Positions 1 to 64,000 of a stretch of DNA of 64,000 bases are shown piece after piece. The number at the start of each line of letters is the position of its first letter. Positions within the stretch are counted from its first letter, which is position 1. The translations under genes and the position numbers were made by a program. The DNA is from Tagaea sp. GTDB taxonomy: Bacteria > Pseudomonadota > Alphaproteobacteria > CACIAM-22H2. The notes beneath the pieces were generated by a model, which saw only the letters and a list, made by a program, of their open reading frames with translations, was not told the DNA's origin and did no database searches. The stretch covers positions 103,687 through 167,686 of the forward strand of contig JAYRYC010000005.1 of the NCBI GenBank assembly GCA_041917215.1. The letters run 5' to 3'.

Positions 1-1596
1 GAAGCCCTGAATGCGCGCCTCGGCGACGTTCGTCGTCGTCGTCGTCGTGCCGCCGACGACCTGCTGGATGTAATCCTCCAGATCGTTGACGAAATACGCG
101 GCGCGCACGCGCAGACGGTCGCGCGCGGCGAACACGTCGGAGAAGCGGAAATTCACGCCGCCTTCCTTGTTGAACGACGTTTCCGGCTTCAGATTCGGAT
201 TGGGCACGAAATTGTTGCCGGGGAAGTGCTGGCCGCTGACGTAACGCTCGGTCAGCGACGGCACGCGGAACGCTTCGGCGTAGGACACATAGGGTGCGGC
301 CCACGGCGTGACCTGATAGGCGACCGACGCCTTGGGCGAAACGCGCTCGTCGCTTTTCTGCGTCGGGTTTCCGAAGGACGATTGCTCGAACCGGTCGTAA
401 CGCACGCCCGGCACGATCGTGACCTTGCCGATCTCGATTTCGTTCTGGATGAACGTGCCGAACACGGTTTGGTCGGCGTTGGGATATTCGGTGCGGCGCG
501 CGCCGTTGCGCCGGCTCGACTGCTCGTCGCGATAGGCGTCCATGCCGATTGTCAGCGCGTTCATCTCGGCGCCGAACAGAGAGAAGCGCGACGTGTTTTG
601 CACGTCGAAGCCGTTGGTCCGCAGATCGGTATCGTCCTTTTCGATCGCCGTCGCGGGCAGGACGCGCTTTTCGTAGATGTCGACTTCGTTGCGATAGACG
701 ACCGTCTTCAGGTCGATCAGCGGCGTCGAGGGCGCCGCGTAGGCCCAATTGACCGAGAAGCTGCGCTGCTTGGTGTCGCGGTCGACGATCGTGCTGGTGG
801 TGGTCGCGTTGCCGAGATTGGCGTCGCGCGGGATCGTGTGGTCGTCGGCGTAGAGCAGCGTCGAGATGCCGATCTTGTGGCCGTTGCCGACGTCGTAGCC
901 GCCCTTCAGCAGGCCGCTCGTCACGTCGTCGCCCGAAAAGGGAATGTCGATGCCGCGGCCGTCGGTGTAGTTGCCGTTGGTGCGGCGCGTCACGTTGCCC
1001 ACCACTTCGCCGCCGAAGCCGCGCGCGGCGCCGGTGAGGCTCGCCAGACGCGAGGAATTGTTCGTCTGATAGCCCACACGCGCGCGGCCGCCAAAATTCG
1101 CACCCGGCTTCAGAATGTCTTCGGCGTCGACCGTGCGCATATTGACCGCACCGCCCAGCGCCCCCGACCCGAACAGCAGCGCGCCGGGGCCGCGCGAGAC
1201 GTCCAGGCTCTTCAGCAGATCGGGCTCGAGGAACACGCGGCCGCGATGGCCGGCGTTGAAGTTGTTGCGCACGCCGTCGACGCGCAGCACCACACGCTCG
1301 TCCGACAGACCGCGCACGGTGAACTGGCGCACCGTGTTGCGCGGCACGCCGTTCGTCTCGACGCCGGGCATGTCCTTGACCAGATCGTCGATGCTTTGCG
1401 GCTGGCGGCGCTCGATCTCCTCGCGGTCGACGACGGAGACGGAGCCCGCGACGTCGCCCGCGACCTTTTCGGTGCGCGTGGCGGAGGTGGTGACGGCGTC
1501 GAGCGCCGTGACAGGCGCCGTTTGCGCGTAGGCGGCGGCGGAGAAGACGAGCAAAGCGGGAATGGCGCAGCTGAGCGCCGGACGGCGTGCCAACAT
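1..1596 (-). CDS. TonB-dependent outer-membrane receptor, probably a heme/hemin receptor; 3' end runs off the window (partial)
   Basis: I translated the minus strand by hand; it is not in the track because it has no stop inside the window. The ATG is the reverse complement of cat at 1594-1596. The N-terminus reads MLARRPALSCAIPALLVFSAAAYAQ (signal peptide) followed by a TonB-box/plug-like region (TALDAVTTSATRTEK...VSVVDREEIERRQPQSIDDLVKDMPGVE), then typical receptor barrel sequence. It lies directly downstream of a hemP-like ORF, as hemP/hmuP lies upstream of hemR/hmuR in characterised heme-uptake loci. Confidence 0.8.
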   Translation of the reverse strand, partial: MLARRPALSCAIPALLVFSAAAYAQTAPVTALDAVTTSATRTEKVAGDVAGSVSVVDREEIERRQPQSIDDLVKDMPGVETNGVPRNTVRQFTVRGLSDERVVLRVDGVRNNFNAGHRGRVFLEPDLLKSLDVSRGPGALLFGSGALGGAVNMRTVDAEDILKPGANFGGRARVGYQTNNSSRLASLTGAARGFGGEVVGNVTRRTNGNYTDGRGIDIPFSGDDVTSGLLKGGYDVGNGHKIGISTLLYADDHTIPRDANLGNATTTSTIVDRDTKQRSFSVNWAYAAPSTPLIDLKTVVYRNEVDIYEKRVLPATAIEKDDTDLRTNGFDVQNTSRFSLFGAEMNALTIGMDAYRDEQSSRRNGARRTEYPNADQTVFGTFIQNEIEIGKVTIVPGVRYDRFEQSSFGNPTQKSDERVSPKASVAYQVTPWAAPYVSYAEAFRVPSLTERYVSGQHFPGNNFVPNPNLKPETSFNKEGGVNFRFSDVFAARDRLRVRAAYFVNDLEDYIQQVVGGTTTTTTNVAEARIQGF

Positions 1597-1693
1597 ATGG
1601 CGGACTCCTTGAACTTGGAGACCGTTGCTGGCTGGCTTGTCCGGAGCGCTCGCGCCCCGCTTGGCTGGCTGGCTGGGTCGAAGATTGTTTAGG

Positions 1694-1873
1694 TCACTTG
1701 GTCAGCAGCAGCTTTCCCGCACCCGTTACCTTCAGCCGATAGATCGATCCGGCATGGACGATCTTCACTTCGGACCGCCCCGCCAATATTTCGCGGCTGT
1801 CGACCGTAAGCTCGGCGTCGGGCGGCGTATCGGCGGGCGCGGCAACGGGGGCAGTCGAGTTGCTGCGACGCAT
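1694..1873 (-). CDS. hemP: HemP/HmuP-family hemin-uptake small protein (59 aa)
   Basis: This is a small ORF I found by hand; it falls below the track's length cut-off, and the 66-aa ORF listed at 1689-1889 is a different, off-frame reading. The translation is MRRSNSTAPVAAPADTPPDAELTVDSREILAGRSEVKIVHAGSIYRLKVTGAGKLLLTK. The C-terminal EV-I-H-G-YRL--T--GKL-LTK pattern is the HemP signature. There is no in-frame ATG between the upstream stop and 1873. Confidence 0.7.
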   Translation of the reverse strand: MRRSNSTAPVAAPADTPPDAELTVDSREILAGRSEVKIVHAGSIYRLKVTGAGKLLLTK

Positions 1874-1892
1874 GGGGGTGAAATAGCACCCG

Positions 1893-1928
1893 CGAATCTT
1901 AAATGCAAATGATTCGCACTAGCATTCT
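1893..1928. promoter_or_regulatory. AT-rich overlapping palindromes upstream of hemP; candidate iron-responsive (Fur/Irr/RirA-type) operator
   Basis: The sequence is cGAATCttaaatgcaaatGATTCg, overlapping AATGCaaatgattcgcactaGCATT. It is an AT-rich island inside GC-rich DNA, lying between the hemP start and the mnmA 3' end. Confidence 0.35.
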
Positions 1929-1974
1929 CAAAATAGATTGTAACGGTCCTACCCCTTTGAAAGGGCGCCATTTT

Positions 1975-3093
1975 TTACTTTTGTTTGCGCTGAATCCAGC
2001 CGCCGCCAAGCACGCGATTGCCGTCATAGAAGACGGCGGCTTGACCGGCGGCGACGCCGTATTCCGGTTCGGCGAGGACGAGCTCGGCCCTGTCCCCTTC
2101 CCCGCGCTCTAGATGCGCTGGCTTGGGCGACGTCGTGGAGCGGATTTTGACGGCGACATCCGCGCTATCGATCGCGCGCGGTCCCAGCCAATTCACGCCG
2201 GCCAGCGCCACGCGCCGTTCGGCCAACGCTTCGCGCGGGCCGACGACCACGCGCTTCAATTCGGGATCGACGCGCAGGACGTAAAGCGGCTCGGCATCGG
2301 GGCCGCGCGATTGCGACAACGCCAGACCGCGCCGCTGGCCGATCGTGTAGTGGATCGTGCCTTCGTGGCGGCCCAGCACGTTGCCGTGCAGATCGACGAT
2401 ATCGCCGGGCTCCGCCGCACCGGGCTTCAAACGCTCGACGAGCTTGGCGTAATTGCCGTCGGGCACGAAGCAGATATCCTGGCTGTCGGGCTTGGAAGCG
2501 ACCGGCAAACCCAAGCGCTCGGCTTCCGCGCGCACTTGCGTCTTGGGCATGCCGCCCAAGGGAAACCGCAAAAACTCGAGTTGCTCGCGCGTCGTCGCGA
2601 ACAGGAAATAGCTCTGATCGCGCGTATCGTCCTCGGCGCGATGAAGCTCCGCACCCTCCGGCCCCGCCACGCGGCGCGCGTAATGCCCGGTCGCCAAAGC
2701 GTCGGCGTTGAGATCCTTGGCGACCGCCAGCAGATCGCGGAACTTGACCGTGCGATTGCACTGGATGCACGGGATCGGCGTTTCGCCGCGCGTGTAGCTG
2801 TCGACGAATTCGTCGATCACCGCGTCGCGAAAACGGCTTTCGTAATCGAGCACGTAATGCGGAATGCCGATGCGGTCGGCGACGTTGCGCGCGTCGTGGA
2901 TATCCTGGCCGGCACAGCACGCGCCCTTCTTCTGGACGGCCGCGCCATGATCGTAGAGCTGGAGCGTGACGCCGACGACGTCGTAGCCCGCCTCCTTCAT
3001 CAACGCCGCAACGACGGAGGAATCCACCCCGCCGGACATCGCGACGACGACGCGCGCACCCGGCCGCAGACCGAGGGCATCCGGCATGGTCAC
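1975..3093 (-). CDS. mnmA: tRNA-specific 2-thiouridylase MnmA
   Basis: The protein carries the PP-loop motif [13 protein letters not shown], the C-IQCN motif and the overall MnmA/TrmU fold sequence. MnmA takes sulfur from the IscS persulfide, which fits its position at the end of the isc array. Confidence 0.9.
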
Positions 3094-3779
3094 GGCAAGC
3101 GCTCCAGCCCCATCCGCCAGAACGAGGTTTCCAGGCGGCAGGCACGATCAAAGATCGTCGCGAGCGATTCGAAGCGACCGCCGCCGGCGCGCGTATACCA
3201 CAGGCGGTCGACGAAATCGGCCTTGCCGCGCGCGATGCGGCGATAATCGTCGCTCGAATAGGCGGCGATCCAATCGTTGTAGCGATTGCCTTCTTCGCGC
3301 CGCCAATCGGCTTCCTCGAGGCGCATCGCGATCTCGGCATAGCCCACGGTGCAAGGCACGAGCGCCGTCACGAGATCGAGGATATCGCCCTGCATGCCCG
3401 CCTCGAGCACGAAGCGCGTATAGGCGATGGTCGCCTCGGCTTCCTCGTAGGTCTCGATCTCGTCTTTCGAGATGCCCCAGCTTTCGCAATACTTCACGTG
3501 CATCGCCATCTCACCGTCGAGAATGGCTTTGACGCTGTTATTGACGAAAATCATGTCGGCGAGATTCTCGGCCTTATAGACCGCCAGCGCCCAGGCGCGC
3601 GCGAACTGCACCAGGAACAGATAGTCCTGGATCAGATAATGGCGGAAGCTTTCGACCGGCAGCGTGCCGTCGCCAAGCCCCCGCGTGAACGGATGCGTCG
3701 TATACGCGTCCCAGGAATCGCGGCACGCGTCGCGCAGGCGCTCGAACAGACCGTCCTTCTGCCACAGCACGACGCTCAT
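3090..3779 (-). CDS. TenA/thiaminase-II family protein (heme-oxygenase-like fold)
   Basis: The inner ATG at 3779 starts [62 protein letters not shown]. The HPF-...-YLIQDY-FL-F-RA pattern is TenA-like. Its start overlaps the iscX stop by 4 nt (ATGA) and its stop overlaps the mnmA start. Confidence 0.65.
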
Positions 3780-3979
3780 CGCCGCTCCTCCAGCCACGCC
3801 ATCTGGATCGCTTCCAGGATCTTCTCGTTCGACTTGTTCGGGTCGTCCTCGAAGCCGGGCAGCGCCTGGACCCATTTCCACAAATCGGTGAAGCGCAAAT
3901 TCTCGACGTCGGCGTCGGGATGCGCCTCCTCCAACTCGATGGCGATGTCGTTCACATCGGTCCAGCGCAGCTTCTTCAT
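3776..3979 (-). CDS. iscX: Fe-S cluster assembly protein IscX (YfhJ)
   Basis: The 67-aa protein MKKLRWTDVNDIAIELEEAHPDADVENLRFTDLWKWVQALPGFEDDPNKSNEKILEAIQMAWLEE aligns along its whole length with E. coli IscX (..KWTD..EIGEAL...PD.DP..VRFTD...W...L..FDDDP..SNEKILEAI...WL.E). Confidence 0.85.
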   Translation of the reverse strand: MKKLRWTDVNDIAIELEEAHPDADVENLRFTDLWKWVQALPGFEDDPNKSNEKILEAIQMAWLEERR

Positions 3980-3984
3980 CGCAT

Positions 3985-4323
3985 TCAGGCCTTATCGACC
4001 ATCATGTTGCGCGTGGCCGTGGGCAGTGCCACCGTCAAGCCATCGAGCTCTTCGGTCATCGTGATCTGGCAGCCCAGGCGCGAGGTATGCGTCAGGCCGA
4101 AGGCGAGATCGAGCATGTCCTCCTCGTCCTCCGAGGCTTCGGGCAAGCGCTCGTAATCGTCCTTGTCGACGACGATGTGGCAGGTCGAGCAGGCGAGCGA
4201 ACCTTCGCACGCACCCTCGAGCGGCACGTCGTTGCGATGCGCGATTTCGAGCACCGAGAGGCCGACCGGGGCCTCCACTTCCTTCTTCGTGCCGTCGGGA
4301 TAGACGAAAAACATCTTGGGCAT
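3985..4323 (-). CDS. fdx: ISC-type [2Fe-2S] ferredoxin (adrenodoxin-like Fdx)
   Basis: The protein has the motifs [11 protein letters not shown] and GCQI, a C-x5-C-x2-C ... C spacing, and sits in the fdx position between hscA and iscX. Confidence 0.9.
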
Positions 4324-4349
4324 GGGCTTCTCTTCTTTTCCTGAAGTTC

Positions 4350-6212
4350 CTATCCGCCGATATCGGCGACGGCACGGCCCGCGAGCGCTTTGCGGATTCC
4401 GCGATCCATCCGCCGCTCGGCGAAGATCTTGGTGCGGTGTTCGAGTTCTTCGGCAGCACCTTGAATTGCTGCACGATCGGTGCCGGACATCGCGCGCTCG
4501 ACGATTTCGATCGTTTCGTCGATACGCGCGCGTTCTTCGGCCGACAGAAGATCGGCATCGACCGCCAGCGCGGCCTGCACCGCGTTGACGCCGCGGCGCG
4601 CTTCGACGCGCGCTTCGGTCAACAAGCGGCGCTCCATGTCGTCCTGCGCGTTGTCGATCGACGCGCGCAGCATCGCGGCCATTTCGTCCTCGGTCAGGCC
4701 ATAGGACGGCTTCACCTCGATGCGCGATTCAACGCCAGTCGTCGCTTCCTTGGCCGAGACGGTCAGCAGGCCGTCGGCATCGACCGAGAACGTCACGCGG
4801 ATACGCGCGGCACCCGCGACCATCGGCGGGATCCCGTCGAGTTCGAAGCGTGCGAGGGAACGGCATTGATCGACCATCTCGCGCTCGCCCTGCACGACAT
4901 GCAGCGCCATGGCGTTCTGGCCGTCTTGATAGGTCGTGAATTCCTGTGCGCGGCTGACCGGGATCGGCGTGTTGCGCTCGACCACTTTTTCGACGATGCC
5001 GCCCATCGTTTCCAAGCCCAGCGACAGCGGCAGCACGTCAAGCAGCAGCGTATCCGAGCCGGCGGTCAACGCTTCGGCCTGCAACGCCGCCCCCACCGCG
5101 ACGACTTCGTCGGGATCGATATCCGTAAGCGGCGGCTTGCCGAAGAATTCGGCCACGCGCTGGCGCACCAAGGGTACACGCGTCGATCCGCCGACGAGCA
5201 CCACGCCGCCAAGTTCGCCGGGCGCCACGCCCGCATCTTCCAGCGTCGCGGCGGCGATTTGGATCGTCCGCTCGACCAAGGGGGCGATCAGCGTTTCGAA
5301 TTGGGCGCGCGTGAGCTTGTGCTCGCTTTCGGCTTCGCCTAGATCGAGGAAGCCGTCCCAATCGTCGCGATCTGTAAGGCATTCCTTGGCGAGGCGCGCG
5401 GTGACGAGCGCTTGCTTCACATGATCGCGGTCGAGCTTGTCGCCGCGTTCGCCCATGAAGCGTTGCGCGATCGCGTGATCGAAATCGTCCCCGCCCAAGG
5501 CCGCATCGCCGCCGGTCGCGAGGACTTGGAACACGCCGCGCTCCAAGCGCAGCAGCGAGAAATCGAACGTGCCGCCACCCAGGTCGTAGACGGCGTAAAG
5601 ACCTTCGGCCTGGCTATCGAGACCGTAAGCGAGGGCGGCCGCCGTCGGCTCGGCAACGAGGCGCAACACTTCGAGACCGGCAAGGCGGGCCGCATCGCGC
5701 GTCGCGGTACGCGCGGCGTCGTCGAAATAGGCGGGCACGGTCACGACCGCGCGATCGACGGCGCGGCCGAGCGCGATTTCCGCGCGCTGCTTCACCGCGC
5801 GCAAGATGTCCGCGCTGATTTCGACCGGCGTGAGCAAGCGTTCGCCGATTTTGAGACGCGCCATCCCGCCTTCGGCCGGCGGTCCCAATTCGTAGGGCAA
5901 CGCGTCGCCGAGCTTGGCGAGTTCGTCGGGCCCGCGCCCCATCAAACGCTTGATCGACGAGACGACGACTTCCGGATTGTCGAGCAATTCGCGGCGCGCG
6001 AGTTCGCCGACCAGCGGATCGCCTTCGTCGAAATAGGCGACGACCGACGGCACCAGCCCCACGCCGCGGGCATCGCGCACGATCTCGGCCTTCTGGTCGC
6101 GCGAAAACGCGACCACCGAGTTGGTCGTGCCGAGATCGATGCCGACCGCGAGACCCTTTTCGGTCTCGTGGGGCAGCGGCGTCTCGCCCGGTTCGTGAAT
6201 CTGCAGCAACAT
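4350..6212 (-). CDS. hscA: Fe-S cluster chaperone HscA (Hsp70 family)
   Basis: The inner ATG at 6212 gives [10 protein letters not shown]..., matching the E. coli HscA start MALLQISEPG. The protein has the [17 protein letters not shown] and GGDDFD motifs and a C-terminal HscA-specific lid. The track ORF extends 9 codons further upstream to 6239. Confidence 0.9.
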
Positions 6213-6252
6213 GTCGAGCGCGGCCGTTAAAGAAAGCAAACGTTTTGACGAG

Positions 6253-6279
6253 GGCTTCGGCGAACAAGTCGCCGAAGCC
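6253..6279. other. Perfect 11-bp stem hairpin in the hscB-hscA intergenic spacer
   Basis: The sequence is GGCTTCGGCGA-acaag-TCGCCGAAGCC, in the 88-nt gap between the hscB stop and the hscA start. It may be an intra-operon processing or attenuation structure. Confidence 0.3.
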
Positions 6280-6300
6280 GGCAGCAGTTAGCACGAGCAA

Positions 6301-6948
6301 TCAGCGCGCCAGGGTCAGGCGTGCGCGCCGCGCGCGGGCCTCTTCGCCCAATTTGACCAAGTATTTGAGGCGCAGATAACCGCGTTTGGCGGCGATCTTG
6401 TCGCCCGAAGCGAAGTCCGACGCAAGGGCCGAAAGGGCGGCCTCGGCATCGAGTTTGGCTTGGCGCGCGATGGCCTCGACCGCGGCCGGATTATCGGCCT
6501 CCATCAAGGCTTCGCGGCGCTCCAATTGCTCCATGAGCAATTCTTCGTCGGCGATGGTGTGGGCCCCCTCGCCCTCGACCTTTTCGCCCCAAAGATCGAG
6601 CAGATAGGCCGCGCGCGACAGCGGATCCTTCAAGATCTCGTAGGCCTCGTTGAAGGCCACCGCCTGGCTTTGCGAGATCTGTTTGGCCTTCGGCGCGGCC
6701 GCCGCGAAACGATCCGGATGCAGCTGGCGCTGGAAGCCGAAATAGAGCTGGTCGAGCACCGGCACTTTGATGTCGAAATCGCGCTTGAGACCCAATCGCG
6801 CGAAATGGTCGAGCGGGACCGGCGGCTGCACCGCCTTGCAGGTGTCGCAAAACAAACCGCCCCACGCGACCGGCCCTTTGCAGGACCAGCACACGGCGAG
6901 AGCGGGACCGTTATTCGTCGAAGCGGATGTCTGCGGCGCGTTCGTCAT
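6301..6948 (-). CDS. hscB: Co-chaperone HscB (J-domain) with N-terminal zinc-finger
   Basis: The J-domain is recognisable (DHFARLGL...QLYFGFQRQLHPDRF) and is preceded by a CxxC...CxxC tetracysteine finger (CWSCKG...CDTCKA), the Jac1-like architecture. It sits in the expected position between iscA and hscA. Confidence 0.85.
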   Translation of the reverse strand: MTNAPQTSASTNNGPALAVCWSCKGPVAWGGLFCDTCKAVQPPVPLDHFARLGLKRDFDIKVPVLDQLYFGFQRQLHPDRFAAAAPKAKQISQSQAVAFNEAYEILKDPLSRAAYLLDLWGEKVEGEGAHTIADEELLMEQLERREALMEADNPAAVEAIARQAKLDAEAALSALASDFASGDKIAAKRGYLRLKYLVKLGEEARARRARLTLAR

Positions 6949-6971
6949 CGAGCATTAGAACCAGCGCCCGA

Positions 6972-7364
6972 TCAGACGTGGAAACTATCCCCGCAGCCGC
7001 AACGGCCCTTTTCGTTCGGATTGCGGAAGACGAAGCCCGATTGCAGCTTCTCCTCGACGAAATCCATCTCGGTGCCGAAGACGAACATCGACGCCTTCGG
7101 ATCGATGAAGATCGAGATGCCGGCTTCGGGTTCGACCACTTCGTCGCCCGGGCCCTTCGCGTCGGCGTATTCGAGCGTGTAGCTGAGGCCCGAGCAGCCG
7201 CGCGTGCGCACGCCCACGCGCACGCCCGCCGACGGCTTGCCGCGCTGGGCGAGCAGCGCTTTCACGCGCCCGATCGCCGCTTCCGTCACCGTGATGGCGG
7301 GCGGACGCGCGCGCGGAGCCCGCTTCACCGGGGCGGTCGTCGTCGTGTTCGCGGCGTCGGTCAT
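6972..7364 (-). CDS. iscA: A-type Fe-S carrier IscA (HesB family)
   Basis: The protein has the C-terminal CGCGxSF motif plus a conserved Cys (GCSGLSY), and lies in the iscU-iscA-hscB context. Confidence 0.9.
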   Translation of the reverse strand: MTDAANTTTTAPVKRAPRARPPAITVTEAAIGRVKALLAQRGKPSAGVRVGVRTRGCSGLSYTLEYADAKGPGDEVVEPEAGISIFIDPKASMFVFGTEMDFVEEKLQSGFVFRNPNEKGRCGCGDSFHV

Positions 7365-7379
7365 CGCAACAACCCTCGC

Positions 7380-7763
7380 TTAAGCGCCGTGCTTGCGCTT
7401 GTAATCGTCGATCGCGGCCTTGATCGCGTCTTCGGCCAGTACCGAGCAATGGATCTTCACCGGCGGCAGCGCCAGATGCTTGGCGATGTCGGTGTTCTTG
7501 ATCGTCGAGGCTTCGTCGATCGACTTGCCCTTGACCCATTCGGTCACGAGCGACGACGAAGCGATCGCCGAGCCGCAGCCGAAGGTCTTGAACTTCGCGT
7601 CCTCGATGATGCCGTCGGCGCTGACTTTGATCTGCAGCTTCATCACGTCGCCGCAGGCGGGCGCGCCAACCAGCCCCGTGCCGACGGCGGCGTCGTTCTT
7701 GTCGAACGAACCGACATTGCGGGGGTTCTCGTAGTGGTCGACGACCTTTTCGCTGTAGGCCAT
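7380..7763 (-). CDS. iscU: Fe-S cluster scaffold IscU
   Basis: The protein has the signature motifs HYENPRNVGS, GAPACGD, FKTFGCGSAIASSS and LPPVKIHCS. Confidence 0.95.
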   Translation of the reverse strand: MAYSEKVVDHYENPRNVGSFDKNDAAVGTGLVGAPACGDVMKLQIKVSADGIIEDAKFKTFGCGSAIASSSLVTEWVKGKSIDEASTIKNTDIAKHLALPPVKIHCSVLAEDAIKAAIDDYKRKHGA

Positions 7764-7802
7764 TTTCGTTTCTCCTTATTCGATCCGGTTATAGCCCGAA
7801 GA

Positions 7803-9053
7803 TCAGTGGGCCGCCCACTGGATCGATTTGATGTCGATACCTTCTTGCGCCATTTCCCACAGCGGGCTCATCGAGCGCAGCTTGGAAACGGCCTGGACGA
7901 TGCGATCGGCCGCGTAATCGACTTCCGCTTCGGTCGTGAAGCGGCCGAAGCCGATGCGCAGGCTGGTATGCGCGAGTTCTTCCTCGACGCCCAGCGCGCG
8001 CAGCACGTAGCTGGGTTCCAGCGACGCCGATGTGCAGGCCGAGCCCGAGGAAACGCACAAATCCTTGATGCCCATCATCAGCCCCTCGCCTTCCACGTAA
8101 GCGAAGGAGAGGTTGAGATTGCCGGGCAAGCGGTTCGAGAAATCGCCGTTGAGGAACACCTCCGGCAGCTTGTCGTGAACCGTTTTGAGGAAACGATCGC
8201 GCAACGTGGTCAGACGCGCGTTTTCCGAAGCCATTTCCTGGCGCGCGATCTCGGCGGCCTTGCCAAGGCCCACGCAAAGCGGCGTGGGCAACGTGCCCGA
8301 GCGCATGCCGCGCTCCTGCCCGCCGCCATGGATCAAAGCCTGCAAGCGCACGCGCGGCTTGCGGCGCACGAACAACGCGCCGATGCCCTTGGGCCCGTAG
8401 ATCTTGTGGCCGGAGATCGACATAAGATCGATCTTCATCGCCTCGACATCGAGCGGAATTTTGCCGAAGGCCTGCGCGCAATCGGTGTGGAAGAACGCGC
8501 CCTTCTTGCGGCACAGCGCGCCGATCTCGGCCAATGGCTGGATCACGCCGATCTCGTTATTCGCCGCCATGATGGAGACGAGCACGGTCTTGTCGGTGAT
8601 CGCGGCTTCCAGTTCCGCGAGATCGACGAGGCCGTCGGTCTTCACCGGCAGATAGGTGACCGTGAACCCTTCCTGCTCCAGATGGCGGCAGGTATCGAGC
8701 ACGCATTTATGCTCGGTCACCACGGTGACGATGTGGTTCTTCTGGTCCTTATAGAAATGCGCCACGCCCGCGATCGCGAGATTGTTCGATTCCGTGGCGC
8801 CGGAGGTGAACACGATCTCGCGCTCGTCCGCACCGATCAGATCGGCGACCTGCTTGCGCGCGGTTTCGACCGCTTCTTCGGCTTCCCAGCCGTAATGATG
8901 GTTGCGGCTGTGCGGATTGCCGAACTTCTCGATGAAGAACGGCATCATCGCGTCGAGCACGCGCGGATCCATCGGCGTCGTCGCCTGATAATCCAGATAG
9001 ACGGGCTTCGTCGGCGCGTTCGCCAGCCTGTCGTTGGTCGTTTGCGTGCTCAT
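7803..9053 (-). CDS. iscS: Cysteine desulfurase IscS
   Basis: The inner ATG at 9053 gives [33 protein letters not shown].... The protein has the PLP-lysine motif ([12 protein letters not shown]) and the catalytic-Cys loop SSGSACTS. The track ORF extends upstream into GC-rich junk. Confidence 0.9.
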
Positions 9054-9079
9054 AAAATCTCTCGCTCCCGTACCCGAAA

Positions 9080-10171
9080 CTACGCTGCCCGCGCCGCCTG
9101 CCGGCGCCGGGCGAATTCGATATAGGCGGCGGCGAAACCGTCGAGCTGCGCCGCTGTCGTCGCCGGCCCGAACGAGACCCGAATGGCCTCCGCCGCGCCG
9201 TCCCCCGCCCCCATCGCCAGCAACGTGGCGCTGGGGCCGACCTTGCCCGACGAACACGCCGAACCGGCCGACACCGCATACCCGGCAAGGTCGAGCGCCA
9301 TGACCTGGGTATGCGCCGGAACGCCCGGCAGACCGATGCTCAACGTGTTGGGCAGGCGGGGGGCCTTCCTACCGTAGAAGATGGCCCCTATTCCGGCGGA
9401 ATCAACCATGTCGATCACATGGTCTCTCGCCGCATAAAGCTTTGACCAAGCGTCGATTTCGCGCCGCGCCAGCTCGGCCGCCGCACCGAAGGCGACGATC
9501 CCCGGCAGATTGGGGGTGCCGGAGCGCCAGCCGCGCTCCTGCCCGCCGCCCAGCCACAGGGGCGAAACCGCGCGTTTTTCGCGCACGACCAGGGCGCCCA
9601 CACCCATCGGCCCGCCGATTTTATGCGCCGACAGCGCCAGCGTATCGACGTCGAGTGCGGCGAAATCGACCGGGATTTTGCCGGCGGCCTGCACGGCGTC
9701 GCAATGGACGCGCAAGCCCGCCGCATGCGCGCGCGCGGCAAGCTCGGCCACCGGCTGGATCACGCCGGTTTCATTGTTCGCCAGCATCACCGCGACGAGC
9801 TTCACGCCCGCGATGTCGGCGCGGTCCAAATCCAGCACGCCATCCGCCGTGACGGGCAGCACGCGCCCATCGGGCAAATTGGCGCGCACCGCGTCATGCT
9901 CGATCGCCGAATACGCGGCGTCGGCGTCGAAGCCCGACAATGCGAGCGCGTTGGCTTCCGTGCCGCCGCTGGTGAACACCACGCGATCGGCCGGCGCGTT
10001 GACGAGGGCGGCGACTTGTTCGCGCGCCTTCTCGATCAGTGCACGCGCCGCACGACCGGCGTTATGGACAGACGAAGGATTGCCCGCCTCGACCAAAGCA
10101 CGCGCCATCGCCGCCGCCGCTTCCGGGCGGACGGGCACACTCGCGTTCCAGTCGAGATAGGCGGTCGGCAT
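9080..10171 (-). CDS. Second, NifS-like class-V aminotransferase / cysteine desulfurase
   Basis: The protein has a PLP-lysine motif ([12 protein letters not shown]) and an active-Cys loop SAGSACSSG. It is shorter than IscS and lacks the IscS C-terminal tail. It sits between iscR and iscS. Confidence 0.8.
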
Positions 10172-10176
10172 CGCCG

Positions 10177-10662
10177 TTACTGCGCCGCGACCATCGGGAT
10201 CGCTTCGGCCGTTTCGGCCTCCGTCCCGTCGATCACGCCCGCCGTGCCGAGCACGCGGCGCGACACCACGTTCGCCAGCGTCACCGACGACAGATAGAGA
10301 TGGATCTGGTTACCCAGCTCCTCCCACAGATCATGCGTAAAGCAGCGCGCTTTGTTGGCGCGGCAGCCCACGGGCGAACCCGGCGCGCAACGCGTCGCGC
10401 GGATCGGCTCGTCGACCGCGAGGATAATGTCGGAAATGCGCGTCTGATCGCTGGCATGGGCGAGCAGATAACCGCCGCCCGGCCCGCGCACGGAGCGCAC
10501 CAGCCCGCCGCGCCGCAGCTTGGCGAAAAGCTGTTCGAGATAGGAGAGCGAAATCTCCTGACGCTCGGCGATATCGGCCAGCGCCACGGGATTGCCTTGG
10601 CTGGTCGATGCGAGATCGACCATCGCCATCACGGCGTAGCGGCCTTTGGTGGAAAGCTTCAT
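10177..10662 (-). CDS. iscR: Rrf2-family Fe-S-cluster-sensing regulator IscR
   Basis: The protein starts MKLSTKGRYAVMAMVDLA (Rrf2 HTH) and has the three-Cys cluster C-x5-C-x5-C (CAPGSPVGCRANKARC). It is the first regulator gene of the isc array. Confidence 0.85.
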   Translation of the reverse strand: MKLSTKGRYAVMAMVDLASTSQGNPVALADIAERQEISLSYLEQLFAKLRRGGLVRSVRGPGGGYLLAHASDQTRISDIILAVDEPIRATRCAPGSPVGCRANKARCFTHDLWEELGNQIHLYLSSVTLANVVSRRVLGTAGVIDGTEAETAEAIPMVAAQ

Positions 10663-10680
10663 GGGATCAACCTCCCGATC

Positions 10681-11397
10681 TCAAACGCGGTCATTCGCGT
10701 AAACACGCAATGGAGCGGCTTCGCGTTCGTCCAGCGCCTTGCGCTGGGCGGCGACGATGCCTTCGAGCTCGGCCATGCGCGCGCGCAGGATGCCGAGATC
10801 GCCTTCGAATCGTTCGAGCGCGCGGGCGACGGGGTCTTGCACCTCGCCCGTCGTGCCATAGGCGCAGAAATCGTCGTTCTTCGGCCGGCCAACGACCTTC
10901 GCGGGAATGCCCACCACCGTGGCACCCGCCGGCACCGCTTCGAGAACGACGGCGTTGGAACCGACGCGCGCGTTCTTGCCGACCGTGAACGGCCCGAGGA
11001 TTTTGGCACCCGCGCCGACGATCACGCCGTCGTCCAGCGTAGGATGGCGCTTGCCCTTGTCGAGCGACGTGCCGCCGAGCGTGACGCCTTGATAGAGCGT
11101 CACGTCGTCGCCGATCTCCGCCGTCTCGCCAACCACGACACCCATGCCGTGATCGATGAAGAAGCGTTGGCCGATGCGCGCGGCGGGGTGAATTTCGATT
11201 CCGGTCAGGAAGCGCGAGAACACCGCGATCGCACGGGCGACCAGTTTCAGGCCGCGCGTCCAACACCCATGCGCCAGACGGTGCAGCAGCACCGCATGGA
11301 AGCCGGGGTAGCAAAGCACAACCTCCAGCCGCGAACGGGCGGCCGGGTCGCGGGCCAAGATGGCCTCCATATCCGCGCGAATTGCCTTGAAACTCAT
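10681..11397 (-). CDS. cysE: Serine O-acetyltransferase CysE
   Basis: The protein has hexapeptide-repeat left-handed beta-helix sequence ([41 protein letters not shown]) and a SAT N-terminal domain. The ATG at 11397 starts [14 protein letters not shown]. It lies directly upstream of iscR. Confidence 0.85.
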
Positions 11398-11464
11398 TGT
11401 CTTAACCAATTAACATTCGGAACTGCCTCGAAAAAGCGGTATCCAAAAACCTTCCTGGCCCGCC

Positions 11465-11489
11465 ATACCCGAGAAACGCAGTCGGAATT
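11465..11489. promoter_or_regulatory. Candidate type-1 IscR binding site upstream of cysE-iscR
   Basis: ATACCCGAGAAACGCAGTCGGAATT matches about 17 of 25 positions of the E. coli type-1 consensus ATASYYGACTRwwwYAGTCRRSTAT. It lies 68-92 nt upstream of the cysE start, in the only sizeable promoter gap of the array. Confidence 0.3.
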
Positions 11490-11645
11490 TAGGGAGACCG
11501 ACAAAATCGGTCAAGTATGTTTATCCCTTGCCGCCGGAAGCCGAGTCGTCGTTTCGTACAGCCGCAAAACATAAGCAAATCCAACTTTGGGCTCGATCGC
11601 TGCGGATTTGCCAAAACAGTTCACCTCGTGGAGTAGGACCCGGGA

Positions 11646-12488
11646 ATGCCGGATGTGACGATCAACGGTGCCGAAGGCCGGCTGGAGGGCAAGTTCGCGC
11701 CCGCCAGTGCGGGCGACCGCGCACCCATCGCGCTTCTGCTGCATCCCCATCCGCAGCACGGCGGCACGATGCACAACAAGGTCGTGTACACGCTGAACTT
11801 GGCTTTTCAGAAGGCCGGGTTCTCGACCTTGCGCTTCAATTTCCGCGGCGTGGGCCGCAGCCAAGGCAGCTATGGCCGCGGCGAAGGCGAATTGCAGGAC
11901 GCGGCTTCGGCGCTCGATTGGATTCAGCAGAACCTGCCGAATTCGCGCGGCTGCTGGATCGCGGGTTTCTCGTTCGGCGCTTGGATCGGCATGCAGCTGC
12001 TGATGCGCCGTCCGGAGATCGATCGCTTCATCTCCGTCGCCCCGCCCGCCAACATCTTTGATTTCTCGTTTCTGGCGCCCTGCCCCTCGTCGGGCCTGAT
12101 CGTTCAGGGCGACAAGGACGAGATCGTGCCCGAGGAATCGGTGCTCAAGCTTTCCGAGAAATTGGCGAAGCAAAAGGACATCGTCGTCGATTTCCGCGTC
12201 ATCAAGGGGGCAAACCATTTCTTCGCCGACCGGCTCGATAAGCTCGATGCCATGGTCGCGGAATACGCCGCCTCGGCCCTGCCCACGATGCGCGACGCGG
12301 CCCCGCCGCCGCCGGTGATGGCGCCGCCGCCCCCGCCGCAGCCGGAACGCAAGCCGCCGGCGATTTCCCTGCCGCCCGACGCGCCCAGCCGCGCGGAAGC
12401 GAAGAAGGCCGCCGCCGCCAAGGCGAAGCCCAAGGCCGCCGCGCCGAAGGCCGCGGTCAAAAAAGCCGCGCCCAAAGCGAAACGCTGA
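11646..12488 (+). CDS. Small alpha/beta-hydrolase with a C-terminal Pro/Ala/Lys-rich histone-H1-like tail
   Basis: The hydrolase core reads IAGFSFGAW, with the nucleophile elbow G-F-S-F-G. The last 80 residues are low complexity: [19 protein letters not shown]...[29 protein letters not shown]. The tail is in frame up to the stop. Confidence 0.7.
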
Positions 12489-12523
12489 CGGACACGGCCT
12501 CGGCGTGTTATAGCGCCGCCGCC

Positions 12524-13762
12524 ATGACGAAATTCCGCTCCGAATTCCTGCAAGCGGCGCAAGCGCGCGGCTTCATCCACCAGATCACCGACCCCGAAGG
12601 TCTCGACGCGCGCTTGGCGTCGGGCAAGCAGATGGTCGCGTATATCGGGTTCGATGCGACGGCGGACTCGCTGCATGTCGGGCATCTGTTCCAGATCATG
12701 ACGCTGCGCCTCTTTCAGCGCTGCGGCCACCGGCCGCTGGCGTTGATGGGCGGCGGCACGACCAAGATCGGCGATCCCTCGGGCAAGGACGAAGCGCGCA
12801 AGCTGCTGTCCGAAGCCGATATCGCGGCCAACGTCGCCAGCATCAAGCGCAGCTTCGACAATTATCTCGATTTCGGCGAAGGCAAGGCGCTGATGGTCGA
12901 CAACGCCGAATGGCTCGACAAGCTGCTCTACATTCCGCTGCTGCGCGATATCGGCCGCCATTTCTCGGTCAATCGCATGCTGACGATGGATTCCGTCAAG
13001 CTGCGCTTGGAACGCGACCAGCCTTTGTCGTTCCTCGAATTCAACTACATGATTTTGCAGAGCTACGATTTCGTCGAGCTCGCCAAGCGCTACGATTGCG
13101 CCATGCAGATGGGCGGCTCCGACCAATGGGGCAACATCGTCATGGGCGTCGAGCTCGGCCGGCGTGTCGCCGAGAAGCAGCTCTTCGGTTTGACGACGCC
13201 GCTGCTGACCACCGCCTCGGGCGCCAAGATGGGCAAGACCGCCGCCGGTGCGGTGTGGCTCAGCCAGCAGCGCCTGTCGGTCTACGACTACTACCAATAT
13301 TGGCGGAACACCGAAGACGCCGACGTGATCCGCTTCATGAAGCTGTTCACCGATTTGCCGCTCGACGAGATCGAGAAGCTCGCCAAGCTGCAAGGGGCCG
13401 AGATCAACGAGGCGAAGAAGATCCTCGCCTTCGAGACGACGAAATTGTGCCACGGCGAAGCCGCCGCCGCCGAAGCCGCCGAGACCGCGCGCCGCGCATT
13501 CGAGGAAGGCCAATCGGCCGAAGGCTTGCCGACGGTCGAGTTGCCGAAAGCCGAACTCGCCGCCGGGATCGGCGTGCTCGATCTTTTCGTGCGCGCGGGC
13601 CTCGCCGCATCGAAGGGCGAAGCGCGCCGGCTGGTGCAGGGCAAGGGCGCCAAGCTCGACGACGCGATCGTCGAAAGCGACACGGCTGTCGTGAAGCTTG
13701 ACGGCGGCACGGTCAAACTCACCGCCGGCAAAAAGCGCCACGCGCTGGTGAAGGCAGTTTAA
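12524..13762 (+). CDS. tyrS: Tyrosyl-tRNA synthetase
   Basis: The protein has the class-I HIGH-type motif region ([14 protein letters not shown]) and a KMGKT motif (KMSKS equivalent), plus a C-terminal S4-like domain. Confidence 0.9.
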
Positions 13763-13787
13763 ATCGTCGTCATTGCAGTCCGTCAGA

Positions 13788-13817
13788 TCCCGGGTCTCGC
13801 TCGCGCTCGCCCGGGAT
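13788..13817. terminator. Palindromic hairpin between convergent tyrS and the amidase gene
   Basis: The sequence is ATCCCGGG-tctcgctcgcgctcg-CCCGGGAT. It has no clear U-tract, so it may be a bidirectional, possibly factor-dependent, stop. Confidence 0.3.
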
Positions 13818-13825
13818 GACGGGAA

Positions 13826-15226
13826 TTACCGGCGCGGATTGCGCGTGAAATACGCGTCGATCGAGCGCACGATGCCGCTCGCCACGCGCTGGCGATATTG
13901 CGGCTTGTTGAGCTGGCCTTCGTCCTGCGCGTTGGAGAGATAGCCAAGCTCGATCAATGCCGACGGCACGTCGGGGGCGCGCAGCACCGCGAAGCCCGCG
14001 AAGCGATGCGGGTTGACGGGCAGCAATTGAACTTCACGCCCCATCTCCTGCACCAGCGACCGCGCGAGCGAGATCGAGTGGTTTGAAGTTTCGCGTTGCG
14101 CGAGATCGATCAGGATCGATGTCACGTCGCGGCTTTCGCGGCTCAAATCCACGCCCGCGATGATGTCGGCGCGGTTTTCGCGCGCGGCCAAGGCGGCGGC
14201 TTCGGAGTCCGACGCGTTTTCCGACAGCGTGTAGATCGATGCCCCCCGCGTTTCGCGGTTGCCCATCGAATCCGCGTGGATCGAAATGAACAGATCGGCC
14301 GATTGCTGACGCGCGATGGCGATGCGATCGCGCAAGCGGATGAACACGTCCTGATCGCGCGTCAGGAACACGCGATATTTGCCGGTCGCTTCCAACTGAC
14401 GCCGGATCTCGCGCGCCATCGCCAGCGTGATGTCCTTCTCGTGCGTGCCGCCAATACCGATGGCGCCGGGATCGACGCCGCCATGGCCGGGATCGAGCAC
14501 GATCACCGGGCGATCCATCCGGCGCGGCGCTTGCGCCGATGGGGCCGAGGGCGCGGCCGCGCGCGGGGCAGGTGCGGCACTCGCGACCTGGGTTGACGGG
14601 GCGACGGGTGCCGGGGCCGCGACTTGCGGAACGCTCGGCGTATGGATCTGCGCCGGCGCGGCGGCGGCGCGCGGGGCGGGCGCCGTTTGCGCGGGCGCGT
14701 CCGGAACAGGTGGCGGCATATTCGCCTGCATGGCGCGCAACACGCCCGACGCACTCCAGGGCTGGACGTCCTGGGCGAAGGCTTCCTGGGTCGTGCGCTC
14801 GAACTCAATCGTCAAGCGATGCCCCGCCCCTTGGCGGGCGGGAAGTTCGAACCGCGCCTCGCGCACCCGTGCGGGCCCGGCAAGGTCCAGGACCAGGCGC
14901 CCGGTCTTCGCGTCGAAGGCGCCATAACGCAATCCGGCGACGAGCCCGCGCGGCGGCGGGTTACCGGCGTTCTGGCGCCAGACCACGGCGGGCAGATCGA
15001 CCACCGCGCGCATCGGTTCCGACAGAAAGAACAACTGATATTCGATCCGGCGCGAGACCTCGACCGTCAGTCGAACTCCCCAAGGGGAGTCTGTTAAATT
15101 GACCGACTGCACGACGATTTCGCGTCCCGACCCCGGGCGCGCGGTACTCTGGGCATGGGCAATGGCCCCTGCCAAAAAAGCCGCCAGCGCTAAAAAGACG
15201 GCGCCAAAGCGCCGGGCCCACAACAT
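13826..15226 (-). CDS. N-acetylmuramoyl-L-alanine amidase (AmiC-like) with N-terminal AMIN domain and Ala/Pro-rich linker
   Basis: The protein has a signal peptide MLWARRFGAVFLALAAFLAGAIAHAQ. Its Amidase_3 core has the motifs VLDPGHGGVDPGAIG and DLFISIHAD. A long linker reads APAPRAAAAPAQIHTPSVPQVAAPAPVAPS. Confidence 0.85.
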   Translation of the reverse strand: MLWARRFGAVFLALAAFLAGAIAHAQSTARPGSGREIVVQSVNLTDSPWGVRLTVEVSRRIEYQLFFLSEPMRAVVDLPAVVWRQNAGNPPPRGLVAGLRYGAFDAKTGRLVLDLAGPARVREARFELPARQGAGHRLTIEFERTTQEAFAQDVQPWSASGVLRAMQANMPPPVPDAPAQTAPAPRAAAAPAQIHTPSVPQVAAPAPVAPSTQVASAAPAPRAAAPSAPSAQAPRRMDRPVIVLDPGHGGVDPGAIGIGGTHEKDITLAMAREIRRQLEATGKYRVFLTRDQDVFIRLRDRIAIARQQSADLFISIHADSMGNRETRGASIYTLSENASDSEAAALAARENRADIIAGVDLSRESRDVTSILIDLAQRETSNHSISLARSLVQEMGREVQLLPVNPHRFAGFAVLRAPDVPSALIELGYLSNAQDEGQLNKPQYRQRVASGIVRSIDAYFTRNPRR

Positions 15227-15742
15227 ATGGTCAACTCCGAGCCTGGATTCCGCCAGCTATATCCCGCGACGCGAGCGACCGACAAGCATCGAACGACTCG
15301 GGTGGAATTTCCGATTGTTACCAGGGGACCCGGTCTGTATGGTGGATTCGTCCGCTGGTGGGGGCCCCTTTAAGACCGGAGTGCCCTCCACCGTGCGAAC
15401 GGCCTCGTGGCCTCCCGGCTTCCGACCCTTTTGGGGACGATCCGGGTTCGGTGCCTGGGACCGTTTCGCGGCGGACGCGCCAGGGCGGCCGGGTCATCTC
15501 CCGCGCGACGCCCCAGGGTTTCGGGTTCGATGCCCGGGCTGGCTTTCCTTCGGGGAAGGCTCCCGGCGCGGCATCCCCGGAATTCGGATTACCCCGCGGC
15601 GCGGGCCAAGGAACCCGCGCGCGACACGCGAACTCCCCTTGGGGCCGTGCGCGAATTCGATCCGGTCTTTGATTTTTTGGGACGCGAACCCGCGTGGTTC
15701 TCGCGCGATCTGGCGTCCCCCAGATAAGTTCGGAGCGGCAGT
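15227..15742 (+). promoter_or_regulatory. Long GC-rich structured 5' leader of rne (candidate autoregulatory RNase E 5'UTR)
   Basis: The roughly 515-nt gap upstream of rne has no credible ORF and is full of GC-rich inverted repeats (for example ccgggttcggtgcctggg...cccagggtttcgggttcg). Long structured rne leaders are the established autoregulation target in other Proteobacteria. Confidence 0.45.
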
Positions 15743-18673
15743 ATGGCCACCAAACGTATGTTGATCGACGCGACGCACCCCGAGGAAACGCGGGTCGTCG
15801 TGCTCGATGGTAACCGCCTCGCGGAATTCGACTTCGAAATCGCGAGCAAGAAACAACTCAAGGGTAACATCTATTTGGCGCGCGTTACGCGCGTCGAACC
15901 TTCCCTTCAAGCGGCGTTCGTGGAGTTCGGCGGCAACCGCCACGGCTTCCTCGCCTTCAACGAAATCCACCCCGACTATTATCGTATTCCGATGTCGGAT
16001 CGCGAGGCGCTGGACGCCGAGCACGATCACGACCACGACGATGTCCGCCACGCGGAACCGGAGCACGCCGCCCCCGCCATCATCGATGTGCCAGTCGACG
16101 AGCCGCCGATCGATCCTTCGTTGATCAACGTGACGCCGGCGGAAAACGCCGGCCCGATCGATCTGCTGCCGCCGCCGCATCTGCCCGAAGCCGCGGTGCC
16201 CGCGCCCGAAACGACCCCGCCCGCGCCCGCAAGCGACGCCGCCCCGGAACTGCCCTTCGCTTCACCCGCCCCGGCGCCGGTCGAAGCCGCGGCACCCGCG
16301 ACGGACGCCACACCGGCCGATGCCGTTCCGACCGAACAGGTCACGGTGGAAACGGCCACGGTTGAAGCGGGCGGCGCCGACTTGCCGCCGCTCGAAGAGC
16401 ATGCCGAACCGCGCCAGCATCACGTCGAAGACCTCGGCGGCGACACGGTCGAGGAAGCGCATGAGACGCGCCGCAGCCGCCGTCCGCAGCGCCACTACAA
16501 AATCCAGGAAGTGATCAAGCGCCGCCAGGTGCTGCTCGTCCAGGTCGTGAAGGAAGAACGCGGCACCAAGGGTGCGGCGCTGACGACCTATCTCTCGCTG
16601 GCCGGCCGCTATTGCGTGCTGATGCCCAACACCGAGCGCGGCGGCGGCATCTCGCGCCGCATCACCTCGCAGCAGGATCGCAAGCGCCTGAAGAGCCTGA
16701 TCGAGGAACTCGACATGCCCGAAGGCATGGCGGTGATCCTGCGCACGGCGGGCATGGAGCGCGACACCTCCGACATCCGGCGCGACTACGAATATCTGAT
16801 GCGCTTGTGGGAGGAGATCCGCGATCTCACCCTGCGTTCGTCCGCACCCGCTTTGATCTACGAGGAGGGTACCCTTCTCAAGCGCGCGATGCGCGACATC
16901 TACTCGGCCGATGTCGGCGAGATCCTGGTCGAAGGCAAGGCCGGCTATGAAGGTGCCAAATCATTCATGTCGATGCTGATGCCGTCGGACATCGGCAAGA
17001 TCCGCCTTTACGAAGATCGCACGGCGCCGCTGTTCCAACGCTTCCAGGTCGAGAACGAGCTCGACGAGATGCACCAGCCCACGGTGCGCCTCAAATCGGG
17101 CGGCTATATCGTCATCAACTCGACCGAAGCCTTGGTCGCGATCGACGTCAACTCGGGCCGCGCCACGCGCGAGCGCCATATCGACGAGACCGCTTACAAG
17201 ACCAATCTCGAAGCCGCCGACGAAGTCGCGCGCCAGCTGCGCTTGCGCGACCTCGCGGGTCTGATCGTCATCGACTTCATCGACATGGACGACCATCGCC
17301 ATCAGGCGGCGGTCGAACGCCGTCTGAAGGAAGCGATGAAGTCCGATCGCGCGCGCATCCAGATCGGGCGCATCTCGGCCTTCGGCCTGTTGGAGCTGTC
17401 GCGTCAGCGCTTGCGCCCGTCGATCGCGGAAATGAGCTTCGAGGTCTGCCCGCATTGCGAGGGCACGGGCCGCATCCGCTCGACCGAGTCCACCGGCCTG
17501 CATGTGCTGCGCGGGATCGAGGAGGAAATCTCCAAGTCGCGCAACACGGGCGAGTTCGTCGTCCATGTGCCCGCGTCCGTGGCGCTCTACCTCTTCAATC
17601 ACAAGCGCGCGGCGCTGGCGGATATCGAAACCCGCCACGGCGTGCGCCTGACCTTCCAGGCCGACGACAAGCTGATCTCGCCCGCCTATCGCGTGGAGCG
17701 CGTGCGCGCCAAGCAAGGCGGCAGCGAAGCGGGCCCCGCCCCGATCCGGCATGTCGAAGACTTCACGCCCAGCGAGCCGCCGGTGCGCGAGCGCGATGAA
17801 TTCGCCGATGCGCGCCATGACGGCGAGCAAGGCGGCGAACGCGAGTTCAATCGTCGCGACGGACGCGGCGAAGGCCGCAACGAAAGCGAAGGCGAGGCCG
17901 ATGGCGAACGCCGGGGCCGCCGCCGCCGCCGTCGCGGCCGCGATCGCGACCGCGATCGTGGCGATCGTCCCCAACACGCCGCCAACGGCGAAGCCCCGCA
18001 ATCGGGCGGCGAGCCCGCGGCCCTGCAAGCACCCACCGGCGACACGCCGGTGGAAGCGGCGCCGATGGACCTCGTCCCCGGCGGCACGGAAGCCCATCGC
18101 CCGCGCGAACCGCGCCCCGTGCCGAACGGCGCCCCGCATAGCGAAAATGGCGAGAACGGCGAGGGCGATGATTCGCGCCGCCGTCGTCGTCGCGGCCGTC
18201 GCGGCGGCCGGCGCCGTCGTGGCGAAGGCGGCGAAGGTTTGGAATCCGGCGCGCCGCAAGCCGCGGAAGGTCAAACGCCCGATGTCGCGAACGGCAACGG
18301 CAATGGCAACGACGCGCAAACGCCGCAGACCGACGCTTACGCGCCAGCCCCCTATCGCGTGCCCGGCCCCGGCGACGATCTCGACCGGCCCGGCTTCGCC
18401 TCGGCCCCGCCGCCGCCGCGCGTTGCGGGCCCCGGCGACGCGCATGATTGGCCGTGGAATCGCCGCGTCGATCAACCCGCGCCGGCGGTCAACGTCGCGG
18501 CCCCGGTTTCGGCACCTGCCCCGATCGTTGCGGAAACCAAGCCGGAAGAACCGGCGGCACCGGCCCCTCAGGCCGCCGCCGCACCGGCCGCCGAGCCTGT
18601 GGCTCCGCCGCCGCCCGAAGACGATCCCAACAAGCCCAAGCGTCGCGGCTGGTGGAATCGCCTGACGGGCTAA
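15743..18673 (+). CDS. rne: Ribonuclease E
   Basis: The N-terminus has an S1 domain (MATKRMLIDATHPEETRVVVLDGNRLAEFDFE...GNIYLARVTRVEPSLQAAFVEFG) with an acidic insertion. The catalytic core is present (DIDETAYKTNLEAADEVARQLRLRDLAGLIVIDFIDM) together with a Zn-link CPxCxGxG. A long Arg/Pro/Glu-rich scaffold forms the C-terminus. Confidence 0.95.
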   Translation: MATKRMLIDATHPEETRVVVLDGNRLAEFDFEIASKKQLKGNIYLARVTRVEPSLQAAFVEFGGNRHGFLAFNEIHPDYYRIPMSDREALDAEHDHDHDDVRHAEPEHAAPAIIDVPVDEPPIDPSLINVTPAENAGPIDLLPPPHLPEAAVPAPETTPPAPASDAAPELPFASPAPAPVEAAAPATDATPADAVPTEQVTVETATVEAGGADLPPLEEHAEPRQHHVEDLGGDTVEEAHETRRSRRPQRHYKIQEVIKRRQVLLVQVVKEERGTKGAALTTYLSLAGRYCVLMPNTERGGGISRRITSQQDRKRLKSLIEELDMPEGMAVILRTAGMERDTSDIRRDYEYLMRLWEEIRDLTLRSSAPALIYEEGTLLKRAMRDIYSADVGEILVEGKAGYEGAKSFMSMLMPSDIGKIRLYEDRTAPLFQRFQVENELDEMHQPTVRLKSGGYIVINSTEALVAIDVNSGRATRERHIDETAYKTNLEAADEVARQLRLRDLAGLIVIDFIDMDDHRHQAAVERRLKEAMKSDRARIQIGRISAFGLLELSRQRLRPSIAEMSFEVCPHCEGTGRIRSTESTGLHVLRGIEEEISKSRNTGEFVVHVPASVALYLFNHKRAALADIETRHGVRLTFQADDKLISPAYRVERVRAKQGGSEAGPAPIRHVEDFTPSEPPVRERDEFADARHDGEQGGEREFNRRDGRGEGRNESEGEADGERRGRRRRRRGRDRDRDRGDRPQHAANGEAPQSGGEPAALQAPTGDTPVEAAPMDLVPGGTEAHRPREPRPVPNGAPHSENGENGEGDDSRRRRRRGRRGGRRRRGEGGEGLESGAPQAAEGQTPDVANGNGNGNDAQTPQTDAYAPAPYRVPGPGDDLDRPGFASAPPPPRVAGPGDAHDWPWNRRVDQPAPAVNVAAPVSAPAPIVAETKPEEPAAPAPQAAAAPAAEPVAPPPPEDDPNKPKRRGWWNRLTG

Positions 18674-18694
18674 GGCTCGTTACGGAAAAAGAAG

Positions 18695-18730
18695 AAGGGC
18701 GCCGGAATTCGTTCCGGCGCCCTTTTTGTT
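18695..18730. terminator. Bidirectional rho-independent terminator for rne (+) and the convergent aminotransferase (-)
   Basis: The stem-loop is GGGCGCCGG-aattcg-ttCCGGCGCCC, followed by TTTTTG and preceded by an A-rich tract. Confidence 0.6.
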
Positions 18731-18740
18731 TGCGTGGGAT

Positions 18741-19898
18741 TTATTTCCGCCAGGCTTTGAGGCGGGCGGCCGCCTCCTGCATATCGGCGAAAGTGCCGGC
18801 GAAGGAAAAGCGCATCGTGCGATGGCCGCGCAGCGGATCGAAATCCTTGCCCGGCGTCGCGGCCACGCCCGCTTCGTCGAGCATGCGGCGGCAGAATTCG
18901 GCGCTGTCGTTGGTCATGTGACCGACATCGCAATAAAGATAGAACGCGCCGTCGGGCGGCGCGAATTCCGCGAAGCCCGCCTTGGGCAACTCGGCGAGCA
19001 AATAGTCGCGATTGGCGCGGTAGTTGCGGATATGGCCTTCGAGCTCCTCGCTCGCGTCGAACGCGGCGACCGCCGCGTGCTGGGCGAGCGTGGGCGGCGA
19101 GATGAATAGATTCTGCGCGAGACATTCGACCGCGCGCACCAGATCGGGCGGCACGATCAGCCAGCCCAAGCGCCAGCCGGTCATCGAGAAATATTTCGAG
19201 AAGCTGTTCACGACGAACATGTCGTCGCCATAGCTCAGCGCCGTTTGCGTCTGCGCGCGGTTCTCGTAGACGACGCCGTGATAGATCTCGTCGGAGACGA
19301 GGCGAATGCCCTTCTTGCGGCAGGTCTCGACCAGGGCTTTGAGATCGCCGGGGCTCAGCATCGAACCGGTCGGGTTCGCGGGGCTCGCCACGATCAATCC
19401 CGCCAGCGTTTCGTCGAGCGAAGCCGGATCGGGCTGGAATTTGGTGCGCGCTTCGGCGGCCAAACCCACCGGCACGCAATCGAGCGCCTTCAGAATATTG
19501 CGATAGGCGGGATAGCCCGGATCGGCGAGCGCCACGCGGTCGCCCGCATCGAACGCCGCCAGAAAAGCGAGCAGGAACGCACCCGACGAGCCGACGGTGA
19601 CGCACACGCGCTCCCACGGCAGATCGATGCCGTACCAATTCTTGTAATGCCGCGCGATCGCTTGGCGCAGTTCGGGAATGCCGAGTGCGAGCGTATAGCC
19701 GAGCTTATCGTTGTCGATCGCGCGCTTGGCCGCTTCGCGCACCAAATGGGGGGCGGGCGTGCCGGGCTGGCCGACTTCGAGATGGACGGATTTGCCCGAC
19801 GCATCTTTGGCGCCGGCGTCGCGCGCGGCGGCCGCGCGCATCACGTCCATGACGATGAACGGCGCGACGTCGGCGCGCTTGGCGATTTTATGCGCCAT
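18741..19898 (-). CDS. Class I/II (aspartate-family) PLP aminotransferase
   Basis: The protein has the motifs SFSKYFSMTGWRLGW (PLP-Lys region) and NPTGS, and the overall AspC-like fold sequence. The ATG at 19898 (MAHKIAKR...) leaves a 1-nt gap to the upstream GGT stop. The track ORF would overlap GGT by 65 nt, so its extent is an alternative start. Confidence 0.75.
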   Translation of the reverse strand: MAHKIAKRADVAPFIVMDVMRAAAARDAGAKDASGKSVHLEVGQPGTPAPHLVREAAKRAIDNDKLGYTLALGIPELRQAIARHYKNWYGIDLPWERVCVTVGSSGAFLLAFLAAFDAGDRVALADPGYPAYRNILKALDCVPVGLAAEARTKFQPDPASLDETLAGLIVASPANPTGSMLSPGDLKALVETCRKKGIRLVSDEIYHGVVYENRAQTQTALSYGDDMFVVNSFSKYFSMTGWRLGWLIVPPDLVRAVECLAQNLFISPPTLAQHAAVAAFDASEELEGHIRNYRANRDYLLAELPKAGFAEFAPPDGAFYLYCDVGHMTNDSAEFCRRMLDEAGVAATPGKDFDPLRGHRTMRFSFAGTFADMQEAAARLKAWRK

Positions 19899-19899
19899 A

Positions 19900-21369
19900 T
19901 CAGTTGGAACCGATCGCGAGACCCGCACCGCGCCGATCGGTTTCGATCCGGCACGTATTGCCATCGGCGATCAAACCGCCGGGGCAATGGATCGCCTGCA
20001 CGCGCGCGGCTTCGCCGTTCGCGGGCAAATTCGCGCGCGGCGCTTCGATCGACGCGGCCAGCGCTTCGCGGCCTTGCAGGGTGTCGAGAGCCGCGCGCGC
20101 CAATGCCAAGGGGGCCGCCGCGCCGCCGGACGCGGCACCGACGAAAGTTATGTCGTTGCGCTCGCGCAACGCGATCGCCACGGTCAGCCAGCGGGTATCG
20201 GGCCCGCCAATTCGCGGCGCGGGGGCCAGCGGAAACGCGGTCCCTTGCGGCAGCTTCGCGATCCCGAACGGCGTATAGCCGGTCAACGCGCAAGCGACCG
20301 CACCGCCGTCGCGATCGACGATCGCGAAACTCGTTCCCGATGCCGTATCGGGTTCGGCCGCGAACTCGCCGCCCACACCCGCGAGGCCGCGAACGCGCGC
20401 CGGCGCCATCGCTTCGCCCATCGGCACGCTCGACGTGAGATCGGCTTGCAGCCATTGCGCGCGATCGCGCGACGCGGCGGCGGCGGTCGACACCAGCAGC
20501 GGCAAGCGCGCATCGGGGGCGGTCGGCCGCCAGCGCGATTCGAGCGCGCCGAAGATTTGTCCCACGGCCAGCGCGCCGAAAGCCGGCGTCGTGCCGACGA
20601 ACAGATCGTTGCTTTCGCCGATCCGGACCGCCGGTTGAATTTGCGCCATGCCCGCGGCCAAATCAGCGACGGTCACGCGAATGCCCGCTGCGTTGAGCGA
20701 CTGCACCATTTCGCGCGCGTATTGCCCGTTATGCAGATCGCCGGGGCCGCGACTGCGCAACACGCCGAGCGCCGCCGCCATTTGCGGCTGCACCATGCGT
20801 TCGCCCTCCGCGATCGGGCGGCCCTGCGGCAGGAAGATCGCGCGCAATCCGGGATCGGCGGCGAGACGCTGCGCGTTCGCGGCGACGTCGATGGCGAGTG
20901 CGCGCGTCGCGTCCGTGCCGTTGCGCGCGAAACTCTCGGCCGGGCTCACGACCTGTTCCCAACGCAAGCGGCCATAGCGCGCATGCATGGCGAACAATCC
21001 GCGCGGAATGCCCGGCGTCGCGATTTGCGCGTCCGCACTTCCCGCCGTCGCGGGGAAGGAAATCGATTCGACGCTGCGCGTGCGCGCACTGCCCGTCGCG
21101 ACCAGGCAGAATCCGCCGCCGCCCAAAGGCGCTTGGCTCGGCAACGTAACGGTGAGTGTCAGCGCCGCCGCGACCGCCGCGTCGGTCGCCGACCCGCCCG
21201 CCGACAGAATGTCGCGCGCGACCAATGCCGCGCGCGGCTCGGCCAATGTCGCCCCGCCCAGGAAACCGCGCACCGATCCGACGACGCCCAAATCCTCGGT
21301 TTTCGTGCCGCCCATTCCGAGCCAGGAACAACCCGACAAAGCCATGCCCGATGCGAGCAAGCCCGCCAT
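19900..21369 (-). CDS. Gamma-glutamyltransferase-family lipoprotein
   Basis: The lipobox is MAGLLASGMALSGCS at the inner ATG (21369). The autoprocessing and catalytic Thr region reads TSFAIVDRDGGAVACALT. The sequence carries GGT large- and small-subunit features. Confidence 0.7.
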   Translation of the reverse strand: MAGLLASGMALSGCSWLGMGGTKTEDLGVVGSVRGFLGGATLAEPRAALVARDILSAGGSATDAAVAAALTLTVTLPSQAPLGGGGFCLVATGSARTRSVESISFPATAGSADAQIATPGIPRGLFAMHARYGRLRWEQVVSPAESFARNGTDATRALAIDVAANAQRLAADPGLRAIFLPQGRPIAEGERMVQPQMAAALGVLRSRGPGDLHNGQYAREMVQSLNAAGIRVTVADLAAGMAQIQPAVRIGESNDLFVGTTPAFGALAVGQIFGALESRWRPTAPDARLPLLVSTAAAASRDRAQWLQADLTSSVPMGEAMAPARVRGLAGVGGEFAAEPDTASGTSFAIVDRDGGAVACALTGYTPFGIAKLPQGTAFPLAPAPRIGGPDTRWLTVAIALRERNDITFVGAASGGAAAPLALARAALDTLQGREALAASIEAPRANLPANGEAARVQAIHCPGGLIADGNTCRIETDRRGAGLAIGSN

Positions 21370-21457
21370 GAAAAGGCCGCGCTTGGGCGATTGATTTGCC
21401 GTGCCTGTGGCCCTAGCTTGGGTCCGCACGCGGTGCGTCGGGCTTGGAAACTGGGTC

Positions 21458-22849
21458 ATGCGATTGAAACTGCTCGATTATGCGAAATTCTTGCGGGCCG
21501 CCGGAAAGGCGAGCCTCGCGGGCGTTATCGCTCTTTCGGTCGCACTCTGGCAACCCCCGGCCGCGCACGCCCAAGCCCAGCAGCGCATCCAGTTCATCCG
21601 CGACGCGGAAACCGAGACGATCATCCGCGCCTATGCGACGCCGATTTTCCGCGTCGCCGGCCTCAATCCCGACGACATCAACGTCCATCTCATCAACGAT
21701 CGCACGCTGAACGCGTTCGTGGCGATCGGCCAGAACATGTTCTTCCACACCGGCCTGTTGATGCGCACGGAGAATCCCGGTCAGCTGATCGGCGTGATCG
21801 CGCACGAAACCGGCCATATCGCGGGCGGACATTTGGCGCGCCTGCCCGAAGCGATGCGCGACGCGTGGACCGCGACGGTGGTCTCGCTGCTGGGCGCGGC
21901 GGCGGCGGCCGTCGCCGGGCGCGGCGACGCGGCGGTCGCTTCGGTCTTGGCCGGCCAGCAAATCGCGGAGCGCAGTTTCCTGCGCTATTCGCGCGCCCTC
22001 GAATCCTCCGCCGATCAGGCGGGCACCACCTTCCTCGACCGCTCGCAGCAATCGGCGAAGGGCTTCCTCGAATTCATGCAGATCCTGCAGGATCAGGAAT
22101 TCGCGCTGGTCGAGCGCCAGGACCCTTACGTGCGCACCCACCCGGTCACGCGCGAGCGCATCGACTTCATCCAGAATTTCGTCGCCGGTTCGCGCTTCAC
22201 CAACGCGCCCACGCGGCCGGAATTCGTCGAGATGCACAAACGCATGCGCGCCAAGCTGATCGGCTATATCGAGCCCGCGCGCGCGCTGTCCCAATATCGC
22301 GATGGCGACACGTCGCTCGAGGCGCGCTATGCGCGCAGCTGGGCCTATTACCGGCGCGGCGACATGATGCGCGCGATCCCGTTGATGGACGCGCTGCTGA
22401 AGGATTATCCCGACGATCCGTGGTTCGCCGAATCGCGCGGCCAGTTCACCTACGAAAACGGCCGTCCGCGCGACGCGATCCCGTTCTACGAAAAAGCCGT
22501 CGCCAAGGTGCCCAACAACGCGCTGCTGCGCTTGGGCCTGGCCGCGGCGCAGATCGCGACCGAGGATACCGCCCTGCTCAAAGCCGCGATCGACAATCTG
22601 ATCCAGGCCCAGGCGCGCGAGCCGGAAACCGCCGAAATCCATCGCCAGCTTGCGGTCGCCTATGGCCGCGACGGGCAAATGGGCATGGCGGCGTTGTCGC
22701 AGGCCGAATACGCGCTGCTGATGGGCCAGCGCGTGGCCGCGCGCGGCTTCGCCGAACGGGCGGAACGTTTGCTCCCGGCCGGTTCGACTTATATCCTGCG
22801 CGCCCAAGACATCAAAAACGCGATCGACCCGAACCCGCCCCGCCCATGA
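21458..22849 (+). CDS. M48-family periplasmic metalloprotease with TPR region (BepA/YfgC-like)
   Basis: The protein has the HExxH motif (IAHETGHIAGGH) and a signal peptide starting at MRLKLLDYAKFL. It has a C-terminal TPR-like helical region. Confidence 0.8.
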   Translation: MRLKLLDYAKFLRAAGKASLAGVIALSVALWQPPAAHAQAQQRIQFIRDAETETIIRAYATPIFRVAGLNPDDINVHLINDRTLNAFVAIGQNMFFHTGLLMRTENPGQLIGVIAHETGHIAGGHLARLPEAMRDAWTATVVSLLGAAAAAVAGRGDAAVASVLAGQQIAERSFLRYSRALESSADQAGTTFLDRSQQSAKGFLEFMQILQDQEFALVERQDPYVRTHPVTRERIDFIQNFVAGSRFTNAPTRPEFVEMHKRMRAKLIGYIEPARALSQYRDGDTSLEARYARSWAYYRRGDMMRAIPLMDALLKDYPDDPWFAESRGQFTYENGRPRDAIPFYEKAVAKVPNNALLRLGLAAAQIATEDTALLKAAIDNLIQAQAREPETAEIHRQLAVAYGRDGQMGMAALSQAEYALLMGQRVAARGFAERAERLLPAGSTYILRAQDIKNAIDPNPPRP

Positions 22850-23619
22850 AAAAAAACATCGTCATCACTGCCATCCTGCTCGTCCTCGCCGCGTGCTCGA
22901 GCGGACCGTCCGGCCAAGCGCCGGCCCCCGCCCAAGCGACGCGCGCCTCGGTCGTCGACGGCACGATCCGATTGCTCGACCGCATTCCGGGTGCGCAGGC
23001 GAACGCGGCGCCCGAGCAATGGTGGACGCGCCGCCAAGCGAACGAAGGCCCGCTGACGGTCGTCGATCTGCAAGGCACGCTCGCCATCCGCCCCGACGCG
23101 CCCGGCGGTTCCTTGATGGCACGGCGCGTGGATGCGAGCCTTGCCGCGACCCCCTTCCTGCGCTGGAGCTGGTATCTCGAGCCCAGCGTGTTCGGCGGCG
23201 GGCCGGGCACGGGCCAAGAGCGCGGGTTGCGCATGGTCGTGTTCTTCCGCTCGGTCGATCGGCCGTTCAGCGAGCGCCTTGCGTCGTGGGCTTTCGTCGA
23301 GCCGGCCGAATACGATCATTGGGTCGAAATCTCGTTCGGCGGGTTCGGTGCGGCGCGCGCGGAGATGGCGCAGCAGCGCAAATGGACCGCCGACGATTCC
23401 GGCCGGCGCATCGTGCTGCGCGAGCCGCGCGCCGAGCAGGCGGGCAATTGGCATGTCGAGGCGATCGACCTCAACGAACTCTTCAAGCGCTTCTGGCCGA
23501 GCGGCGATCCTTCCAAGATGCGCATCGTGATGGTGGGCTTGGGCGGCTTCTCCGGCAACGTGCCCGAAGGCGTGCCCGGCGCCATCGGCTACATCTCCGA
23601 AGCGTATCTCACGCGATGA
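22846..23619 (+). CDS. Lipoprotein of unknown function (DUF3047 assignment tentative, from memory)
   Basis: The lipobox is MKKNIVITAILLVLAACSS. Its ATG overlaps the protease stop (ATGA) and its stop overlaps the dsbA start (ATGA). The track buries it inside a spurious 1302-aa ORF. Confidence 0.6.
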   Translation: MKKNIVITAILLVLAACSSGPSGQAPAPAQATRASVVDGTIRLLDRIPGAQANAAPEQWWTRRQANEGPLTVVDLQGTLAIRPDAPGGSLMARRVDASLAATPFLRWSWYLEPSVFGGGPGTGQERGLRMVVFFRSVDRPFSERLASWAFVEPAEYDHWVEISFGGFGAARAEMAQQRKWTADDSGRRIVLREPRAEQAGNWHVEAIDLNELFKRFWPSGDPSKMRIVMVGLGGFSGNVPEGVPGAIGYISEAYLTR

Positions 23620-24356
23620 GGCGCCTTTTCGCCGCGGTCGCGTTGATACTTGGGTTGATCGGACCCGCACAGGCGCAGACGCCCGCCCCCGATCGCGCCG
23701 CGATCGAGCAGATCGTGCGCGATCTCATCCGCCGCGAGCCGGAGATCGTTCTCGAAGCGCTCGACGCGCTCGAGAAACGCGGCGAAGCCCGGCAGCGCGA
23801 AGCGGCCAAGCAAGCGTTGAACGAGCGCCGCCGCGAGCTGGAGAACGATCCCGATATGCCCGTCGCGGGCAATCCCCAAGGCCGCGTGGTCATCGTCGAG
23901 TTCTTCGATTATCGCTGCCCCTATTGCAAGCGCATGGCCGCGCCGATCAAGGAACTGCTCGCGGCCGAAAAGGACGTGAAGCTGGTGCGCCGCGATTGGC
24001 CGATCCTGGGCCCGCCCTCGGTGATCGCGAGCCGCGCGGCTTTGGCCGCGCGCGCGCAAGGCGAGCAGCGCTACGAGAAATTCCACGACGCGATGATGAC
24101 CGCGCGCGTGCAGCTCGACGAGAACTCGATTTTCCAGATCGCGCGCGAAAGCGGGATCGACATCGATCGCCTGCGCCGCGACATGGAAAGCCCGCGTATC
24201 GCCGCGATCCTTCAAAAGAACGATGCGCTCGCCCGCGCCCTCGCCTTCACCGGCACACCGGGCTTCGCGATCGGCGACGCGCTCGTGCCCGGTGCCGTCG
24301 ATCTCGCGACGCTTAAAAATCTGGTCGCGGCGGCGCGCGCTCCAGCACCAAAGTAA
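23616..24356 (+). CDS. DsbA-family thiol:disulfide oxidoreductase
   Basis: The protein has a signal peptide MRRLFAAVALILGLIGPAQA and a thioredoxin-fold CPYC active site (FFDYRCPYCKRM). Confidence 0.85.
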   Translation: MRRLFAAVALILGLIGPAQAQTPAPDRAAIEQIVRDLIRREPEIVLEALDALEKRGEARQREAAKQALNERRRELENDPDMPVAGNPQGRVVIVEFFDYRCPYCKRMAAPIKELLAAEKDVKLVRRDWPILGPPSVIASRAALAARAQGEQRYEKFHDAMMTARVQLDENSIFQIARESGIDIDRLRRDMESPRIAAILQKNDALARALAFTGTPGFAIGDALVPGAVDLATLKNLVAAARAPAPK

Positions 24357-24807
24357 GGTTCAGCATCATGTCGGGCGCTTTGCCGTCCTCGGCGAGCGGC
24401 AGCATGATGCGTTCGATCGCGCGCCACATCTCCATGAAGCTGAAAGCGGGCGCCCCGCGCCGCCAGCTGATCGCGCCCTTCGCCACAGCGTGATAATCGG
24501 GCAGCGTCGGGTTGTCCGCGAAATCGGGCGAGACCTCGTCCATGAACCGTCCGGTCGAACCGGCGAGCGGGCCGGTATCGAGCGCCGTGCCGATCAATCG
24601 ATAGCGGAAGCGCGGCGGCGCGCCGACGATATCGAGCAGCCAGATATTGGGCATAAGGTCGGGTATCGCGGTCGGATCGAAATGCCGGCGCGCGGGCAAA
24701 AGGCCGGGACCGGGCGACAGGCTTTTCCAATGGTCGTGGAACAGGCGCACGCGCGGATCGGCGTCCGCCGGCACGTGATCGAGCGCGCCGTTTTCCTCGC
24801 CGATCAC
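24313..24807 (-). CDS. Small stand-alone PAS-domain protein (alphaproteobacterial family)
   Basis: The protein is about 160 aa and has a PAS-like core WLLDIVGAPPRFRYRLIGTALDTG. It has no output domain. Its 3' end overlaps the convergent dsbA 3' end by 44 nt. Confidence 0.55.
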   Translation of the reverse strand: MIGEENGALDHVPADADPRVRLFHDHWKSLSPGPGLLPARRHFDPTAIPDLMPNIWLLDIVGAPPRFRYRLIGTALDTGPLAGSTGRFMDEVSPDFADNPTLPDYHAVAKGAISWRRGAPAFSFMEMWRAIERIMLPLAEDGKAPDMMLNLTLVLERAPPRPDF

Positions 24808-25451
24808 GGCTCGGCGTCCGGCTGATTTTCGGGCCGCGCCGCGTCGAAAGCGGGCACCGTCATGCAGGTTTTAAAAATCGCCATCAATCGCGGCCAAGCG
24901 GTTTCGAGTTCGGCGTCGCTATAGAAGCGCTTGGCGTTGAAGGTTTGCGGCACCAGGCACACATCGGCGAGCGTGGGCGTATCGCCGTGGCAGAATTTTC
25001 CCGTCGCGGGTGCCGCGAATTCCGTCTCCAGCGCGTCGAAGCCCACGGCGATCCAATGCCGATACCACGCCGCGACACCCGCCTTGTCGAGCTTCAGCGT
25101 GTCGCTCAAATAATTGAGGACGCGCAGATTGTTGAGCGGATGGATATCGCACGCGATCGCGAAGGCGAGATTGCGCACGCGCGCGCGGCCGGGAATGTCC
25201 GGCGGCAGCAACGGCTTTTCGGGATAGGCTTCGTCGAGATACTCGCAAATCGCCAGCGACTGCGCGATGCCGAGATCCCCATCCTGCAGATAAGGAATCA
25301 AGCCTTGCGGATTGCGCGCGAGGAATTCGGGCGAACGCTGTTCGGCCTTGCGCAGATGGATGAACTCGTTGTCGTAGGGCAAGCCCTTCAATCCCAGCGC
25401 GATGCGCGTGCGGAAGGCGGCCGACGAACGGAAATAGCCCCAATGTTTCAT
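24804..25451 (-). CDS. maiA: Maleylacetoacetate isomerase / zeta-class glutathione S-transferase
   Basis: The ATG at 25451 gives MKHWGYFRSSAAFRTRIALGLKGLPYDNEF, the canonical GSTZ/MaiA N-terminus (M-LYSY-RSS-YRVRIALNLKG). The protein is 215 aa. Confidence 0.8.
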   Translation of the reverse strand: MKHWGYFRSSAAFRTRIALGLKGLPYDNEFIHLRKAEQRSPEFLARNPQGLIPYLQDGDLGIAQSLAICEYLDEAYPEKPLLPPDIPGRARVRNLAFAIACDIHPLNNLRVLNYLSDTLKLDKAGVAAWYRHWIAVGFDALETEFAAPATGKFCHGDTPTLADVCLVPQTFNAKRFYSDAELETAWPRLMAIFKTCMTVPAFDAARPENQPDAEP

Positions 25452-25512
25452 GTCCGGTTTTCCCGACGATTGTGCCGGGAAGATAGCGCCGGACGCTACG
25501 ATTTGCACCCGC

Positions 25513-26403
25513 TCATGCCGCGTTCGGATTGCGCCGGCTGGCGAGCGCGATCGCGACGGCGATACACGCGAAACCGGCACCCAGGCGCCAATCCACCGCC
25601 TCGCCAAGCACGAGCGCGCCGCAGGCGGCGGCGGCGATCGGATTGAGCGTCACGAACAACGTGACGTTCGACGCCGAAATCCGCGTCAACGCGAAGAACC
25701 AAAGGTAATAAGCGAGAAGCCCCGCCGGGAAGGTGAGCCAGAACATCGCGAACCAGCCCGACGCGCTGAAATGCCCGAAGCCCGAGAAATCGCCGCGCAG
25801 GATCAACGCGGCGCCCAACACGGCCGCACCGGCGAGGCATTGCAACGCGGTCAGCGACATCGGCTTGTAGCGGCGCACGTAACGCGCCGACAACACGGTA
25901 TGCGCCGCGCCGAGCACGGCCCCGATCAGCATGACGAGATCGCCCTTCCACGCCTCGGGCCCGCCGCCCGCCCGATCGCCCAGCGCCACCGCCACGCCCA
26001 ATGCCGCCAGCACGCAAGCCGCGACCTTGTTGACGCTCAATTTCTCCTGCCCCATCGCCGCCGCCAACGCCAAGGCGAGCACCGGCATCAACGACAGGAT
26101 CAGCGCCGCGCGCGCGGCGGGGATGTAGCGCGTGCCCGTCGCGAACAGCCAGCCGAAGCCCGCGAACATCAGCGCGCCCAGCAGAAAGATCGGCAGAATG
26201 TCGCCGCGTGCGATCCAGCCCGCGCGCCGCCCCGGCACGCCCCATGCGACGATCGCAAGCCCGGCACCCGCCCCCAGTGCCCGCAGGAACGCGACGGTCA
26301 TCGGTTCGCTTTCGGCGACGGCATAGCGCGACGCGACGAAGGCGGTGCCGCCCAGAATAGCGGCGGCGGCGGCGAGTAGGACGGCGACCTGCTCTTTACT
26401 CAT
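25513..26403 (-). CDS. DMT-superfamily (EamA-like) transporter
   Basis: The protein has ten predicted TM helices and duplicated EamA halves. Confidence 0.75.
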   Translation of the reverse strand: MSKEQVAVLLAAAAAILGGTAFVASRYAVAESEPMTVAFLRALGAGAGLAIVAWGVPGRRAGWIARGDILPIFLLGALMFAGFGWLFATGTRYIPAARAALILSLMPVLALALAAAMGQEKLSVNKVAACVLAALGVAVALGDRAGGGPEAWKGDLVMLIGAVLGAAHTVLSARYVRRYKPMSLTALQCLAGAAVLGAALILRGDFSGFGHFSASGWFAMFWLTFPAGLLAYYLWFFALTRISASNVTLFVTLNPIAAAACGALVLGEAVDWRLGAGFACIAVAIALASRRNPNAA

Positions 26404-26591
26404 GACATTCCTTGTGCGGGCCGCGCATCATGCCCGGCAAATCGCGCCCGGCCACGTAAAACGCCCGCAACCGTCCCCTGCGCGGGGCGCAAGGCCTGGA
26501 AATCCCGGCCAAAAAGAGCGATTTGCGCCCCCCTCCCCCCTTGCTATAACCGCGCCCTAGCGACTCGTCCCCCATCGGAGGCCCGACGCCC

Positions 26592-27047
26592 TTGGAGCCC
26601 AAGCCGACTCTGCTGATCCTGAACGGGCCCAATCTCAATATGCTGGGCACGAGACAGCCGGAAATCTACGGCCGTACGACCCTTGCCGATGTGGAAGGCG
26701 AGTGCCGGGCGCTGGCCGAGGATTTGGGCGTCGAGGTCGATTTCCGGCAGTCGAACCACGAAGGCCAGCTTATCGACTGGATCCAGGAAGCGCGCCGGAC
26801 CGCCGACGGCATCATCATCAATCCGGGCGGTCTGACGCATACGTCCGTGGCGTTGATGGACGCGCTGACCGCCGCCGATCTGCCGGTCATCGAAGTCCAC
26901 ATCACCAATATCCACGCGCGCGAGGAATTCCGGCACCATTCCTATGTCAGCCGCGTGGCCAAAGGCGTCATCGCGGGCCTCGGCCCGCAAGGTTACCTCT
27001 TCGCGCTGGAAGCGTTGGCGCGCATCGTCGATCCCGATCTCGAGTAA
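26592..27047 (+). CDS. aroQ: Type II 3-dehydroquinate dehydratase
   Basis: The protein has the motifs [20 protein letters not shown] and [14 protein letters not shown] and the conserved catalytic His/Arg. Confidence 0.9.
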
Positions 27048-27051
27048 AATC

Positions 27052-27582
27052 ATGGCAGCCAAGAAATCGAAACCCGCCCCCGTCAAGAAACAAGCCGCCA
27101 AGCCGGCGGCCAAAGCGGCCCCCGCGTTGCCGAGCTTCGGCCCGTCTTCGGCCGATGTCGAACGCTTGGCCAAGCTTTTGGAAAAGACGGGCCTCGTCGA
27201 GCTCGAATATCGCGAAGGCGACAAGCGCCTGCGCCTGTCGCGCAGCGGCGGTGCGGTCGCTTACGCCGCCGCCCCGGTCGCCGCACCGGCCCCGGTCGCC
27301 GCACCCGTCGCGTCGGCCGCCGCGGCCCCGGCCGCCGAGCCGAGCCTCGAGAACGCCGTGACCTCGCCGATGGTCGGCACCGCCTATCTTTCGCCCGAAC
27401 CCAGCGCGCCCGCTTTCGTGCGCGTGGGCGACAAGGTCAAGGAAGGCCAGACGCTGCTGATCGTCGAAGCGATGAAGGTGATGAACCCGATCCGCAGCCC
27501 CCGTTCGGGCACGGTCGCGCGCATCATCGTGCAGAACGGCGCGCCGGTCGAATACGGCGAAGCCCTGATCGTGATCGAGTAA
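27052..27582 (+). CDS. accB: Biotin carboxyl carrier protein of acetyl-CoA carboxylase
   Basis: The ATG at 27052 starts MAAKKSKP. There is an Ala/Pro linker and a biotinyl domain with EAMKVM (biotin-Lys). Confidence 0.9.
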   Translation: MAAKKSKPAPVKKQAAKPAAKAAPALPSFGPSSADVERLAKLLEKTGLVELEYREGDKRLRLSRSGGAVAYAAAPVAAPAPVAAPVASAAAAPAAEPSLENAVTSPMVGTAYLSPEPSAPAFVRVGDKVKEGQTLLIVEAMKVMNPIRSPRSGTVARIIVQNGAPVEYGEALIVIE

Positions 27583-27590
27583 CCCGCGCG

Positions 27591-28934
27591 ATGTTCGAAA
27601 AAGTCCTCATCGCGAACCGGGGCGAAATCGCGCTGCGCATCCATCGCGCGTGCAAGGAGCTGGGCATCCACACGGTCGCGGTGCATTCCACCGCCGACGC
27701 GGACGCGATGCATGTGCGCCTGGCCGACGAAAGCGTGTGCATCGGCCCGCCGCCCGCGCGCGACAGCTACCTCAACAAAGCCGCGATCATTTCGGCCGCC
27801 GTCATCACCGGCGCGGACGCGATCCATCCCGGCTACGGCTTCCTGTCCGAGAACGCGGATTTCGCGCGGATGGTCGAGGATCACGGGATCACGTTCATCG
27901 GCCCGACGCCCGAACATATCTCGATGATGGGCGACAAGATCGAAGCCAAGCGCGCGATGATCGAACTTGGCGTGCCGTGCGTGCCCGGTTCCGACGGGCC
28001 GGTCGGCGATCTGGAAACCGCGCTGAAACTGGGCAAGGAAATCGGCTATCCCGTGCTGATCAAGGCGGCGGGTGGGGGCGGCGGCAAGGGTATGCGCGTC
28101 GCCAATTCGGCGTCCGAGCTCGAGGAAGCCTATCGCTCGGCGCGCGCCGAAGCGGGCGCCAATTTCGGCAACGACGTCGTCTATATCGAGAAATATCTCG
28201 GCCATCCGCGCCATATCGAATTCCAGATGCTGGCCGATACGCACGGCAACGTCGTGCATCTGGGCGAGCGCGATTGCTCGTTGCAGCGCAAGCACCAGAA
28301 GGTTCTGGAGGAAAGCCCGTCGCCCGCCCTCAACGCGGCGCAGCGCGAGAAGATGGGCAAGATCGTCGTCGACGCGCTGAAGAAGCTCGGCTACCGCAAC
28401 GCCGGCACGCTCGAGTTCCTTTATCAGGACGGCGAGTTCTATTTCATCGAAATGAACACCCGCCTGCAGGTCGAACATCCGGTGACCGAAATGGTCTGCG
28501 GCCTCGACCTCGTGCGCGAACAGATCCGCATCGCCTCGGGTGCCCCGATGGCGTTCACGCAGGACGACGTGCGCTTGCAAGGCCACGCGATCGAATGCCG
28601 CGTGAACGCGGAAAACCCCGAGACCTTCGCGCCGTCGCCGGGGCTGATCGCCGAATATCACACGCCCGGCGGCCTGGGCGTGCGCGTCGATAGCGGGCTC
28701 TATTCGGGCTATCGCGTGCCGTCGAGCTACGATTCGATGGTCGCCAAGCTGATCGTGCACGGCACCAGCCGCAACGAATGCCTGATGCGCCTGCGCCGCG
28801 CCCTCGACGAATACGTGGTCGGCGGCATCCAGACGACGCTGCCCTTGCATCGCCGCCTGACGCGCTCGCAGGAATTCATCGACGGCAATTACGACATCCA
28901 TTGGCTCGAACGCTGGATGGGTCTCAAGAAATGA
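27591..28934 (+). CDS. accC: Biotin carboxylase subunit of acetyl-CoA carboxylase
   Basis: The protein starts [17 protein letters not shown]. It has an ATP-grasp domain and reads as a full-length biotin carboxylase. Confidence 0.95.
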
Positions 28935-28953
28935 CCCGCCTCGCCGCGCGGCG

Positions 28954-29601
28954 ATGCCCGCAGCGATGGAGGAGCTGACTTACCGCCATCTGCTGTGGGC
29001 CTACGCCAACGGGATATTCCCGATGGCGCAGACCGCCGACGACCCGAAAATCGGCTGGTACGATCCCGATCCGCGCGGCGTGCTTCCCTTGGACGGCGTC
29101 CATATCCCCCGCTCGCTCGCCAAGCGCCTGCGCAAAAACCCGTTCGAGTTCCGCATCGACACGGCGTTCGCGGCGGTGATGGAAGGCTGTGCTGCGCGCG
29201 CCTCGACCTGGATCAACAAAACGATCCGCGATCTCTATCGCGAACTTCACGAAGCCGGCCACGCGCATTCGGTCGAGGCGTGGGCCGGCGGCGAGCTCGC
29301 CGGCGGGCTTTATGGCGTGCGATTGGGATCGGCGTTTTTCGGCGAAAGCATGTTCGCGCGCCGGGACGACGCGTCGAAAGCCGCCCTCGTCCATCTGGTC
29401 GCGCGTTTGCGCGCGGGCGGCTTCGTGCTGCTGGATACGCAGATGACGACCGAGCATATGGCGCGTTTCGGCACGGTCGAGATTTCGCGCGCCGAATATC
29501 GCCGCCGCTTGGCGCGCGCGTTGAAAGGCGTGGCGCCGTTTACGGAAATTCCGCAAGCGCGCATCGACGCCGAGTTTTCCAAACTGATCGGCCGGGGTTA
29601 A
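28954..29601 (+). CDS. aat: Leucyl/phenylalanyl-tRNA--protein transferase
   Basis: The protein has the motif [13 protein letters not shown] and the L/F-transferase GNAT-like C-terminal half. Confidence 0.85.
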
Positions 29602-29603
29602 GC

Positions 29604-29680
29604 CGGCCTCGCCCTTCGACAAGCTGAGGGTGAGGCCGAAGGAAAAGCCTCATGGTGAGCCTGTCGAACCATGAGGTCCG
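29604..29680. repeat. Copy 1 of a double-hairpin intergenic repeat (REP/MITE-like)
   Basis: Hairpin A is GGCCTCGCCC-ttcgacaagctga-GGGTGAGGCC (one G·U position). Hairpin B is CCTCATGG-tgagcctgtcgaa-CCATGAGG. The B module (cctcatggtgagcctgtcgaaccatgaggtc) is identical in the second copy at 45.3 kb. It sits right after the aat stop, in a terminator-like position. Confidence 0.7.
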
Positions 29681-29686
29681 CACCGC

Positions 29687-30067
29687 CTAACGGCAGCCGA
29701 CGACCCAGATGTCGTAGACCGGGTGATCCATCGCCGACACGGCCGGGGCGGAGGCGAACATCCAGCCCCGGAACACGGTCTGCGCCTGCTCGCCCGATTT
29801 GCGCTCGACCACGTCGAGATAGGCGGCACTTTCGGGCGGCTCCTCCGGCGGGCGCTTGCGGCAGGCGCGCACGACGACCGACAGCGTGCCGATCATCACT
29901 TCGCGTTCCACCGGCGCTTCGAGCGTGCGCACGCGCCCCGTGACCTTGTCCAGCGTCTGAAGCTGCGCCGTTTCCAGCGTGCGCCAATTGGCGGCGGGGG
30001 CGGTCTGCGCCCCGGCCGGGGCGGCGAAGGCGCACAGGATCGCGGCGAGGATGGAAAGAACGCGCAT
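29687..30067 (-). CDS. Secreted small protein, possibly DUF2155 family
   Basis: The inner ATG at 30067 gives a signal peptide MRVLSILAAILCAFAAPAGAQT. The protein is about 126 aa and has a C-terminal YDIWVVGC. Confidence 0.5.
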   Translation of the reverse strand: MRVLSILAAILCAFAAPAGAQTAPAANWRTLETAQLQTLDKVTGRVRTLEAPVEREVMIGTLSVVVRACRKRPPEEPPESAAYLDVVERKSGEQAQTVFRGWMFASAPAVSAMDHPVYDIWVVGCR

Positions 30068-30114
30068 GGTCAGCGCGGGCTTAGCCCCTAACGGGCGGCG
30101 GCGCAAGAACCCGC

Positions 30115-30408
30115 TTAGCGCCCGTATTGGTCGCCGCTATCGATATCGTAGAGATCTTCGGGCAGGCCGCTATCCGCACGGCGCGGCACTTCCTGGAAGC
30201 CGCGCTGGCCGGGCTGGCGCAGGCCGATTTCGGCCGGCGCGTTGGCGACCGGACCGGCGGCGACCGGCGAATTATGGGCGTCGCGCATCAAAATCGCCGC
30301 CCCTTGCCCCGTCGCGGCGACGAGAACCACCATCGCCAGCGCGCAGGCCGATTGTCCGAAAGTCCGGCACAGCCACGCGAACGGCGCGAATAAAATTCCG
30401 TTTCGCAT
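30115..30408 (-). CDS. Hypothetical small membrane-anchored protein
   Basis: The ATG at 30408 gives MRNGILFAPFAWLCRTFGQSACALAMVVLVAATG (one TM). I found no recognisable domain. Confidence 0.35.
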   Translation of the reverse strand: MRNGILFAPFAWLCRTFGQSACALAMVVLVAATGQGAAILMRDAHNSPVAAGPVANAPAEIGLRQPGQRGFQEVPRRADSGLPEDLYDIDSGDQYGR

Positions 30409-30526
30409 CGTTGTCCTCCACCACCACTCACATCGTGTCGAATTCCACGATGTCAATATGGCGTGGCCGAATTATGGCGCGCAGTGACCCCAGTCACAGC
30501 GCGATACATTACGACGCAAAAATTCG

Positions 30527-31327
30527 TCAGCGCGCGGGTGTGGAAAGGAAATCTTTCGGCAGATGCATCGCGCGCAGCACGACGCGCGCGATCTGGCGGC
30601 CCAGGCAGTCGTAAAGCATGTCCGCGACCTTGGTCATATCCTCGCGCGGCACGTTCTCGAGCTTCATCTGCCCGCTTTCGATCCAGTGGCGCATCGTCTC
30701 ATAGCGCGGGAAGATCGCCACGTCGTGCCGCAGACCCGCCTGGTTCATCGCATCGATATAAGGCTGGAAACCGATCAGGCGCACCGTGTCGCGCGCGTAT
30801 TGCGGCGTCACCAGCAGCGTGTCGGCCTTGGCCGCGGCGATCGCCGCGATCCCGTCCTCCAGCGTCGTGCCGAATTGATCGAGGTCGATCGAGCGCACGG
30901 CGTCGGCCGTGCCGGTTTCCCAGACGACCAGATCGGGCTTGAGCGACAGCACGTCTTTGGCCAAGCGCTTGGCCATCTGGTCGGCGGTCTCGCGCGGCTT
31001 GGCGCGGTTCGCGACCGTGACGGCGACATTGGGCAATCGGCGGCGCAGATCGGCTTCCAGCCGCGCGGGCCAGGCCGCGTCGGCGGACGAAGCGCCCATG
31101 CCCATCGTCGAAGACGAGCCGATCGCGACGATCGACAAGCGCTTTTCCAGGACGACGCGCTTGGCGGCGTGGACGAGCTTCGCGTCGGTGACGAAGACCG
31201 ACGCCGGCACGCGGCACGCTTCGGGCATCGCGTTCGCGGGCGGCGTTTGGGCATGGGCGATCGACGCGGCGAACAACGCCACCCCCATCGACGCCCAGAA
31301 CCTCGATCGCGACCCACGCCCCGCCAT
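30527..31327 (-). CDS. Secreted SGNH/GDSL-family hydrolase
   Basis: The protein has a signal peptide and a GDSL-like block IVAIGSSSTMG with a catalytic Ser. Its start is 3 nt after the opgC stop. Confidence 0.7.
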   Translation of the reverse strand: MAGRGSRSRFWASMGVALFAASIAHAQTPPANAMPEACRVPASVFVTDAKLVHAAKRVVLEKRLSIVAIGSSSTMGMGASSADAAWPARLEADLRRRLPNVAVTVANRAKPRETADQMAKRLAKDVLSLKPDLVVWETGTADAVRSIDLDQFGTTLEDGIAAIAAAKADTLLVTPQYARDTVRLIGFQPYIDAMNQAGLRHDVAIFPRYETMRHWIESGQMKLENVPREDMTKVADMLYDCLGRQIARVVLRAMHLPKDFLSTPAR

Positions 31328-31330
31328 GGA

Positions 31331-32455
31331 TCAGCCCTCACCTTTGCGCGGCTTGCCGTGCGCCTTATACCAAGAAAACAGCTTGGCGAGGGACAGCAGA
31401 ATGAAGCATCCCGCCGCCGTCACCACGGCTTGATTGGCGACCGACGCGCCGTATTCGACCAGGGCCGCGTGGCCCAGGACCGAGAGGAAAATCCCCAGAC
31501 AGAATATGGCGAGCGAGTTCGTGCCGCAGCGCGTGATGGCCCTGGCCCAGCGCAGATTGAGCCAAGCGGCATCGCGCGGCACGCGCCACACGACGACCGC
31601 GCACAGCGCCAAAATGCTGAGAAGCCTTAGCGGCCCTTCGTTGGTCTTGTCGGCGAATTGATAGATCGCCTCGGCGAAGGCGATCGGCACGTTGTCGAAG
31701 TAGTAGCCGACGGTGATCCAGGTGCGGATCGGGATCGTCGCGGCGAGGAAAATCGCCGCCACCCAATAGACCCATTTCGGCACGCCCACCGGTGCGTCGT
31801 CCACGCCCGCCCGCCAGCCGCAGAAAATCCCCAGCGCGAACAGGAATTGCCAGGCGAAGGGATTGAAGAACCAGCCGCCCTCGGGATAGCCGGGCAAATT
31901 CCAATCGAAGATCGGCACGCCGATATAGACCGCCGCCGACAGCACCAGCAGATAGCGGCCGTAGCGCGGGATCAGCGGCAGCAGCAGCGCGAAGCCCAGC
32001 AGCAGTGCGATATAGAGCGGCAGGATGTTCATGAACAGCGGCTGATGCGCCAGCAGCAGCGCTTGCACGATCGCGACATGCGGCCGGTCGAGGAACGCGG
32101 CGATCTGCATTTCCTCGATGAACAGCGGGTTGTCGAAATTCTGCGCCGTCCACGCGACCTGGGCCGTGTAGATCACGAACAAAAAGATATGCGCGACATA
32201 GAGCGTCCAAACGCGCGCCATCACGTTGGCCATCGCATAGGCCGTGCCGTCGGCGCGCGCGCGCCGTCCGAACACCAACGCGGCGGCGTAGCCCGACAGG
32301 AAAACGAAGATCTCGGCCGCGTCGCAGAACAGGAAATTGGCGAGCGTCAGGAACGAGAACGCGTTGTCGGGAATGTGATTGATGAAAATGAACAGCAGCC
32401 CGAGGCCGCGGAAGAAATCGAGCCGCTGGTCGCGGCCTTTGGCGGGCGCGCTCAT
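31331..32455 (-). CDS. opgC: OpgC-family membrane acyltransferase (osmoregulated periplasmic glucan succinylation)
   Basis: The protein has about ten TM helices and starts MSAPAKGRDQRLDFFRGLGLLFIFINHIP, as in OpgC/MdoC. It belongs to the acyltransferase-3-like family. Confidence 0.7.
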   Translation of the reverse strand: MSAPAKGRDQRLDFFRGLGLLFIFINHIPDNAFSFLTLANFLFCDAAEIFVFLSGYAAALVFGRRARADGTAYAMANVMARVWTLYVAHIFLFVIYTAQVAWTAQNFDNPLFIEEMQIAAFLDRPHVAIVQALLLAHQPLFMNILPLYIALLLGFALLLPLIPRYGRYLLVLSAAVYIGVPIFDWNLPGYPEGGWFFNPFAWQFLFALGIFCGWRAGVDDAPVGVPKWVYWVAAIFLAATIPIRTWITVGYYFDNVPIAFAEAIYQFADKTNEGPLRLLSILALCAVVVWRVPRDAAWLNLRWARAITRCGTNSLAIFCLGIFLSVLGHAALVEYGASVANQAVVTAAGCFILLSLAKLFSWYKAHGKPRKGEG

Positions 32456-32475
32456 GGGCGGCGCCTCCGGGGGCG

Positions 32476-32949
32476 TCAGTTGGGCTTGGCCGGTTGCTGC
32501 GTGGCGCTTTCGGCCGAATTGAAGATGAAGCGGCCGAGCAGCTGCACGAGATTGACCGGCGACTGCGTGAACTGGATCGTGCCGCCCGCGGCCAGCATCT
32601 TGTCGTCCGAGCCCGGCGACAGCGCGAGATAGGTGCCGCCCAGCAAGCCTTCGCTGGTGATCTGCGCCGAGGTGTCGCGCGGCAGCTTCACATGCGCGTC
32701 GATCGACAGCGTCAGCACCGCTTCGTAGGTGTCGGGATCGAGCGATTGCGCGAGGACCGAACCGACCTTGATACCCGCGAGCTTCACGTCGGTGCCGATG
32801 CGCACGCCGTCGATGCTCTGGAATTTCGCGGTGACCTGATAGCCGCGCACGGGGCGGATATCGGCCGTCGAATAGGCGAATACGACGAACATGCCGGCCA
32901 CGACCAGCACAAGCGCGCCCATCAGGGTTTCGACCAGATTCTTGCCCAT
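32476..32949 (-). CDS. mlaD: MlaD (MCE-domain) phospholipid transport periplasmic subunit
   Basis: The protein has an N-terminal TM anchor (LMGALVLVVAGMFVVFAY) and an MCE domain (YQVTAKFQSIDGVRIGTDVKLAGIKVGSV). Confidence 0.8.
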   Translation of the reverse strand: MGKNLVETLMGALVLVVAGMFVVFAYSTADIRPVRGYQVTAKFQSIDGVRIGTDVKLAGIKVGSVLAQSLDPDTYEAVLTLSIDAHVKLPRDTSAQITSEGLLGGTYLALSPGSDDKMLAAGGTIQFTQSPVNLVQLLGRFIFNSAESATQQPAKPN

Positions 32950-32996
32950 CGTCCTCGATCCGATTCGCGAATGACCGCCTCAGCTATGCGGCGGAA

Positions 32997-33359
32997 TCAG
33001 TTCGGCGTCCAGGGTTCGTAATCGCCCGTCGCCTTCGCGCGCTGGCCGCCTTGGAAATCATGTCCCGGCGGCCGATAGGCCTGGGGCGAGCCCGTCAGAT
33101 TGGGCTGGTGCGGGGCCTGCCAGGGCTTGCGCGTGGGCAAGCCCGACGCGGGCGGCGGCTCGGCCATCAGATGATGCAGCCAGGCATGCCAATCGGGCGG
33201 CACTCTCGATGCTTCGGCCTCGCCCTCGTACACGACCCAGCGCTTTTCGCGCCGCGCGCGCTTCAAGCCGGTCTTGTCGCGGTAGTAGCGATTGCCGAAT
33301 TCGTCGCGGCCCATTTCTTCGCCGCGCAGCCACGTATAGATCAACGTTCCGATGGTCAT
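32997..33359 (-). CDS. NDUFA12 (complex I 17.2-kDa subunit)-like protein
   Basis: The protein reads LIYTWLRGEEMGRDEFGNRYYRDK...RWVVY...PPDWHAWLHH, the NDUFA12 family signature. Bacterial homologues of this family occur in Alphaproteobacteria. Confidence 0.75.
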   Translation of the reverse strand: MTIGTLIYTWLRGEEMGRDEFGNRYYRDKTGLKRARREKRWVVYEGEAEASRVPPDWHAWLHHLMAEPPPASGLPTRKPWQAPHQPNLTGSPQAYRPPGHDFQGGQRAKATGDYEPWTPN

Positions 33360-34101
33360 AAATGCCCGTCCCTTGAAGCGGGCGGACTATCGCATGCGGC
33401 TTCGCGAGTCGTCCAGAATGGTGGCCGAATCCGCCGCAGCCGGCGTTTCGATTCCAGCCTGCGCCCAAGATGACGGATACAAGCGTTTGGGGGAGTCGCA
33501 TCCCCGTTTCGGGTCCGCCAAAGCCGGATCGCGCGCGACGCGGCACCGCAAATTCCTCGCGTCGCGCGGCCAATGCCGTTTTTCAATGAATTTCAGAATT
33601 ATACATTTTACCCGGTGTAGAATTAGGCACCTGAAATCGTTTGAAAAAATCCGAAATATGACGGTCTTGCAACAGTCGATGCTGCACTGCACACTAAGCC
33701 TCGGACATTTTCGAACCCATCGTTAATGCATTGATTTAGCGATCAAAATAAGCGCTTGACGGTTTTCGCCCTGGATTTTAGCGGTTTCCCGTCGGCAGAC
33801 CCCCTGTATCTAGTTGTCGTATCTACATTTTGTGGTTCTTGCCGTGATCTCGCCAAAATCCTGTTGCGGGTGAATCCGGGGTTTGTTCAACATTTGGTAA
33901 CGAGCTTCGCCATCCACCACGAAATCTAGTGAGCGGTTTTCACCCGCGACATTCGGGATCGGGGGACGAGTCGGCGAAGACGGGGGCTGATTCTGCGCGT
34001 TGTCCGGCAACGGGTCACGCGCAAACGGCTCAAGCAATCAGGCGATGAAGCGGGCCGAGAGAGGCCGCGCACATCGGGATCGAAGACGGCTGGAGGCTAG
34101 G

Positions 34102-37100
34102 ATGCGGATCGAGCGGCGCTTTACGACGGACGGGGCCGATGCTTACGCGAGCATCGCGTTTACGACCACGAACAGCGAGATCAAGAACCCCGACGGCTCC
34201 GTCGTCTTCCAGGCGAAGGACATCGAAGTCCCCGCCGGCTGGTCGCAGGTCGCGTGCGACGTGCTGGCCCAGAAGTATTTCCGCAAGCGCGGCCTGCCCG
34301 CGGCGCTGAAAGCCGTCGAAGAAAACGACGTGCCGTCGTGGCTGTGGCGCAAGAAGCCCGATGATGCGGCGCTGGCGAAGCTTCCCGAGAACGCGCGCAA
34401 TGTCGGCGAGAATTCGGCCAAGCAGGTCTTCGATCGCCTTGCCGGCACGTGGACGTACTGGGGCTGGAAGGGCGGCTATTTCGATTCCGAAGCCGACGCC
34501 CGCGCCTATTTCGACGAGATGCGCTACATGCTGGCGGCGCAGATCGCGGCCCCCAACTCGCCGCAATGGTTCAACACCGGTCTGCACTGGGCCTATGGCA
34601 TCGACGGCCCCGGCCAGGGCCATTTCTACGTCGATTTCCGCACCGGCAAGCTGACGGCGTCGACTTCGGCCTACGAACATCCGCAGCCGCATGCCTGCTT
34701 CATCCAATCCGTCGAAGACGACCTCGTCAACGAGGGCGGCATCATGGATTTGTGGGTGCGCGAAGCGCGCCTGTTCAAATACGGCTCGGGCACGGGCTCC
34801 AACTTCTCGCGCCTGCGCGGCGAAAACGAGAAGCTGTCGGGCGGCGGCAAGTCGTCGGGCCTGATGAGCTTCCTGAAGATCGGCGACCGCGCGGCGGGCG
34901 CCATCAAGTCGGGCGGCACCACGCGCCGCGCCGCCAAGATGGTGACGGTCGATATCGACCATCCGGATATCGAGAAATACATCGACTGGAAGGTCGTCGA
35001 GGAACAGAAGGTCGCGGCCCTCGTCGCGGGCTCGCGCCTCGCCGCCAAGCATCTCAACGAGATCATGGCCGCCTGCGACAAATCGGCGGGCGAAGCCGGC
35101 TACGATCCGAAGAAGAACACGAGCTTGCGCAACGCCATCAAGGGTGCTCGCAAGTCGCTGATCCCCGAGAACTACATCCAGCGCGTCATCCAATTCGCGA
35201 AGCAAGGCTTCGAGAAGATCGACTTCAAATCCTACGACACGGATTGGGATTCGGAGGCGTATCTGACCGTTTCGGGCCAGAACTCCAACAACTCGGTGCG
35301 CGTGACCAACGCGTTCCTCCAGGCCGTGCTCGACAACGGCAAATGGGATCTGATCCGCCGCACCGACGGCAAGGTCCATGACCGCGTCGACGCCAAGGCG
35401 CTGTGGGACAAGATCGGCGAAGCCGCTTGGGCCTCGGCCGATCCGGGCCTGCAATACGACACGACGATCAACGAGTGGCACACCTGCCCGGAATCGGGGC
35501 GCATCAACGCCTCGAACCCGTGCTCGGAATACATGTTCCTCGACGACACGGCGTGCAACCTCGCCTCGGTCAATCTGCTGGCCCTGCGCCGCGAAGACGG
35601 CTCGTTCGACGCGCCCGCGTTCGAGCATGCGTGCCGCCTGTGGACGGTGACGCTCGAAATCTCGGTGCTGATGGCGCAATTCCCGTCCAAGCGCATCGCG
35701 GAACTCTCCTACGAGTACCGTACGCTGGGCCTGGGCTTCGCCAATATCGGCGGCCTGCTGATGGCGATGGGCCTTGGCTACGACAGCGACGAAGGCCGCG
35801 CGATCGCGGGCGCCATCACGGCGATCATGACGGGCGTCAGCTACGCCACGTCGGCCGAAATGGCCGCCGAGCTCGGCGCCTTCCCCGGCTACGAGCCCAA
35901 CCGCGAGCACATGCTGCGCGTCATCCGCAACCATCGCCGCGCGGCGTATGGCGAGGCGTCGGGCTATGAAGGCCTGACGATCCTCCCCGTGCCGCTGCCC
36001 GCGAAGGATTGCCCCGATGCGCGCCTGATCGAAGCCGCCCGCAAGGCGTGGGACGACGCGCTGGAGCTGGGTGTCGCCCACGGCTATCGCAACGCCCAAG
36101 CCACGGTCATCGCGCCCACCGGCACGATCGGCCTGGTGATGGATTGCGACACGACCGGCATCGAACCCGACTTCGCGCTGGTGAAGTTCAAGAAGCTGGC
36201 CGGCGGCGGCTACTTCAAGATCATCAACCGCGTCGTGCCCGTCGGCCTGAAGACGCTGGGCTACACCCAGTCGCAGATCGACGACATCATCGCCTACGCG
36301 GTGGGTCACGGCACGCTGAAGGGCTCCAACGCCGTCAGCCATGGCGCCTTGAAGGCCAAGGGCTTTGGTCAACCGCAGATCGACACGCTGGAAGGCGCTT
36401 TGAAGTCGGCGTTCGACATCAAGTTCGCCTTCAACAAGTGGACGCTGGGCGAGGAGTTCTGCCTCAACACGCTGAAGCTGACCAAGGAACAGCTCGACGA
36501 TCCGGCGTTCGACATGCTGGCCGCGCTGGGCTTCTCGAAGGCCGAAGTCGAAGCCGCGAACACCTGGTGCTCGGGCTCGATGACGCTGGAGGGTGCCCCG
36601 CACCTCAAGGAAGAGCATCTGCCGGTGTTCGACTGCGCCAATCCGTGCGGCCGTAACGGCAAGCGCTATCTGTCGGTCGACAGCCATATCCGCATGATGG
36701 CGGCCTCGCAGCCGTTCATCTCCGGTGCGATCTCCAAGACCATCAACATGCCCAACCAGGCGACGGTCGAGGATTGCAAGGACGCGTATCTGCTGTCGTG
36801 GCGTCTGTGCCTCAAGGCGAACGCGCTCTATCGCGACGGCTCGAAGCTGTCGCAGCCGCTCGCCGCGATCGTGGGCGACGACATCGACCTGAGCGAGGAA
36901 GTCGAGACGATCACGGCGGCCCCGCAGGTCGTGAAGGTCGAGAAGATCGTCGAGCGTATCGTGGAACGCGTGGCGGCCACCGCCCGCGCCCGCCTGCCCA
37001 ACCGCCGCAAGGGTTACACCCAGAAGGCGATGGTCGGCGGCCATAAGGTGTACTTGCGCACCGGCGAATACGAAGACGGCAAGGTCGGCGAGCTGTTCAT

Positions 37101-37851
37101 CGACATGCATAAGGAAGGTGCGGCCTTCCGCAGCTTGATGAACAATTTCGCCATCGCCGTGTCGATCGGCCTGCAATACGGCGTGCCGCTCGAGGAATAC
37201 GTCGAAGCGTTCACCTTCACGCGTTTCGAGCCCAACGGCATCGTCCAGGGCAACGACGCGATCAAGAACGCGACGTCGATCCTCGACTACATCTTCCGCG
37301 AACTCGCCGTGTCGTATCTCGGCCGCGACGACCTCGCCCATGTGGTGCAGGACGATCTCGAGCCGGATTCGATGGGCAAGGGCGAGAAGGACTCGACCCT
37401 GCCGGGTGCGGGTTCCGCCGCGGCGGCCGCAGCACTCGACGCGGTGAAGAAGGTCGCGTCGACCGGCTTCGTGCGCTCGCGCTTCAAGGTGCTGCCGGGT
37501 GGCGCGCCCGCTTCGGCGTCGGCCGTGGCGCTGGCGGGCGACGTGGATCTGCTCGAGCCGGAAGTCGAGGACGACGTCGAAGTCGGCCTCGCCGAAACGG
37601 CGGAAGCGCCGGCCCAGGTCGAAGGCGACAAGCAGCCGATCGGCTTCGCGATCGAAGCGGTCGCCGCGGCGATCGGCACGGCGATGGATGCCGGTCAGCC
37701 CAAGGCCGCGTCGAAGGCCGACAAGATCCGCGAAGCGCGCATGAAGGGCTACACGGGCGATCCGTGCGAGACCTGCGGCTCGATGGCGATGGTGCGCAAC
37801 GGCACGTGCACCAAGTGCATCGATTGCGGCTCGACCAGCGGCTGCTCGTAA
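34102..37851 (+). CDS. nrdJ: Class II (adenosylcobalamin-dependent) ribonucleotide reductase, long monomeric NrdJ
   Basis: A GGAGG sits 6 nt upstream of the ATG at 34102. The protein starts [62 protein letters not shown], the canonical NrdJ N-terminus. It has the radical-Cys loop NPCSEY, is 1249 aa, and ends in a Cys-rich tail ([28 protein letters not shown]). The track's longer ORF adds 34 spurious N-terminal codons. Confidence 0.95.
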
Positions 37852-37877
37852 GCCGTACGCGATACCGCGAAACACGA

Positions 37878-37910
37878 AAAGGGCCGGGAGAAATCCCGGC
37901 CCTTTTTCAT
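37878..37910 (+). terminator. Rho-independent terminator after nrdJ
   Basis: The stem-loop is GGGCCGGGA-gaaa-TCCCGGCCC followed by TTTTTC, 27 nt after the nrdJ stop. Confidence 0.75.
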
Positions 37911-38113
37911 TGAACACTGTGCGCCGACCGAATGCGCAACCTATGGATCTATGGTGTGCCGCGTAACAAAACGGTCCGGCGCGCCTTGCAAAATGCGAAG
38001 GCGGCGCAATCGAGAACGCGTCCACGATTATTCCACATGGGCACTGGCGGTGTTTCGCGTATAACTCCGATCCCGCAAATTTTACCGAATCTGATGGCAT
38101 TGCGCCGCCGCCG

Positions 38114-39241
38114 ATGACCGACGACCAAGAAGACAAAACCCGCCGTCCCGGCGCCGACGTCGAGAAGTACGATTTGCGGCCGTTGCGCGAGATGCTGCGC
38201 TTGGCCGCCGACGGCGTCGAAGGCCTGTTGATGCACAACGTGCCGGGCCGCGAGAGCACGATCGATCGCGAAATCTTCGACGACATCGCGCGCGCGAAAT
38301 GCTTCCGCTTCAAGGAAGCGACGGGCGCCTTCGCCGACGCGCCGATCCGCTTCGACGCGACGCGCGGCCGGCTCGACGTCGTCACCAAGCTCGACGCGCG
38401 GGACGCCGACAGCGAAATCCAGATCGTGCGTTCGGGCAGCGACGCGATGCTGATGAAGGATACGGATCCGGGATCCGCCTATAACCGCCGCTTGGTCGAA
38501 ATCGTCTCGCAGGTGCTGGGCTTGGGCATCGTCGACGAGGTCGTGTTCGGCCAGACTTTGCCGGAGGCTTCGCTCCTCTATCTGCGCCCGCTGCCCGATC
38601 CCGAGGAAAGCTGCGAACAATTCATCGACCAGATCGTCGGCGCGATCGCGCGCCACAAGCCGCAACCGATCCGCAACAAACAGGCCTTCAACGAGGCCTA
38701 TGCGGGGCTGGTGATGCGGCTCGCGCGCTCGGGCATTCCGCCATCGCGCATGAACCCGATCGACATGCAGCAGACGATCCAGCAGGAAATGCTGCGCGGC
38801 ATGATGAAGGTCGAAATCTGGCGCAAGCTTTGGCGCTGGACGACCGAATGCGAAACGAAGCTTCAGCCGGTGAAGGCGATTCCGGCGGTGCAGTCGGACA
38901 AGGCCTCGTCCCAGCAGATCGCCGATCTCGAAAAGGCGATCAAACGCGCCGCCAAGACGATCGGCGTCCACGTCACCAACGCGAGCCTGCTCTACGAGCG
39001 CGCGGTCGGCGGCGAGAATTTCTACGTCGAGGCGATGCCCGCCATCCTCTATATCCGCGAGGCGCGCCAGACGGTGGAAGAGCTCTACACCATCGCCAAC
39101 GAGTGGTCGGTGCTGTGGACGGCCGTTCCGAAGAACGCCGCGTTGAACGACGTGAAAATGCTGCTGAAGCCCCTGCTCGTTTCGATCAAGGACGTTTTGT
39201 CCCGCCCCCAACCGCGCGAAGCCGTTTTGGGCACAAAATAG
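38114..39241 (+). CDS. Conserved hypothetical protein, tandem paralogue A (375 aa, no recognisable domain)
   Basis: This is a clean ORF with host-like GC3 codon usage and no signal peptide or TM segment. It shares long identical blocks with the next gene: LREMLRLAA-GVEGLLM, CFRFKE-TGAFADAPIRFDA-RGRLDVV, NRRLVE-VSQVLGLGIVDEVVFGQ-LPEASLLYLRPLP-PEESCE-FI, KPQPIRNKQAFNEAYA, NPIDMQ-T-QQEMLRGM-KVEIWRKLWRW, NFYVEAMPAILYIREAR and KDVLSRP. Confidence 0.7.
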   Translation: MTDDQEDKTRRPGADVEKYDLRPLREMLRLAADGVEGLLMHNVPGRESTIDREIFDDIARAKCFRFKEATGAFADAPIRFDATRGRLDVVTKLDARDADSEIQIVRSGSDAMLMKDTDPGSAYNRRLVEIVSQVLGLGIVDEVVFGQTLPEASLLYLRPLPDPEESCEQFIDQIVGAIARHKPQPIRNKQAFNEAYAGLVMRLARSGIPPSRMNPIDMQQTIQQEMLRGMMKVEIWRKLWRWTTECETKLQPVKAIPAVQSDKASSQQIADLEKAIKRAAKTIGVHVTNASLLYERAVGGENFYVEAMPAILYIREARQTVEELYTIANEWSVLWTAVPKNAALNDVKMLLKPLLVSIKDVLSRPQPREAVLGTK

Positions 39242-39315
39242 CCCGCGTCAAAATAATAACCGTAAAATTTTCGGATTAGCTTGCTGGGTGGAACACCCCT
39301 TGCTACCTAATCCCC

Positions 39316-40449
39316 ATGGCGATCCAGGGTAACGATCCGCGCCGGCCGGGCGAGGATATCGACAAATACGACGATCGCGGCTTGCGCGAGATGCTGCGCT
39401 TGGCCGCCGAGGGCGTCGAAGGCCTGTTGATGCGCCACGTGCCCGGCAAGGAAAGCGATATCGACCGCGAGATTTTCGAGGATATCGGGCGCAGCGGCTG
39501 CTTCCGTTTCAAGGAATCGACCGGCGCCTTCGCCGACGCGCCGATCCGCTTCGACGCCGAGCGCGGCCGTCTGGACGTGGTGATGAACCTGAACCAGACC
39601 GGCCAGGAGACGGGCATCCAATTCGTGCGCTCGGGCTCCGACGCGTCGCTGATGCGCGATTACGATCCGGGCTCCGACTACAACCGCCGCCTCGTCGAGC
39701 TCGTCTCGCAGGTGCTGGGCCTGGGCATCGTCGACGAAGTCGTGTTCGGCCAGAAGCTGCCCGAGGCCTCGCTCCTCTATCTGCGTCCGCTGCCCCAGCC
39801 CGAGGAGAGCTGCGAGCGCTTCATCAACGACATCGTCACCGCGATCGGCAACTACAAGCCCCAGCCGATCCGCAACAAGCAGGCCTTCAACGAAGCCTAT
39901 GCGCGCCTCGTGCAGCGCCTGGCCAAATCGGGCGTGCCGCCGTCGCGCCTCAACCCCATCGACATGCAGCACACGCTGCAGCAGGAAATGCTGCGCGGCA
40001 TGGTGAAGGTGGAGATCTGGCGCAAGCTCTGGCGCTGGGTGATCGATTGCGCGGTGAAGGTGCAGGACCTGCGGCCCATTCCGGCGATCCTGTCGGATAA
40101 GCCGCTCTCGGCCCAAGTGCGCGACCTGGAAGACGCGTTGAAGCGCGCGGGCAAGATCATCGGCACGCATGTCTACAACGCCAGCATGCTCTACGACCGC
40201 GCGGTGAAGGGCATCAATTTCTACGTCGAGGCGATGCCCGCGATCCTTTACATCCGCGAAGCGCGGCCGGTGGTCGAGGAGATCTACGTCAAGGTCAACG
40301 GCTGGTCGGCCGCCTGGACGCATATGCCCAAGACAGCGTCGATCGGCGAAGCGACCAATCTTCTGGCCCCCACGATGGCGGGCGTGAAGGACGTGCTGTC
40401 GCGCCCCGCCCCGCGCGCGATCGGGGCCCCAGCCGGCGCGAAAAACTAG
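39316..40449 (+). CDS. Conserved hypothetical protein, tandem paralogue B (377 aa)
   Basis: It is collinear with paralogue A along its whole length, with roughly two-thirds or more identity by eye. A 74-nt spacer separates the two genes. Both upstream regions carry an AAATTTT-then-CCGAAT/CGGATT motif about 45-55 nt before the ATG. Confidence 0.7.
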   Translation: MAIQGNDPRRPGEDIDKYDDRGLREMLRLAAEGVEGLLMRHVPGKESDIDREIFEDIGRSGCFRFKESTGAFADAPIRFDAERGRLDVVMNLNQTGQETGIQFVRSGSDASLMRDYDPGSDYNRRLVELVSQVLGLGIVDEVVFGQKLPEASLLYLRPLPQPEESCERFINDIVTAIGNYKPQPIRNKQAFNEAYARLVQRLAKSGVPPSRLNPIDMQHTLQQEMLRGMVKVEIWRKLWRWVIDCAVKVQDLRPIPAILSDKPLSAQVRDLEDALKRAGKIIGTHVYNASMLYDRAVKGINFYVEAMPAILYIREARPVVEEIYVKVNGWSAAWTHMPKTASIGEATNLLAPTMAGVKDVLSRPAPRAIGAPAGAKN

Positions 40450-41072
40450 CGGATCATTCCGAAACGGCGCAGCGTGGCGAGCAGCGTTTCGCCCGCGACC
40501 GGCACGACGCGGATATCGGCGGGCGGCTCGAAAAGGCTCGCGTCGAAGCGTCCTGGCGTTACATCCTCGAAATTCCAATCGAGGCGGCCGGGCTGACCGC
40601 CGACCGTGCCGGTCCCTTCCAGGCGCCACAACACGCCGCGCCGGTCGACCAGCGCCGTCGCGTCGAGCGCGACATCCGAAGCGTCGCGCTGCACGCGCAA
40701 TTGCGACGCGGGCACGCCGTCGACCGACGTGCTGCGGATCGCCGATTCCCGGAAGCCGCGCCCGCGCAAAATCGCGGGCGGCAAGCCCAGCCCTGTCAAA
40801 TCGGTTTCGAACGCCATGCGCAACGCCGGCGCCATCAGCCACGCTTTGTCGCGGTCGAGCCTGGCGATCACCACATGCTCGATCCCGTCGGTCGCGTGAT
40901 AGCGGATCGCGTCGCGCGTGCGATGAATGCGCGCCGAACGTTTGGCGTCGCGCCCGAACCAGCCGATGGCGGTGTAGTCGATTTGCGGCGCGAAGATCGA
41001 CGGCCGCGCTTGGCCGTACGCGGGGGCCGCCAGCAAAGCCAGCCCCGCCAAAGCGCCGCGGCGCGAAATCAA
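40446..41072 (-). CDS. Secreted hypothetical protein (about 208 aa), TTG start 3 nt after the Sel1 gene stop
   Basis: The signal peptide is MISRRGALAGLALLAAPAYGQA if the TTG at 41072 is used. The longer track ORF upstream is Arg-rich junk that would run through the Sel1 gene. Its 3' end overlaps the convergent paralogue B stop by 4 nt. Confidence 0.5.
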   Translation of the reverse strand: MISRRGALAGLALLAAPAYGQARPSIFAPQIDYTAIGWFGRDAKRSARIHRTRDAIRYHATDGIEHVVIARLDRDKAWLMAPALRMAFETDLTGLGLPPAILRGRGFRESAIRSTSVDGVPASQLRVQRDASDVALDATALVDRRGVLWRLEGTGTVGGQPGRLDWNFEDVTPGRFDASLFEPPADIRVVPVAGETLLATLRRFGMIR

Positions 41073-41074
41073 GC

Positions 41075-41983
41075 TCAGGAGCCCCGCTCCGGATCGAGGC
41101 CGGCGGCGCGCCGATAAAGCTTCGCCGCCTCGGCCGGATCGCGCGCCACGCCGCGCCCGGTTTCGTACATGCCCGCGAGATTGTTCATGGCGCCGCGATC
41201 GCCCAAGCGCACCGCGCGGCGGAAGAAATCGACCGCGCGCCCATCGTCGCGCGCGACCAATCGTCCGTCGCGATACCAGCGGCCCATATTGTTGAGCGCG
41301 GAGGCGTTGTTGAGCGCCGCCGCGCGCTCGTACAGCGCGAAGGCCGCCGGATCGTTGCGATCGATGCCGCGCCCGGCGGCGAACAGCGAGGCGAGGTTGT
41401 TCATCGCGGCGGCGTTGTTCTGCGCGGCCGAGCGGCGATACCAATCGACGGCGGTCTTAGCGTCCTGCGGGCCGCCTTCGCCGATATCGTTCATCACGCC
41501 GTACATGAATTGCGCGCGCGGATCGCCAAGCTCCGCGCCGCGCAAACTCCATTCGCGCGCCGAGGCGAGATCGCGCGACACGCCGCGCCCGTTGTAATGC
41601 GCTTGCGCCAGAAAAAACGCGGCCGAGGGCAAGCGCGCGGACCAGGCGCGCTCGAACATCTTGACGGCCGAGGCTTCGTCCTTCGGCACGCCCGCGTCGC
41701 CGTTGGCGGCGAGCAAACCCATCTCGACATAGGCGACCGGCTCGCCCTTGCCCATCGCCTGGACCAGCAGCTTGCGCATCTCGGCCAGATCCTGCGCCAC
41801 GCCGTCGCCGCGCCGATGCATCATGGCGAGGCGCACCAGCGCCAAACCTTCGGGCGTCGAGCGCAGATTTTGTTCTTGGGCGGCGGTTTGCGGACGGGGG
41901 GCATCGCCGGAATTGGCGACGCAAGCCCCGAGGGCCAACGCCAGTCCGGCCGCGACGCCAAAGCGGAAAAGTTTCGAGCGCAT
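41075..41983 (-). CDS. Sel1-repeat (TPR-like) lipoprotein
   Basis: The lipobox is MRSKLFRFGVAAGLALALGACV. There are multiple Sel1 repeats (A-A--NNLA--Y--GRGV-RD---A---Y-RAA). Confidence 0.8.
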   Translation of the reverse strand: MRSKLFRFGVAAGLALALGACVANSGDAPRPQTAAQEQNLRSTPEGLALVRLAMMHRRGDGVAQDLAEMRKLLVQAMGKGEPVAYVEMGLLAANGDAGVPKDEASAVKMFERAWSARLPSAAFFLAQAHYNGRGVSRDLASAREWSLRGAELGDPRAQFMYGVMNDIGEGGPQDAKTAVDWYRRSAAQNNAAAMNNLASLFAAGRGIDRNDPAAFALYERAAALNNASALNNMGRWYRDGRLVARDDGRAVDFFRRAVRLGDRGAMNNLAGMYETGRGVARDPAEAAKLYRRAAGLDPERGS

Positions 41984-42089
41984 GGGAAGATGATGGGCGA
42001 GCCGCGCCCGCCCGGCAAGCCCCCTGGCGTAACCCGGATGGGGCCGCTATCGTCGCGCCCTTTTCCGCCTCCAGCGAAGGGAAATACCC

Positions 42090-42557
42090 ATGACCGGCAC
42101 GATCGACGCTCGCCTCAAACAACTCGGCATCGAATTGCCGCCCGGCTCCGCCCCGGCGGCGAATTACGTGCCCTTCGTCGTGACCGGCAAGCTCGTGTTC
42201 ATCGCCGGCCAGATTTCACAGAAGGACGGCAAGCCGGAGTTTTTGGGCAAGCTCGGCCGCGAGTTCGGCGTGGCGGAAGGCCAGCAGGCCGCGCGCCTAT
42301 GCGCGCTCAGCATCCTGTCGCATCTCAAGACGGCCGCCGGCGGCGATCTCGACAAGGTCGTGCGCTGCGTGCGCCTGGGCGGCTTCGTCAACGCGACACC
42401 CGAATTCACCGACCATCCCGCCGTGATCAACGGGGCGTCGGACATGATCGTCGAAATCTTCGGCGACAAGGGCAAACATGCGCGCGCCGCCGTGGGCACG
42501 TCGTCGCTGCCGCGCGGCGTGGCGGTCGAGATCGACGCGATCTTCGAACTCGCGTGA
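42090..42557 (+). CDS. RidA/YjgF/UK114-family protein, paralogue 1
   Basis: The 155-aa protein has the YjgF-like fold sequence and ends in the conserved R..VEIDAIFEL region. Confidence 0.75.
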   Translation: MTGTIDARLKQLGIELPPGSAPAANYVPFVVTGKLVFIAGQISQKDGKPEFLGKLGREFGVAEGQQAARLCALSILSHLKTAAGGDLDKVVRCVRLGGFVNATPEFTDHPAVINGASDMIVEIFGDKGKHARAAVGTSSLPRGVAVEIDAIFELA

Positions 42558-42994
42558 CTTTGGGCGAACGCGTCGCGAAGGCCGGGCTGGTTCTGCCGCC
42601 CGCCTTCGCGCCGGTCGCAAGCTATGCCGGTATCGTGCGGGCGGGCGCGCAACTCCATGTCTCCGGCATGGGCCCCACACAGGGCAAGGCGATCGTCGAA
42701 AGCGGCAAGATCGCGGACGGCCGCGATCTCGACAAGGCGCAGCGCGCCGCGCATCTGACCGCGCTGAACCTGCTGGCGCAGATCGACGCGAATATGCGCG
42801 TGATGCCGGTCAAAATTTTCGCGCTGGTGAACGCGGGCCCCGAATTCACGGCGCTGGACGAGGCGATCGAAACCGCCCGCAAGCTTTTCGCCGATCTGTT
42901 CGGCCATCCGGGGGCGTGGACGATCGTCGGCGCCCCCGCCCTGCCATTCGCCATCACGACCGAGATGGAAGCGATTTTCGCCCTGGAAGATTAG
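42554..42994 (+). CDS. RidA/YjgF-family protein, paralogue 2 (GTG start overlapping upstream stop)
   Basis: It is translated from the GTG at 42554 (GTGA overlap with the upstream stop): VTLGERVAKAGLVLPP...TEMEAIFALED. It is collinear with paralogue 1. The track hides it in the tail of a spurious 494-aa ORF. Confidence 0.65.
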   Translation: MTLGERVAKAGLVLPPAFAPVASYAGIVRAGAQLHVSGMGPTQGKAIVESGKIADGRDLDKAQRAAHLTALNLLAQIDANMRVMPVKIFALVNAGPEFTALDEAIETARKLFADLFGHPGAWTIVGAPALPFAITTEMEAIFALED

Positions 42995-43018
42995 GCGGCG
43001 GGGACTATTCTATTCGCC

Positions 43019-44170
43019 ATGCCCGATGGCGCGCTGACGCTGAAGATCGACGCGGTCGAAAGCCTGGCCGCGATCACCCCCGCGGAATGGGATGCGTGCG
43101 CCGGTGCGGATAATCCGTTTTTGAGCCACGCCTTCCTGTCGGCGCTGGAAGATTCGGGCAGCGTGGGCCCGCGCACCGGCTGGGCGGCGCATCACCTGGT
43201 CGCGCGCGACGACGCGGGCACGCTGGTCGGCGCCGTGCCGCTTTACGCCAAAAGTCACAGCCAGGGCGAATACGTCTTCGACCATAGCTGGGCGCAGGCC
43301 TATCAGAACGCCGGCGGGCGCTATTACCCGAAGCTGCAAGCCTGCGTGCCGTTCACGCCCGTTCCCGGCGCGCGATTGCTCGCAAGGCCCGGCGAAAGCC
43401 GCGACGCGGTGCGCGAAGGCCTCGCACAAACCCTGGCCGGTTTGCCGCGCTCCAGCGGCGTGTCCTCGCTGCACGTCACGTTCTGCGACCAAAGCGACGC
43501 CGAGCTGCTCGCCGAAAACGGCTTCGCGTTGCGCCGGGGCGTGCAGTTCCATTGGGAAAATCGCGGCTATGGCAGCTTCGACGATTTTCTGGGCGCGCTG
43601 TCGCATTCGCGGCGCAAGGCGATCAAGCGCGAGCGGCGCGACATTGCCGCGACCGGGATCGAGTTCGTAGGCCTGACCGGCGGCGATTTGCTGCGCGAGC
43701 ATTGGAGCGCGTTCTTCGCGTTCTACATCTCGACCTCCGACCGCAAATGGGGCAATCCCTATCTCACGCGCCGCTTTTTCGATCTGCTGCATGATCGCCT
43801 GGCGGACAAAGTGCTGCTGATCCTGGGCCGCAAGGACGGCGAATGGGTGTGCGGCGCGCTGAACCTGATCGGTAGCGACACGTTGTACGGCCGCAATTGG
43901 GGCGCTTCGGTCGATCTGCCGTTCCTGCATTTCGAAGCGTGCTACTACCAAGCGCTCGACTTCGCGATCGCGCGGGGATTGAAACGCGTCGAAGCGGGGG
44001 CCCAAGGCGAGCACAAGCTGCAACGCGGCTATTTACCCGTGTCGACATGGAGCGCGCATGCGCTGCGCGATCCGGGTTTCGAGAAAGCCGTGCGCGATTT
44101 CTGCCGCGCCGAGGACGACGCGATGCGCGCCCATATCGACGAGCTCGCTGCCGAAGGGCCCTATAAATGA
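43019..44170 (+). CDS. GNAT-fold acyltransferase of the FemAB-like / BioF2-like (DUF482) family
   Basis: The 383-aa protein starts ...NPFLSHAFLSALEDSGSVGPRTGW... and its C-terminal half is GNAT-like. It is typical of the peptidoglycan-interpeptide-bridge-like acyltransferase family of unknown function. Confidence 0.6.
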   Translation: MPDGALTLKIDAVESLAAITPAEWDACAGADNPFLSHAFLSALEDSGSVGPRTGWAAHHLVARDDAGTLVGAVPLYAKSHSQGEYVFDHSWAQAYQNAGGRYYPKLQACVPFTPVPGARLLARPGESRDAVREGLAQTLAGLPRSSGVSSLHVTFCDQSDAELLAENGFALRRGVQFHWENRGYGSFDDFLGALSHSRRKAIKRERRDIAATGIEFVGLTGGDLLREHWSAFFAFYISTSDRKWGNPYLTRRFFDLLHDRLADKVLLILGRKDGEWVCGALNLIGSDTLYGRNWGASVDLPFLHFEACYYQALDFAIARGLKRVEAGAQGEHKLQRGYLPVSTWSAHALRDPGFEKAVRDFCRAEDDAMRAHIDELAAEGPYK

Positions 44171-45303
44171 GCCTGCCCGCGATCCGAGATTTCGCGCGCG
44201 AAGGCTACGATCCCGCGCGTTATCAAGCGCTGGGGCCCGATTGGTTCCTCGCCGTCGCGGATGTGGAGGCGAGCACGAAGCTCGCCGGGGCGGGCCGCGA
44301 CCGCGACGTGAATTTCGTCGCCGGGGCGGCCGTTGCCGTGCTGTCCACCGTCGCGACGAAGCCACCCGACATGACCGCCTGCCAATTCGGCGGCGACGGC
44401 GCCATCGCCGCCGTGTCGCCGGGCTGCGAAGCCGCGACGCGCGCCGCGTTGGCGGCGCTGGCGCATTGGGCGGCGGCGGAGATCGACATTCCCTTGCGCG
44501 TCGGCCTCGTGCCCGTGAAGGCGTTGATCGACGCGGGCCACGATGCGCGCGCGGCGTTGCAGGATTTCGGCGGCGGCAATGTGTTCGGCCAATTCCTCGG
44601 CTCGGGCATCGCGGCGGCCGACGCTTGGGTCAAAGCCGACGGCAAATGGCGCATCGATCCCGCCCCCGGTGAATTGCCGGGGATCGAGGGCTTGTCGTGC
44701 CGCTGGCAGCCGGTCCCTTCACGGCGCGGCCATGTGCTGTGCGTGATCGTCGATCCCGCCCCCGGTGCGGCGGGCGAAGCGGCCCTGGCGCGCTTGCTGG
44801 CCGATTTCGAGCGCATCGTGCCCGGCGCGACCGCGGCCCCGCTGGGCAATGGCGATACGCTCGAACCCAAAGGGATCCCCGCCTGGCGCGCCTTGCGCAA
44901 CGAGATGCGCGCGCAGAAACCGGGTGCACGGCTCAAGCGCCTGGCGGCGGCGATCGGCGGGATGATGATCCTGAAGACCGTCCACGCACTGGGCGGCAAA
45001 TGGGGCCGCATCGACACGAAGAATTATACGCGCGGCCTTGCCGAACGTTCCGACCACCGCAAGCTCGCCGGCGGCCCGCGCTTCGTGCTGGATGTGACCG
45101 ACGCGGAAGAAGCGGCGATCCAGGCCGCCCTGGCGCGCGAGGAGAACGCGGGCGCCATCGCGTTCGGCACGGCGCGCGCCGACAGCACGACGATCACCTG
45201 CCTGGTCGGCGATTTCATGGCCGACCGGCATGTCCATTTCGTCGATGGCGACGGGTTGGGTTTCTGGCGGGCGGCCAGCGCACTTAAAGCCAAACGCACT
45301 TAG
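44167..45303 (+). CDS. Nucleotidyl-cyclase-fold protein (class III cyclase-like, possibly DUF3095)
   Basis: The N-terminal domain FLAVADVEASTKL...FGGDGAIAAV...LRVGLVPVKALIDAG has the same arrangement as class III cyclase motifs (F-DI-GFT ... IGDA-MAVF ... LR-GIH-G-V). Its ATG overlaps the GNAT gene stop (ATGA). Confidence 0.5.
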   Translation: MSLPAIRDFAREGYDPARYQALGPDWFLAVADVEASTKLAGAGRDRDVNFVAGAAVAVLSTVATKPPDMTACQFGGDGAIAAVSPGCEAATRAALAALAHWAAAEIDIPLRVGLVPVKALIDAGHDARAALQDFGGGNVFGQFLGSGIAAADAWVKADGKWRIDPAPGELPGIEGLSCRWQPVPSRRGHVLCVIVDPAPGAAGEAALARLLADFERIVPGATAAPLGNGDTLEPKGIPAWRALRNEMRAQKPGARLKRLAAAIGGMMILKTVHALGGKWGRIDTKNYTRGLAERSDHRKLAGGPRFVLDVTDAEEAAIQAALAREENAGAIAFGTARADSTTITCLVGDFMADRHVHFVDGDGLGFWRAASALKAKRT

Positions 45304-45327
45304 AGTTTATTGGGACCGATCTTGGTC

Positions 45328-45419
45328 CGGCCTCACCCTTCGACATGGGCGTCTATTGGCGGCCACAGGGTGAGGCCGAAAATAGACCTCATGGTGAGCC
45401 TGTCGAACCATGAGGTCAG
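45328..45419. repeat. Copy 2 of the double-hairpin intergenic repeat
   Basis: Hairpin A is GGCCTCACCC...GGGTGAGGCC with a longer loop insert. Hairpin B, CCTCATGG-tgagcctgtcgaa-CCATGAGG, is identical to copy 1. It lies between the convergent cyclase-like gene and the cNMP-binding gene. Confidence 0.7.
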
Positions 45420-45457
45420 ACGAGCACGCCCTCAAAGCCAAACGCGCGGCGTGACGC

Positions 45458-45910
45458 TTACGCCGGCGGCGCTTTGGGGTCGACGTCGTTTTTGATCTCG
45501 ACGCCCATTTCCTTGAGCTTGGCGCGCAGCACTTCGTTCTGCGTTTGCGAGATCAAGGCATTGCGCGTCATCACGCGCAGATTTTCGACGAACATGCGCA
45601 GCAAGGCGCGCACGAACGGGTCGGCTTGGCGCATCTTCTCGGTGAATTGATCGGCCGAAACCAGAATGACGGTCACGTTGGTCGAAGCGATGGCGTCCGC
45701 CATGCGCTTCTTGCCGTCGATCAGCGCCATCTCGCCGAAAATCTCGCCGGCGGCGAGCTGGGCGATGCGCTTGGTCTGGCCGCCCACGTTGCGCACGATA
45801 TCGACCGTGCCGCTTTCGATCACGTAAGCCGCGTCGCCCGCGTCGCCGGTGCGGAAGATCGTCCGCCCATTGGCGAAATGCTTGCGGGGAAGAATCGTTT
45901 GCTGCGACAT
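45458..45910 (-). CDS. Stand-alone cyclic-nucleotide-binding domain protein
   Basis: The protein has the cNMP-binding beta-roll motif region (IFRTGDAGDAAYVIESGTVDIV...GEIFGEMALI...R-A). It is 150 aa with no DNA-binding domain. Confidence 0.7.
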   Translation of the reverse strand: MSQQTILPRKHFANGRTIFRTGDAGDAAYVIESGTVDIVRNVGGQTKRIAQLAAGEIFGEMALIDGKKRMADAIASTNVTVILVSADQFTEKMRQADPFVRALLRMFVENLRVMTRNALISQTQNEVLRAKLKEMGVEIKNDVDPKAPPA

Positions 45911-45981
45911 CCGTCGAGTATCGCGCGATTCCCCCGGCCCCCAAAGCGAAACGGGCGGGGTTTCCCCCGCCCGTCCGGTCC

Positions 45982-48348
45982 TTACTCCACCATCGCGGGG
46001 AGCTTGGGAACGTCCTTTTCGGGATTGGCCGGCGGCGGGTAGTCGAAAGCGAGCTTGCCGTTTTCGACCTTCACGCGGACCTTGCCGCCCTTCGCCAAGC
46101 GGCCGAACAGCAATTCGTCCGCCAGCGGCTTCTTGATGTTCTCCTGGATCACGCGGCCGAGCGGACGCGCGCCATAGAGCTCGTCATAGCCCTTCTCGGC
46201 GAGCCAGGTGCGCGCCTCGTCCGACACCGACAGCACGACCTGACGGTCGGTCAGCTGGCGCTCCAGCTCGCCGACGAATTTGTCGACGACCTTGTTGATC
46301 ACTTCCGGCGACAGCCGCGCGAACGCGACGGTCGCGTCCAGACGGTTGCGGAATTCCGGCGTGAACATCCGCTTGATCGCTTCTTCGTCCTCGCCCACGC
46401 GCATTTCGTTGCCGAAACCGATCGCGGGCTTGGCCTGTTCGGCCGCCCCGGCGTTCGTGGTCATGATCAGGATCACGTTGCGGAAATCGACGTTCTTGCC
46501 GTTATGGTCCGTCAACTTCCCGTGATCCATGACCTGGAGCAGGATGTTGTAGAGATCGGGATGCGCCTTCTCGATTTCGTCGAGCAGCAGCACGCAATGC
46601 GGATGCTGGTCGATCGCGTCGGTCAGCAGACCGCCCTGATCGAAGCCGACATAGCCCGGCGGGGCGCCGATCAAGCGCGAGACCGTGTGGCGCTCCATGT
46701 ATTCGGACATGTCGAAGCGCTTCAATTCCACGCCCAGCGACAAGGCCAATTGGCGCGCCACTTCCGTCTTGCCGACACCCGTGGGGCCGGAGAACAGATA
46801 CGAGCCGATCGGCTTTTCGGGTTCACGCAAACCCGCACGCGCCAGCTTGATCGCCGCGCACAAGGCTTCGATCGCCTTGTCCTGGCCGAACACGACGCCC
46901 TTCAGCTGCTTGTCGAGATTCTGCAGCACTTCCTTGTCGTCGGTCGAAACCGATTTGGGAGGAATGCGCGCGATCTTGGCGACGGCCGCTTCGACGTCCT
47001 TGACGTTGATCGTCTTCTTGCGGCGTGCGGCCGGCAGCAGCATTTGCGCCGCCCCCACTTCGTCGATCACGTCGATCGCCTTGTCGGGCAGCTTGCGGTC
47101 GTTGACGTAGCGCGCCGACAATTCGACCGCCGCGCGCACCGCGTCCTTGGTGTAGCGGACCTTATGATGCTCCTCGTAGTAAGGCTTGATGCCTTCGAGG
47201 ATCTTGATCGCGTCCTCGACCGACGGCTCGTTGACGTCGATCTTCTGGAAGCGGCGGACCAGCGCGCGGTCCTTCTCGAAATAGGTCCGGTATTCCTTGT
47301 AGGTCGTCGAGCCGATGCAGCGCAGGCCGCCCGAGGCGAGGGCGGGCTTCAGCAGGTTCGATGCGTCCATCGAGCCGCCCGAAGTGGCGCCGGCACCGAT
47401 CACGGTGTGGATTTCGTCGATGAACAGGATCGCGTTTTCCTGCGCTTCGAGTTCCGACAGAACGGCCTTCAACCGTTCCTCGAAATCGCCGCGATAACGC
47501 GTGCCCGCCAGCAACGTGCCCATATCGATCGCGTAGATCACCGCGTTCTGGAGCACTTCGGGCACTTCGCCCTTCACGACCTTGCGCGCGAGGCCTTCGG
47601 CGATCGCCGTTTTGCCCACGCCCGGATCGCCCACGTAAAGCGGGTTGTTCTTGTAGCGCCGGCACAGGATCTGGATCGTGCGCTCGACCTCGGCCTCGCG
47701 GCCGATCAGCGGATCGATCTTGCCCTGCGCGGCCTTCTTGTTGAGGTTGACGCAGTAAGCTTGGAGCGCGCCTTCCTTCGGCTTCGCCCCTTGCTTGCCT
47801 TCGCCGCCGCCGGATTGACGCTCCGGCCCGCGATCGGCGGGGCCGCGCTCGCCCGATTGGCCGGTCGCCTGTTCCTCGTCGGCGCCGCGCACGCGACGCG
47901 GCTCGGACTTGCCCGGCACCTTCGCGACGCCATGGCTGATGTAGTTGACCGCGTCGAGGCGCGACATGTCCTGCTCTTGCAGGAAATAGACGGCATGGCT
48001 CTCGCGCTCGGAGAACATCGCGACCAGCACGTTCGCACCGGTCACTTCCTCGCGGCCCGACGATTGAACATGGATCGCGGCGCGTTGCAGCACGCGCTGG
48101 AAGCCGGCGGTCGGCTTCGCTTCGCCGCCGCGGCTGGTGACCAGCCCCGCGAGCTCGTTGTCGAGATATTGGGTCAGGTCCCGGCGCAGCTTGTCGAGAT
48201 CGACGCCGCATGCGCGCAAGACCGCGATCGCGTCCTGATCTTCGGTCAGGGCCAGCAGAAGATGTTCGAGAGTCGCATACTCGTGACGCCGCTCGTTGGC
48301 GAGGGCGAGCGCGCGGTGCAGGCTCTGTTCGAGATTGCGCGACAGCAT
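45982..48348 (-). CDS. clpA: ATP-dependent Clp protease ATP-binding subunit ClpA
   Basis: The ATG at 48348 gives [34 protein letters not shown] (ClpA N-domain). It has two AAA+ modules (GDPGVGKT and GPTGVGKT) and lies downstream of clpS. Confidence 0.9.
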
Positions 48349-48531
48349 CGAGAGGTCCGCTCCCTTTCCGTCACGCCCCGTCGCGCAATTGCGGCGGAGC
48401 GGCCCACAAACCGGGCTTTGCAAGCCTCGCGCCGGGACGCCCGGCGCGAGTCCTAAGACTATAAATGTAAGTGCGCTGCGGTGACTTTGCCAGTGATGGG
48501 CGGCGAAGAGCCGCGAATGCCGGAAAACTTA

Positions 48532-48867
48532 TCACTCTTTTTCGAGTGTGCAGCGCAGCGGATGCTGATTCCGCCGGGCGAACTCGGTCACTTGATTGAC
48601 CTTCGTCTCGGCGACTTCATAGGTGAACACGCCGCACACGCCCACGCCGCGGCGGTGGACATGCATCATGATCGTCGTCGCTTCCTGGCGGGATTTGCCG
48701 AAAAACCGCTCCAAGACGTGCACGACGAATTCCATCGGCGTGTAATCGTCGTTGAGCATCAGCACCTTGTACATCGCCGGCTTCTTGGTGCGGGTGCGCG
48801 TTTGCAGCGCAATGCCCGAACCGTCGTCGCCGCCGCCGGTGCGATCGGTATCTTTGTCCTCGCTCAT
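48532..48867 (-). CDS. clpS: Clp protease adaptor ClpS
   Basis: The core reads [62 protein letters not shown]. Confidence 0.9.
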
Positions 48868-48943
48868 GCCGAAATCCGAAACCCTCTTTCAGCCCGATGA
48901 TATGGCATCCGGGCGGGGCGAATAAAGGGGCTGGTGCCGCCAA

Positions 48944-48985
48944 AAGAAAAACCCGGCCGCCCTTGCGGGCGACCGGGTCTTTGCC
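48944..48985 (-). terminator. Rho-independent terminator downstream of the phasin gene
   Basis: On the minus strand the stem is CCCGGTCGCC-cgcaag-GGCGGCCGGG, followed by TTTTTCTTTT. Confidence 0.55.
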
Positions 48986-49008
48986 GGCTTGAAGCGTCGA
49001 AGGGGCTT

Positions 49009-49461
49009 TTAGGCCGCCAGCGCGGGCTTCAGCATCTTTTCGACCGCGACGTTGACGCGGGCGTTGATCGGCTCGAGCGCCTCGTTCGTCACCTTGATCG
49101 AGGCTTCCGAGACCTTCGTGCCTTCGGCGACGAACTTGTCGAACGTCGTCTTGGCGAAATCGGTCTGCAGGTCGACCGCTTCCTTCAGCGTCTTGGCGCC
49201 GAGCATCGCCTTGGCGACGTTGGCCGAAGCCTCGAACGTCTCCTGGGCGAACGCGGCCCACGACTTCGACACCGATTCCACGCCCTTGGCGTAGGTGGTC
49301 GAGGCCACGACGAACGCGTCGAGGTTTTCCTTGTTGAACTTGGCGGCGTCTTCATACGCCTTCATCGTCTGGGCCGAGGCCTTTTCGACCTGGGCCTTGG
49401 CGTCGCCGAAATACTTGTCGAACGACTTGATGTCGAAGAGCGCTTTGAACTGGTCGGTCAT
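49009..49461 (-). CDS. Phasin (PHA-granule protein; Mms16/ApdA-like alphaproteobacterial phasin)
   Basis: The 150-aa core MTDQFKALFDIKSFDKYFGDAKAQVEKASAQ... has strong GC3 bias and AGGAA 9 nt upstream. An in-frame upstream ATG at 49662 would add a Lys/Ala/Pro-rich 67-aa extension, but the codon usage there is atypical. Confidence 0.7.
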   Translation of the reverse strand: MTDQFKALFDIKSFDKYFGDAKAQVEKASAQTMKAYEDAAKFNKENLDAFVVASTTYAKGVESVSKSWAAFAQETFEASANVAKAMLGAKTLKEAVDLQTDFAKTTFDKFVAEGTKVSEASIKVTNEALEPINARVNVAVEKMLKPALAA

Positions 49462-49863
49462 GGCGAATGTTCCTTTGACGAACTGTTCCCCGATGGCCGG
49501 GGCTGGGACGGGTTTGGCCGCAGGCGCCGCCGGAGCGGCCGCGACTTGGACGGGAGGAAGGCTGGGCTTCGCGGCCGGGACGGGCTTGGCAGCGGCCGCA
49601 ACGGCTTGGGCCGACGCCTTCGGCGCGGCTTTGCTCGGTTGCTTTGACTTGCCTTTGCCCATCTTGGTCGCCTTCGCTTCGTCGTCCTCGAGTGGGGTTG
49701 TGCCGCTTTGTGCAGCGCAACATGACGTGAATATAGCCACTCGCGCGCGAGGGTCAAGGGAGTTTTGTGCGGCGCAGCAAAAATCCCTCGCACCGCAACA
49801 TAAACCCTTGCGGCGTCGAGGGATTTTTTTAGGACCGAATACGCCTCAGCGGTATTCCGCTGA

Positions 49864-50550
49864 TCAGAACGGCGTCAGGATGTTCCCGAGCTCGCCCTTG
49901 CGCACGATCATTTCGAAATTCCGGTCGGGCCCCAGATCGCCGGTGCGCCGGCTGATATAGGCGCCATAGGTGTTGGCGAAGGGTTTGGCGGGCGGAATGC
50001 TGGTCGTGTCGTGGCTGTAGAGGAGCTGCGGGAAACGCAAGGCGGCGAAGCCCGGCGTCTGGTTGACCCAGGCGTTGAAATGGAATTTGCCGCCCGCGCA
50101 GGCGCTGACCGCCCAATAGAAATCGTAGGATTGCAGCCGCAGGCCTTCCTGCGCCGGGGCGCCGAAACCGTCGGCCTCGACCTGGCGGATCAAGGCGAGA
50201 TAGTCGGCGCGGTTCAGTTCGGCCTCGGCCTGGCGTTTGATGCCTTCGGGCCGGATCGGCCAGGACAGCGGGAACTCGAAGACCCGGATTTCCGAGTTGC
50301 CGACATTGACGTTCAATTTTCCGCCATCGCCGGTCTGAACCAGGTCGTAGCTGCGGACTTGTTCGTCGAATACGGCGTTATAGACGAAGCGATAGCGCGC
50401 GGGCGCATCGGCCGTGCAGGCGGCTTTGATGTCGTTTCCGGCGAGGTAGGTGAAGTAGGACAGCCCGCCGACGACGGGGGTGTGAACCCGCGACGTGTCG
50501 GCGCAAGCGGCCAACGCCAAGGCAATCCCCAACAGCGCGACGCGTTTCAT
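49864..50550 (-). CDS. Lipoprotein of unknown function
   Basis: The inner ATG at 50550 has a GAGGAG Shine-Dalgarno. The lipobox is MKRVALLGIALALAACAD. Confidence 0.6.
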   Translation of the reverse strand: MKRVALLGIALALAACADTSRVHTPVVGGLSYFTYLAGNDIKAACTADAPARYRFVYNAVFDEQVRSYDLVQTGDGGKLNVNVGNSEIRVFEFPLSWPIRPEGIKRQAEAELNRADYLALIRQVEADGFGAPAQEGLRLQSYDFYWAVSACAGGKFHFNAWVNQTPGFAALRFPQLLYSHDTTSIPPAKPFANTYGAYISRRTGDLGPDRNFEMIVRKGELGNILTPF

Positions 50551-50725
50551 GTGTCTCCTCGATTCGAGTCGAATGTACGACGCCAATGGCATGGAATCGC
50601 GGTTTTTTATGGACATCAAGATTCGCTCTCGATTATCGTTCCGACTGCAACGAATTGAAACATTCGTCGAGTCGCACCCTCCAGACTCGGGCCACGAAAA
50701 CCACTCACTTCAGGAATCTTTTCGC

Positions 50726-52000
50726 GTGACCCCTGCTCTGAATATCCTAACGCATCGCTTCGCCCGGTTGTTCCCGATCCTCGCCGTACTGGCGGCGATC
50801 GTGATCGGCGGCACGGCGCCCGCGCAAGCGCGCTACGCGTCGATCGTGATCGATTTCGAATCCGGCCGCGTGCTGTCCGAACAAGGTGCCGACGAACGCC
50901 GCCATCCCGCCTCGCTCACCAAGATGATGACGCTGTTCCTCATCTTCGAAGCGCTCGATGCGGGCAAGATCACGCTCAACACGCGCTGGAACGTGTCGGA
51001 ATACGCCGCCGGTCAGGCGCCGACGAAACTGAACCTTCAGGCGGGCGACCGCGTGGCGGTGCGCGACATCATTCTGGGCATGGTCACGCGATCGGCCAAC
51101 GACGCGGCGATGGTCGCGGCGGAAGGTCTTGGCGGTTCCGAAGCGAAGTTCGCCGACCTCATGAACAAGCGCGCGCGCGAGATCGGCATGACGCGCTCGA
51201 ATTTCGAGAACCCGCACGGCCTGCCGAACGACGCGCAGATCACCACCGTGCGCGACATGGCCACGCTGGGCCGCGAGATCATCAAGCGTTATCCGCATCA
51301 CTACGCGTTCTTCTCGACCCAGCAATTCACCTTCGAAGGCCGCAAATACGCGAACCATAACCGGTTGATGAACTGGTATCAGGGCGCGGACGGCATCAAG
51401 ACCGGCTATATCCGCGCGTCGGGTTTCAACCTGGTCGCATCGGCCGTACGCGACGGGCGGCGCATCGTCGCCGCCGTGATCGGCGGGCCGAACCCGTCGG
51501 AACGCGATCAGTATACGGGCAAGCTGCTCGACGCCGGTTTCGGCCGCGGCGATCTGCCCGTTGCCACAACGCGCGTCGCGAAAGCGCCGCCCGCGCGCAA
51601 CGCCGCACCCGCGCGCGCGCAAGCCAGCAGCGCCACGCCCAGCAACGCACCGGCACGCCGCGCCAACCCGCCCCAGCGCGCGCAGCAAACCTCCGCCGTC
51701 GAACACGCCGACAAGCCCGAAGAATGGGGCGTGCAGGTCGGCGCCTTCTCGCGCATCGACGCCGCGCGCCGTGCGGCCAACGCCGCGCAGAAGATAGCAC
51801 CCACCTATCTCAGCGACGCGACCGTCGATATCAGCGAAGCGGGCAAGCGCTATCGCGCGCGCCTGTTGGGCATCACGCAAGCACAAGCGCGCGAAGCGTG
51901 CCGGGCGCTCGACAAGCGCGATATGGACTGCATGACGCTGGGCCCGGCGCAAAGCCGCCCGTCGACGCGCCTCGCCGACGCGAATTCGCGCCGCAAGTAA
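50726..52000 (+). CDS. D-alanyl-D-alanine carboxypeptidase (PBP5/6 class) with C-terminal SPOR domain
   Basis: I call a GTG start at 50726, 9 nt after AGGAA; the track's longer ORF overlaps the divergent lipoprotein gene. The signal peptide reads ...HRFARLFPILAVLAAIVIGGTAPAQA. The motifs are SxxK (ASLTKMM), SxN (SAND) and KTG. The SPOR-like C-terminus reads WGVQVGAFSRIDAARRAANAAQKIA...YRARLLGI. Confidence 0.8.
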   Translation: MTPALNILTHRFARLFPILAVLAAIVIGGTAPAQARYASIVIDFESGRVLSEQGADERRHPASLTKMMTLFLIFEALDAGKITLNTRWNVSEYAAGQAPTKLNLQAGDRVAVRDIILGMVTRSANDAAMVAAEGLGGSEAKFADLMNKRAREIGMTRSNFENPHGLPNDAQITTVRDMATLGREIIKRYPHHYAFFSTQQFTFEGRKYANHNRLMNWYQGADGIKTGYIRASGFNLVASAVRDGRRIVAAVIGGPNPSERDQYTGKLLDAGFGRGDLPVATTRVAKAPPARNAAPARAQASSATPSNAPARRANPPQRAQQTSAVEHADKPEEWGVQVGAFSRIDAARRAANAAQKIAPTYLSDATVDISEAGKRYRARLLGITQAQAREACRALDKRDMDCMTLGPAQSRPSTRLADANSRRK

Positions 52001-52015
52001 GTTCCGCAAAAAACC

Positions 52016-52276
52016 CTAACGCCCCACGCCGGCCATCGCCGGCGGTTTGGCGGTCGTCGGCACCATGCCGCCCGCCGCCCCGCCGGTGCGCCCGTCGGTC
52101 AGGCGGCGCAATTTGCCCTCGGTCACCATCCGCTCCAGCACCGAGAAGACCTGCATCGTGGGGGCGCCCACGGCGTCGGCGATTTGGCCCAGCGAAAACG
52201 TGCCCTTGCCCTTCACCGCGGCGCGGATCAGGGGTTCGGCCAGTTCGGGCGAGAGCATCTTGGGTGGGGCGGCCAT
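52016..52276 (-). CDS. Small hypothetical protein, possibly winged-helix (FeoC-like)
   Basis: The ATG at 52276 gives MAAPPKMLSPELAEPLIRAAVKGKGTFSLGQIADAVGAPTMQVFSVLERMVTEGKLRRL.... The longer track ORF would run through the tRNA gene. Confidence 0.35.
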   Translation of the reverse strand: MAAPPKMLSPELAEPLIRAAVKGKGTFSLGQIADAVGAPTMQVFSVLERMVTEGKLRRLTDGRTGGAAGGMVPTTAKPPAMAGVGR

Positions 52277-52389
52277 AAGCCCGATTTTGGGCCTGTCGGG
52301 GCCCTTGCGCAAGGCGAGTTGCGGCCCGCGCCCGTCTATGGCATAGACCCGGCCCCGCGCTGATTTTCGGGCCCCTCGGGACCCGGAGC

Positions 52390-52464
<75 letters not shown>

Positions 52465-52498
52465 GCGGGGTTCAAGGAAATCCCCGCCTTAAAACGGA

Positions 52499-53278
52499 TC
52501 AAAACGCCGGCAGAAGCCGCGTGAGCGCGTCGACGACTTGGCGCTCCGAAATCGGCTTCGAGATCGCGGCGTCGGCGCCCATCTTCTTGGCGGCGAGCAG
52601 CGCGTCGTCGGGCGTCATGCGCGTATCGAGCCCGCCCGAAATCGCGACCACGGGCAGATGGCCCCAATGCTCGCGCACGTATCGAATACCTTCCACGCCG
52701 CCCATGCCGGGCATGAAGATATCGGTGATGACGATATCCGCCCCCAGCGTGTCCCAGCCCGCGAGCGCTTGTTCCCAGGTCGGCTTCACGACCGAATCGT
52801 AACCGCGCTTGCGTAAGTACGCTTTGAGGATTTCGCCGATTGTCTCGCTGTCGTCGACGACCAGCGCCATCGGCTTGCGCTTGGCGCCGCAGCCCTTGCG
52901 CATGAGGTCTTCGATCCGGCGCGCAAGATCGTCGTGCGACACGGGCTTCATGGAGAGGAAATGCGCGCCGGCGGCGCGCGCCCCCGCCAGCATTTCCGTG
53001 TCGGTCTTGTCGCGCTGGGGCTGCGCCAGCGCGATCACGCCCATATGCGGCCAGCGCTGCTTCAAGCGCGGCATGTCGGCGATCATTTCGTCGTCGAGCC
53101 CATCGACATCGACCACGGCGATTTTCGGCGCCATCGCCAGCCCCGCGACCGAAGGATCGCCGGGCGTGCGCGCCGTCACCGTTTGATAGCCTTTACCGGC
53201 AAGACCGGCCGCCAGCGCCTGCAACGATTCTTCGAAGGCGTCGACGATGAGAATGGGACCTTTCATGGCCCGGGGCAC
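52499..53278 (-). CDS. Response regulator with two tandem receiver (REC) domains and no output domain
   Basis: REC 1 reads ILIVDAFEE...VVDVDGLDD...KPV and REC 2 reads ALVVDDSETIGE...DIVITDIFMPGMGG...KPI. The track start is a GTG; an in-frame ATG (MKGPILIVD) lies 4 codons in. Confidence 0.75.
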   Translation of the reverse strand: MPRAMKGPILIVDAFEESLQALAAGLAGKGYQTVTARTPGDPSVAGLAMAPKIAVVDVDGLDDEMIADMPRLKQRWPHMGVIALAQPQRDKTDTEMLAGARAAGAHFLSMKPVSHDDLARRIEDLMRKGCGAKRKPMALVVDDSETIGEILKAYLRKRGYDSVVKPTWEQALAGWDTLGADIVITDIFMPGMGGVEGIRYVREHWGHLPVVAISGGLDTRMTPDDALLAAKKMGADAAISKPISERQVVDALTRLLPAF

Positions 53279-53328
53279 TTAGCGCGCCCCTGTTGTCCTG
53301 ACAAGCCCCGTATCGGCCTTGGGTACCG

Positions 53329-54501
53329 TCAGCTACGCAAGGGCTCCAAGATAGAGACGTAATTCGCCACGGCGGCGCCGCCCATGTTGAAAACGCCGGT
53401 AATGCCGGGCTTAGGAACCTGCATGTCGCCGGCACGGCCCGTAGCCTGCATCGCGGCCATGATGTGCATCGAAACGCCTGTCGCGCCGATCGGATGGCCT
53501 TTGGCTTTGAGCCCGCCCGAAGCGTTGACGGGCAATTTGCCGTCCTTTTCGGTGAGGCCTTCCATCGCGACGCGTCCGCCTTGGCCCTTCGGCGCCAAGC
53601 CCATCGCCTCGTATTGGATCAATTCGGCGATGGTGAAGCAGTCATGCGTTTCGACGGCCGCGAGATCGCCGAGCGTGAGTTTCGCGTCGCCCAGCGCCTT
53701 GCGCCACGCCAGCGCGCAGCCTTCGAAATCGACGATGTCGCGCTTGGACATCGGCAGCAGATCGTTCACCTGCGCCGTGGCGCGCAGGGCGACCGCCTTG
53801 CCGCCCAGCGCCAGCGCCGTCGGCAAATCCGCGAGCACGAGGGCCGCGGCCCCATCGGAGACGAGGCTGCAATCGGTGCGGCGCAACGGGCCCGCGACCA
53901 GCGGATTTTTGTCTGAGACCGTACGGCAGAATTCGTAGCCGAGATCCTTGCGCAACTGCGCATAGGGATTCACGGCGCCGTTTTTGTGATTCTTCGCCGC
54001 GATCTTCGCCATCGCGTCGGATGGGTCGCCATAACGTTGCGCGTAAAGCTGCGCGATATGGCCGAACACGCCCGCGAAACTCATGCCGGGGCGATCCTCC
54101 TCCTTGACGTAGGAGGCCTTCATCAAAATCTCGCCGATCTTGTCGCCCGGCGTTTCGGTCATCTTTTCGACGCCGACGACCAGCACGACGCGTGCCTTTT
54201 TCGCGGCGATCGACGTCAGCCCCAAATGCACCGCGGCCGATCCGGTCGCGCAAGCGTTCTCCACGCGCGTCGCCGGCTTGAAACGCAACGCTTCCGACGC
54301 TTGGAACACGAGCGATGCGGGAAAATCCTGCTTCACGAAGCCGCCGCCGAAATGGCCGACATAGATTTCGTCGACGTCGCCGGGCGCCACGCCCGCATCG
54401 TCCATCGCCTGAACCGCGACTTCCGCGATCAACGCTTCGAGGTCGAGTCCTTCGCGCTTGCCGAACTTGCCGTGCGACCAGCCGACGATGCATCCCGCCA
54501 T
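53329..54501 (-). CDS. Thiolase-family protein (SCP2-thiolase / acetyl-CoA C-acyltransferase-like)
   Basis: The sequence has the thiolase fold, with an active-site Cys region (ENACATGSAAV) and the C-terminal motifs GHPIGATG and NMGGAAV. Confidence 0.75.
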   Translation of the reverse strand: MAGCIVGWSHGKFGKREGLDLEALIAEVAVQAMDDAGVAPGDVDEIYVGHFGGGFVKQDFPASLVFQASEALRFKPATRVENACATGSAAVHLGLTSIAAKKARVVLVVGVEKMTETPGDKIGEILMKASYVKEEDRPGMSFAGVFGHIAQLYAQRYGDPSDAMAKIAAKNHKNGAVNPYAQLRKDLGYEFCRTVSDKNPLVAGPLRRTDCSLVSDGAAALVLADLPTALALGGKAVALRATAQVNDLLPMSKRDIVDFEGCALAWRKALGDAKLTLGDLAAVETHDCFTIAELIQYEAMGLAPKGQGGRVAMEGLTEKDGKLPVNASGGLKAKGHPIGATGVSMHIMAAMQATGRAGDMQVPKPGITGVFNMGGAAVANYVSILEPLRS

Positions 54502-54648
54502 GGCGCCCTCCTCGGACGAATTTCAAGCCGTCGAATTTCCGCATTTTATCAGGGGCTTGACGATGCGGCAATTCGCCGGATGCCGCGCGTCCAAATCGCA
54601 CGCAGAAATGTCACAGAAAGAATGTGGTTATTGAGGGGGACCGGTCCG

Positions 54649-55137
54649 ATGACAAAACCGCGCGATATCGCTTCGATCCGGGCCGGATTGCACCGCGCAT
54701 TGGGTCTGCTGCCCGAAGACAGCATCGCCGCCGCCACGGGCAAATCGGCCTCGCTGTTCCGTAAATGCGCGGACCCCGACAACAAGCGCCATCGCCTGCA
54801 AGCCGAGGATGCCGTGGCGCTCGACGCCGCCTGCGTGGTCGCGGGCGAACGCGCGCATATCCTCGAATCCTATCGTCAGGCGCTGGATGCGCGCGTGGCG
54901 GAGCTGGGCGGACCTTGCGCGCATCGCGCGGCCGACCCGTTGCACCGCGTGGCGCAAGCCACACGCGAATTGGGTGCGGTCGCCGGCGCCGTCGCGGAAG
55001 CCGAGAAGCCGCCCTCGCCCGAGACGACGCAGCGCATCGCCAATCTGGTCGATCGCGCGCTCGATACGCTCACGCATCTCAAAAACGATCTGCGCGAAAC
55101 CGCGCGCGACGCGGGCGCCGTGCAAGCCGCCGAGTGA
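54649..55137 (+). CDS. Hypothetical protein (162 aa), no recognisable domain
   Basis: The ATG at 54649 is preceded by GAGGGGGA. It is in frame inside a spurious 383-aa track ORF that is antisense to the thiolase gene. The protein is Ala/Arg-rich and helical-looking: MTKPRDIASIRAGLHRALGLLPEDS.... Confidence 0.4.
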   Translation: MTKPRDIASIRAGLHRALGLLPEDSIAAATGKSASLFRKCADPDNKRHRLQAEDAVALDAACVVAGERAHILESYRQALDARVAELGGPCAHRAADPLHRVAQATRELGAVAGAVAEAEKPPSPETTQRIANLVDRALDTLTHLKNDLRETARDAGAVQAAE

Positions 55138-55154
55138 CGCGCACTAATTGTCGA

Positions 55155-55418
55155 TCATCGTTTTTTGGACTTGTCGTTTTCTGGCGAGTCATCGCCGGCT
55201 CGCCAACCTCTGATTTTTACGTGAGGCTTTTTAAGCAAGCCGCTCTGCGTAGCTTTCTTACTTACGACAGCCTTCTTCTTCGCAGCTGCCTTCTTCTTGC
55301 GCTGCTTCATTAGACCCTTCGTGTACAGGTGAGCATATGGATCATCTGACACAAAACCCATTTTGGGATTTCCAAACTCTTTGGAATGACCACCTAAATA
55401 GTATCCTTTCTTACTCAT
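55155..55418 (-). CDS. Small lysine-rich hypothetical protein encoded in an AT-rich islet
   Basis: The protein is MSKKGYYLGGHSKEFGNPKMGFVSDDPYAHLYTKGLMKQRKKKAAAKKKAVVSKKATQSGLLKKPHVKIRGWRAGDDSPENDKSKKR. Its 5' half and promoter region have far lower GC than the surrounding DNA. Confidence 0.4.
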   Translation of the reverse strand: MSKKGYYLGGHSKEFGNPKMGFVSDDPYAHLYTKGLMKQRKKKAAAKKKAVVSKKATQSGLLKKPHVKIRGWRAGDDSPENDKSKKR

Positions 55419-55616
55419 TGATTGCCCCCCATGATCATCATAATTGTATTGAACAAAAATATTGTCACTTGGAATTTATAAAAAAATTTTAGATTATTAT
55501 ACAAAATCCACCGAAATTTATTCAGGCCATTAGAAATACTGAGATTTTCTTGACGGGGCCCCCGCCCCCGGCCAAGTTCTGCCGCCATTGAGCGTAAGAC
55601 GGCGGGGGCTTCGGGC

Positions 55617-57026
55617 ATGTCGATTCGGGTATTTGCGTTGGCGGCGATCGGGGCCGTTTTGCCGGGGACCGTGTTCGCGGCCGATTTGAATGGTGCGGCG
55701 CTCGCTTGGCCGTGGGCCATTCCATTCTGCGGCCTGCTGCTGTCGATCGCCATTCTGCCGCTGGCGGCGCCGTCGCTTTGGCATCACCACTACGGCAAAA
55801 TCGCGCTGGCCTGGGCGCTGGCGATCATCCTGCCCTTCGTCGCCTCGTTCGGGTTCGGCACCGCCTTCGCCGCGATCTGGCACACGATGGCGGCCGAATA
55901 CATCCCCTTCCTGATTTTGCTCGGCTCACTGTTCACAATCGCGGGCGGCGTCTACGTGAAGGGCAATCTGCACGGCAGCCCGAAGACAAACACGGCCCTG
56001 CTGGCCGTGGGCACGGGCATCGCCAGCGTCACCGGGACCACGGGCGCCGCGATGCTGCTGATCCGCCCCGTCTTGCGCGCCAACGACGAGCGCCGTCATA
56101 ACGCGCATGTCGTGATCTTCTTCATCTTTCTGGTCGCGAATATCGGCGGCAGCTTGACGCCGCTGGGCGATCCGCCGCTGTTCCTCGGCTTCCTGAAGGG
56201 CGTCGGCTTCTTCTGGCCGACGGTCCATCTGTTCCTGCCGATGCTGACGGTGACCGTAATCCTGCTCGTCGCGTTCTACGCGCTCGATAGCTGGTTCTAT
56301 CATCGCGACGAAAGCTTCAAGGCGAAATACGATCCCACGCCGGACGCGCCGCTGTCGATCGAAGGCAAGGTCAATATCCTGCTGCTCGGCGGCGTCGTCG
56401 CCGCCGTGCTGATGTCGGGCCTGTGGAAGCCCGGCATCTCGTGGAACATCGCGGGCACGGTCATCGAGTTGCAGGGTGTCGCGCGCGACGTGATCCTGCT
56501 GGCGCTCGCATGGCTGTCGCTCAAAATCACGCCGCCGGGCTGCCGCGAGGCGAACGCGTTCTCCTGGGGCCCCATCCAGGAAGTGGCGAAACTGTTCTTC
56601 GGCATCTTCGTCACCATCGTGCCGGTGATCGCGATGCTGAAGGCCGGCAAGGACGGCGCTTTCGCGGGCGTCGTCGCCGCGGTGACGAATCCCGACGGCT
56701 CGCCCAATGCGGCGATGTATTTCTGGCTGACCGGCATTCTGTCGAGCTTCCTCGACAACGCGCCCACCTATCTCGTGTTCTTCAACACGGCGGGCGGCGA
56801 TCCCGCGACGCTGATGGGCCCGCTCGCCACCACGCTCGCCGCGATTTCGGCGGGCGCGGTGTTCATGGGGGCCAACACCTATATCGGCAACGCGCCGAAC
56901 TTCATGGTCAAGGCGGTGGCGGAGGAGAACGGCGTGAAGATGCCGAGCTTCTTCGGCTACATGCTGTGGTCGATCGCGTTCCTGATCCCGTGCTTCATTC
57001 TGGTCGACGTGATCTTCTTCCTATGA
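55617..57026 (+). CDS. NhaD/ArsB-superfamily ion transporter (Na+/H+ antiporter NhaD-like)
   Basis: The 469-aa polytopic membrane protein has duplicated halves with the GNIGGSLTPLGDPP and GNAPNF motifs typical of this permease family. Confidence 0.7.
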   Translation: MSIRVFALAAIGAVLPGTVFAADLNGAALAWPWAIPFCGLLLSIAILPLAAPSLWHHHYGKIALAWALAIILPFVASFGFGTAFAAIWHTMAAEYIPFLILLGSLFTIAGGVYVKGNLHGSPKTNTALLAVGTGIASVTGTTGAAMLLIRPVLRANDERRHNAHVVIFFIFLVANIGGSLTPLGDPPLFLGFLKGVGFFWPTVHLFLPMLTVTVILLVAFYALDSWFYHRDESFKAKYDPTPDAPLSIEGKVNILLLGGVVAAVLMSGLWKPGISWNIAGTVIELQGVARDVILLALAWLSLKITPPGCREANAFSWGPIQEVAKLFFGIFVTIVPVIAMLKAGKDGAFAGVVAAVTNPDGSPNAAMYFWLTGILSSFLDNAPTYLVFFNTAGGDPATLMGPLATTLAAISAGAVFMGANTYIGNAPNFMVKAVAEENGVKMPSFFGYMLWSIAFLIPCFILVDVIFFL

Positions 57027-57333
57027 CGCCTTCGGCGGCTTCGCGCGCCAGCGCGTAGATCGCGTCCGCATCGTCGTTCGGCGAGGTGCGGCAGCGGCGC
57101 GTGACGCCGCATTTGTCGCAGACATGCACGATCGAGCGTTTGCCGCCCTTCTCCTCGACCGCGACGGGGCGCATGGCGCCGCCGCAATCCTCGGCGCGGT
57201 CGCCGGGCGCCACGTCGACATGAAGCGACCACAGGCATTTCGGGCAATGATTGGTGTAGCCGTCGCCGCGCGTTTTGGCGCCGCATTTGACGCACACGAA
57301 ATCCTCGACGCGGCGGGTGAACGAACCGCTCAT
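56995..57333 (-). CDS. RNHCP-domain zinc-ribbon protein, translationally coupled to chrA
   Basis: The inner ATG at 57333 gives MSGSFTRRVEDFVCVKCGAKTRGDGYTNHCPKCLWSLHVD...VCDKCG, with C-x2-C, the NHCP-x-C signature and a second C-x2-C. Its start overlaps the chrA stop (ATGA). Its 3' end overlaps the convergent transporter gene by about 32 nt. Confidence 0.65.
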   Translation of the reverse strand: MSGSFTRRVEDFVCVKCGAKTRGDGYTNHCPKCLWSLHVDVAPGDRAEDCGGAMRPVAVEEKGGKRSIVHVCDKCGVTRRCRTSPNDDADAIYALAREAAEGVIGRRSRRPE

Positions 57334-58649
57334 AGCCCGGCGAGCATCCGCACGACGCCGTAAGCCGCCCCGCCCGCGACCAGATAATGGATCGGCGGGT
57401 TGAAGCGCACCGACATCGCGAAGGCGATCGCCGCCACGGCGATGGCGATGAAATCGGGTCCGGTCTTGGGCAAGAACACTTCCTGGCCCAGGAACACCGC
57501 GAGATTCAAGATCACGCCGACGATCGCGGCGGTGATCGCCGCCAACGCCGCCGACACCGCCTTGTTGGCATGTAAGCCTTCGACGTAAGGCGCACCCGCC
57601 AAGATGAACAGGAAGCTCGGCAGGAAGGTGCAGTAAGTCGCGAGGAACGCGCCGACGATCGCCGCCGTCGCGGGATCGGCGCCGCCGCCATTCCAGCCGG
57701 CATAGAAGCCGACATATTGCAGCACCAGAATCAGCGGCCCCGGCGTGGACTCGGCCAGCGCCAAGCCGTTCAGCATGTCGTCGGCCGACAGCCAGCCATA
57801 GAGATTGACCGACGCGTCGGCGATATAGGGCAGCACGGCATACGCACCGCCGAAGGTGACGAACGCCGCCTTGGTCATCAATTCGGCGAGATCGGCGAAG
57901 GGATAGGCGCCGAACGTGGCGACGACCGCATAGACCGGAATCGCCCACAGCACGGCGAAGATCGCGACCAGCTTGGCGATGCGCGCGGCCCCGTTGCGCG
58001 GCAATTCACCCGCTTCGCCCGGCTTCACGGCGTGCCCGGCGGGCGCGAAGAAATTGCCGAAGCGCGAGGTGAAAGATCCCAACGCCGCCGCGATCGCGAC
58101 GACCCAAGGAAAGTCGATTCCGGCGAAATGAAGCGCGCCGAAGGCGAAACCGGCCAGCGCCGTCGCCTGCCATGTCGTCAGCGCCTTCTTGCCGATGCGC
58201 CACACCGCATGCGCGACGATGGCGACGACGACGGGCTTCAATCCGTCGAACACCGCGCCGACCCATTTCGTGTCGCCGTAATGCGCCGCGATCCACGACA
58301 GGATCAGCATCGCCAAGGCGCCGGGCAGCACGAACAAGCCGCCCGCGACGATGCCGCCCCAGGTGCCATGCAGGCGCCAGCCGATATAGGTCGCAAGCTG
58401 CTGCGCTTCCGGCCCCGGCAACAGCGTGGCGAAAGACAGGCCGCGCAGGAACGGCCCCTGCCCGATCCATTTATGCCGATCGACCAGATCGGTCTGCATC
58501 ATCGCGATCTGCCCGGCGGGTCCGCCGAAGGACAGGCAGCCGAGTTTCAGCCAATAGGCGAAGGCTTCGCCGAAACTCGGGCGGTCGGGAAAAGCGGGCG
58601 CGTTGGCATCGGGCATGGGCGCGTTCATCCTTTCGGCGTGAACTCGCAC
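57330..58649 (-). CDS. chrA: Chromate transporter ChrA (fused two-domain CHR family)
   Basis: The protein has two CHR halves (GCLSFGGPAGQIAMMQ and VTFGGAYAVLPYIAD), about 12 TM helices and is 439 aa. Confidence 0.8.
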   Translation of the reverse strand: MRVHAERMNAPMPDANAPAFPDRPSFGEAFAYWLKLGCLSFGGPAGQIAMMQTDLVDRHKWIGQGPFLRGLSFATLLPGPEAQQLATYIGWRLHGTWGGIVAGGLFVLPGALAMLILSWIAAHYGDTKWVGAVFDGLKPVVVAIVAHAVWRIGKKALTTWQATALAGFAFGALHFAGIDFPWVVAIAAALGSFTSRFGNFFAPAGHAVKPGEAGELPRNGAARIAKLVAIFAVLWAIPVYAVVATFGAYPFADLAELMTKAAFVTFGGAYAVLPYIADASVNLYGWLSADDMLNGLALAESTPGPLILVLQYVGFYAGWNGGGADPATAAIVGAFLATYCTFLPSFLFILAGAPYVEGLHANKAVSAALAAITAAIVGVILNLAVFLGQEVFLPKTGPDFIAIAVAAIAFAMSVRFNPPIHYLVAGGAAYGVVRMLAGL

Positions 58650-58674
58650 ATGCGCCGGGCCCGCGCAATCTCGC

Positions 58675-59148
58675 TTATTTGAATTTCACCTTCATGATTT
58701 CGTAGGCCTTATGGCCGCGCGGTGTCGCGACCTCGACCGTATCGCCGGCCTGCTTGTTGATCAGCGCGCGCGCGAGCGGCGAGGTGATCGATATGCGGCC
58801 TTTCTCGATATCGGCTTCGTCCGCGCCGACGATCTGATAGGTCGATTCCTCGTCCGTATCCTCGTCCGCCAGCGTCACCTTGGCGCCGAACTTGATCTGC
58901 TTGCCCGACAGCGAGGCGATGTCGATCACCTCGGCGCGGCTGATCTTGTCCTCGAGCTCCAGAATGCGGCCCTCGATGAAAGACTGGCGCTCGCGCGCGG
59001 CGTGATACTCGGCGTTTTCCGAAAGGTCGCCGTGATCGCGCGCCTCGGCGATCGCGCGAATGATCGCGGGCCGCTCGGTCGACTTCAAATTCTTCAACTC
59101 GGCTTCGAGGCGCTCGTAGCCCTCGGGCGTCATCGGAACTTTGTCCAT
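58675..59148 (-). CDS. greA: Transcription elongation factor GreA
   Basis: The protein starts [62 protein letters not shown]. Confidence 0.95.
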
Positions 59149-59264
59149 TTATCGCGAACTCTCGTCCGTTTCCTATACCTCGCCCTCTTCGGCAAAATCG
59201 CACGCCCGCGGTCGGTTCCGGGGGAACCGGCCGCCCGGTCCGCAACGCGTTTCGGGAGGCGCCT

Positions 59265-62522
<3,258 letters not shown>

Positions 62523-62525
62523 GGC

Positions 62526-63716
<1,191 letters not shown>

Positions 63717-63924
63717 GCGGGGCTCCTCGGTTGGCGATCGGCGGCGGGTCTAGGGGCTTGCCCAAGCTTTGGTCAAGTCCGGATACGTCGCCCGCAAGTG
63801 GCTGAAATCATGTGAATTTCCATGCACCGTTCGGCGGCAGCACCGACTCGCCGGGCGATTCCGGTTCACTTTAATGGACCGATTGGTTTAGTCTGTACCT
63901 ATCGGTCCACAAAGATTTACCGCC

Positions 63925-64000
63925 ATGCCCCGAATTGTCGCCGAACGCCAAGACGTGCTGCCCAAGCTCGCGGAAATCTTCCGCAAGCGCGGCTATGACG
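63925..64000 (+). CDS. 5' end of a gene running off the window; possibly a TetR-family regulator
   Basis: The ATG at 63925 starts MPRIVAERQDVLPKLAEIFRKRGYD. The R--IL--A--LF---GY pattern resembles a TetR N-terminal HTH. Only 25 codons are visible. Confidence 0.25.
   Translation, partial: MPRIVAERQDVLPKLAEIFRKRGYD

Follow-up and report, generated by a model that had tools for sequence, protein, structure and literature searches.

The window analysed here, a 64,000-nucleotide (64-kb) stretch of a Tagaea sp. contig, carries on its minus strand an array of twelve genes in the order cysE, iscR, a NifS-like desulfurase gene, iscS, iscU, iscA, hscB, hscA, fdx, iscX, tenA, and mnmA, as an earlier note made from the letters alone had described. 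Each gene was identified by profile searches, and most exceed equivalog cutoffs. The array spans positions 1975-11409, with a promoter near 11486-11514, and not 1-11489 as first proposed; a separate unit of hemP and a TonB-dependent haem-receptor gene fills 1-1873 and lies outside it. From cysE to mnmA, the intergenic distances are 18, 5, 32, 39, 15, 23, 88, 26, 5, -4, and -4 nt, the largest gap thus being 88 nt, and this spacing and the shared strand bear out a compact co-directional unit. ATGA overlaps had been claimed on both sides of tenA: the iscX/tenA junction is indeed ATGA, but the tenA/mnmA junction reads GTGA or, with the ATG at 3087 as start, TGAccATG. The same array was found in six related loci (L006, L034, L036, and L092-L094), and since TenA identity to these has fallen to just 50-58%, its order is not due to chance.

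The head of the array consists of cysE (10681-11409, with an alternative ATG start at 11397), encoding a serine O-acetyltransferase (TIGR01172, 251.3 bits vs. a cutoff of 210.65) that would supply the unit with cysteine, followed by iscR (10177-10662), encoding an Rrf2-family Fe-S regulator (TIGR00738, 136.8 vs. 73.3). IscR stays below the TIGR02010 equivalog cutoff (187.4 vs. 207.55 bits), and inspection of the translation found both the cluster ligands C92/C100/C107/H110 and the DNA-reading residues S40/Y41/E43/Q44/R59. The third gene (9080-10171) encodes a short, 363-aa class-V cysteine desulfurase (PF00266, 8.6e-60) that scores under the NifS, IscS, and DndA equivalog cutoffs. The gammaproteobacterial operon has no such second desulfurase, as had been noticed before; the one found here is the known alphaproteobacterial 'iscS' of the iscR-iscS pair (PMC11475020), and its orthologues come after iscR in loci of the ISC, reduced, and SUF types. 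An iscRS-suf organisation has been described in Alphaproteobacteria, where the iscR and NifS-like pair heads isc-suf operons (PMC11475020) and is regulated by IscR and iron (PMC11475020, PMC4618611). The iscR-iscS-sufBCDS-sufT-sufA operons of Caulobacter and Rhodobacter share with the present array this head of Rrf2/IscR and NifS-like 'IscS', an IscR-box-like site overlapping the promoter, and, in the metagenomic loci, a neighbourhood of a divergent alpha/beta-hydrolase gene and tyrS; however, the interior of the array holds the full ISC machinery rather than SUF, and tenA or mnmA are not reported in the published operons (PMC11475020, PMC4618611).

Downstream of the head, the core genes and their order, as well as the Cys3His ligands of IscR, are shared with the gammaproteobacterial iscRSUA-hscBA-fdx-iscX operon (Escherichia coli, Azotobacter vinelandii). 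They comprise the housekeeping cysteine desulfurase gene iscS (7803-9047; TIGR02006, 708.2 vs. 643.2 bits), the scaffold gene iscU (7380-7763; TIGR01999, 231.9 vs. 192.4 bits), iscA for an A-type carrier (6972-7364; TIGR00049, 116.2 vs. 58.8 bits, yet under the IscA equivalog cutoff with 119.5 vs. 150.6), hscB, hscA for an Hsp70-type chaperone (4350-6212; TIGR01991, 831.8 vs. 708.55 bits), fdx for an ISC-type [2Fe-2S] ferredoxin (3985-4323; PF00111-type, below the TIGR02007 cutoff with 88.9 vs. 132.1 bits), and iscX (3776-3979; TIGR03412, 108.9 vs. 40.4 bits). Read from the ATG at 6212, HscA has 620 aa, the same length as its L006 and L092 orthologues. The last gene of the array is mnmA (1975-3093; NF001138, 437.2 bits vs. 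284), encoding a tRNA 2-thiouridine(34) synthase. Compared with the gammaproteobacterial operon, the array has in addition the NifS-like gene that separates iscR from iscS, a tetracysteine finger in HscB, and tenA and mnmA after iscX.

For cysE and mnmA beside desulfurases, precedents are known: in A. vinelandii, cysE2 lies upstream of the isc genes, and in B. subtilis, the cymR-yrvO-mnmA genes, an abbreviated s2U pathway, likewise share one strand and encode an Rrf2-family regulator, a NifS/IscS-type desulfurase, and MnmA. Reduced relatives (L012, L029, L035, and L081: iscR, nifS-like, fdx, tenA, mnmA) resemble the latter with two inserted genes, fdx and tenA. MnmA would use persulfide sulfur for tRNA s2U34, and, by analogy with B. 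subtilis YrvO-MnmA, the NifS-like enzyme may hypothetically donate sulfur to it directly.

The co-chaperone gene hscB (6301-6948; TIGR00714, 73.1 vs. 46.75 bits) encodes an intact HPD motif and an N-terminal tetracysteine finger (C20, C23, C34, and C37), invariant across six relatives. The CxxC..CxxC finger reported earlier is therefore real, but it is of the human HSC20 type and not of the Jac1 type: yeast Jac1 is without the finger, its chains entering the alignment no earlier than residue 73. Of the PDB matches, human mitochondrial HscB/HSC20 (3bvo, 1e-23; Pfam PF18256, HscB_4_cys) is the best, in an alignment that spans the common CWxC...FCxxC, and in both proteins this domain is followed by a J-domain, with its HPD, and the C-terminal domain of HscB; the protein described here differs in being bacterial and operon-encoded, and its metal binding is putative. 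Taken together, IscS, IscU, IscA, the zinc-finger HscB, HscA, Fdx, and IscX make up a complete mitochondria-like ISC machinery, framed by cysE, the iscR and NifS-like pair, tenA, and mnmA, which have accompanied it for long in this lineage. The array is thus extended, as had been said, but most of its extra features are traits already known, alphaproteobacterial or mitochondrial in type, and the unit is an otherwise normal operon for Fe-S assembly, in a Tagaea-like alphaproteobacterium that belongs to the Rhodospirillales in a broad sense.

The sole promoter-like site on the minus strand between 1500 and 12000 lies upstream of cysE. This putative sigma-70-like promoter (TTGACC-17-TAAATT; 11486-11514, minus strand) is overlapped by a candidate IscR box, the type-1-like palindrome TTGACCGATTTTGTCGG (11498-11514, minus strand). 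The relaxed IscR-box pattern has one match in the 64 kb, that at the array promoter, but it was relaxed using this very sequence, and 18% of shuffles yield at least one match. A TTGAC..GTCGG..TATA theme also precedes the operon in L005-L081. No promoter-like site was found ahead of tenA in the same minus-strand scan of 1500-12000, and a TPP riboswitch is absent from the window. Terminator-like sites number 14 vs. 9.6 +/- 3.1 in shuffles, which is no clear enrichment, and all three minus-strand ones fall within coding sequence. The gene spacing and these motif matches suggest that the twelve genes are co-transcribed, and the motif matches point to control by IscR.

The penultimate gene, tenA (3090-3779, its start overlapping the iscX stop), encodes a predicted thiaminase II/aminopyrimidine aminohydrolase (TIGR04306, an NCBIfam equivalog, 162.8 vs. 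130 bits), with further matches to PF03070 (1.7e-50) and PDB 3mvu (1e-51). It belongs to the Cys-containing class, with the catalytic residues D52, C143, and E217, and aligns to TenA of B. subtilis and THI20 of yeast across the QD, PC, and E..FW motifs. Fold family, score, and catalytic and pocket residues are those of TenA_C thiaminase II (B. subtilis 1yaf/2qcx, Ruegeria-type 3mvu), whereas the context differs: the gene sits at the tail of an Fe-S operon and not in a cluster of the thi, ylmB, or thiXYZ kind. Across 90/90 TenA homologues, Asp/Cys/Glu of the catalytic site and Tyr/Phe of the pocket do not vary, irrespective of whether these homologues are linked to Fe-S genes. Linked and unlinked TenAs interleave in a single tree, and across all alignment columns none is diagnostic (largest frequency difference about 0.5). 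Moreover, TenA is the least conserved and fastest-evolving product of the array (58% identity in L006 vs. 94% for IscX), and in Dongia the slot between iscX and mnmA is occupied by an unrelated 438-aa ORF. As judged from its score and residues, the protein is a canonical, apparently ordinary thiamine-salvage thiaminase II with an intact active site, and the proposal that it has an ISC-linked role rather than one in thiamine salvage finds no support.

The position of tenA is not a recent one. The earlier note had considered that the gene might be a recent insertion, absent from this position in all related genomes; instead, relatives with as little as about 50% identity have it there, and it remains attached to fdx, iscX, or sufA across several operon remodellings. 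TenA orthologues of 47-70% identity are encoded directly 3' of fdx, iscX, or iscA/sufA in 48 of 77 metagenomic loci, and after iscX or fdx in several named genomes (53-70%). Linked tenA occurs in full ISC, reduced, and SUF-type operons, mostly followed by mnmA; it was kept despite loss of IscU/HscBA (L007, L009-L018, L100) and upon replacement by SUF, as in L046 (nifS-like, sufBCD, sufS, sufT, sufA, tenA). The fdx/iscX-tenA-mnmA block is therefore conserved over deep divergence and across all three operon types, an association for which no description was found in the literature searched. About 36% of the clade (28/77 evaluable loci) has an unlinked tenA. The unlinked TenAs nest within the linked ones in an NJ tree (midpoint-rooted, no bootstrap support), which suggests that linkage to Fe-S genes is ancestral.

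Why tenA and Fe-S biogenesis should be coupled can be answered in several ways, and we infer that co-expression is the best answer. One IscR-controlled unit would co-express thiamine-pyrimidine salvage with Fe-S biogenesis and perhaps thereby bypass the Fe-S enzyme ThiC, a reading to which we give an even chance. With Cys143, Asp52, and Glu217, TenA would convert 4-amino-5-aminomethyl-2-methylpyrimidine by hydrolysis into HMP, the thiamine precursor. Because its gene overlaps iscX and has no promoter-like site of its own, TenA would be produced at each derepression of the operon, i.e., when Fe-S supply is short and IscR is cluster-free. The likeliest benefit would be Fe-S sparing, as ThiC, the enzyme of de novo HMP synthesis, is a radical-SAM [4Fe-4S] protein, and among the vitamins supplied to E. 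coli with copper-poisoned clusters, thiamine matters most; however, E. coli ThiC shows no particular sensitivity to H2O2 or superoxide (PMC9576991). The unlinked share of the clade and the foreign ORF in Dongia count against this explanation. Furthermore, tenA tracks fdx above the other scored genes, even in isolation in Niveispirillum (L099), and a model of pure co-regulation therefore falls short.

A possible, though rather doubtful, alternative is that an ordinary salvage tenA is simply the tail gene of an ancestral Fe-S operon, retained through slow rearrangement, its adjacency being without selective meaning. The neighbourhood of tyrS, (anmK), the divergent alpha/beta-hydrolase gene, and the Fe-S operon is kept in synteny throughout the same loci for no functional reason that is obvious, so conserved adjacency alone is no proof of functional coupling. 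The low conservation of TenA and the replacement in Dongia fit this alternative, as does the apparent loss of linkage in several separate subclades with no visible sequence change. However, linkage lasts at 47-55% protein identity through at least four operon architectures, including the ISC-to-SUF swap, while the genes 3' of the block vary (hemP, hemB, PAS, integrase, transposase, EamA). The distance upstream of tenA is an overlap or at most 30 nt in 48/59 linked loci, counted, optimistically, from the best-placed candidate start codon. In addition, tenA has mnmA downstream in 28 of the 37 Fe-S-linked loci with enough flank but in only 1 of 23 scored as unlinked, and that one (L059) has an ISC operon about 1.1 kb upstream.

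A dedicated role in Fe-S assembly or thiolation, as the earlier note had in mind, with the TenA of this clade partnering the ISC ferredoxin and/or MnmA, is improbable. Variants of it might involve action on other C5-aminomethyl pyrimidines, such as 5-aminomethyl-(2-thio)uracil from nm5s2U turnover or preQ1-like bases, which would offer a chemical analogy in an aryl-CH2-NH2 leaving group, or redox gating via a second conserved cysteine. That cysteine, C98, is invariant in 90/90 clade TenAs and found in 3mvu, but missing at the aligned position in B. subtilis TenA, H. pylori TenA, and yeast THI20. Among scored genes, fdx is found immediately upstream of tenA more often than any other (39/77 loci), and the Niveispirillum fdx-tenA pair holds together away from all other Fe-S genes; tenA also adjoins genes for two different wobble-base tRNA modifications, namely mnmA where it is linked and tgt in L041, L043, and L044. 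Against this stand the invariance of all residues by which B. subtilis TenA recognises and attacks the thiamine pyrimidine, the score above the thiaminase II equivalog cutoff, the interleaving of linked and unlinked proteins with no diagnostic position, the SUF-type loci in which tenA occurs without fdx, and the rarity of isolated fdx-tenA pairs (1/46 evaluable).

Very unlikely, finally, is a protective function in which TenA clears 4-amino-5-aminomethyl-2-methylpyrimidine, a thiamine breakdown product and primary amine, and so spares the PLP of the two co-expressed cysteine desulfurases: aminopyrimidines may antagonise PLP enzymes, and tenA, as circumstantial support, nearly always shares its direction with one or two genes for class-V PLP desulfurases, but its immediate neighbours are fdx, iscX, and mnmA, and the TenA product HMP ('toxopyrimidine') is itself a classical vitamin-B6 antagonist, which disfavours the protective logic.

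Twelve consecutive genes on the minus strand, from cysE to mnmA, were identified by profile searches, as had been proposed in an earlier note on this DNA. In order, these are cysE (10681-11409), iscR (10177-10662), a gene for a NifS-like class-V desulfurase of 363 aa (9080-10171; PF00266, 8.6e-60), iscS (7803-9047; 708.2 bits, equivalog cutoff 643.2), iscU (7380-7763; 231.9 bits, cutoff 192.4), iscA (6972-7364), hscB (6301-6948; 73.1 bits, cutoff 46.75), hscA (4350-6212; 831.8 bits, cutoff 708.55), fdx (3985-4323), iscX (3776-3979; 108.9 bits, cutoff 40.4), tenA (3090-3779; TIGR04306 162.8 bits, cutoff 130; PF03070 1.7e-50), and mnmA (1975-3093; NF001138 437.2 bits, cutoff 284), with all three MnmA domains matched (PF03054, PF20259, and PF20258). 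The canonical ISC order is kept and IscS, IscU, HscB, HscA, and IscX each score above their equivalog cutoffs, which identifies an ISC operon. IscR (187.4 vs 207.55), IscA (119.5 vs 150.6), and Fdx (88.9 vs 132.1) are best matches that lie under the ISC-specific equivalog cutoffs; IscR and IscA pass broader models (Rrf2 and A-type carrier, respectively), and Fdx matches Fer2. The array is a standard ISC operon plus lineage-typical additions, with every gene from a known family, and it is present in three public MAGs (L001-L003; two Tagaea sp. and one 'Proteobacteria bacterium') with proteins 94-100% identical. The placement of cysE beside isc genes has a precedent in A. vinelandii cysE2, and that of mnmA beside an Rrf2 regulator and a desulfurase in B. 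subtilis cymR-yrvO-mnmA.

The array is shorter than the 1-11489 originally assigned to it, as positions 1-1873 belong to a separate hemP and haem receptor. Downstream of mnmA lie hemP (1694-1873, minus strand, PF10636) and a gene, cut by the window edge, for a TonB-dependent haem/haemoglobin receptor (TIGR01785); the A+T-rich spacer of about 100 nt before hemP contains a near-palindrome, TGCGAATCATTTGCA (1904-1918), that looks like a Fur-type box. No haem-uptake unit was found at the position after mnmA in the relatives compared. Upstream of the array and divergent from it, on the plus strand, are an alpha/beta-hydrolase gene (11646-12488; Peptidase_S15/Hydrolase_4-like) and tyrS (12524-13762). 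Every real gene in 1-11500 is on the minus strand, and the plus-strand ORFs at 226-1692, 6927-9125, and 10039-11574 (488-732 aa) run antisense to genes and were dismissed as a product of high G+C (62-69% in the window). The gaps from cysE to mnmA are, in order, 18, 5, 32, 39, 15, 23, 88, 26, 5, -4, and -4 nt. ATGA overlaps had been described at both ends of tenA; this holds for the iscX/tenA junction, while the tenA/mnmA junction reads GTGA, or TGAccATG if mnmA starts at ATG 3087.

Co-transcription from cysE to mnmA and control by IscR are both plausible, given gaps of at most 88 nt, a single promoter-like site, an IscR-like box next to an IscR with its ligand and DNA-reading residues, and no convincing internal terminator. 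The promoter-like site, TTGACC-17-TAAATT at 11514-11486, has no sigma-70-like counterpart elsewhere on the minus strand of 1500-12000. Terminator-like matches were not clearly enriched (14 found vs 9.6 +/- 3.1 expected from shuffles), and all three minus-strand ones fall within coding sequence. The promoter is overlapped by TTGACCGATTTTGTCGG, which agrees at 19 of 25 positions with the IscR type-1 consensus of E. coli. A relaxed IscR pattern, YYGACYRWWWYWGTCRR (at most one mismatch), has its single site in the 64 kb at this promoter, which is weak evidence since 18% of shuffles also match. The layout TTGAC..(A/T)GTCGG..TATA precedes the first operon gene in twelve related loci (L005, L006, L007, L009, L012, L017, L018, L029, L032, L035, L051, and L081). 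In the translation of iscR, C92/C100/C107/H110 are present and the DNA-reading residues S40/Y41/E43/Q44/R59 are kept.

As judged from its residues, TenA is predicted to be a catalytically canonical thiaminase II (TenA_C) performing hydrolysis of 4-amino-5-aminomethyl-2-methylpyrimidine (or thiamine) to HMP, the thiamine pyrimidine precursor. Its alignment to TIGR04306 (thiaminase II, salvage_TenA) spans profile positions 3-207 of 208 and passes the equivalog cutoff, and among solved structures the alphaproteobacterial TenA 3mvu comes nearest (1e-51), ahead of H. pylori TenA, yeast THI20, and B. subtilis TenA, in that order. D52, C143, and E217, together with Y53, Y120, Y147, Y174, and F220, fall on the QD, PC, and E..FW motifs of the latter three proteins, and, like W221, they show little or no variation across 90 homologues. 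We take D52/C143/E217 to be the counterparts of the catalytic Asp44/Cys135/Glu205 of B. subtilis TenA, with residue roles as in the TenA literature. The earlier suggestion of an ISC-linked role in place of thiamine salvage finds no support, the thiaminase site being intact and the sequence bearing no sign of changed chemistry. The usual TenA neighbours, thiamine genes, do not flank it at this locus, where tenA adjoins iscX and mnmA, and an Rfam scan of the 64-kb window gave no TPP riboswitch, its sole match being one tRNA; such associations are typical of the TenA family, not defining. TenA is also the fastest-evolving product of the array: in L006, a metagenome contig with all twelve genes, identity is 58% for TenA, 74% for MnmA, 91% for Fdx and IscS, and 94% for IscX.

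It had been considered that tenA might be a recent insertion, absent from this position in relatives; instead, the position is kept at 47-70% TenA identity. Databases hold more than 5000 TenA homologues, and in all nine TenA-seeded genome or contig look-ups (53-70% identity) tenA directly follows iscX or fdx. Metagenome contigs carry iscX, tenA, and mnmA (L004) or a full ISC operon with an integrase after tenA (L005). Rhodospirillum centenum (L007) has cysE, iscR, a nifS-like gene, an hscB-like gene, fdx, and tenA, and Aerophototrophica (L009) is alike with no cysE called; Minwuia and a relative (L010, L011) have cysE, two desulfurases, fdx, and tenA; and Arenibaculum (L100) has iscR, two desulfurases, fdx, tenA, a 79-aa ORF, and mnmA. 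A metagenome scan seeded with the TenA alignment yielded 80 loci (47-54% identity), annotated by tblastn with the proteins of the window and, for selected neighbours, by Pfam scan. Upstream flank of 450 nt or more was available for 77 loci, in which the gene directly upstream of tenA on the same strand is fdx in 39, iscX in 6, and iscA/sufA in 3, 48/77 in all. mnmA follows tenA in 28 of the 37 linked loci with enough flank, and in only one (L059) of the 23 scored as unlinked. The upstream stop overlaps the tenA start or lies within 30 nt of it in 48/59 linked loci, an optimistic figure based on the best-placed candidate start. Nearly all evaluable fdx-tenA pairs (45/46) are joined to further Fe-S genes. 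The sole isolated pair is in Niveispirillum (L099:6676-8580), where fdx, tenA, and eamA stand apart, the 6.6 kb upstream being free of further Fe-S genes; eamA also follows tenA in Aerophototrophica. Sampling seeded with IscX again returned iscX, tenA, and mnmA (L092-L094). Dongia has no tenA between iscX and mnmA; the slot is occupied by an unrelated ORF of 437/438 aa (L095:6204-7517, L096:6204-7520, L097:3611-4927), which has no Pfam or NCBIfam match except a weak alpha/beta-hydrolase signal. This ORF overlaps iscX by the same 4 nt, and an SCP2 gene follows mnmA.

The unlinked TenAs fall into several subclades that nest among the linked ones in a neighbour-joining tree (midpoint-rooted, no bootstrap), and their contexts are mixed (tgt, NUDIX, a metallo-beta-lactamase-fold gene, or a molybdopterin oxidoreductase), which suggests that the linkage is ancestral and has repeatedly been lost. 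Because SUF-type operons (L046:2-8663, also L050 and L071) likewise end in a tenA from this clade, the linkage spans two non-homologous Fe-S machineries; the operon of L046 is of the isc-suf kind, with nifS-like, sufB, sufC, sufD, GST, sufS, sufT, and sufA genes. The linkage between tenA and Fe-S genes is robust and of long standing, persisting where the ISC scaffold genes are gone. Several loci show further arrangements. In the marine genome L059 (4.8-Mb contig), an alpha/beta-hydrolase gene (383 aa; L059:6828-7979) stands between iscX and tenA, followed by mnmA, with the ISC operon one gene away, and in the Minwuia-type loci an alpha/beta-hydrolase gene comes immediately after tenA; speculatively, these hydrolases could be non-orthologous formylaminopyrimidine amidohydrolases. 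In one unlinked subclade (L041:6081-6731, L043, L044), only 3 nt separate tenA from the preceding tgt (L044:6808-7998), which encodes queuine tRNA-ribosyltransferase (PF01702, 4e-148).

The reading favoured here is co-regulation, in which IscR would govern the expression of HMP salvage and Fe-S biogenesis together, because TenA has an intact thiaminase site and no apparent change of chemistry, and linked TenAs are interleaved with unlinked ones; residue frequencies in the two groups differ by about 0.5 at most in any alignment column. Release of the operon from repression by holo-IscR would lead to TenA being made alongside the Fe-S biogenesis proteins, and the HMP salvaged may lessen the dependence on ThiC. 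ThiC, the enzyme of de novo HMP synthesis, is a radical-SAM [4Fe-4S] HMP-P synthase. Thiamine is the most critical vitamin supplement for E. coli with copper-poisoned clusters, although E. coli ThiC withstands H2O2 and superoxide (PMC9576991).

Synteny inertia, i.e., tenA being kept in place by slow rearrangement of the neighbourhood, is a serious rival to co-regulation, since the tyrS and hydrolase neighbours are conserved equally and the region is generally syntenic. These two genes, often with anmK, border the operon in almost every related locus (L005-L100), which shows that the whole neighbourhood is unusually stable. A more specific role for TenA has a small probability. Simple co-regulation leaves three things unexplained: the close attachment of tenA to fdx, kept even in the isolated Niveispirillum pair; its adjacency to mnmA and tgt; and the invariant, clade-specific C98. 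Cys98 (codon 3486-3488; catalytic Cys143 codon 3351-3353) lies four residues past the invariant His94 and is found in 90/90 alphaproteobacterial TenAs and in PDB 3mvu, the aligned position being Ala in B. subtilis TenA, Ile in H. pylori TenA, and Leu in yeast THI20. Both mnmA and tgt (the latter in L041, L043, and L044) are wobble-base tRNA-modification genes adjoining this TenA clade. It is conceivable, albeit quite improbable, that this clade also works together with the ISC ferredoxin and MnmA, either acting on other C5-aminomethyl pyrimidines (wobble-uridine/queuosine metabolism) or having Cys98 gate Cys143 in a ferredoxin- or Fe-S-dependent manner; if true, this would explain how the fdx-tenA-mnmA block persists through ISC loss and SUF replacement. 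Two further candidates were rejected: a haem oxygenase or iron donor, considered for the fold and the nearby hemP and haem receptor (the haem genes are separate and absent there in relatives, and the thiaminase residues are kept), and a CADD-/HDO-type di-iron oxidase using Fdx (only two histidines are invariant, and the E90..H94 pair also occurs in ordinary TenAs), the latter judged from the sequence against a presumed di-iron ligand set.

Full-text literature searches returned no paper tying TenA to IscX, IscR, or Fe-S assembly, and TenA is unmentioned in the papers examined on alphaproteobacterial Fe-S systems. The feature without description in the searched literature is the tenA-Fe-S linkage; the array itself is no discovery. 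Across much of the Alphaproteobacteria, the linkage makes a canonical thiaminase II a long-standing and widely kept tail gene of Fe-S operons. If regulatory, the coupling would be a clear-cut case of Fe-S sparing in a vitamin pathway, with salvage replacing ThiC, and would link iron status with the scavenging of thiamine pyrimidines from the environment, a process of importance to marine and soil Alphaproteobacteria. Rhodospirillum centenum is a cultivable relative with the linkage.

The 363-aa desulfurase falls under all curated cutoffs (NifS 278 vs 530.75, DndA 237 vs 480, IscS 209.5 vs 643.2) and retains the SAHK Lys motif and the SAGSAC Cys loop; it is class-V PLP desulfurase-like and belongs to a separate alphaproteobacterial subfamily. 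Its gene comes next after iscR in essentially every related locus, whatever gene follows. The same pair, under the name iscR-iscS, has been described at the head of the alphaproteobacterial isc-suf operon (PMC11475020, PMC4618611).

HscB carries two CxxC pairs N-terminal to the J-domain, and this finger, for which a Jac1-type had been proposed, is of the HSC20-type, with a predicted metal (zinc or iron) site, because the tetracysteine domain (Pfam model PF18256) aligns to that of human HscB (3bvo) and yeast Jac1 aligns only beyond the finger. C20/C23/C34/C37 align to CWNC...FCPQC of 3bvo, the best PDB match, and are invariant in six relatives; E. coli and Vibrio HscB align only after the finger. 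The tandem desulfurase pair and the HSC20-type finger document mitochondria-like features of the alphaproteobacterial ISC system. In Rhodospirillum centenum (L007:8918-9550) and Aerophototrophica (L009:8935-9540), whose loci are without iscS, iscU, iscA, hscA, and iscX, the HscB-like gene between the NifS-like gene and fdx has an intact tetracysteine finger and DPA in place of the J-domain HPD, and is an orphan zinc-finger HscB remnant that presumably works without Hsp70.

Follow-up and report, generated by a model that had tools for sequence, protein, structure and literature searches.

Basic low-complexity tails on a small serine hydrolase and on a phasin of a Tagaea-like Rhodospirillales genome

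Tails rich in lysine, alanine and proline are known on proteins that bind DNA, RNA, polyphosphate or granules; here such a tail is found on an ordinary small serine hydrolase. This raises the question of what the tail does on an enzyme of this kind, and whether a phasin encoded in the same window (the whole 64-kb stretch of DNA that was analysed) really possesses a related region. Our results show that two unrelated proteins of this Tagaea-like Rhodospirillales genome carry translated, basic low-complexity tails, for which disorder is predicted. The explanation that we favour for both proteins jointly, and hold to be rather probable, combines a polyanion-tethering tail on an Atu1826-like hydrolase with a PhaR-controlled phasin made in two isoforms. 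The hydrolase gene has the following parts:

11646..12488, forward strand: hydrolase gene, ATG start, 280 codons plus stop (280 aa)
11646..12287, forward strand: catalytic alpha/beta-hydrolase domain, residues 1-214 (PDB 2i3d match, AF2, Foldseek)
12288..12392, forward strand: Pro-rich spacer, residues 215-249 (coil, pLDDT 54-64)
12393..12485, forward strand: polycationic A/K/P segment, residues 250-280 (31 residues; 10 K, 1 R, 1 E, net +10)

The start codon is preceded by AGGA at a distance of 7 nt, and in homolog alignments the Met-Pro N-terminus is invariant or nearly so. Alpha/beta-hydrolase families of Pfam match residues 1-208, the same part that phmmer aligns to Atu1826 of Agrobacterium tumefaciens (PDB 2i3d, E 1.5e-84). 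The AF2 model shows helices and strands up to residue 214, with a pLDDT of about 90 over residues 1-214, and Foldseek matches it to 2i3d with a TM score of 0.88 (normalised to the target) and 58% identity. In alignments of 19 and of 119 sequences, the nucleophile Ser109 within G-F-S-F-G (G107, S109, G111) and His191 within N-H-F-F are invariant, and Asp158, which is probably the catalytic acid, is invariant or nearly so. Judged by these comparisons, the enzyme is an ortholog of Atu1826 in the lidless Ser-Asp-His hydrolase family (COG2945; 'Atu1826-like' in SCOP). Both proteins are 58-60% identical across the whole catalytic domain and have the G-x-S-x-G nucleophile (S108 in Atu1826), the His, the Asp and the lidless fold in common (PMC7034887), whereas the window hydrolase adds a Pro/A/K tail of 66-72 residues, predicted to be disordered. 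Remoter relatives are the Coxiella protein 3trd and XC6422 of Xanthomonas (2fuk). In the accessible parts of the literature searched we found no functional study of the Atu1826/COG2945/XC6422 family, and Atu1826 is treated there purely structurally. The type IV pili motility protein SglT (NF058544) was considered as an identity and rejected, as the hydrolase scores 89.4 bits against a cut-off of 300; SglT represents a related family but a different protein. A 545-aa ORF at 12104-13741, antisense to the tail and to tyrS, was likewise discarded: GC3 signal and homology both belong to the sense frames, and the ORF is taken as an artefact of GC-rich DNA.

The in-frame tail described by the first-pass annotation, Pro-rich at first and Lys/Ala-rich in its second part, could be confirmed and comprises the 72 residues 209-280. 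Its Pro-rich spacer contains a (CCG)n-like run (12303-12344) and the motif [ED][RK]K.P...LPP...[SA]R, which is conserved within the clade, and the A/K/P segment has an imperfect 15-nt repeat at 12405-12454. In relatives, runs of 9-11 prolines occur. The best 30-residue window of the tail consists to 93% of A, K and P, with 33% K, while about 1e-11 such windows would be expected under a composition model built from about 40 genes of the window. K-rich A/K/P tracts occur solely in this tail and in the phasin extension among the approximately 42 likely genes of the 64-kb window. The codon GC of the tail is 0.75/0.68/0.90 by position and thus coding-like, and residues 215-280 are predicted as coil (AF2, pLDDT 54-64). 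Composition, coding signal, relatives and structure prediction together bear out that the tracts are real, translated and basic, with predicted disorder. At the sequence level, exact KPAA, AAKP and PAKKA, the last being the type found in the tail of PhaM, do not occur in the hydrolase tail, PKAA, AAPK and APKA are present twice each, and the one 15-nt repeat is weak. A search with the 66-residue tail alone gave 1526 word-sharing candidates, none of which scored, so that it pointed to no further protein family with this tail.

A long tail was detected in 5 of 80 species-level genome loci and in metagenome relatives, all from the Tagaea-like clade. Here it measures 64-91 residues, lengths of 64 to 109 residues being seen overall, and a positive charge of +11 to +16 is maintained across six diverged lineages. 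Among the 80 orthologs, the next relatives of this clade have 20-36 C-terminal residues and the remaining ones a median of 15; some tail-less orthologs end in acidic tails instead. The first-pass annotation had allowed for the tail being absent from close relatives, and on checking these were found to carry it. Within the clade the order of a Pro-rich before a basic part, the mid-tail motif and the final KR/KK are kept, whereas near-identical hydrolases differ in the copy number of the tail repeats. The dN/dS within the clade is 0.22-0.54 for the tail versus 0.02-0.11 for the core; between the window and its sister clade, tail values reach about 0.8 in a region where the alignment is poor. Since the tail evolves fast and is missing from most orthologs, some of which end in an acidic one, it may be dispensable.

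The gene is transcribed divergently from cysE-iscR-iscS, with cysE present in 70 of 77 loci and Rrf2 in 64 of 77, and tyrS follows downstream in 49 of 72. Across Rhodospirillales, tailed and tail-less orthologs alike are found at this cysE-isc-tyrS locus, and the close pairing of the family with cysE-iscR-iscS is a lead to the substrate. It was proposed from the first inspection of the sequence that the hydrolase could be a small intracellular PHA depolymerase or 3HB-oligomer esterase, held on PHB granules by its tail or bridging granule and nucleoid. This proposal did not hold up, and we consider it extremely improbable. A phasin with a similar tract lies within the same 64 kb, the granule proteins PhaF and PhaM have basic tails (PMC5658603), and there is a faint match to the model NF050089 for intracellular scl-PHA depolymerases (NCBIfam, E 5e-4). 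However, the score of this match is 19.2 bits, the cut-off being 300, and no single stretch of it passes; the top 50 Foldseek hits do not include a PHB depolymerase. The identity to Atu1826 and the conserved locus of the orthologs also stand against it; none of the neighbours cysE, iscR, iscS and tyrS is a PHA gene, nor was a PHA gene found among the ORFs of the window that were tested. As a weak piece of evidence, the motif YGCRNYGCR is absent from the 236-bp upstream region (11410-11645), while the phasin has three copies. PhaF and PhaM bind DNA through the basic tail and the granule through another part of the protein (PMC13052382), and for this reason a basic tail argues for a polyanion rather than for PHB as the partner. 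For the granule hydrolases A0671 and B1632 of Ralstonia eutropha, nothing was found in the literature searched.

By analogy with such proteins, the hydrolase tail is most likely an electrostatic tether to polyanions. A short, family-typical C-terminus would have been lengthened in the Tagaea-like clade by in-frame repeat expansion (CCG runs, units of about 15 nt), giving a two-part tail with a stiff Pro-rich spacer of about 35 residues and a histone-H1-like A/K/P segment of about 30 residues with a net charge of +10. The A/K/P segment may stick non-specifically to nucleoid DNA, RNA or polyphosphate, the choice of partner being a guess by analogy, and the spacer would keep the catalytic domain clear of it. 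The tail would then set the site at which the enzyme acts and not the substrate that it hydrolyses. With its 31 residues the basic segment is short, a point that speaks against a tether. The tail could also be without function, a product of near-neutral low-complexity growth by replication slippage at a GC-rich gene end, tolerated because the enzyme is undisturbed by it. The repeats at the DNA level, the variable length with copy-number differences between near-identical proteins, the weak constraint and the many orthologs without a tail all fit such growth. We nevertheless regard it as unlikely, as charge, order, mid-tail motif and the terminal KR/KK persist in diverged lineages and the within-clade dN/dS stays below 1; moreover, such tracts are confined to 2 of the approximately 42 genes in the window, and therefore their growth is not a general habit of this genome at the 64-kb scale. 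A further possibility is that the tail attaches the enzyme to anionic lipids on the inner face of the cytoplasmic membrane, or binds a protein partner via the KK.PSPLPP-like motif. The conservation of this proline motif would agree with it, and in alphaproteobacterial CrtA a Pro-rich C-terminal extension mediates association with a membrane complex (PMC13488962). CrtA of Cereibacter is a loose analogy only, because its Pro-rich extension is followed by a Gly-rich and not by a Lys-rich part (PMC13488962). As hydrophobic or aromatic residues that could enter a membrane are absent from the basic segment and the gene context shows no evident partner, this possibility appears very improbable. The hydrolase family offers a natural series with and without the tail for studying the effect of such tails on an enzyme.

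In the case of the phasin, the question concerns the start of the protein. The region comprises these features:

49009..49662, reverse strand: phasin gene, long form, ATG at 49662, 217 codons plus stop, with 217-aa homologs
49462..49662, reverse strand: N-terminal extension, residues 1-67, in frame, net +8, predicted disordered
49730..49757, reverse strand: sigma-70-type promoter TTGACC-N16-TATATT, the sole such site on this strand within 48900-49900
49711..49797, reverse strand: three PhaR-type boxes (core YGCRNYGCR) at 49789-49797, 49768-49776 and 49711-49719, assigned by motif and placement
49471..49476, reverse strand: AAAGGA, coding for Lys-Gly and located 9 nt ahead of the inner ATG (49461), candidate internal Shine-Dalgarno site
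49009..49461, reverse strand: phasin core and candidate short isoform, helical Phasin_2 domain, inner ATG at 49461, 150 codons plus stop

The core matches Phasin_2 (PF09361) with 76.9 bits against a cut-off of 24.9 and TIGR01841 with 52 bits against 30.2; Phasin_2-type models alone match, and a granule-binding domain of the PhaF/PhaI type was not found. From the outer ATG, preceded at 8 nt by GAAGG, the protein begins with MGKGKSKQPSK. The extension opens with a polybasic head, MGKGKSKQPSKAAPK, and continues as an A/P-rich spacer, in which AAKP occurs three times but not in tandem. With 63% A/K/P and 13% K it is weaker than the hydrolase tail, and residues 1-69 are predicted as coil with a pLDDT of about 30.

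Of the three PhaR-type boxes, which lie within 87 bp, two are located just upstream of the -35 element and one after the -10 element. Promoter and boxes are conserved in the four diverged loci L011, L012, L013 and L094, where their distance to the outer ATG is short and constant. Over the whole window the core YGCRNYGCR is not enriched (132 found versus 176 expected), and therefore only the placement and conservation of the boxes are informative. A similar arrangement is known from phaP1 and phaP2 of S. meliloti, which are controlled by PhaR/AniA and show YGCRNYGCR palindromes around -35 and another one after -10 (PMC12542648). According to these predicted operators the phasin gene would be under PhaR control; a phaR gene was not seen within the 64-kb window. 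GTG 49740, with which the program-made ORF opens, was rejected as a start, as it is situated within the promoter/operator region and the 26 residues that it would add show no conservation at the protein level. The 'MLRC...' N-termini, a recurring artefact in databases, result from in-frame reading of the PhaR operator.

The first-pass annotation had posed the outer and the inner ATG as alternatives and had pointed to an atypical codon usage in the extension and to an AGGAA motif before the inner ATG. Both observations proved correct in kind: GC3 is 0.73 in the extension versus 0.91 in the core, the Lys codons AAA and AAG are used 4:5 versus 1:18, and AGGA is present before the inner start. It could be argued from them that the inner ATG alone is used and that the 201 nt upstream form an untranslated leader, open in frame by chance. 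This would agree with the conserved internal Shine-Dalgarno site, the invariant inner Met and the 150-aa length of some database entries; furthermore, open frames are common in GC-rich DNA, and in the window and in L011 the other two frames of the extension lack stops as well. In L012 and L094, however, these frames contain stops, whereas frame 0 is stop-free. Of 87 homologs, 64 have an extension of 40 or more residues, which starts with M[GA]K.K.K and has a positive net charge in every case (median +8); the preference of gene callers for long ORFs has partly shaped this set. At identities of 58-100% the start MGKxKxK is conserved, and the extensions of 59-88 codons are always in frame, which is kept through indels. 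Synonymous changes are in excess within the extension (Fisher p 0.017 and 0.0009). Together with the Shine-Dalgarno-like site of the outer ATG and its fixed distance to promoter and boxes, these data make an inner start as the only one improbable. On this evidence from comparison of sequences, the extension is coding, part of the protein and characteristic of an entire subfamily, and the start-codon question is settled in favour of the long form. The strict choice between the two starts did not stand, since both are probably used.

In 8 of 8 diverged loci, AAA-GGA or AAA-GGG is located 6-9 nt before the invariant inner ATG. The cores of these phasins have a strong AAG/GGC usage, with AAG for 128 of 131 Lys codons and GGA never used. 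Since AAA-GGA/GGG runs contrary to this usage, it is consistent with a conserved internal Shine-Dalgarno site; the joint log10 P of about -18.5 is overstated, because the loci are related. The Lys-Gly pair could also have been kept for a reason at the protein level. Because of the conserved site, two isoforms of 217 and 150 aa are likely. One mRNA would carry the outer start and the internal site with its ATG; the long isoform may connect granules with a polyanion, for example the nucleoid, and the short one may be a plain granule coat. That a single PhaR-controlled mRNA yields, besides a major short coat phasin, a minor long one whose polybasic, A/P-rich N-terminal arm attaches PHB granules to the nucleoid or to a different polyanion is a tentative proposal, which we see as possible and somewhat short of probable. 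If it is true, Rhodospirillales would possess in this phasin subfamily the functional equivalent of PhaF, PhaM and PhaH that has been missing, and the strength of granule attachment would depend on the ratio in which both starts are used. Should both forms exist, the gene would provide an easy way to mix phasins that tether with phasins that coat, and its product would be a candidate granule-positioning factor in Rhodospirillales, where to our knowledge none has been described.

The comparison with the tails of PhaF, PhaM and AlgP, made already from the first view of the sequence, is apt in composition. These tails bind DNA, polyphosphate or RNA (PMC13052382, PMC11894788, PMC12818456), with DNA and RNA binding reported for PhaF (PMC5658603, PMC12818456). 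PhaF of Pseudomonas joins a phasin domain to histone-H1-like C-terminal AAKP/KPAA repeats, and the window phasin resembles it in having an A/K/P-rich basic region, predicted to be disordered, fused to a granule-binding phasin domain, and in its three AAKP motifs. It differs in that its basic part is N-terminal, inverting the domain order, in its Phasin_2 domain, which is not of the PhaF/PhaI type, in a far lower Lys density (13%) without a tandem repeat array, and in a probable second isoform that lacks the tail. PhaM of R. eutropha and PhaH of Caulobacter crescentus tether granules to the nucleoid, with one end on the granule and the other on DNA (PMC13052382), which is the role proposed here for the long phasin. 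Both bind DNA via the C-terminus, PhaH by a helix-hairpin-helix domain; the likeness concerns this proposed role.

The composition type of the hydrolase tail is that of AlgP from Pseudomonas aeruginosa, which has KPAA repeats and binds polyphosphate granules and DNA, so that such tails can target polyphosphate as well (PMC11894788). AlgP, however, has about 30-54 repeats (the counts of the papers differ) on a coiled-coil protein, as opposed to 31 residues on an enzyme (PMC12818456, PMC11894788); PhaF has 9-22 repeats, while the hydrolase tail contains no exact unit of KPAA or AAKP. As regards the evolution of the tail, the closest parallels are Ku and Hlp of Mycobacterium smegmatis with their lineage-specific PAKKA tails, where a conserved protein of a GC-rich genome has likewise acquired, in some lineages only, a C-terminal tail of low complexity that is rich in Lys (PMC3553676). 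Both of them already act on DNA, whereas the hydrolase is an enzyme without a known link to nucleic acids.

The alpha/beta hydrolase of the window ends, as claimed in the first-pass annotation, in a low-complexity tail that is rich in Pro and then in Lys and Ala. The ORF, the composition compared with chance and the GC content of the codon positions confirmed this tail.

11646-12488, + strand: hydrolase ORF, encoding 280 residues
12303-12344, + strand: CCG-type run in the tail DNA
12405-12454, + strand: imperfect 15-nt repeat in the tail DNA

Residue 208 is followed by stretches of 41 and then 31 letters, and the last 31 residues comprise 15 Ala, 10 Lys, 3 Pro, 1 Arg and 1 Glu, with a net charge of +10. 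Given the composition of about 40 likely window genes, the expectation for a 30-residue stretch with 28 A, K or P is ~1e-11. Among ~42 window ORFs with gene-like GC3, K-rich A/K/P stretches were found only here and in the N-terminal extension of a phasin. The codon positions of the tail (GC 0.75/0.68/0.90; window DNA 65% GC) follow a coding pattern.

Residues 1-208 match the general alpha/beta-hydrolase families Abhydrolase_1, Hydrolase_4, Peptidase_S15 and DLH of Pfam. Among solved structures, Agrobacterium tumefaciens Atu1826 (2i3d; E 1.5e-84, residues 1-208) is the nearest, followed by the Coxiella hydrolase 3trd and Xanthomonas XC6422 (2fuk), the latter being a serine hydrolase without a lid according to its depositors. 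An AlphaFold model with 119 homologs as input gave a pLDDT near 90 for the domain as far as helix 197-214 and coil with a pLDDT of 54-64 for residues 215-280; in a fold search it matched 2i3d with a target-normalised TM of 0.88. G107-F-S109-F-G111 and His191 are invariant in homolog alignments of 19 and 119 sequences, and Asp158 is invariant in the former and nearly so in the latter. For Atu1826, Ser108 is listed as nucleophile (PMC7034887), and no paper assigning a function to the Atu1826-like family was found in the literature searched. The hydrolase is a member of this family with a new appendage.

The earlier proposal of a PHA depolymerase was supported neither by the model score nor by fold matches or neighbours. 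The family model of intracellular scl-PHA depolymerases yielded 19 bits at a cut-off of 300, and no PHB depolymerase was among the best 50 fold matches. On the opposite strand, the hydrolase is neighboured by cysE, cysteine desulfurases and an Rrf2/IscR-type regulator, and tyrS follows downstream; relatives with and without the tail keep this arrangement. Within 80 species-level genome loci scanned, cysE lies divergently upstream of the ortholog in 70 of 77 cases, Rrf2 upstream in 64 of 77 and tyrS downstream in 49 of 72. When 20 other window ORFs were scanned against Pfam, none proved to be a PHA synthase, depolymerase or PhaR; these ORFs have ordinary housekeeping functions (e.g. RNase E, amidase, aminotransferase, carbamoyl-phosphate synthase) or no match.

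The divergent arrangement of cysE-Rrf2(iscR)-cysteine desulfurase and hydrolase (window 10177-11409, - strand, and 11646-13762, + strand) recurs in 70 of 77 cases among the genome loci L014-L093, which are from Rhodospirillales or related; tyrS often lies downstream, and anmK sometimes. This pairing hints that the uncharacterised Atu1826-like esterase may be linked to cysteine, O-acetylserine or Fe-S metabolism. Elsewhere in the window, two adjacent gene-like ORFs of high GC3, 37967-39241 (424 residues) and 39280-40449 (389 residues), both on the + strand, had no Pfam match at E 1e-5.

An absence of the tail in close relatives, which the first-pass annotation had considered, was looked for and not found. 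The close relatives of 275-298 residues, with domains 82-88% identical, all carry a Pro-rich and then Lys/Ala-rich tail, the sequence of which varies. Only five of the scanned genome loci have the long tail (64-76 residues, net charge +11 to +13): that of the window's own species and those of four MAGs from Tagaea or Rhodospirillales. KEKEK- and PAKP-rich C-termini of 20-36 residues are seen in the next relatives; for the other orthologs the median is 15 residues and net +1, and some of their C-termini are acidic. The tail is a clade-specific addition and one variant of an already known type of basic, low-complexity tail.

Both repeat kinds, the CCG-type run and the 15-nt repeat, are also present in the related locus L009. 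The near-identical database variants P0012-P0019 differ only by whole AKPAS units (286, 289, 291 and 293 residues), which represents copy-number variation of the 15-nt repeat between closely related populations. From these DNA-level repeats and whole-unit differences, we infer that the tail likely grew by in-frame slippage. Just past the catalytic domain there are proline runs (PPPP and PPPPP in 12303-12344, 9-11 consecutive in relatives; L009 6640-6672). Since consecutive prolines stall ribosomes without EF-P, synthesis of the tail may depend on this factor.

Near-neutral repeat growth is the main rival to a function of the tail, and we regard it as unlikely. Within the clade, dN/dS is 0.02-0.11 for the core and 0.22-0.54 for the tail, and the tail value is ~0.8 between window and sister group, where the alignment is poor. 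The design is kept: a proline run (4-5 in the window, 9-11 in relatives), the motif [ED][RK]K.P...LPP...[SA]R, a basic A/K/P part with a net charge of +8 to +11 and a final KR or KK. The reading proposed here, by analogy with other basic tails, is that a proline-rich stiff spacer would keep the lidless esterase apart from a polycationic anchor, which would sit on DNA, RNA or polyP; there is no reason to expect PHB binding from such a basic tail. A role at a membrane or with a protein partner is less likely, since the basic part is devoid of hydrophobic residues.

The phasin gene contains the following elements:

49757-49730, - strand: TTGACC-N16-TATATT promoter, the sole sigma-70-like site on this strand in 48900-49900
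49789-49797, 49768-49776 and 49711-49719, - strand: three YGCRNYGCR cores around the promoter
49476-49471, - strand: AAAGGA, candidate internal Shine-Dalgarno site serving ATG 49461

The mechanical ORF opens at GTG 49740, and homologs start at ATG 49662 (MGKGKSKQPSK). YGCRNYGCR is the PhaR motif of phaP1, phaP2 and SMa1961 of S. meliloti, and the box layout is close to that of these genes (PMC12542648). Promoter, putative PhaR boxes and the short gap to the outer ATG are all kept in the related loci L011, L012, L013 and L094, and the outer ATG is preceded by its own GAAGG, GGAGA or GGAAG in the window and related loci. The operator reads ATGTTGCGCTGCAC, and its in-frame translation explains many database phasins beginning MLRC.. 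or MLHC.. (e.g. MLRCT..., MLHCS...) as miscalled.

In 64 of 87 aligned phasin homologs the extension has 40 residues or more, always net positive (median +8) and beginning M[GA]K.K.K; it comprises 59-88 codons, in frame every time. Synonymous differences exceed non-synonymous ones (dN/dS 0.27-0.78, Fisher p 0.017 and 0.0009), and the phasin frame of L012 and L094 is free of the stops that interrupt both alternative frames there. AlphaFold predicts coil for residues 1-69 (pLDDT near 30) and helices for 70-216. The extension is thus very probably translated. It had been termed optional; homologs, promoter and synonymous excess give it a coding signal, and translation probably begins at the inner start as well.

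Near the boundary of extension and core, 3-4 residues before an invariant Met, homologs share a Lys-Gly pair. In eight diverged loci, whose synonymous sites differ by 30-70%, it is encoded by AAA-GGA, in one case AAA-GGG, at a distance of 6-9 nt from the ATG, whereas in their phasin cores 128 of 131 lysine codons are AAG and GGA does not occur. In the window's own genes, GGA makes up 3% of glycine and AAA 22% of lysine codons. The joint probability of this choice under each locus's own usage is ~1e-18, a value overstated by the relatedness of the loci. The simplest reading is that AAAGGA serves as a conserved internal Shine-Dalgarno site for ATG 49461. Codon bias is weak in the extension (GC3 0.73 vs 0.91 in the core; AAA:AAG 4:5 vs 1:18), in keeping with most ribosomes starting at the inner ATG and fewer at the outer one. 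Together, these observations favour two phasin isoforms of 217 and 150 residues, and use of both starts seems somewhat more probable than use of one. The phasin part leads to a concrete, cheap experiment.

Directly upstream of the phasin lies an ORF (49864-50619, - strand, ~228-251 residues) with a lipoprotein-like start MKRVALLGIALALAAC and no Pfam match. All four related loci examined have a Pfam-less gene of 228-270 residues at this position, flanked by a D-Ala-D-Ala carboxypeptidase on one side and the phasin-clpS-clpA group on the other. The phasin P0129, 96% identical to that of the window, is labelled Sphingopyxis MAG by its source, whereas P0142, also a close homolog, points to Tagaea or Rhodospirillales, as do the hydrolase orthologs. 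Faulty binning behind the public entry is the probable cause.

Disordered tails rich in A, K and P bind polyanions, with PhaF, PhaM, AlgP and Ku as precedents. PhaF and PhaM hold DNA with a histone-like C-terminus and the granule with the N-terminus (PMC13052382, PMC5658603), and in P. aeruginosa the tail of PhaF binds specific mRNAs (PMC12818456). The KPAA repeats of AlgP act at polyphosphate granules and nucleoid (PMC11894788), and a lineage-specific PAKKA tail alters DNA binding by Ku of Mycobacterium smegmatis (PMC3553676). The hydrolase tail resembles these tails in composition and predicted disorder; unlike those of PhaF and AlgP, it is short and without an exact KPAA or AAKP unit. The histone-like comparison drawn in the first-pass annotation holds for composition and for nothing beyond it. 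The long phasin isoform would share the logic of PhaF, PhaM and PhaH, combining a granule binder with a putative polyanion binder (PMC13052382). However, it belongs to none of these families: its domain is Phasin_2, and its basic part is N-terminal, with only 13% lysine and three AAKP motifs that are not in tandem.

What the first reader, a model, noticed from the sequence alone, without database searches (positions are those of the whole stretch)
29604..29680. Double-hairpin intergenic repeat, copy 1 (second copy at 45328-45419)
Two intergenic loci share the same two-module architecture. Module A is a 10-bp-stem hairpin GGCCTC(A/G)CCC...GGGTGAGGCC. Module B is the identical 29-nt hairpin CCTCATGGTGAGCCTGTCGAACCATGAGG. 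Module B is 100% identical between copies, while module A loops differ by an insertion, which is typical of a dispersed REP/MITE-like family. It resembles the 'cctcatcctgagcttgtcgaaggatgagg' repeats of Rhizobiales but with a different stem sequence. Both copies sit at gene 3' ends, so they are likely to act as terminators or mRNA stabilisers.
Basis: seen in the sequence. Interest (0 to 1): 0.5.

Follow-up and report, generated by a model that had tools for sequence, protein, structure and literature searches.

The report
Inserted hairpin-pair repeat, nuclease-linked family
Two short stretches wedged between converging genes are copies of a small inserted DNA repeat made of two mirror-image hairpins, and the same hairpins occur in many bacterial phyla and bracket a small nuclease gene, which hints at an undescribed enzyme-plus-repeat partnership like the known RAYT/REP one.

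Summary
Both loci carry hairpin A, a short A/T-rich spacer, then hairpin B, and 31 nt around B are identical. Both copies are insertions. Close relatives have empty sites where the convergent genes abut or overlap; copy 2 is flanked by a 19-nt target duplication. The family is not local or Rhizobiales-specific: the 27-nt core of B occurs exactly in at least 118 loci from Alphaproteobacteria, Chloroflexota, Elusimicrobia, Planctomycetota, Acidobacteriota and Omnitrophota. The outer stem pair is lineage-specific, the hairpins are about 97% extragenic, density is about 37 per Mb, and pairs are almost always inverted. Neither Rfam nor the searched literature has it, and it lacks the GTAG/CGTC tags of known REP superfamilies. 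Unexpectedly, small UPF0213/Slx1-like GIY-YIG nuclease genes are bracketed by matched inverted hairpins of this family (51/74 loci versus 0–1 in controls). Best reading: a gene-less, REPIN-like selfish element, probably tied to that nuclease. Any terminator or stabiliser role is secondary and untested. Copy number in the source genome could not be measured.

The parts
29592..29682 (+). Inserted segment of copy 1 (91 nt). Relatives lack it: there the two convergent genes overlap by 4 nt.
   Evidence: Empty sites in L242, L243 and L244, aligned. The aat C-terminus changes from ..KLIGAA* to ..KLIGRG*, with a new TAA stop at the edge of the insert.
29605..29637 (+). Hairpin A, copy 1: 10-bp stem (one G.T pair) and loop TTCGACAAGCTGA ('F' orientation on the + strand).
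29638..29647 (+). A-rich internal spacer GAAGGAAAAG (U-rich when read on the - strand after rc(B)).
   Evidence: F->R spacers are AT-rich across the family.
29648..29676 (+). Hairpin B, copy 1: stem CCTCATGGT/ACCATGAGG and loop GAGCCTGTCGA ('R' orientation: the loop is the reverse complement of A's).
45279..45297 (+). Direct repeat 1 (CGCACTTAAAGCCAAACGC). It now encodes the functional C-terminus ..ALKAKR(T*) of DUF3095.
   Evidence: alignment with empty sites L120-L124 and L128.
45298..45426 (+). Inserted segment of copy 2 (129 nt). It is absent from relatives whose cNMP-binding protein is 100% identical.
45313..45328 (+). Small extra hairpin GGACC-GATCTT-GGTCC abutting hairpin A. A similar one precedes the Tagaea copy in L104.
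45329..45377 (+). Hairpin A, copy 2: perfect 10-bp stem and a 29-nt loop (TTCGACA + 21-nt replacement + A).
45378..45386 (+). A/T-rich internal spacer GAAAATAGA.
45387..45415 (+). Hairpin B, copy 2, identical to copy 1.
45416..45454 (+). Relic of the old DUF3095 C-terminus (SDEHALKAKRAA*), displaced by the insertion. It contains direct repeat 2.
45427..45445 (+). Direct repeat 2 (CGCCCTCAAAGCCAAACGC), matching repeat 1 at 17 of 19 positions.
28954..29601 (+). aat (Leu/Phe-tRNA protein transferase), whose 3' end faces copy 1.
29687..30067 (-). DUF2155 gene, whose 3' end faces copy 1.
44167..45303 (+). DUF3095 gene, whose 3' end was rebuilt by the copy 2 insertion.
45458..45910 (-). cNMP-binding protein gene, whose 3' end faces copy 2.

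Best explanation
Each locus is a gene-less 'hairpin doublet'. It consists of two REP-like hairpins of one family in inverted orientation around a short A/T-rich spacer.

**What it is.** The first hairpin has the loop TTCGACARGCTSA and the second has its reverse complement. The two stems differ by compensatory changes, CCC/GGG in one and TGG/CCA in the other.

**How it got there.** The doublet is selfish, inserted DNA. Both copies landed at the abutting 3' ends of convergent genes, where a duplication or new stop codon kept both genes intact.

**What family it belongs to.** The family is old and present in many phyla. Its hairpins also form the matched inverted ends of small UPF0213/Slx1-like GIY-YIG nuclease gene cassettes.

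**Inferred, not shown.** The nuclease recognises the conserved loop and stem junction. It cuts or processes these hairpins and thereby spreads, homogenises or maintains the gene-less doublets in trans. This would parallel what RAYT transposases are thought to do for REPINs.

**Secondary effect, inferred.** The stable hairpins between convergent genes probably impede 3' exonucleases or read-through. That would hold especially for - strand transcripts, where rc(B) is followed by a U-rich spacer.
For: **Shown: the anatomy.** A and rc(B) both fit one hairpin pattern with 0 mismatches.

**Shown: both copies are insertions.**
- Copy 2 has empty sites in L120-L124 and L128, a 129-nt insert and a 19-nt direct repeat.
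- Copy 1 has empty sites in L242-L244 and a 91-nt insert.

**Shown: the doublet is the repeated unit.**
- Three copies at 88-95% identity lie in a Tagaea chromosome.
- F->R spacers are AT-rich (median GC 0.42 versus 0.63 for the locus), whereas R->F spacers match the locus GC (p = 5e-7).

**Shown: family properties.**
- >=118 loci in >=6 phyla.
- The outer stem pair is G-C in Chloroflexota and the other non-proteobacterial phyla sampled except Ca. Cybelea, and C-G in Alphaproteobacteria.
- The stem covaries (score 0.47 versus 0.19 in shuffles, 0/500 reaching it) while the loop is nearly invariant.
- 76 of 81 adjacent pairs are inverted, and 66 of these 76 are TGG x TCC/CCC heterodimers.
- Only 6 of 229 hairpins lie deep inside called genes, and convergent intergenic regions are enriched.
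- Density is about 37 per Mb away from the ascertained sites.

**Shown: the nuclease link.**
- All 4 GIY-YIG ORFs in the genome loci are flanked by family hairpins.
- In metagenome loci chosen by protein alone, 51 of 74 have an inverted repeat between the upstream region and the stop region. Displaced controls gave 0/63 and 1/67.
- Upstream and downstream hairpin types always agree: 45 matched, 0 mixed.
- The loop is kept even in AT-rich genomes.
- Catalytic residues are conserved. The protein hits PF01541, and the nearest solved structures are the UPF0213 proteins 1zg2 and 1ywl.
- A cultured example exists in Rhizobium albus.
Against: - No GIY-YIG gene lies in the 64-kb window. The source genome could not be inspected, so co-occurrence in this organism is unknown.
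- Gene cassettes have the order R-gene-F, while the window doublets are F-spacer-R. The doublets are therefore not simple internal-deletion derivatives.
- Identical GIY-YIG proteins sit at the same locus in different samples, so there is no sign of recent transposition of the gene.
- GIY-YIG enzymes are nucleases, and no strand-transfer activity is known for them.
- An IS110-family transposase also sits between an R and an F hairpin (L013). The space between hairpins may simply be a favoured landing site.
- The 19-nt duplication at copy 2 is not explained by any known GIY-YIG cleavage pattern. Copy 1 shows only a weak, degenerate duplication.
- The terminator/stabiliser effect is untested, and there is no canonical T-run.
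Confidence: 0.6

Rival explanations
1. Landing-pad model. The hairpins spread by some other, unknown route. The GIY-YIG genes, like IS110 elements, are independent selfish genes that home into the space between an R and an F hairpin, so the nuclease does not mobilise the doublets.
For: - The GIY-YIG gene lies between R and F, where R->F spacers elsewhere have ordinary host GC content.
- An IS110-family transposase occupies the same kind of position in L013.
- REPs are known targets of IS elements (PMC1525189).
- Free-standing GIY-YIG homing endonucleases are established knowledge.
Against: - Upstream and downstream hairpins always match in type: four types, 45 matched loci, 0 mixed.
- Rare loop variants are shared by both ends of one cassette (L141).
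- The loop is conserved with the gene across phyla and GC contents, which suggests specific recognition rather than an incidental target.
- Identical proteins do not occupy multiple sites, which is unlike an actively homing gene.
Confidence: 0.2
2. Host-selected regulatory hairpins. The doublets are kept because they act as bidirectional terminators or mRNA 3' stabilisers for convergent genes. Sequence conservation would reflect binding of a conserved host RNA-binding factor.
For: - Both window copies lie between convergent genes.
- Family hairpins are extragenic and enriched in convergent regions: 30/108 regions with a hairpin versus 64/390 without.
- On the - strand rc(B) is followed by CUUUUCCUUC or UCUAUUUUC.
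- E. coli REPs act as terminator/stabilisers (bioRxiv 10.64898/2026.03.23.713779).
Against: - Close relatives do without the element at both sites.
- No canonical T-run was found by the scan.
- G.T and A.C stem mismatches are equally common (59 versus 55), so there is no sign that one transcribed strand is under selection.
- A conserved 13-nt loop shared across phyla is not needed for termination.
- Hairpins also occur in tandem and divergent intergenic regions.
Confidence: 0.1
3. Classical REP/REPIN mobilised by a RAYT (Y1 HUH transposase) encoded elsewhere in the genome.
For: - The inverted doublet architecture, extragenic location and copy density are the same as for REPINs and BIMEs (PMC3116915, PMC3733652).
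Against: - There is no GTAG or CGTC tag. The loop is 13 nt instead of 2-5 (PMC3733652, read).
- No RAYT-like ORF was found by an HUH + Y..NP motif scan in about 1.1 Mb of loci. This is a crude test.
- The gene consistently flanked by these hairpins is a GIY-YIG gene, not a Y1 gene.
Confidence: 0.05
4. Chance similarity, or a local duplication confined to this region.
For: - Only two copies are visible in the 64-kb window.
Against: - 0 of 100 shuffles give any match.
- Exact copies exist in >=118 loci of unrelated genomes.
- The two copies have independent insertion sites, each with its own empty site.
Confidence: 0.01

Closest known systems
REPIN / BIME doublets with their RAYT (TnpA-REP) transposase (Bertels & Rainey 2011, PMC3116915; Nunvar 2010, PMC2817692)
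   Same: - Two short palindromic units lie in inverted orientation around a short spacer.
- They are extragenic, and density is about 37 per Mb (roughly a hundred or more per genome, by extrapolation; per-genome counts not measured).
- A small nuclease-type gene is itself flanked by the same units in inverted orientation.
- The lineage-specific outer stem pair suggests long residence within lineages.
   Different: - There is no 5' GTAG tag.
- The loop is 13 nt and conserved, instead of a short variable loop.
- The associated gene is a GIY-YIG (UPF0213/Slx1-like) nuclease, not a Y1 HUH transposase.
- The core sequence is conserved across phyla, whereas REP consensus motifs normally differ between taxa (PMC12306157).
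CGTC-tagged REPs of Alphaproteobacteria (Di Nocera et al. 2013, PMC3733652)
   Same: - They occur in alphaproteobacterial hosts.
- They are predominantly inverted dimers, often heterodimers with compensatory stem differences.
- They lie between unidirectional or convergent ORFs.
- No dedicated transposase is known for them.
   Different: CGTC REPs have a CGTC tag, 8-9-bp stems starting with A-T pairs, 4-5-nt loops and CCA tails. None of these features is present here.
MITEs
   Same: - Small and non-coding.
- The ends are inverted copies of each other.
- An insertion polymorphism with a target duplication is seen at copy 2.
- A gene-bearing relative carries the same ends.
   Different: - The ends are themselves hairpins.
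- The duplication is unusually long (19 nt) and unclear at copy 1.
- The gene-bearing relative encodes a nuclease, not a transposase, and its ends are in the opposite order (R-gene-F versus F-spacer-R).
Bacterial UPF0213 / Slx1-like stand-alone GIY-YIG proteins (PDB 1zg2, 1ywl; Dunin-Horkawicz 2006, PMC1564403)
   Same: - The hairpin-flanked ORFs are about 95-110 aa, consist of a GIY-YIG domain only and keep the catalytic residues.
- Eukaryotic Slx1 is a structure-specific nuclease. From my own knowledge, not from a paper read here, its substrates include stem-loops and branched DNA.
   Different: That family was described as vertically inherited repair proteins. No association with flanking inverted hairpins or dispersed repeats was reported.
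Free-standing GIY-YIG homing endonuclease genes
   Same: - A GIY-YIG nuclease gene is embedded in a repeated sequence context that could supply its own target.
   Different: - There is no NUMOD or other DNA-binding domain.
- The gene is not in introns or phage genomes. The hairpins are rare in viral contigs (3 and 15 stretches).

Membership tests
REP (repetitive extragenic palindrome), generic definition (five criteria in PMC12306157) | Short palindrome able to form a stem-loop | tested here: met
   9-10-bp stems; fold z-scores -3.4 to -5.8; stem covariation 0.47 versus 0.19 in shuffles.
REP (repetitive extragenic palindrome), generic definition (five criteria in PMC12306157) | Extragenic location | tested here: met
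   Both window copies are intergenic. Only 6 of 229 family hairpins lie deep inside called genes (crude gene calls).
REP (repetitive extragenic palindrome), generic definition (five criteria in PMC12306157) | Shared consensus motif among copies | tested here: met
   The loop TTCGACARGCTCA is nearly invariant in 285 distinct hairpins.
REP (repetitive extragenic palindrome), generic definition (five criteria in PMC12306157) | Many copies per genome | tested here: inconclusive
   The source genome is unavailable; the window has 4 hairpins in 64 kb. In other genomes there are several exact loci per MAG despite a truncated scan and about 37 hairpins per Mb. Contig breaks inside B in k=31 assemblies could arise from two copies alone.
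REPIN-RAYT system | Two REPs in inverted orientation separated by a short spacer | tested here: met
REPIN-RAYT system | Conserved GTAG (or related) tetranucleotide at the 5' end of the REP | tested here: not met
   The sequences carry no such tag. Definition from PMC3733652.
REPIN-RAYT system | A Y1 (HUH) RAYT gene flanked by the same REPs | tested here: not met
   A motif scan found none in about 1.1 Mb of loci. This is a crude test, and whole genomes were not searchable. The flanked gene is a GIY-YIG gene.
CGTC-REP superfamily (PMC3733652) | CGTC/TGTC/CCTC tag, 8-9-bp stem beginning with A-T pairs, 4-5-nt loop, CCA tail | tested here: not met
   The loop is 13 nt, there is no CCA tail, and the stem does not begin with A-T pairs.
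MITE | Terminal inverted repeats plus a target-site duplication | tested here: inconclusive
   The ends are inverted hairpins. A 19-nt duplication flanks copy 2. Only 5/9 and 4/9 residual matches are seen at copy 1.
MITE | An autonomous partner encoding a transposase with the same ends | tested here: not met
   The partner with the same hairpins encodes a GIY-YIG nuclease, and its ends are in the opposite order.
Intrinsic (Rho-independent) terminator | GC-rich hairpin with a short loop, followed directly by a T-run | tested here: not met
   The consensus scan did not report it. The loops are 11-13 nt. Only rc(B) on the - strand is followed by a T-rich but interrupted tract.
Any Rfam family | Match to a covariance model | tested here: not met
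   No hit at gathering scores. At E<=10 only weak, unrelated matches appeared.
RIME / Sm-repeats of Sinorhizobium (Osteras 1995) | Sequence identity to the published RIME consensus | not testable with these tools

The most novel reading that the evidence does not exclude
This hairpin family and the small UPF0213/Slx1-like GIY-YIG nuclease genes it brackets form a second, independently evolved 'REP plus cognate enzyme' system. It would be analogous to REPIN-RAYT but built on a structure-specific GIY-YIG nuclease. The system is ancient and spread over many phyla, and the conserved loop serves as the enzyme's recognition element. The window doublets would then be its non-autonomous members.
Probability: 0.35. 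Interest if true: 0.8.

Novelty: new variant of a known kind. Interest (0 to 1): 0.62.

Why it matters
How REP-type repeats arise and spread is understood, and only partly, for the GTAG REPs that travel with RAYT transposases. Other large REP superfamilies 'apparently lack a dedicated transposase' (PMC3733652).

Here a REP-like hairpin keeps a 13-nt loop across phyla and across GC contents. It is consistently wrapped around a minimal GIY-YIG nuclease gene whose function has been unknown since its structures were solved (1zg2, 1ywl).

If the link is functional, it would do three things:
- Give a testable role to a protein family with thousands of members.
- Offer an explanation for a repeat that litters the intergenic DNA of Alphaproteobacteria, Chloroflexota and others and generates many spurious ORFs.
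- Provide a second model for long-lived intragenomic repeat populations.

For annotating this window the practical message is simpler. The two elements are inserted selfish DNA, and the 3' ends of aat and DUF3095 were rebuilt by the insertions.

Tried and rejected
**Database and literature searches with no result**
- Rfam found nothing at gathering scores or at E<=10.
- PLSDB plasmids by blastn: no match.
- Full-text literature searches found no description of the repeat. I searched the DNA strings, the peptides encoded by the repeat (FDKLRMR, SLSNHE and others), GIY-YIG with REP/REPIN/RAYT, and YhbQ/COG2827/UPF0213.
- Br-REP1 and Br-REP2 of Bradyrhizobium (PMC5082802) are different sequences.
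- The RIME paper is not held.
- NCBIfam has no model for the GIY-YIG ORFs.

**Readings rejected**
- CRISPR or an integron attC site: the array spacing and motifs do not fit. L002 has a 111-nt period made of hairpin units.
- A protein-coding reading of the repeat, such as the 61-aa ORF at 45310-45495. The hairpins occur in both orientations, the stems covary and no reading frame is conserved.
- Phage carriage as the route between phyla: only 3 and 15 stretches in 2.9 million viral contigs, none with a GIY-YIG gene.

**Tests that gave little**
- Evidence of recent transposition of the GIY-YIG gene: identical proteins sit at one locus across samples.
- A promoter-like match inside copy 2 (- strand, 45406->45379) is no more than chance gives: 2 found, 3.0 expected.
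- Contig breaks inside hairpin B looked like evidence for many copies. A 31-nt exact repeat present twice is enough to break k=31 assemblies.
- The organism could not be identified. The nearest named DUF2155 homologues are from Rhodospirillales/Telmatospirillum.

Full report
**1. Observation**

- Copy 1: hairpin A at 29605-29637 (GGCCTCGCCC, loop TTCGACAAGCTGA, GGGTGAGGCC, with one G.T pair), spacer GAAGGAAAAG, hairpin B at 29648-29676.
- Copy 2: hairpin A at 45329-45377 (perfect stem, 29-nt loop), spacer GAAAATAGA, hairpin B at 45387-45415.

B occurs exactly twice in the window and never in 100 shuffles, even with three mismatches allowed. The identical stretch is 31 nt. All four strands fold much better than shuffles, with z from -3.4 to -5.8.

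Hairpin A of copy 1 and the reverse complement of B both fit CCTCNNNNTTCGACANGCTNANNNTGAGG without a mismatch. A and B are therefore the same hairpin type in opposite orientation. Their stems differ by compensatory changes (CCC/GGG versus TGG/CCA).

I call a hairpin 'F' when the loop reads TTCGACARGCTCA and 'R' when it reads the reverse complement. Both window elements are then F-spacer-R, whichever strand is read.

**2. Setting**

Both elements lie between convergent genes:
- aat (PF03588) and a DUF2155 gene;
- a DUF3095 gene and a cNMP-binding protein gene.

**3. Both copies are insertions**

Copy 2:
- The cNMP-binding protein is 100% identical on ten public contigs.
- In six of them (L120-L124, L128) no element follows the stop of the cNMP-binding gene; in L120-L123, which carry a called DUF3095 gene, that gene follows 3 nt after the stop.
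- In three (L125-L127) the sequence is as in the window.
- The alignment shows a 129-nt insert (45298-45426) about 30 nt inside the 3' end of DUF3095.
- The insert is flanked by a 19-nt direct repeat (45279-45297 and 45427-45445, 17/19 identical).
- Both repeat copies still encode ALKAKR. The old C-terminus survives as a relic (45416-45454), and the new stop codon comes from the insert.

Copy 1:
- Relatives whose DUF2155 protein is 87-91% identical (L242-L244) have the two genes overlapping by 4 nt and no element.
- The window has a 91-nt insert (29592-29682). The end of aat changes from ..KLIGAA* to ..KLIGRG*, with a new TAA stop at the insert edge.
- A target duplication is at best degenerate here (5/9 and 4/9 residual matches).
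- Copy 1 is present in every closer relative found (L119, L130-L132), so it is probably the older insertion.

**4. A family far beyond this genome**

- The loci come from Alphaproteobacteria (Devosia, Aminobacter, Rhizomicrobium, Dongiaceae, Tagaea and others), Chloroflexota/Dehalococcoidia (including complete chromosomes), Elusimicrobia, Planctomycetota, Acidobacteriota and Omnitrophota.
- Mis-binning is unlikely, because the base pair just outside the 27-mer is lineage-specific. It is G-C in 27 of 32 Chloroflexota copies and in all Elusimicrobia (6 of 7), Planctomycetota, Acidobacteriota and Omnitrophota copies. It is C-G in 54 of 81 alphaproteobacterial copies. The window has the alphaproteobacterial form.
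- A strict finder (loop with at most 2 substitutions, stem of at least 5 bp) gave 229 hairpins in 849 kb.
- More than 500 nt from the ascertained match, density is about 37 per Mb. The window has 62 per Mb.
- The stem covaries: at the two inner pairs CG 52/58, GC 22/15, almost no unpaired cells. The covariation score is 0.47 versus 0.19 in shuffles, reached by 0 of 500. The loop is nearly invariant. The sequences were pre-filtered for pairing, so the percentage paired is biased, but the strand swaps are not.
- G.T and A.C mismatches in the stem are equally frequent (59 versus 55). Nothing points to selection on one transcribed strand.

**5. Doublets**

- Of 81 adjacent hairpin pairs, 76 are inverted, and nearly all combine a TGG-type stem with a TCC- or CCC-type stem.
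- F->R spacers, the window's arrangement, are AT-rich: median GC 0.42 against 0.63 for the locus.
- R->F spacers have the locus composition, 0.66 (p = 5e-7).
- The 16 nt after an F hairpin are more AT-rich than the 16 nt before it.
- The complete 74-nt doublet of copy 1, including its G.T pair and A-rich spacer, recurs at three loci of a Tagaea sp. chromosome at 88-95% identity.

The F-spacer-R doublet is therefore a unit in its own right.

- By crude GC3-based gene calls, 6 of 229 hairpins lie deep inside genes.
- Intergenic regions with a hairpin are 65 tandem, 30 convergent and 13 divergent. Regions without one are 262, 64 and 64.

**6. The nuclease link**

- Four small GIY-YIG ORFs occur in the 118 genome loci, and all four are directly flanked by family hairpins.
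- A metagenome scan with protein patterns only ([WCR]ER[QR]IKGW and [YF]VY[IM][LV][ERH]C[ARS]D) returned 565 relatives, of which the best 80 were kept.
- In 74 loci with enough flank, the 120 nt upstream and the region around the stop contain an inverted repeat (score >=16) in 51 cases. Displaced controls gave 0/63 and 1/67, and shuffles 0/74.
- The arrangement is stereotyped. An R hairpin lies about 20-60 nt before the start. An F hairpin overlaps the stop, with the TGA lying in the 3' stem so the ORF ends ..PHGSTSSP* or ..PHPSTSSG*, or follows it closely.
- Four hairpin types occur: the short-loop type of the window, two long-loop versions sharing the ends CCTGAG...TCGAAGG, and an unrelated one.
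- The upstream and downstream types always agree: 24+11+7+3 matched loci and 0 mixed.
- The short loop is kept even in AT-rich genomes (for example L149 and L195).
- The proteins are PF01541 only and keep the catalytic residues.
- They are closest to the UPF0213 structures 1zg2 and 1ywl. This is the bacterial Slx1-like group, described as minimal, vertically inherited repair nucleases (PMC1564403).
- The family has 1399 representatives at E<=1e-10.
- A cultured example is Rhizobium albus BSNO01000004.1, with the arrangement F..R-gene-F..R.

Three results argue against a simple 'transposase' picture:
- Identical proteins occupy one locus across samples, for example downstream of gatA.
- The cassette order R-gene-F is the reverse of the F-spacer-R doublet.
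- An IS110-family transposase also lies between an R and an F hairpin in L013.

**7. Comparison with known families**

- Rfam has no match.
- The two REP superfamilies of Di Nocera et al. need a GTAG or CGTC tag and 2-5-nt loops. These hairpins have neither.
- The described habits of REP dimers do fit: inverted, often heterodimers, between unidirectional or convergent ORFs.
- No RAYT-like ORF was seen in about 1.1 Mb by a motif scan (a crude test).
- No paper in the searchable library links GIY-YIG proteins to REPs, REPINs or RAYTs. REP consensus motifs are generally reported to differ between taxa (PMC12306157).
- The hairpins are not canonical intrinsic terminators. On the - strand, however, rc(B) is followed by CUUUUCCUUC or UCUAUUUUC, downstream of the DUF2155 and cNMP genes.
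- E. coli REPs can act as partial terminators and stabilisers (bioRxiv 10.64898/2026.03.23.713779).

**8. Verdict**

Shown:
- The two loci are inserted copies of an inverted hairpin doublet.
- The doublet belongs to a widespread, extragenic, structurally constrained repeat family.
- The hairpins of that family bracket small GIY-YIG nuclease genes.

Inferred:
- The nuclease recognises and processes the hairpins and so drives or maintains the gene-less doublets (my estimate about 0.35).
- Alternatively, the hairpins are merely its landing site (about 0.2).
- Any terminator or stabiliser effect on the flanking genes is plausible but untested.

Unknown:
- Copy number in the source genome and the presence of a GIY-YIG gene there.
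- The mechanism behind the 19-nt duplication.

Noticed in passing
window 38141-39166 and 39340-40365: Two tandem segments 1199 nt apart are 71-82% identical over about 1 kb. They are probably adjacent paralogous genes.
   Followed up: no
window 41141-41627: Three 55-nt segments recur at an exact 216-nt period with 60-71% identity. This suggests a repeat-containing protein-coding region.
   Followed up: no
window 52390-52461 (+): A tRNA gene, the only Rfam match at gathering scores in the window.
   Followed up: no
window 45406-45379 (- strand): A sigma-70-like match (TCGACA, 16 nt, TATTTT) is formed by the loop of rc(B) plus the AT-rich spacer of copy 2. The number of such matches in the region is no more than chance.
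   Followed up: partly
L013 about 920-2260 (Devosia sp. MAG DASZUI010000159.1): An IS110-family transposase gene (PF01548 + PF02371) sits between an R and an F hairpin of the family. This is the same position the GIY-YIG genes occupy, and it fits REPs being IS110 targets.
   Followed up: partly
L002 3479-3920 (Rhodospirillaceae MAG CAZMUZ010000007.1): A tandem array of hairpin units with a 111-nt period: B-type hairpins at 3479, 3590 and 3701, then a fourth at 3871 (170 nt on), interleaved with TCC/CCC-type hairpins. It resembles a BIME-like cluster.
   Followed up: no
L217-L221 (JGI soil metagenomes): One GIY-YIG cassette lies between gatA (amidase) and the next gene of what looks like the gatCAB operon. 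It is at the same place in five samples.
   Followed up: no
L179, L181, L191, L205, L209: A GIY-YIG subgroup (N-terminus ..YVYI/M..) is bracketed by a different inverted hairpin: GGTTGAGTAGGCCG..CGGCCGTATCGAAACC and GGTTTCGATACGGCCG..GGCCTACTCAACC. The gene-plus-inverted-hairpin architecture is therefore more general than one hairpin sequence.
   Followed up: partly
L006, L020, L033, L086, L099 (Elusimicrobia MAG CAYHKQ01): In this genome hairpin B is part of a longer repeated unit (..cacgactcatgcaaaatgat..aaaagccg-B-ccaagacgcaaaaaaccctgtat-TCC hairpin) that recurs on five contigs.
   Followed up: no
L240 1288-1968 (Rhizobium albus GCA_030160035.1, BSNO01000004.1): A cultured isolate carries a cassette F..R-GIY-YIG-F..R with 12-13-bp stems (CCACCCTC../..GAGGGTGG). 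It is a convenient system for experiments.
   Followed up: partly
window 45416-45454: The displaced old C-terminus of DUF3095 still reads ..ALKAKRAA*. It differs from the functional copy only at synonymous positions within the 19-nt repeat. This may be chance or a sign of recent coding constraint.
   Followed up: partly

What the first reader, a model, noticed from the sequence alone, without database searches (positions are those of the whole stretch)
38114..40449. Tandem pair of about 375-aa paralogous proteins with no recognisable domain, directly downstream of nrdJ
The two adjacent genes encode collinear proteins that share long perfectly conserved blocks (for example CFRFKE-TGAFADAPIRFDA-RGRLDVV, LGLGIVDEVVFGQ-LPEASLLYLRPLP-PEESCE, KPQPIRNKQAFNEAY, EMLRGM-KVEIWRKLWRW and NFYVEAMPAILYIREAR). 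Elsewhere they differ at many positions, so this looks like an old duplication under purifying selection. I could not match either protein to any family I know. They have no nucleotide-binding loops, metal-ligand clusters, TM segments or signal peptides, so they are cytoplasmic. They sit after a strong nrdJ terminator. Each has its own upstream region with a shared AAATTTT-CCGAAT/CGGATT-like element about 50 nt before the ATG, so they are probably separately transcribed. A duplicated, well-conserved, unannotatable protein next to a B12-dependent ribonucleotide reductase is the best candidate here for an undescribed function.
Basis: seen in the sequence. Interest (0 to 1): 0.8.

Follow-up and report, generated by a model that had tools for sequence, protein, structure and literature searches.

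The report
Duplicated orphan protein genes beside nrdJ
Two neighbouring genes encode 71%-identical copies of a real, conserved protein found almost only in the bacterial genus Tagaea, matching no known family or fold; one copy is an optional extra, and nothing ties the pair functionally to the ribonucleotide reductase gene beside it.

Summary
ORFs 38114-39241 (A, 375 aa) and 39316-40449 (B, 377 aa) are real + strand genes, 71% identical with no gaps. They have no hit in Pfam, NCBIfam, PHROGs, PADLOC or PDB sequences. Two AlphaFold models match only generic helical bundles.

The family is tiny: about 30 clusters among 5.8 billion proteins, 11 representatives among 1.84 billion, and 18 of 185,579 species. 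Nearly all are Tagaea-like Rhodospirillales.

B is the core gene and is present in every relative. A comes from one tandem duplication inside one Tagaea subclade. It survives in three lineages (window, L044, L024), evolves faster (dN/dS 0.30 against 0.19), and has been deleted at least twice in the closest relatives.

The nrdJ adjacency is genus-level synteny, not an operon. A strong terminator lies between them, toxin-antitoxin and other cargo genes insert there in relatives, and distant members are not near nrdJ.

The best functional lead is that in the other Tagaea clades the single copy overlaps (ATGA) an upstream Asp/Glu/hydantoin-racemase-family gene. A distant member also heads a cluster of aminotransferase, DAO-type oxidoreductase and Amdase-like genes. 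I infer, weakly, a soluble protein that binds or processes a carboxylate or amino-acid ligand.

This is a genuine but ordinary lineage-specific orphan of moderate interest.

The parts
34000..37851 (+). Context only: nrdJ-type class II ribonucleotide reductase. The listed ORF starts at 34000, but homology with relatives begins at about 34120.
   Evidence: ORF. One search gives the Pfam families of the L024 ortholog: Ribonuc_red_2_N, Ribonuc_red_lgC, TSCPD. Orthologs are 80-97% identical in all Tagaea loci.
37876..37910 (+). Intrinsic terminator of nrdJ: GGGCCGGGA-GAAA-TCCCGGCCC, extended by A-U pairs, then a U-tract.
   Evidence: dG -26.5 kcal/mol, z = -6.94, 0 of 200 shuffles fold as well. Conserved after nrdJ in all clades.
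37911..38113 (+). Upstream region of A. The proximal ~85 nt (about 38029-38113) is conserved with the A ortholog of L024. It contains AAATTTTACCGAAT at 38077-38090. There is no Shine-Dalgarno-like sequence before the ATG.
   Evidence: Alignment of the window and L024 upstream regions. No stable structure: z = +0.29.
38114..39241 (+). Gene A (375 aa): the accessory, faster-evolving paralog.
   Evidence: A-type orthologs occur only in P0001 (99%), P0002/L044 (93%) and P0003/L024 (79%). dN/dS 0.30. Absent from L001, L002, L004 and L028-L032.
39242..39315 (+). A-B spacer, which is the ancestral upstream region of B. AAAATTTTCGGATT lies at 39264-39277. The most conserved block, GGATTAGCTTGCTGGGTGGAACACCCCTTGCTACCTAA, lies at 39273-39310. 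There is no terminator and no Shine-Dalgarno sequence. A possible -35/-10 pair, TTGCTG-N17-TACCTA, ends 6 nt before the ATG, which would give a leaderless mRNA (inference only).
   Evidence: The same sequence follows the nrdJ terminator directly in single-copy relatives. Fold z = -1.48 with no U-tract.
39316..40449 (+). Gene B (377 aa): the core copy, orthologous to the single gene of all relatives.
   Evidence: 94.8-98.6% identical to the single copy in L001, L002, L004, L028-L032 and L034. dN/dS 0.035-0.19. AlphaFold model mcae1ea9a125c: pLDDT 75.1, pTM 0.74.
40446..41117 (-). Context only: a convergent 223-aa protein with no Pfam or NCBIfam hit and a signal-peptide-like N-terminus. Its 3' end overlaps that of B by 4 nt. 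It is the conserved downstream neighbour in the Tagaea loci that reach that far.

Best explanation
A and B are tandem paralogs of a lineage-restricted orphan protein family that is nearly confined to Tagaea-like Rhodospirillales.

Shown:
- The protein is soluble and has two parts: an alpha/beta N-terminal domain (about residues 48-160) and a C-terminal bundle of four long helices (about 217-362).
- The residues invariant from 24% to 100% identity include a polar set (R201, T220, E224, R227, W235, R240, N288, B numbering). All but R201 lie on the long helices.
- B is the ancestral, always-retained gene.
- A arose by one tandem duplication in the common ancestor of the window, L044 and L024 lineages. 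It evolves about 1.6 times faster at non-synonymous sites and has been deleted at least twice among the closest relatives.
- The position after nrdJ is inherited synteny across a strong terminator and an insertion hotspot. It is not an operon.

Inferred:
- In the other Tagaea clades the single copy is the second gene of a two-gene unit, translationally coupled through an ATGA overlap to an Asp/Glu/hydantoin-racemase-family (PF01177) enzyme gene.
- A 27%-identical member in another alphaproteobacterium heads a same-strand cluster of aminotransferase, DAO-type FAD oxidoreductase and Amdase/racemase-superfamily genes.
- From this I propose that the protein binds, or acts on, a carboxylate-bearing small molecule (an amino acid or dicarboxylate), using the arginine-rich pocket in the helical bundle.
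- It would originally have worked alongside the racemase-family enzyme. In the window's clade it would work without one encoded at this locus.
- A would then be a dispensable, diverging second isoform, or possibly a hetero-oligomer partner of B.
For: Gene reality and paralogy.

Narrow distribution: 21 and then 29 clusters among 5.8e9 proteins. 11 representatives among 1.84e9. 18 of 185,579 species. No relatives on plasmids, phages or viral contigs.

B core, A accessory.

Congruent A and B trees, with A-minus genomes nested inside.

Coupling to the racemase-family gene: an ATGA overlap (GTGA in L010) in 12 of 14 loci. The partner scores 53.4 bits against PF01177, whose cut-off is 31. It is present in L006, L008-L018, L035 and L036.

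L022 cluster: gene order and Pfam families; Amdase 83 bits; no + strand terminator after the family gene.

Invariant polar residues. Helix positions.
Against: - The function is not demonstrated by anything here.
- The window's own clade has no racemase-family gene at this locus, yet B stays under strong purifying selection. So the protein does not strictly need that partner.
- The racemase family is very large (more than 8,000 clusters) and has several copies per genome. Its reappearance three genes downstream in L022 could be coincidence.
- Other distant members sit in unrelated contexts: beside histidine kinases (L019, L003), beside PPK2 (L037), and in a run of 12 genes almost all without annotation (P0025).
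- The N-terminal domain is modelled only at moderate confidence. I could not inspect the 3D positions of the invariant residues, so the 'pocket' is inferred from helix periodicity alone.
Confidence: 0.35

Rival explanations
1. The proteins are accessory factors of the B12-dependent ribonucleotide reductase NrdJ, for example a cofactor chaperone, a reactivase or a regulator.
For: The family gene lies downstream of nrdJ in essentially all Tagaea-like genomes examined. In the distant Tagaea clades only about 35-40 nt separate the nrdJ terminator from the start of the racemase-family gene that precedes the family gene. That leaves little room for a separate promoter, so terminator read-through is conceivable.
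Against: A strong terminator lies between them (dG -26.5, z -6.9). The gap accepts unrelated inserts in relatives: TacA/GNAT, HigBA on the opposite strand, a SIR2-like gene and a 354-aa gene. All members outside the genus, and the second copy in L003/L033, lie away from nrdJ. nrdJ is very widespread, whereas this family occurs in 18 of 185,579 species. The proteins have no ATPase or nucleotide-binding motif and no zinc ribbon or ATP-cone.
Confidence: 0.05
2. The protein is a cytoplasmic signalling accessory: a ligand sensor or adaptor built on a four-helix bundle that works with histidine kinases.
For: In L019-L021 the distant member lies 130 nt upstream of a hybrid histidine kinase (dCache/PAS/HATPase/receiver) on the same strand. 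In L003 the translocated copy is divergent from a HAMP histidine kinase. Long four-helix bundles are common sensor and adaptor modules (established knowledge).
Against: There is no kinase neighbour at the conserved Tagaea locus. L019-L021 are one and the same sequence, so they count as one observation. Histidine kinases are abundant in these genomes. There is no match to 4HB_MCP, HAMP, PAS or any signalling Pfam model, even at E up to 10.
Confidence: 0.12
3. The protein is part of, or a relic of, a defence or toxin-antitoxin type system, because it borders an insertion hotspot for such genes and has a helical bundle like those of membrane-disrupting effectors.
Confidence: 0.05
4. It is a lineage-specific structural, scaffold or stress protein with no small-molecule ligand, and the racemase-family adjacency is incidental.
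For: The window's clade keeps and even duplicates the gene with no racemase-family gene at the locus. No catalytic motif is recognisable. The fold hits are only generic bundles.
Against: The ATGA overlap with the racemase-family gene is kept across two Tagaea clades whose family proteins are only about 60% identical. That is unusual for an incidental neighbour. About 105 columns are invariant down to 50% identity, including many buried polar residues. That fits a specific binding or catalytic site better than a scaffold.
Confidence: 0.3

Closest known systems
Generic long four-helix bundles (e.g. designed bundle 7unj_B, designed repeat protein 7udm_A, acyl-CoA dehydrogenase C-terminal domains 6u1v_A and 6ksa_A, Borrelia outer-surface proteins 5izt_B and 2yn7_B)
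   Different: Sequence identity is 3-14%. Only half of the protein is covered and the N-terminal alpha/beta domain is unmatched. Foldseek is not significant (E at least 0.2, TM at most 0.29). The best-ranked hits are mostly de novo designs, so the similarity is architectural and does not indicate homology.
Gene partners of Asp/Glu/hydantoin-racemase-family (PF01177) enzymes, such as the class-III aminotransferase coupled to the 215-aa paralog in Tagaea
   Same: In most Tagaea clades the family gene occupies the position of a translationally coupled partner of a PF01177 gene. The paralogous racemase-family gene is likewise coupled to an aminotransferase.
   Different: The orphan protein is not an aminotransferase or any recognisable enzyme. 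In the window the racemase-family gene is absent from the locus.
Known ribonucleotide reductase accessory proteins (NrdR, NrdI, NrdH; established knowledge of the nrd operons)
   Same: Only the position next to an RNR gene.
   Different: There is no zinc ribbon or ATP-cone (NrdR), no flavodoxin fold (NrdI) and no glutaredoxin-like CxxC (NrdH). The gene is separated from nrdJ by a terminator. None of those accessory proteins is associated with class II enzymes in this way.
Ordinary tandem gene duplicates with presence/absence polymorphism
   Same: The copies are collinear, on the same strand and adjacent. The A and B trees are congruent. One copy is relaxed and repeatedly lost.
   Different: Nothing unusual. 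This part of the finding is standard genome evolution.

Membership tests
Any curated protein family (Pfam-A, NCBIfam, PHROGs, PADLOC) | A profile match at or above the family's curated threshold | tested here: not met
   The best Pfam hit is FAD_oxidored at E 0.15, 11.8 bits against a cut-off of 27. The best NCBIfam hit is 15.1 bits against 238. PHROGs gives none. PADLOC gives E 0.073. No family recurs consistently across 18 diverse members at E up to 10.
Any solved structure or known fold | A significant sequence or structural match covering both domains | tested here: not met
Tandem paralog pair from a single gene duplication | Collinear full-length homology, adjacency on the same strand, and gene trees in which each copy forms its own clade congruent with the other | tested here: met
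   71% identity over 364 residues with no gaps. The A clade is sister to the B clade and both show the order L024, (L044, window).
nrdJ operon member / RNR accessory protein | Co-transcription with the RNR gene | tested here: not met
   An intrinsic terminator with dG -26.5 kcal/mol and z -6.9 lies between nrdJ and A. Unrelated genes, some on the opposite strand, are inserted there in relatives. Transcription itself cannot be tested with these tools.
nrdJ operon member / RNR accessory protein | Linkage to RNR genes conserved across taxa | tested here: not met
   Linked only within Tagaea-like genomes. L003/L033, L019, L022, L026, L037 and the P0025 contig have no nrdJ nearby.
nrdJ operon member / RNR accessory protein | Domains of the known accessory proteins (NrdR zinc ribbon plus ATP-cone, NrdI flavodoxin, NrdH CxxC) | tested here: not met
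   No Pfam hit. No CxxC or nucleotide-binding motif.
Two-gene unit with a PF01177 Asp/Glu/hydantoin-racemase-family enzyme | A racemase-family gene immediately upstream with an overlapping stop/start | tested here: not met
   Not met in the window or its clade: there is no racemase-family hit in the window, L001, L002, L004, L024 or L028-L032. It is met in the other Tagaea clades, with an ATGA (GTGA in L010) overlap in 12 of 14 loci. So it is an ancestral or sister-clade feature, not a feature of this locus.
Toxin-antitoxin or anti-phage defence system | A match to known defence or TA models, or carriage on mobile elements | tested here: not met
   PADLOC gives no hit below E 0.07. There are no relatives in 72,556 plasmids, 50,697 phages or IMG/VR. 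Codon composition is typical of the host.

The most novel reading that the evidence does not exclude
The family founds a previously undescribed two-domain fold: an alpha/beta domain plus a long helical bundle carrying an invariant pocket of Arg, Glu, Thr, Asn and Trp. It would be a new kind of binding protein or enzyme for an amino acid or dicarboxylate, which originally worked as the coupled partner of a racemase-superfamily enzyme. In the window's lineage the two isoforms A and B would have diverged in specificity or would assemble as a heteromer.
Probability: 0.2. Interest if true: 0.55.

Novelty: categorically new. Interest (0 to 1): 0.35.

Why it matters
If the proteins prove to have a defined biochemical role, they would add a new family, and probably a new N-terminal fold, to the enzymology around Asp/Glu/hydantoin-racemase-type enzymes. 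That is a large superfamily whose many small paralogs are mostly uncharacterised and are often misnamed "arylsulfatase" in public records.

The locus is also a clean natural experiment in gene duplication. One copy is fixed and strongly constrained. The other is relaxed, polymorphic and repeatedly lost among strains whose B proteins are 95-98% identical.

The nrdJ terminator region is shown to be a recurrent landing site for toxin-antitoxin and defence-type cargo in this genus.

"Categorically new" here means only that the family cannot be placed in any known one. No new mechanism has been demonstrated. Lineage-restricted orphans of this kind are common in bacterial genomes, so the practical importance is modest until a function is found.

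Tried and rejected
- **Sequence profiles:** Pfam, NCBIfam, PHROGs, PADLOC and PDB sequences, for single proteins, for family profiles, for 18 diverse members at E up to 10, and for the N-domain alone. Nothing was found.
- **Mobile-element origin:** no plasmid, phage or IMG/VR relatives, and host-like GC3. Rejected.
- **RNA elements:** the Rfam gathering scan of the whole window found only a tRNA at 52390-52461 and no B12 riboswitch near nrdJ. The upstream regions of A and B have no significant structure.
- **Pentapeptide-repeat neighbours:** these looked like a link for P0022 and P0025, but L037, which resembles P0022, has none. Dropped.
- **The 106-aa upstream ORF:** the one in L019-L021 has no counterpart elsewhere, and the 106-aa ORF upstream in L003 is unrelated to it.
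- **The 'CACAAAATAG' junction:** I first read the homology in A-minus genomes that starts at this sequence as a deletion scar of A. The block AAATAGCCCGCGTC is kept in all B upstream regions, including after unrelated inserts. So it is part of B's own upstream region, and A's stop codon merely falls inside it. I withdrew the scar argument. The loss of A rests on the tree.
- **My own errors:** my first scans of the racemase-family partner used a wrong frame and were repeated correctly. One dN/dS script timed out and was redone.
- **Literature:** a search for 'Tagaea' returned only taxonomy and community surveys, with nothing on this family.
Full report
**1. The observation**

They align end to end with no gaps at 71% identity (258 of 364 residues). 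All of the quoted identical blocks are present at collinear positions, with runs of up to 17 identical residues.

The + strand frames are the coding ones. GC3 is 0.86 and 0.90 against GC2 of 0.40-0.41, as in the neighbouring genes, and orthologs evolve with dN/dS well below 1. The long antisense ORFs are high-GC artefacts.

There is no P-loop, Rossmann motif, CxxC or His cluster. The N-termini are charged. The single hydrophobic peak (Kyte-Doolittle 1.73) contains acidic residues and is modelled as a buried helix followed by a strand.

The nrdJ terminator is strong: dG -26.5 kcal/mol, z = -6.9.

**2. A true orphan family**

Neither protein matches Pfam, NCBIfam, PHROGs, PADLOC or any PDB sequence.

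A word-indexed search of 5.8 billion protein clusters found 21 relatives, all 353-393 aa and all unannotated. A profile search raised this to 29. An exhaustive HMMER pass over 1.84 billion representatives found 11. Among one genome per species for 185,579 species, 18 carry the family. Almost all are MAGs labelled Tagaea sp. or placed near it in Rhodospirillales.

There are no relatives in 72,556 plasmids, 50,697 phage records or IMG/VR. No Pfam family recurs even weakly across 18 diverse members. Profiles of the whole protein and of the N-terminal half find nothing in the PDB.

**3. Structure**

AlphaFold2 with the family alignment gave a mediocre model of A (pLDDT 67.9). A more diverse alignment gave a better model of B (pLDDT 75.1, pTM 0.74).

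The protein has an alpha/beta N-terminal part (helices 48-60, 109-115 and 121-135; strands 77-80, 85-91 and 102-107), then linker helices, then four long helices (217-252, 262-298, 302-330, 343-362) modelled at pLDDT 80-94.

Across members down to 24% identity the invariant residues include R201, T220, E224, R227, W235, R240 and N288. T220, E224 and R227 are spaced i, i+4, i+7 on one long helix. W235 and R240 lie on the same helix, and N288 on the next. I read this as a polar, arginine-rich site in the bundle. That is an inference from helix periodicity, because the model coordinates could not be inspected.

**4. History of the pair**

Every one of the 18 representative species has a single copy at this locus. 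In the window's closest relatives that copy is B. L001 is 98.6% identical to B, and its flanking genes are 92-99% identical to those of the window.

A-type genes exist only in the window, in P0001 (99%), in P0002/L044 (93%) and in P0003/L024 (79%). Wherever enough flanking sequence is available, A is followed by a B-type gene.

In the trees the A clade is sister to the B clade, and both show the same branching order: L024 first, then L044, then the window. The A-minus genomes (L028/L029, and L001, L002, L030-L032) nest inside the B clade. The simplest reading is one tandem duplication, vertical inheritance of the pair, and at least two later deletions of A. Recombinational exchange of the A cassette between strains cannot be excluded.

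The dS between A and B (0.58-0.62) is only a little larger than between window and L024 orthologs (0.42-0.48). dN/dS is 0.30 for A orthologs and 0.19 for B orthologs, falling to 0.035-0.15 among close B genes.

So both copies are functional. B is the constrained core gene, and A is a relaxed, dispensable copy. A is never seen as a pseudogene.

**5. The nrdJ neighbourhood**

The family gene lies downstream of nrdJ in the Tagaea-like genomes, but the evidence speaks against a functional unit.

- A strong terminator follows nrdJ in all clades.
- The short stretch around it is an insertion hotspot. It is empty in L001, L002, L004, L028, L029 and L032. It holds A in the window. It holds a low-GC 354-aa gene plus A in L024, a TacA antitoxin plus a GNAT toxin in L030, a low-GC SIR2_2-like gene in L031, HigB/HigA in L005, L007 and L011, and a further low-GC insert in L017.
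- Members outside the genus, and a second copy in one MAG (L003/L033, next to tRNA-Pro, a HAMP histidine kinase and flagellar genes), are not near nrdJ.

One point remains in favour of a weak link. In the distant Tagaea clades only about 35-40 nt separate the terminator from the next start codon, so read-through cannot be ruled out.

**6. The functional lead**

In the two other Tagaea clades a 219-aa gene lies between the nrdJ terminator and the family gene. Its stop overlaps the family gene's start as ATGA (GTGA in L010) in 12 of 14 loci. It is also present in L035 and L036.

It is an Asp/Glu/hydantoin-racemase-family protein: PF01177 at 53.4 bits against a cut-off of 31, with a hydantoin racemase as the nearest PDB sequence. 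It belongs to a very large subfamily of more than 8,000 clusters, often misnamed "arylsulfatase". A 215-aa paralog elsewhere in Tagaea genomes is similarly coupled to a class-III aminotransferase.

Independently, a 27%-identical family member in another alphaproteobacterial MAG heads a same-strand cluster of aminotransferase, DAO-type FAD oxidoreductase and Amdase/racemase-superfamily genes, with no terminator after the family gene.

These two observations suggest a role in amino-acid or dicarboxylate chemistry, and the arginine-rich invariant site would suit a carboxylate ligand.

Against this:
- The window's clade has no racemase-family gene at the locus but keeps B under strong constraint.
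- Other distant contexts differ: a hybrid histidine kinase in L019, PPK2 in L037, and a run of 12 genes almost all without annotation around P0025.
- The racemase superfamily is common enough for the L022 co-occurrence to be chance.

I therefore hold the mechanism at low confidence.

**7. Upstream elements**

AAATTTT occurs four times in the 64 kb window, and two of those are upstream of A (38077) and B (39265). Upstream of A it lies within an ~85-nt block conserved with L024. Upstream of B it lies within an ~80-nt block that is nearly invariant in the close clade and that follows the nrdJ terminator directly in single-copy genomes.

It is missing upstream of L024B, L027 and the distant clades.

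Neither gene has a Shine-Dalgarno sequence. For B, a TTGCTG-N17-TACCTA pair ending 6 nt before the ATG would fit a leaderless transcript. That is speculation.

The A-B spacer has no terminator. B probably has its own promoter, and A-B co-transcription remains possible.

**8. Verdict**

The pair is not a conserved system. It is a core orphan gene plus an accessory paralog. The nrdJ association is synteny across a terminator and an insertion hotspot.

The family lies outside every described family and solved fold that could be tested, so it is unclassifiable rather than a variant of something known. It is also a narrowly distributed hypothetical protein of a kind that is common in bacterial genomes, and no mechanism is established. 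Interest is moderate to low (0.35).

Noticed in passing
Relatives: L030 9062-9909; L031 8139-9992; L024 8435-9499; L005 about 8975-9570; L011 and L007 (same type); L017 6586-8151. The equivalent site in the window is 37852-38113.: The few dozen bases around the nrdJ terminator are a recurrent insertion site in Tagaea genomes. The cargo includes a TacA antitoxin plus a GNAT toxin, HigB/HigA, a low-GC SIR2_2-like gene (24.2 bits against a cut-off of 24.5), a low-GC 354-aa gene with no family, and a low-GC 215-aa gene. In L024 and L031 the insert lies between the nrdJ stop and a copy of the terminator.
   Followed up: partly
P0029 (578 aa): The last 76 residues are almost identical to the C-terminus of family member P0011. 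The first ~500 residues are unrelated and have no Pfam hit. This could be a mobile-element insertion into the family gene, or an assembly chimera.
   Followed up: no
L003 3133-4245 and L033 1928-3043; tRNA-Pro at L003 4546-4622 (- strand): MAG JAIXXA01 carries two family genes on different contigs. One is nrdJ-linked (L014). The other lies next to tRNA-Pro, a HAMP histidine kinase and the flgF/G/A/H genes, and is closer to the A/B clade (66-69%) than to its own genome's nrdJ-linked copy (55%). This is either a translocated or transferred copy, or mixed binning.
   Followed up: partly
P0025 contig (JGI 3300059473; no DNA obtained): A 33%-identical member sits in a tight same-strand run of 12 genes. 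Nearly all have no Pfam hit. Its start overlaps the end of a 512-aa unknown gene, and a pentapeptide-repeat protein lies three genes downstream. P0022 (L025) also has a pentapeptide-repeat neighbour. L037, which resembles P0022, does not.
   Followed up: partly
window 40446-41117 (- strand): A second orphan: a 223-aa protein with a signal-peptide-like N-terminus and no Pfam or NCBIfam hit. It is convergent with B, overlaps it by 4 nt, and is its constant neighbour in the Tagaea loci that extend past the family gene.
   Followed up: no
window 42090-42557 and 42557-42985 (+ strand): A tandem pair of RidA/YjgF-family genes, about 31% identical, abutting each other. The pair is conserved in relatives (L002, L024, L027, L028).
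   Followed up: no
window 33400-34120: There is a long, lower-GC (0.586) region upstream of nrdJ. No cobalamin riboswitch or any other Rfam family reaches its gathering score there. The listed nrdJ ORF starts at 34000, but homology with relatives begins at about 34120.
   Followed up: no
window 55150-55620: The lowest-GC kilobase of the window (0.553). It holds two of the five AAATTT sites in the window and a small lysine-rich ORF (55155-55418, - strand), upstream of a 469-aa multi-pass membrane protein (55617-57026).
   Followed up: no
P0040, P0054, P0065, P0079, P0085 and P0136: Members of the PF01177 racemase-family subgroup are named 'arylsulfatase' in NCBI records although they hit only the Asp/Glu/hydantoin racemase model. 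This is probably a propagated misannotation.
   Followed up: no
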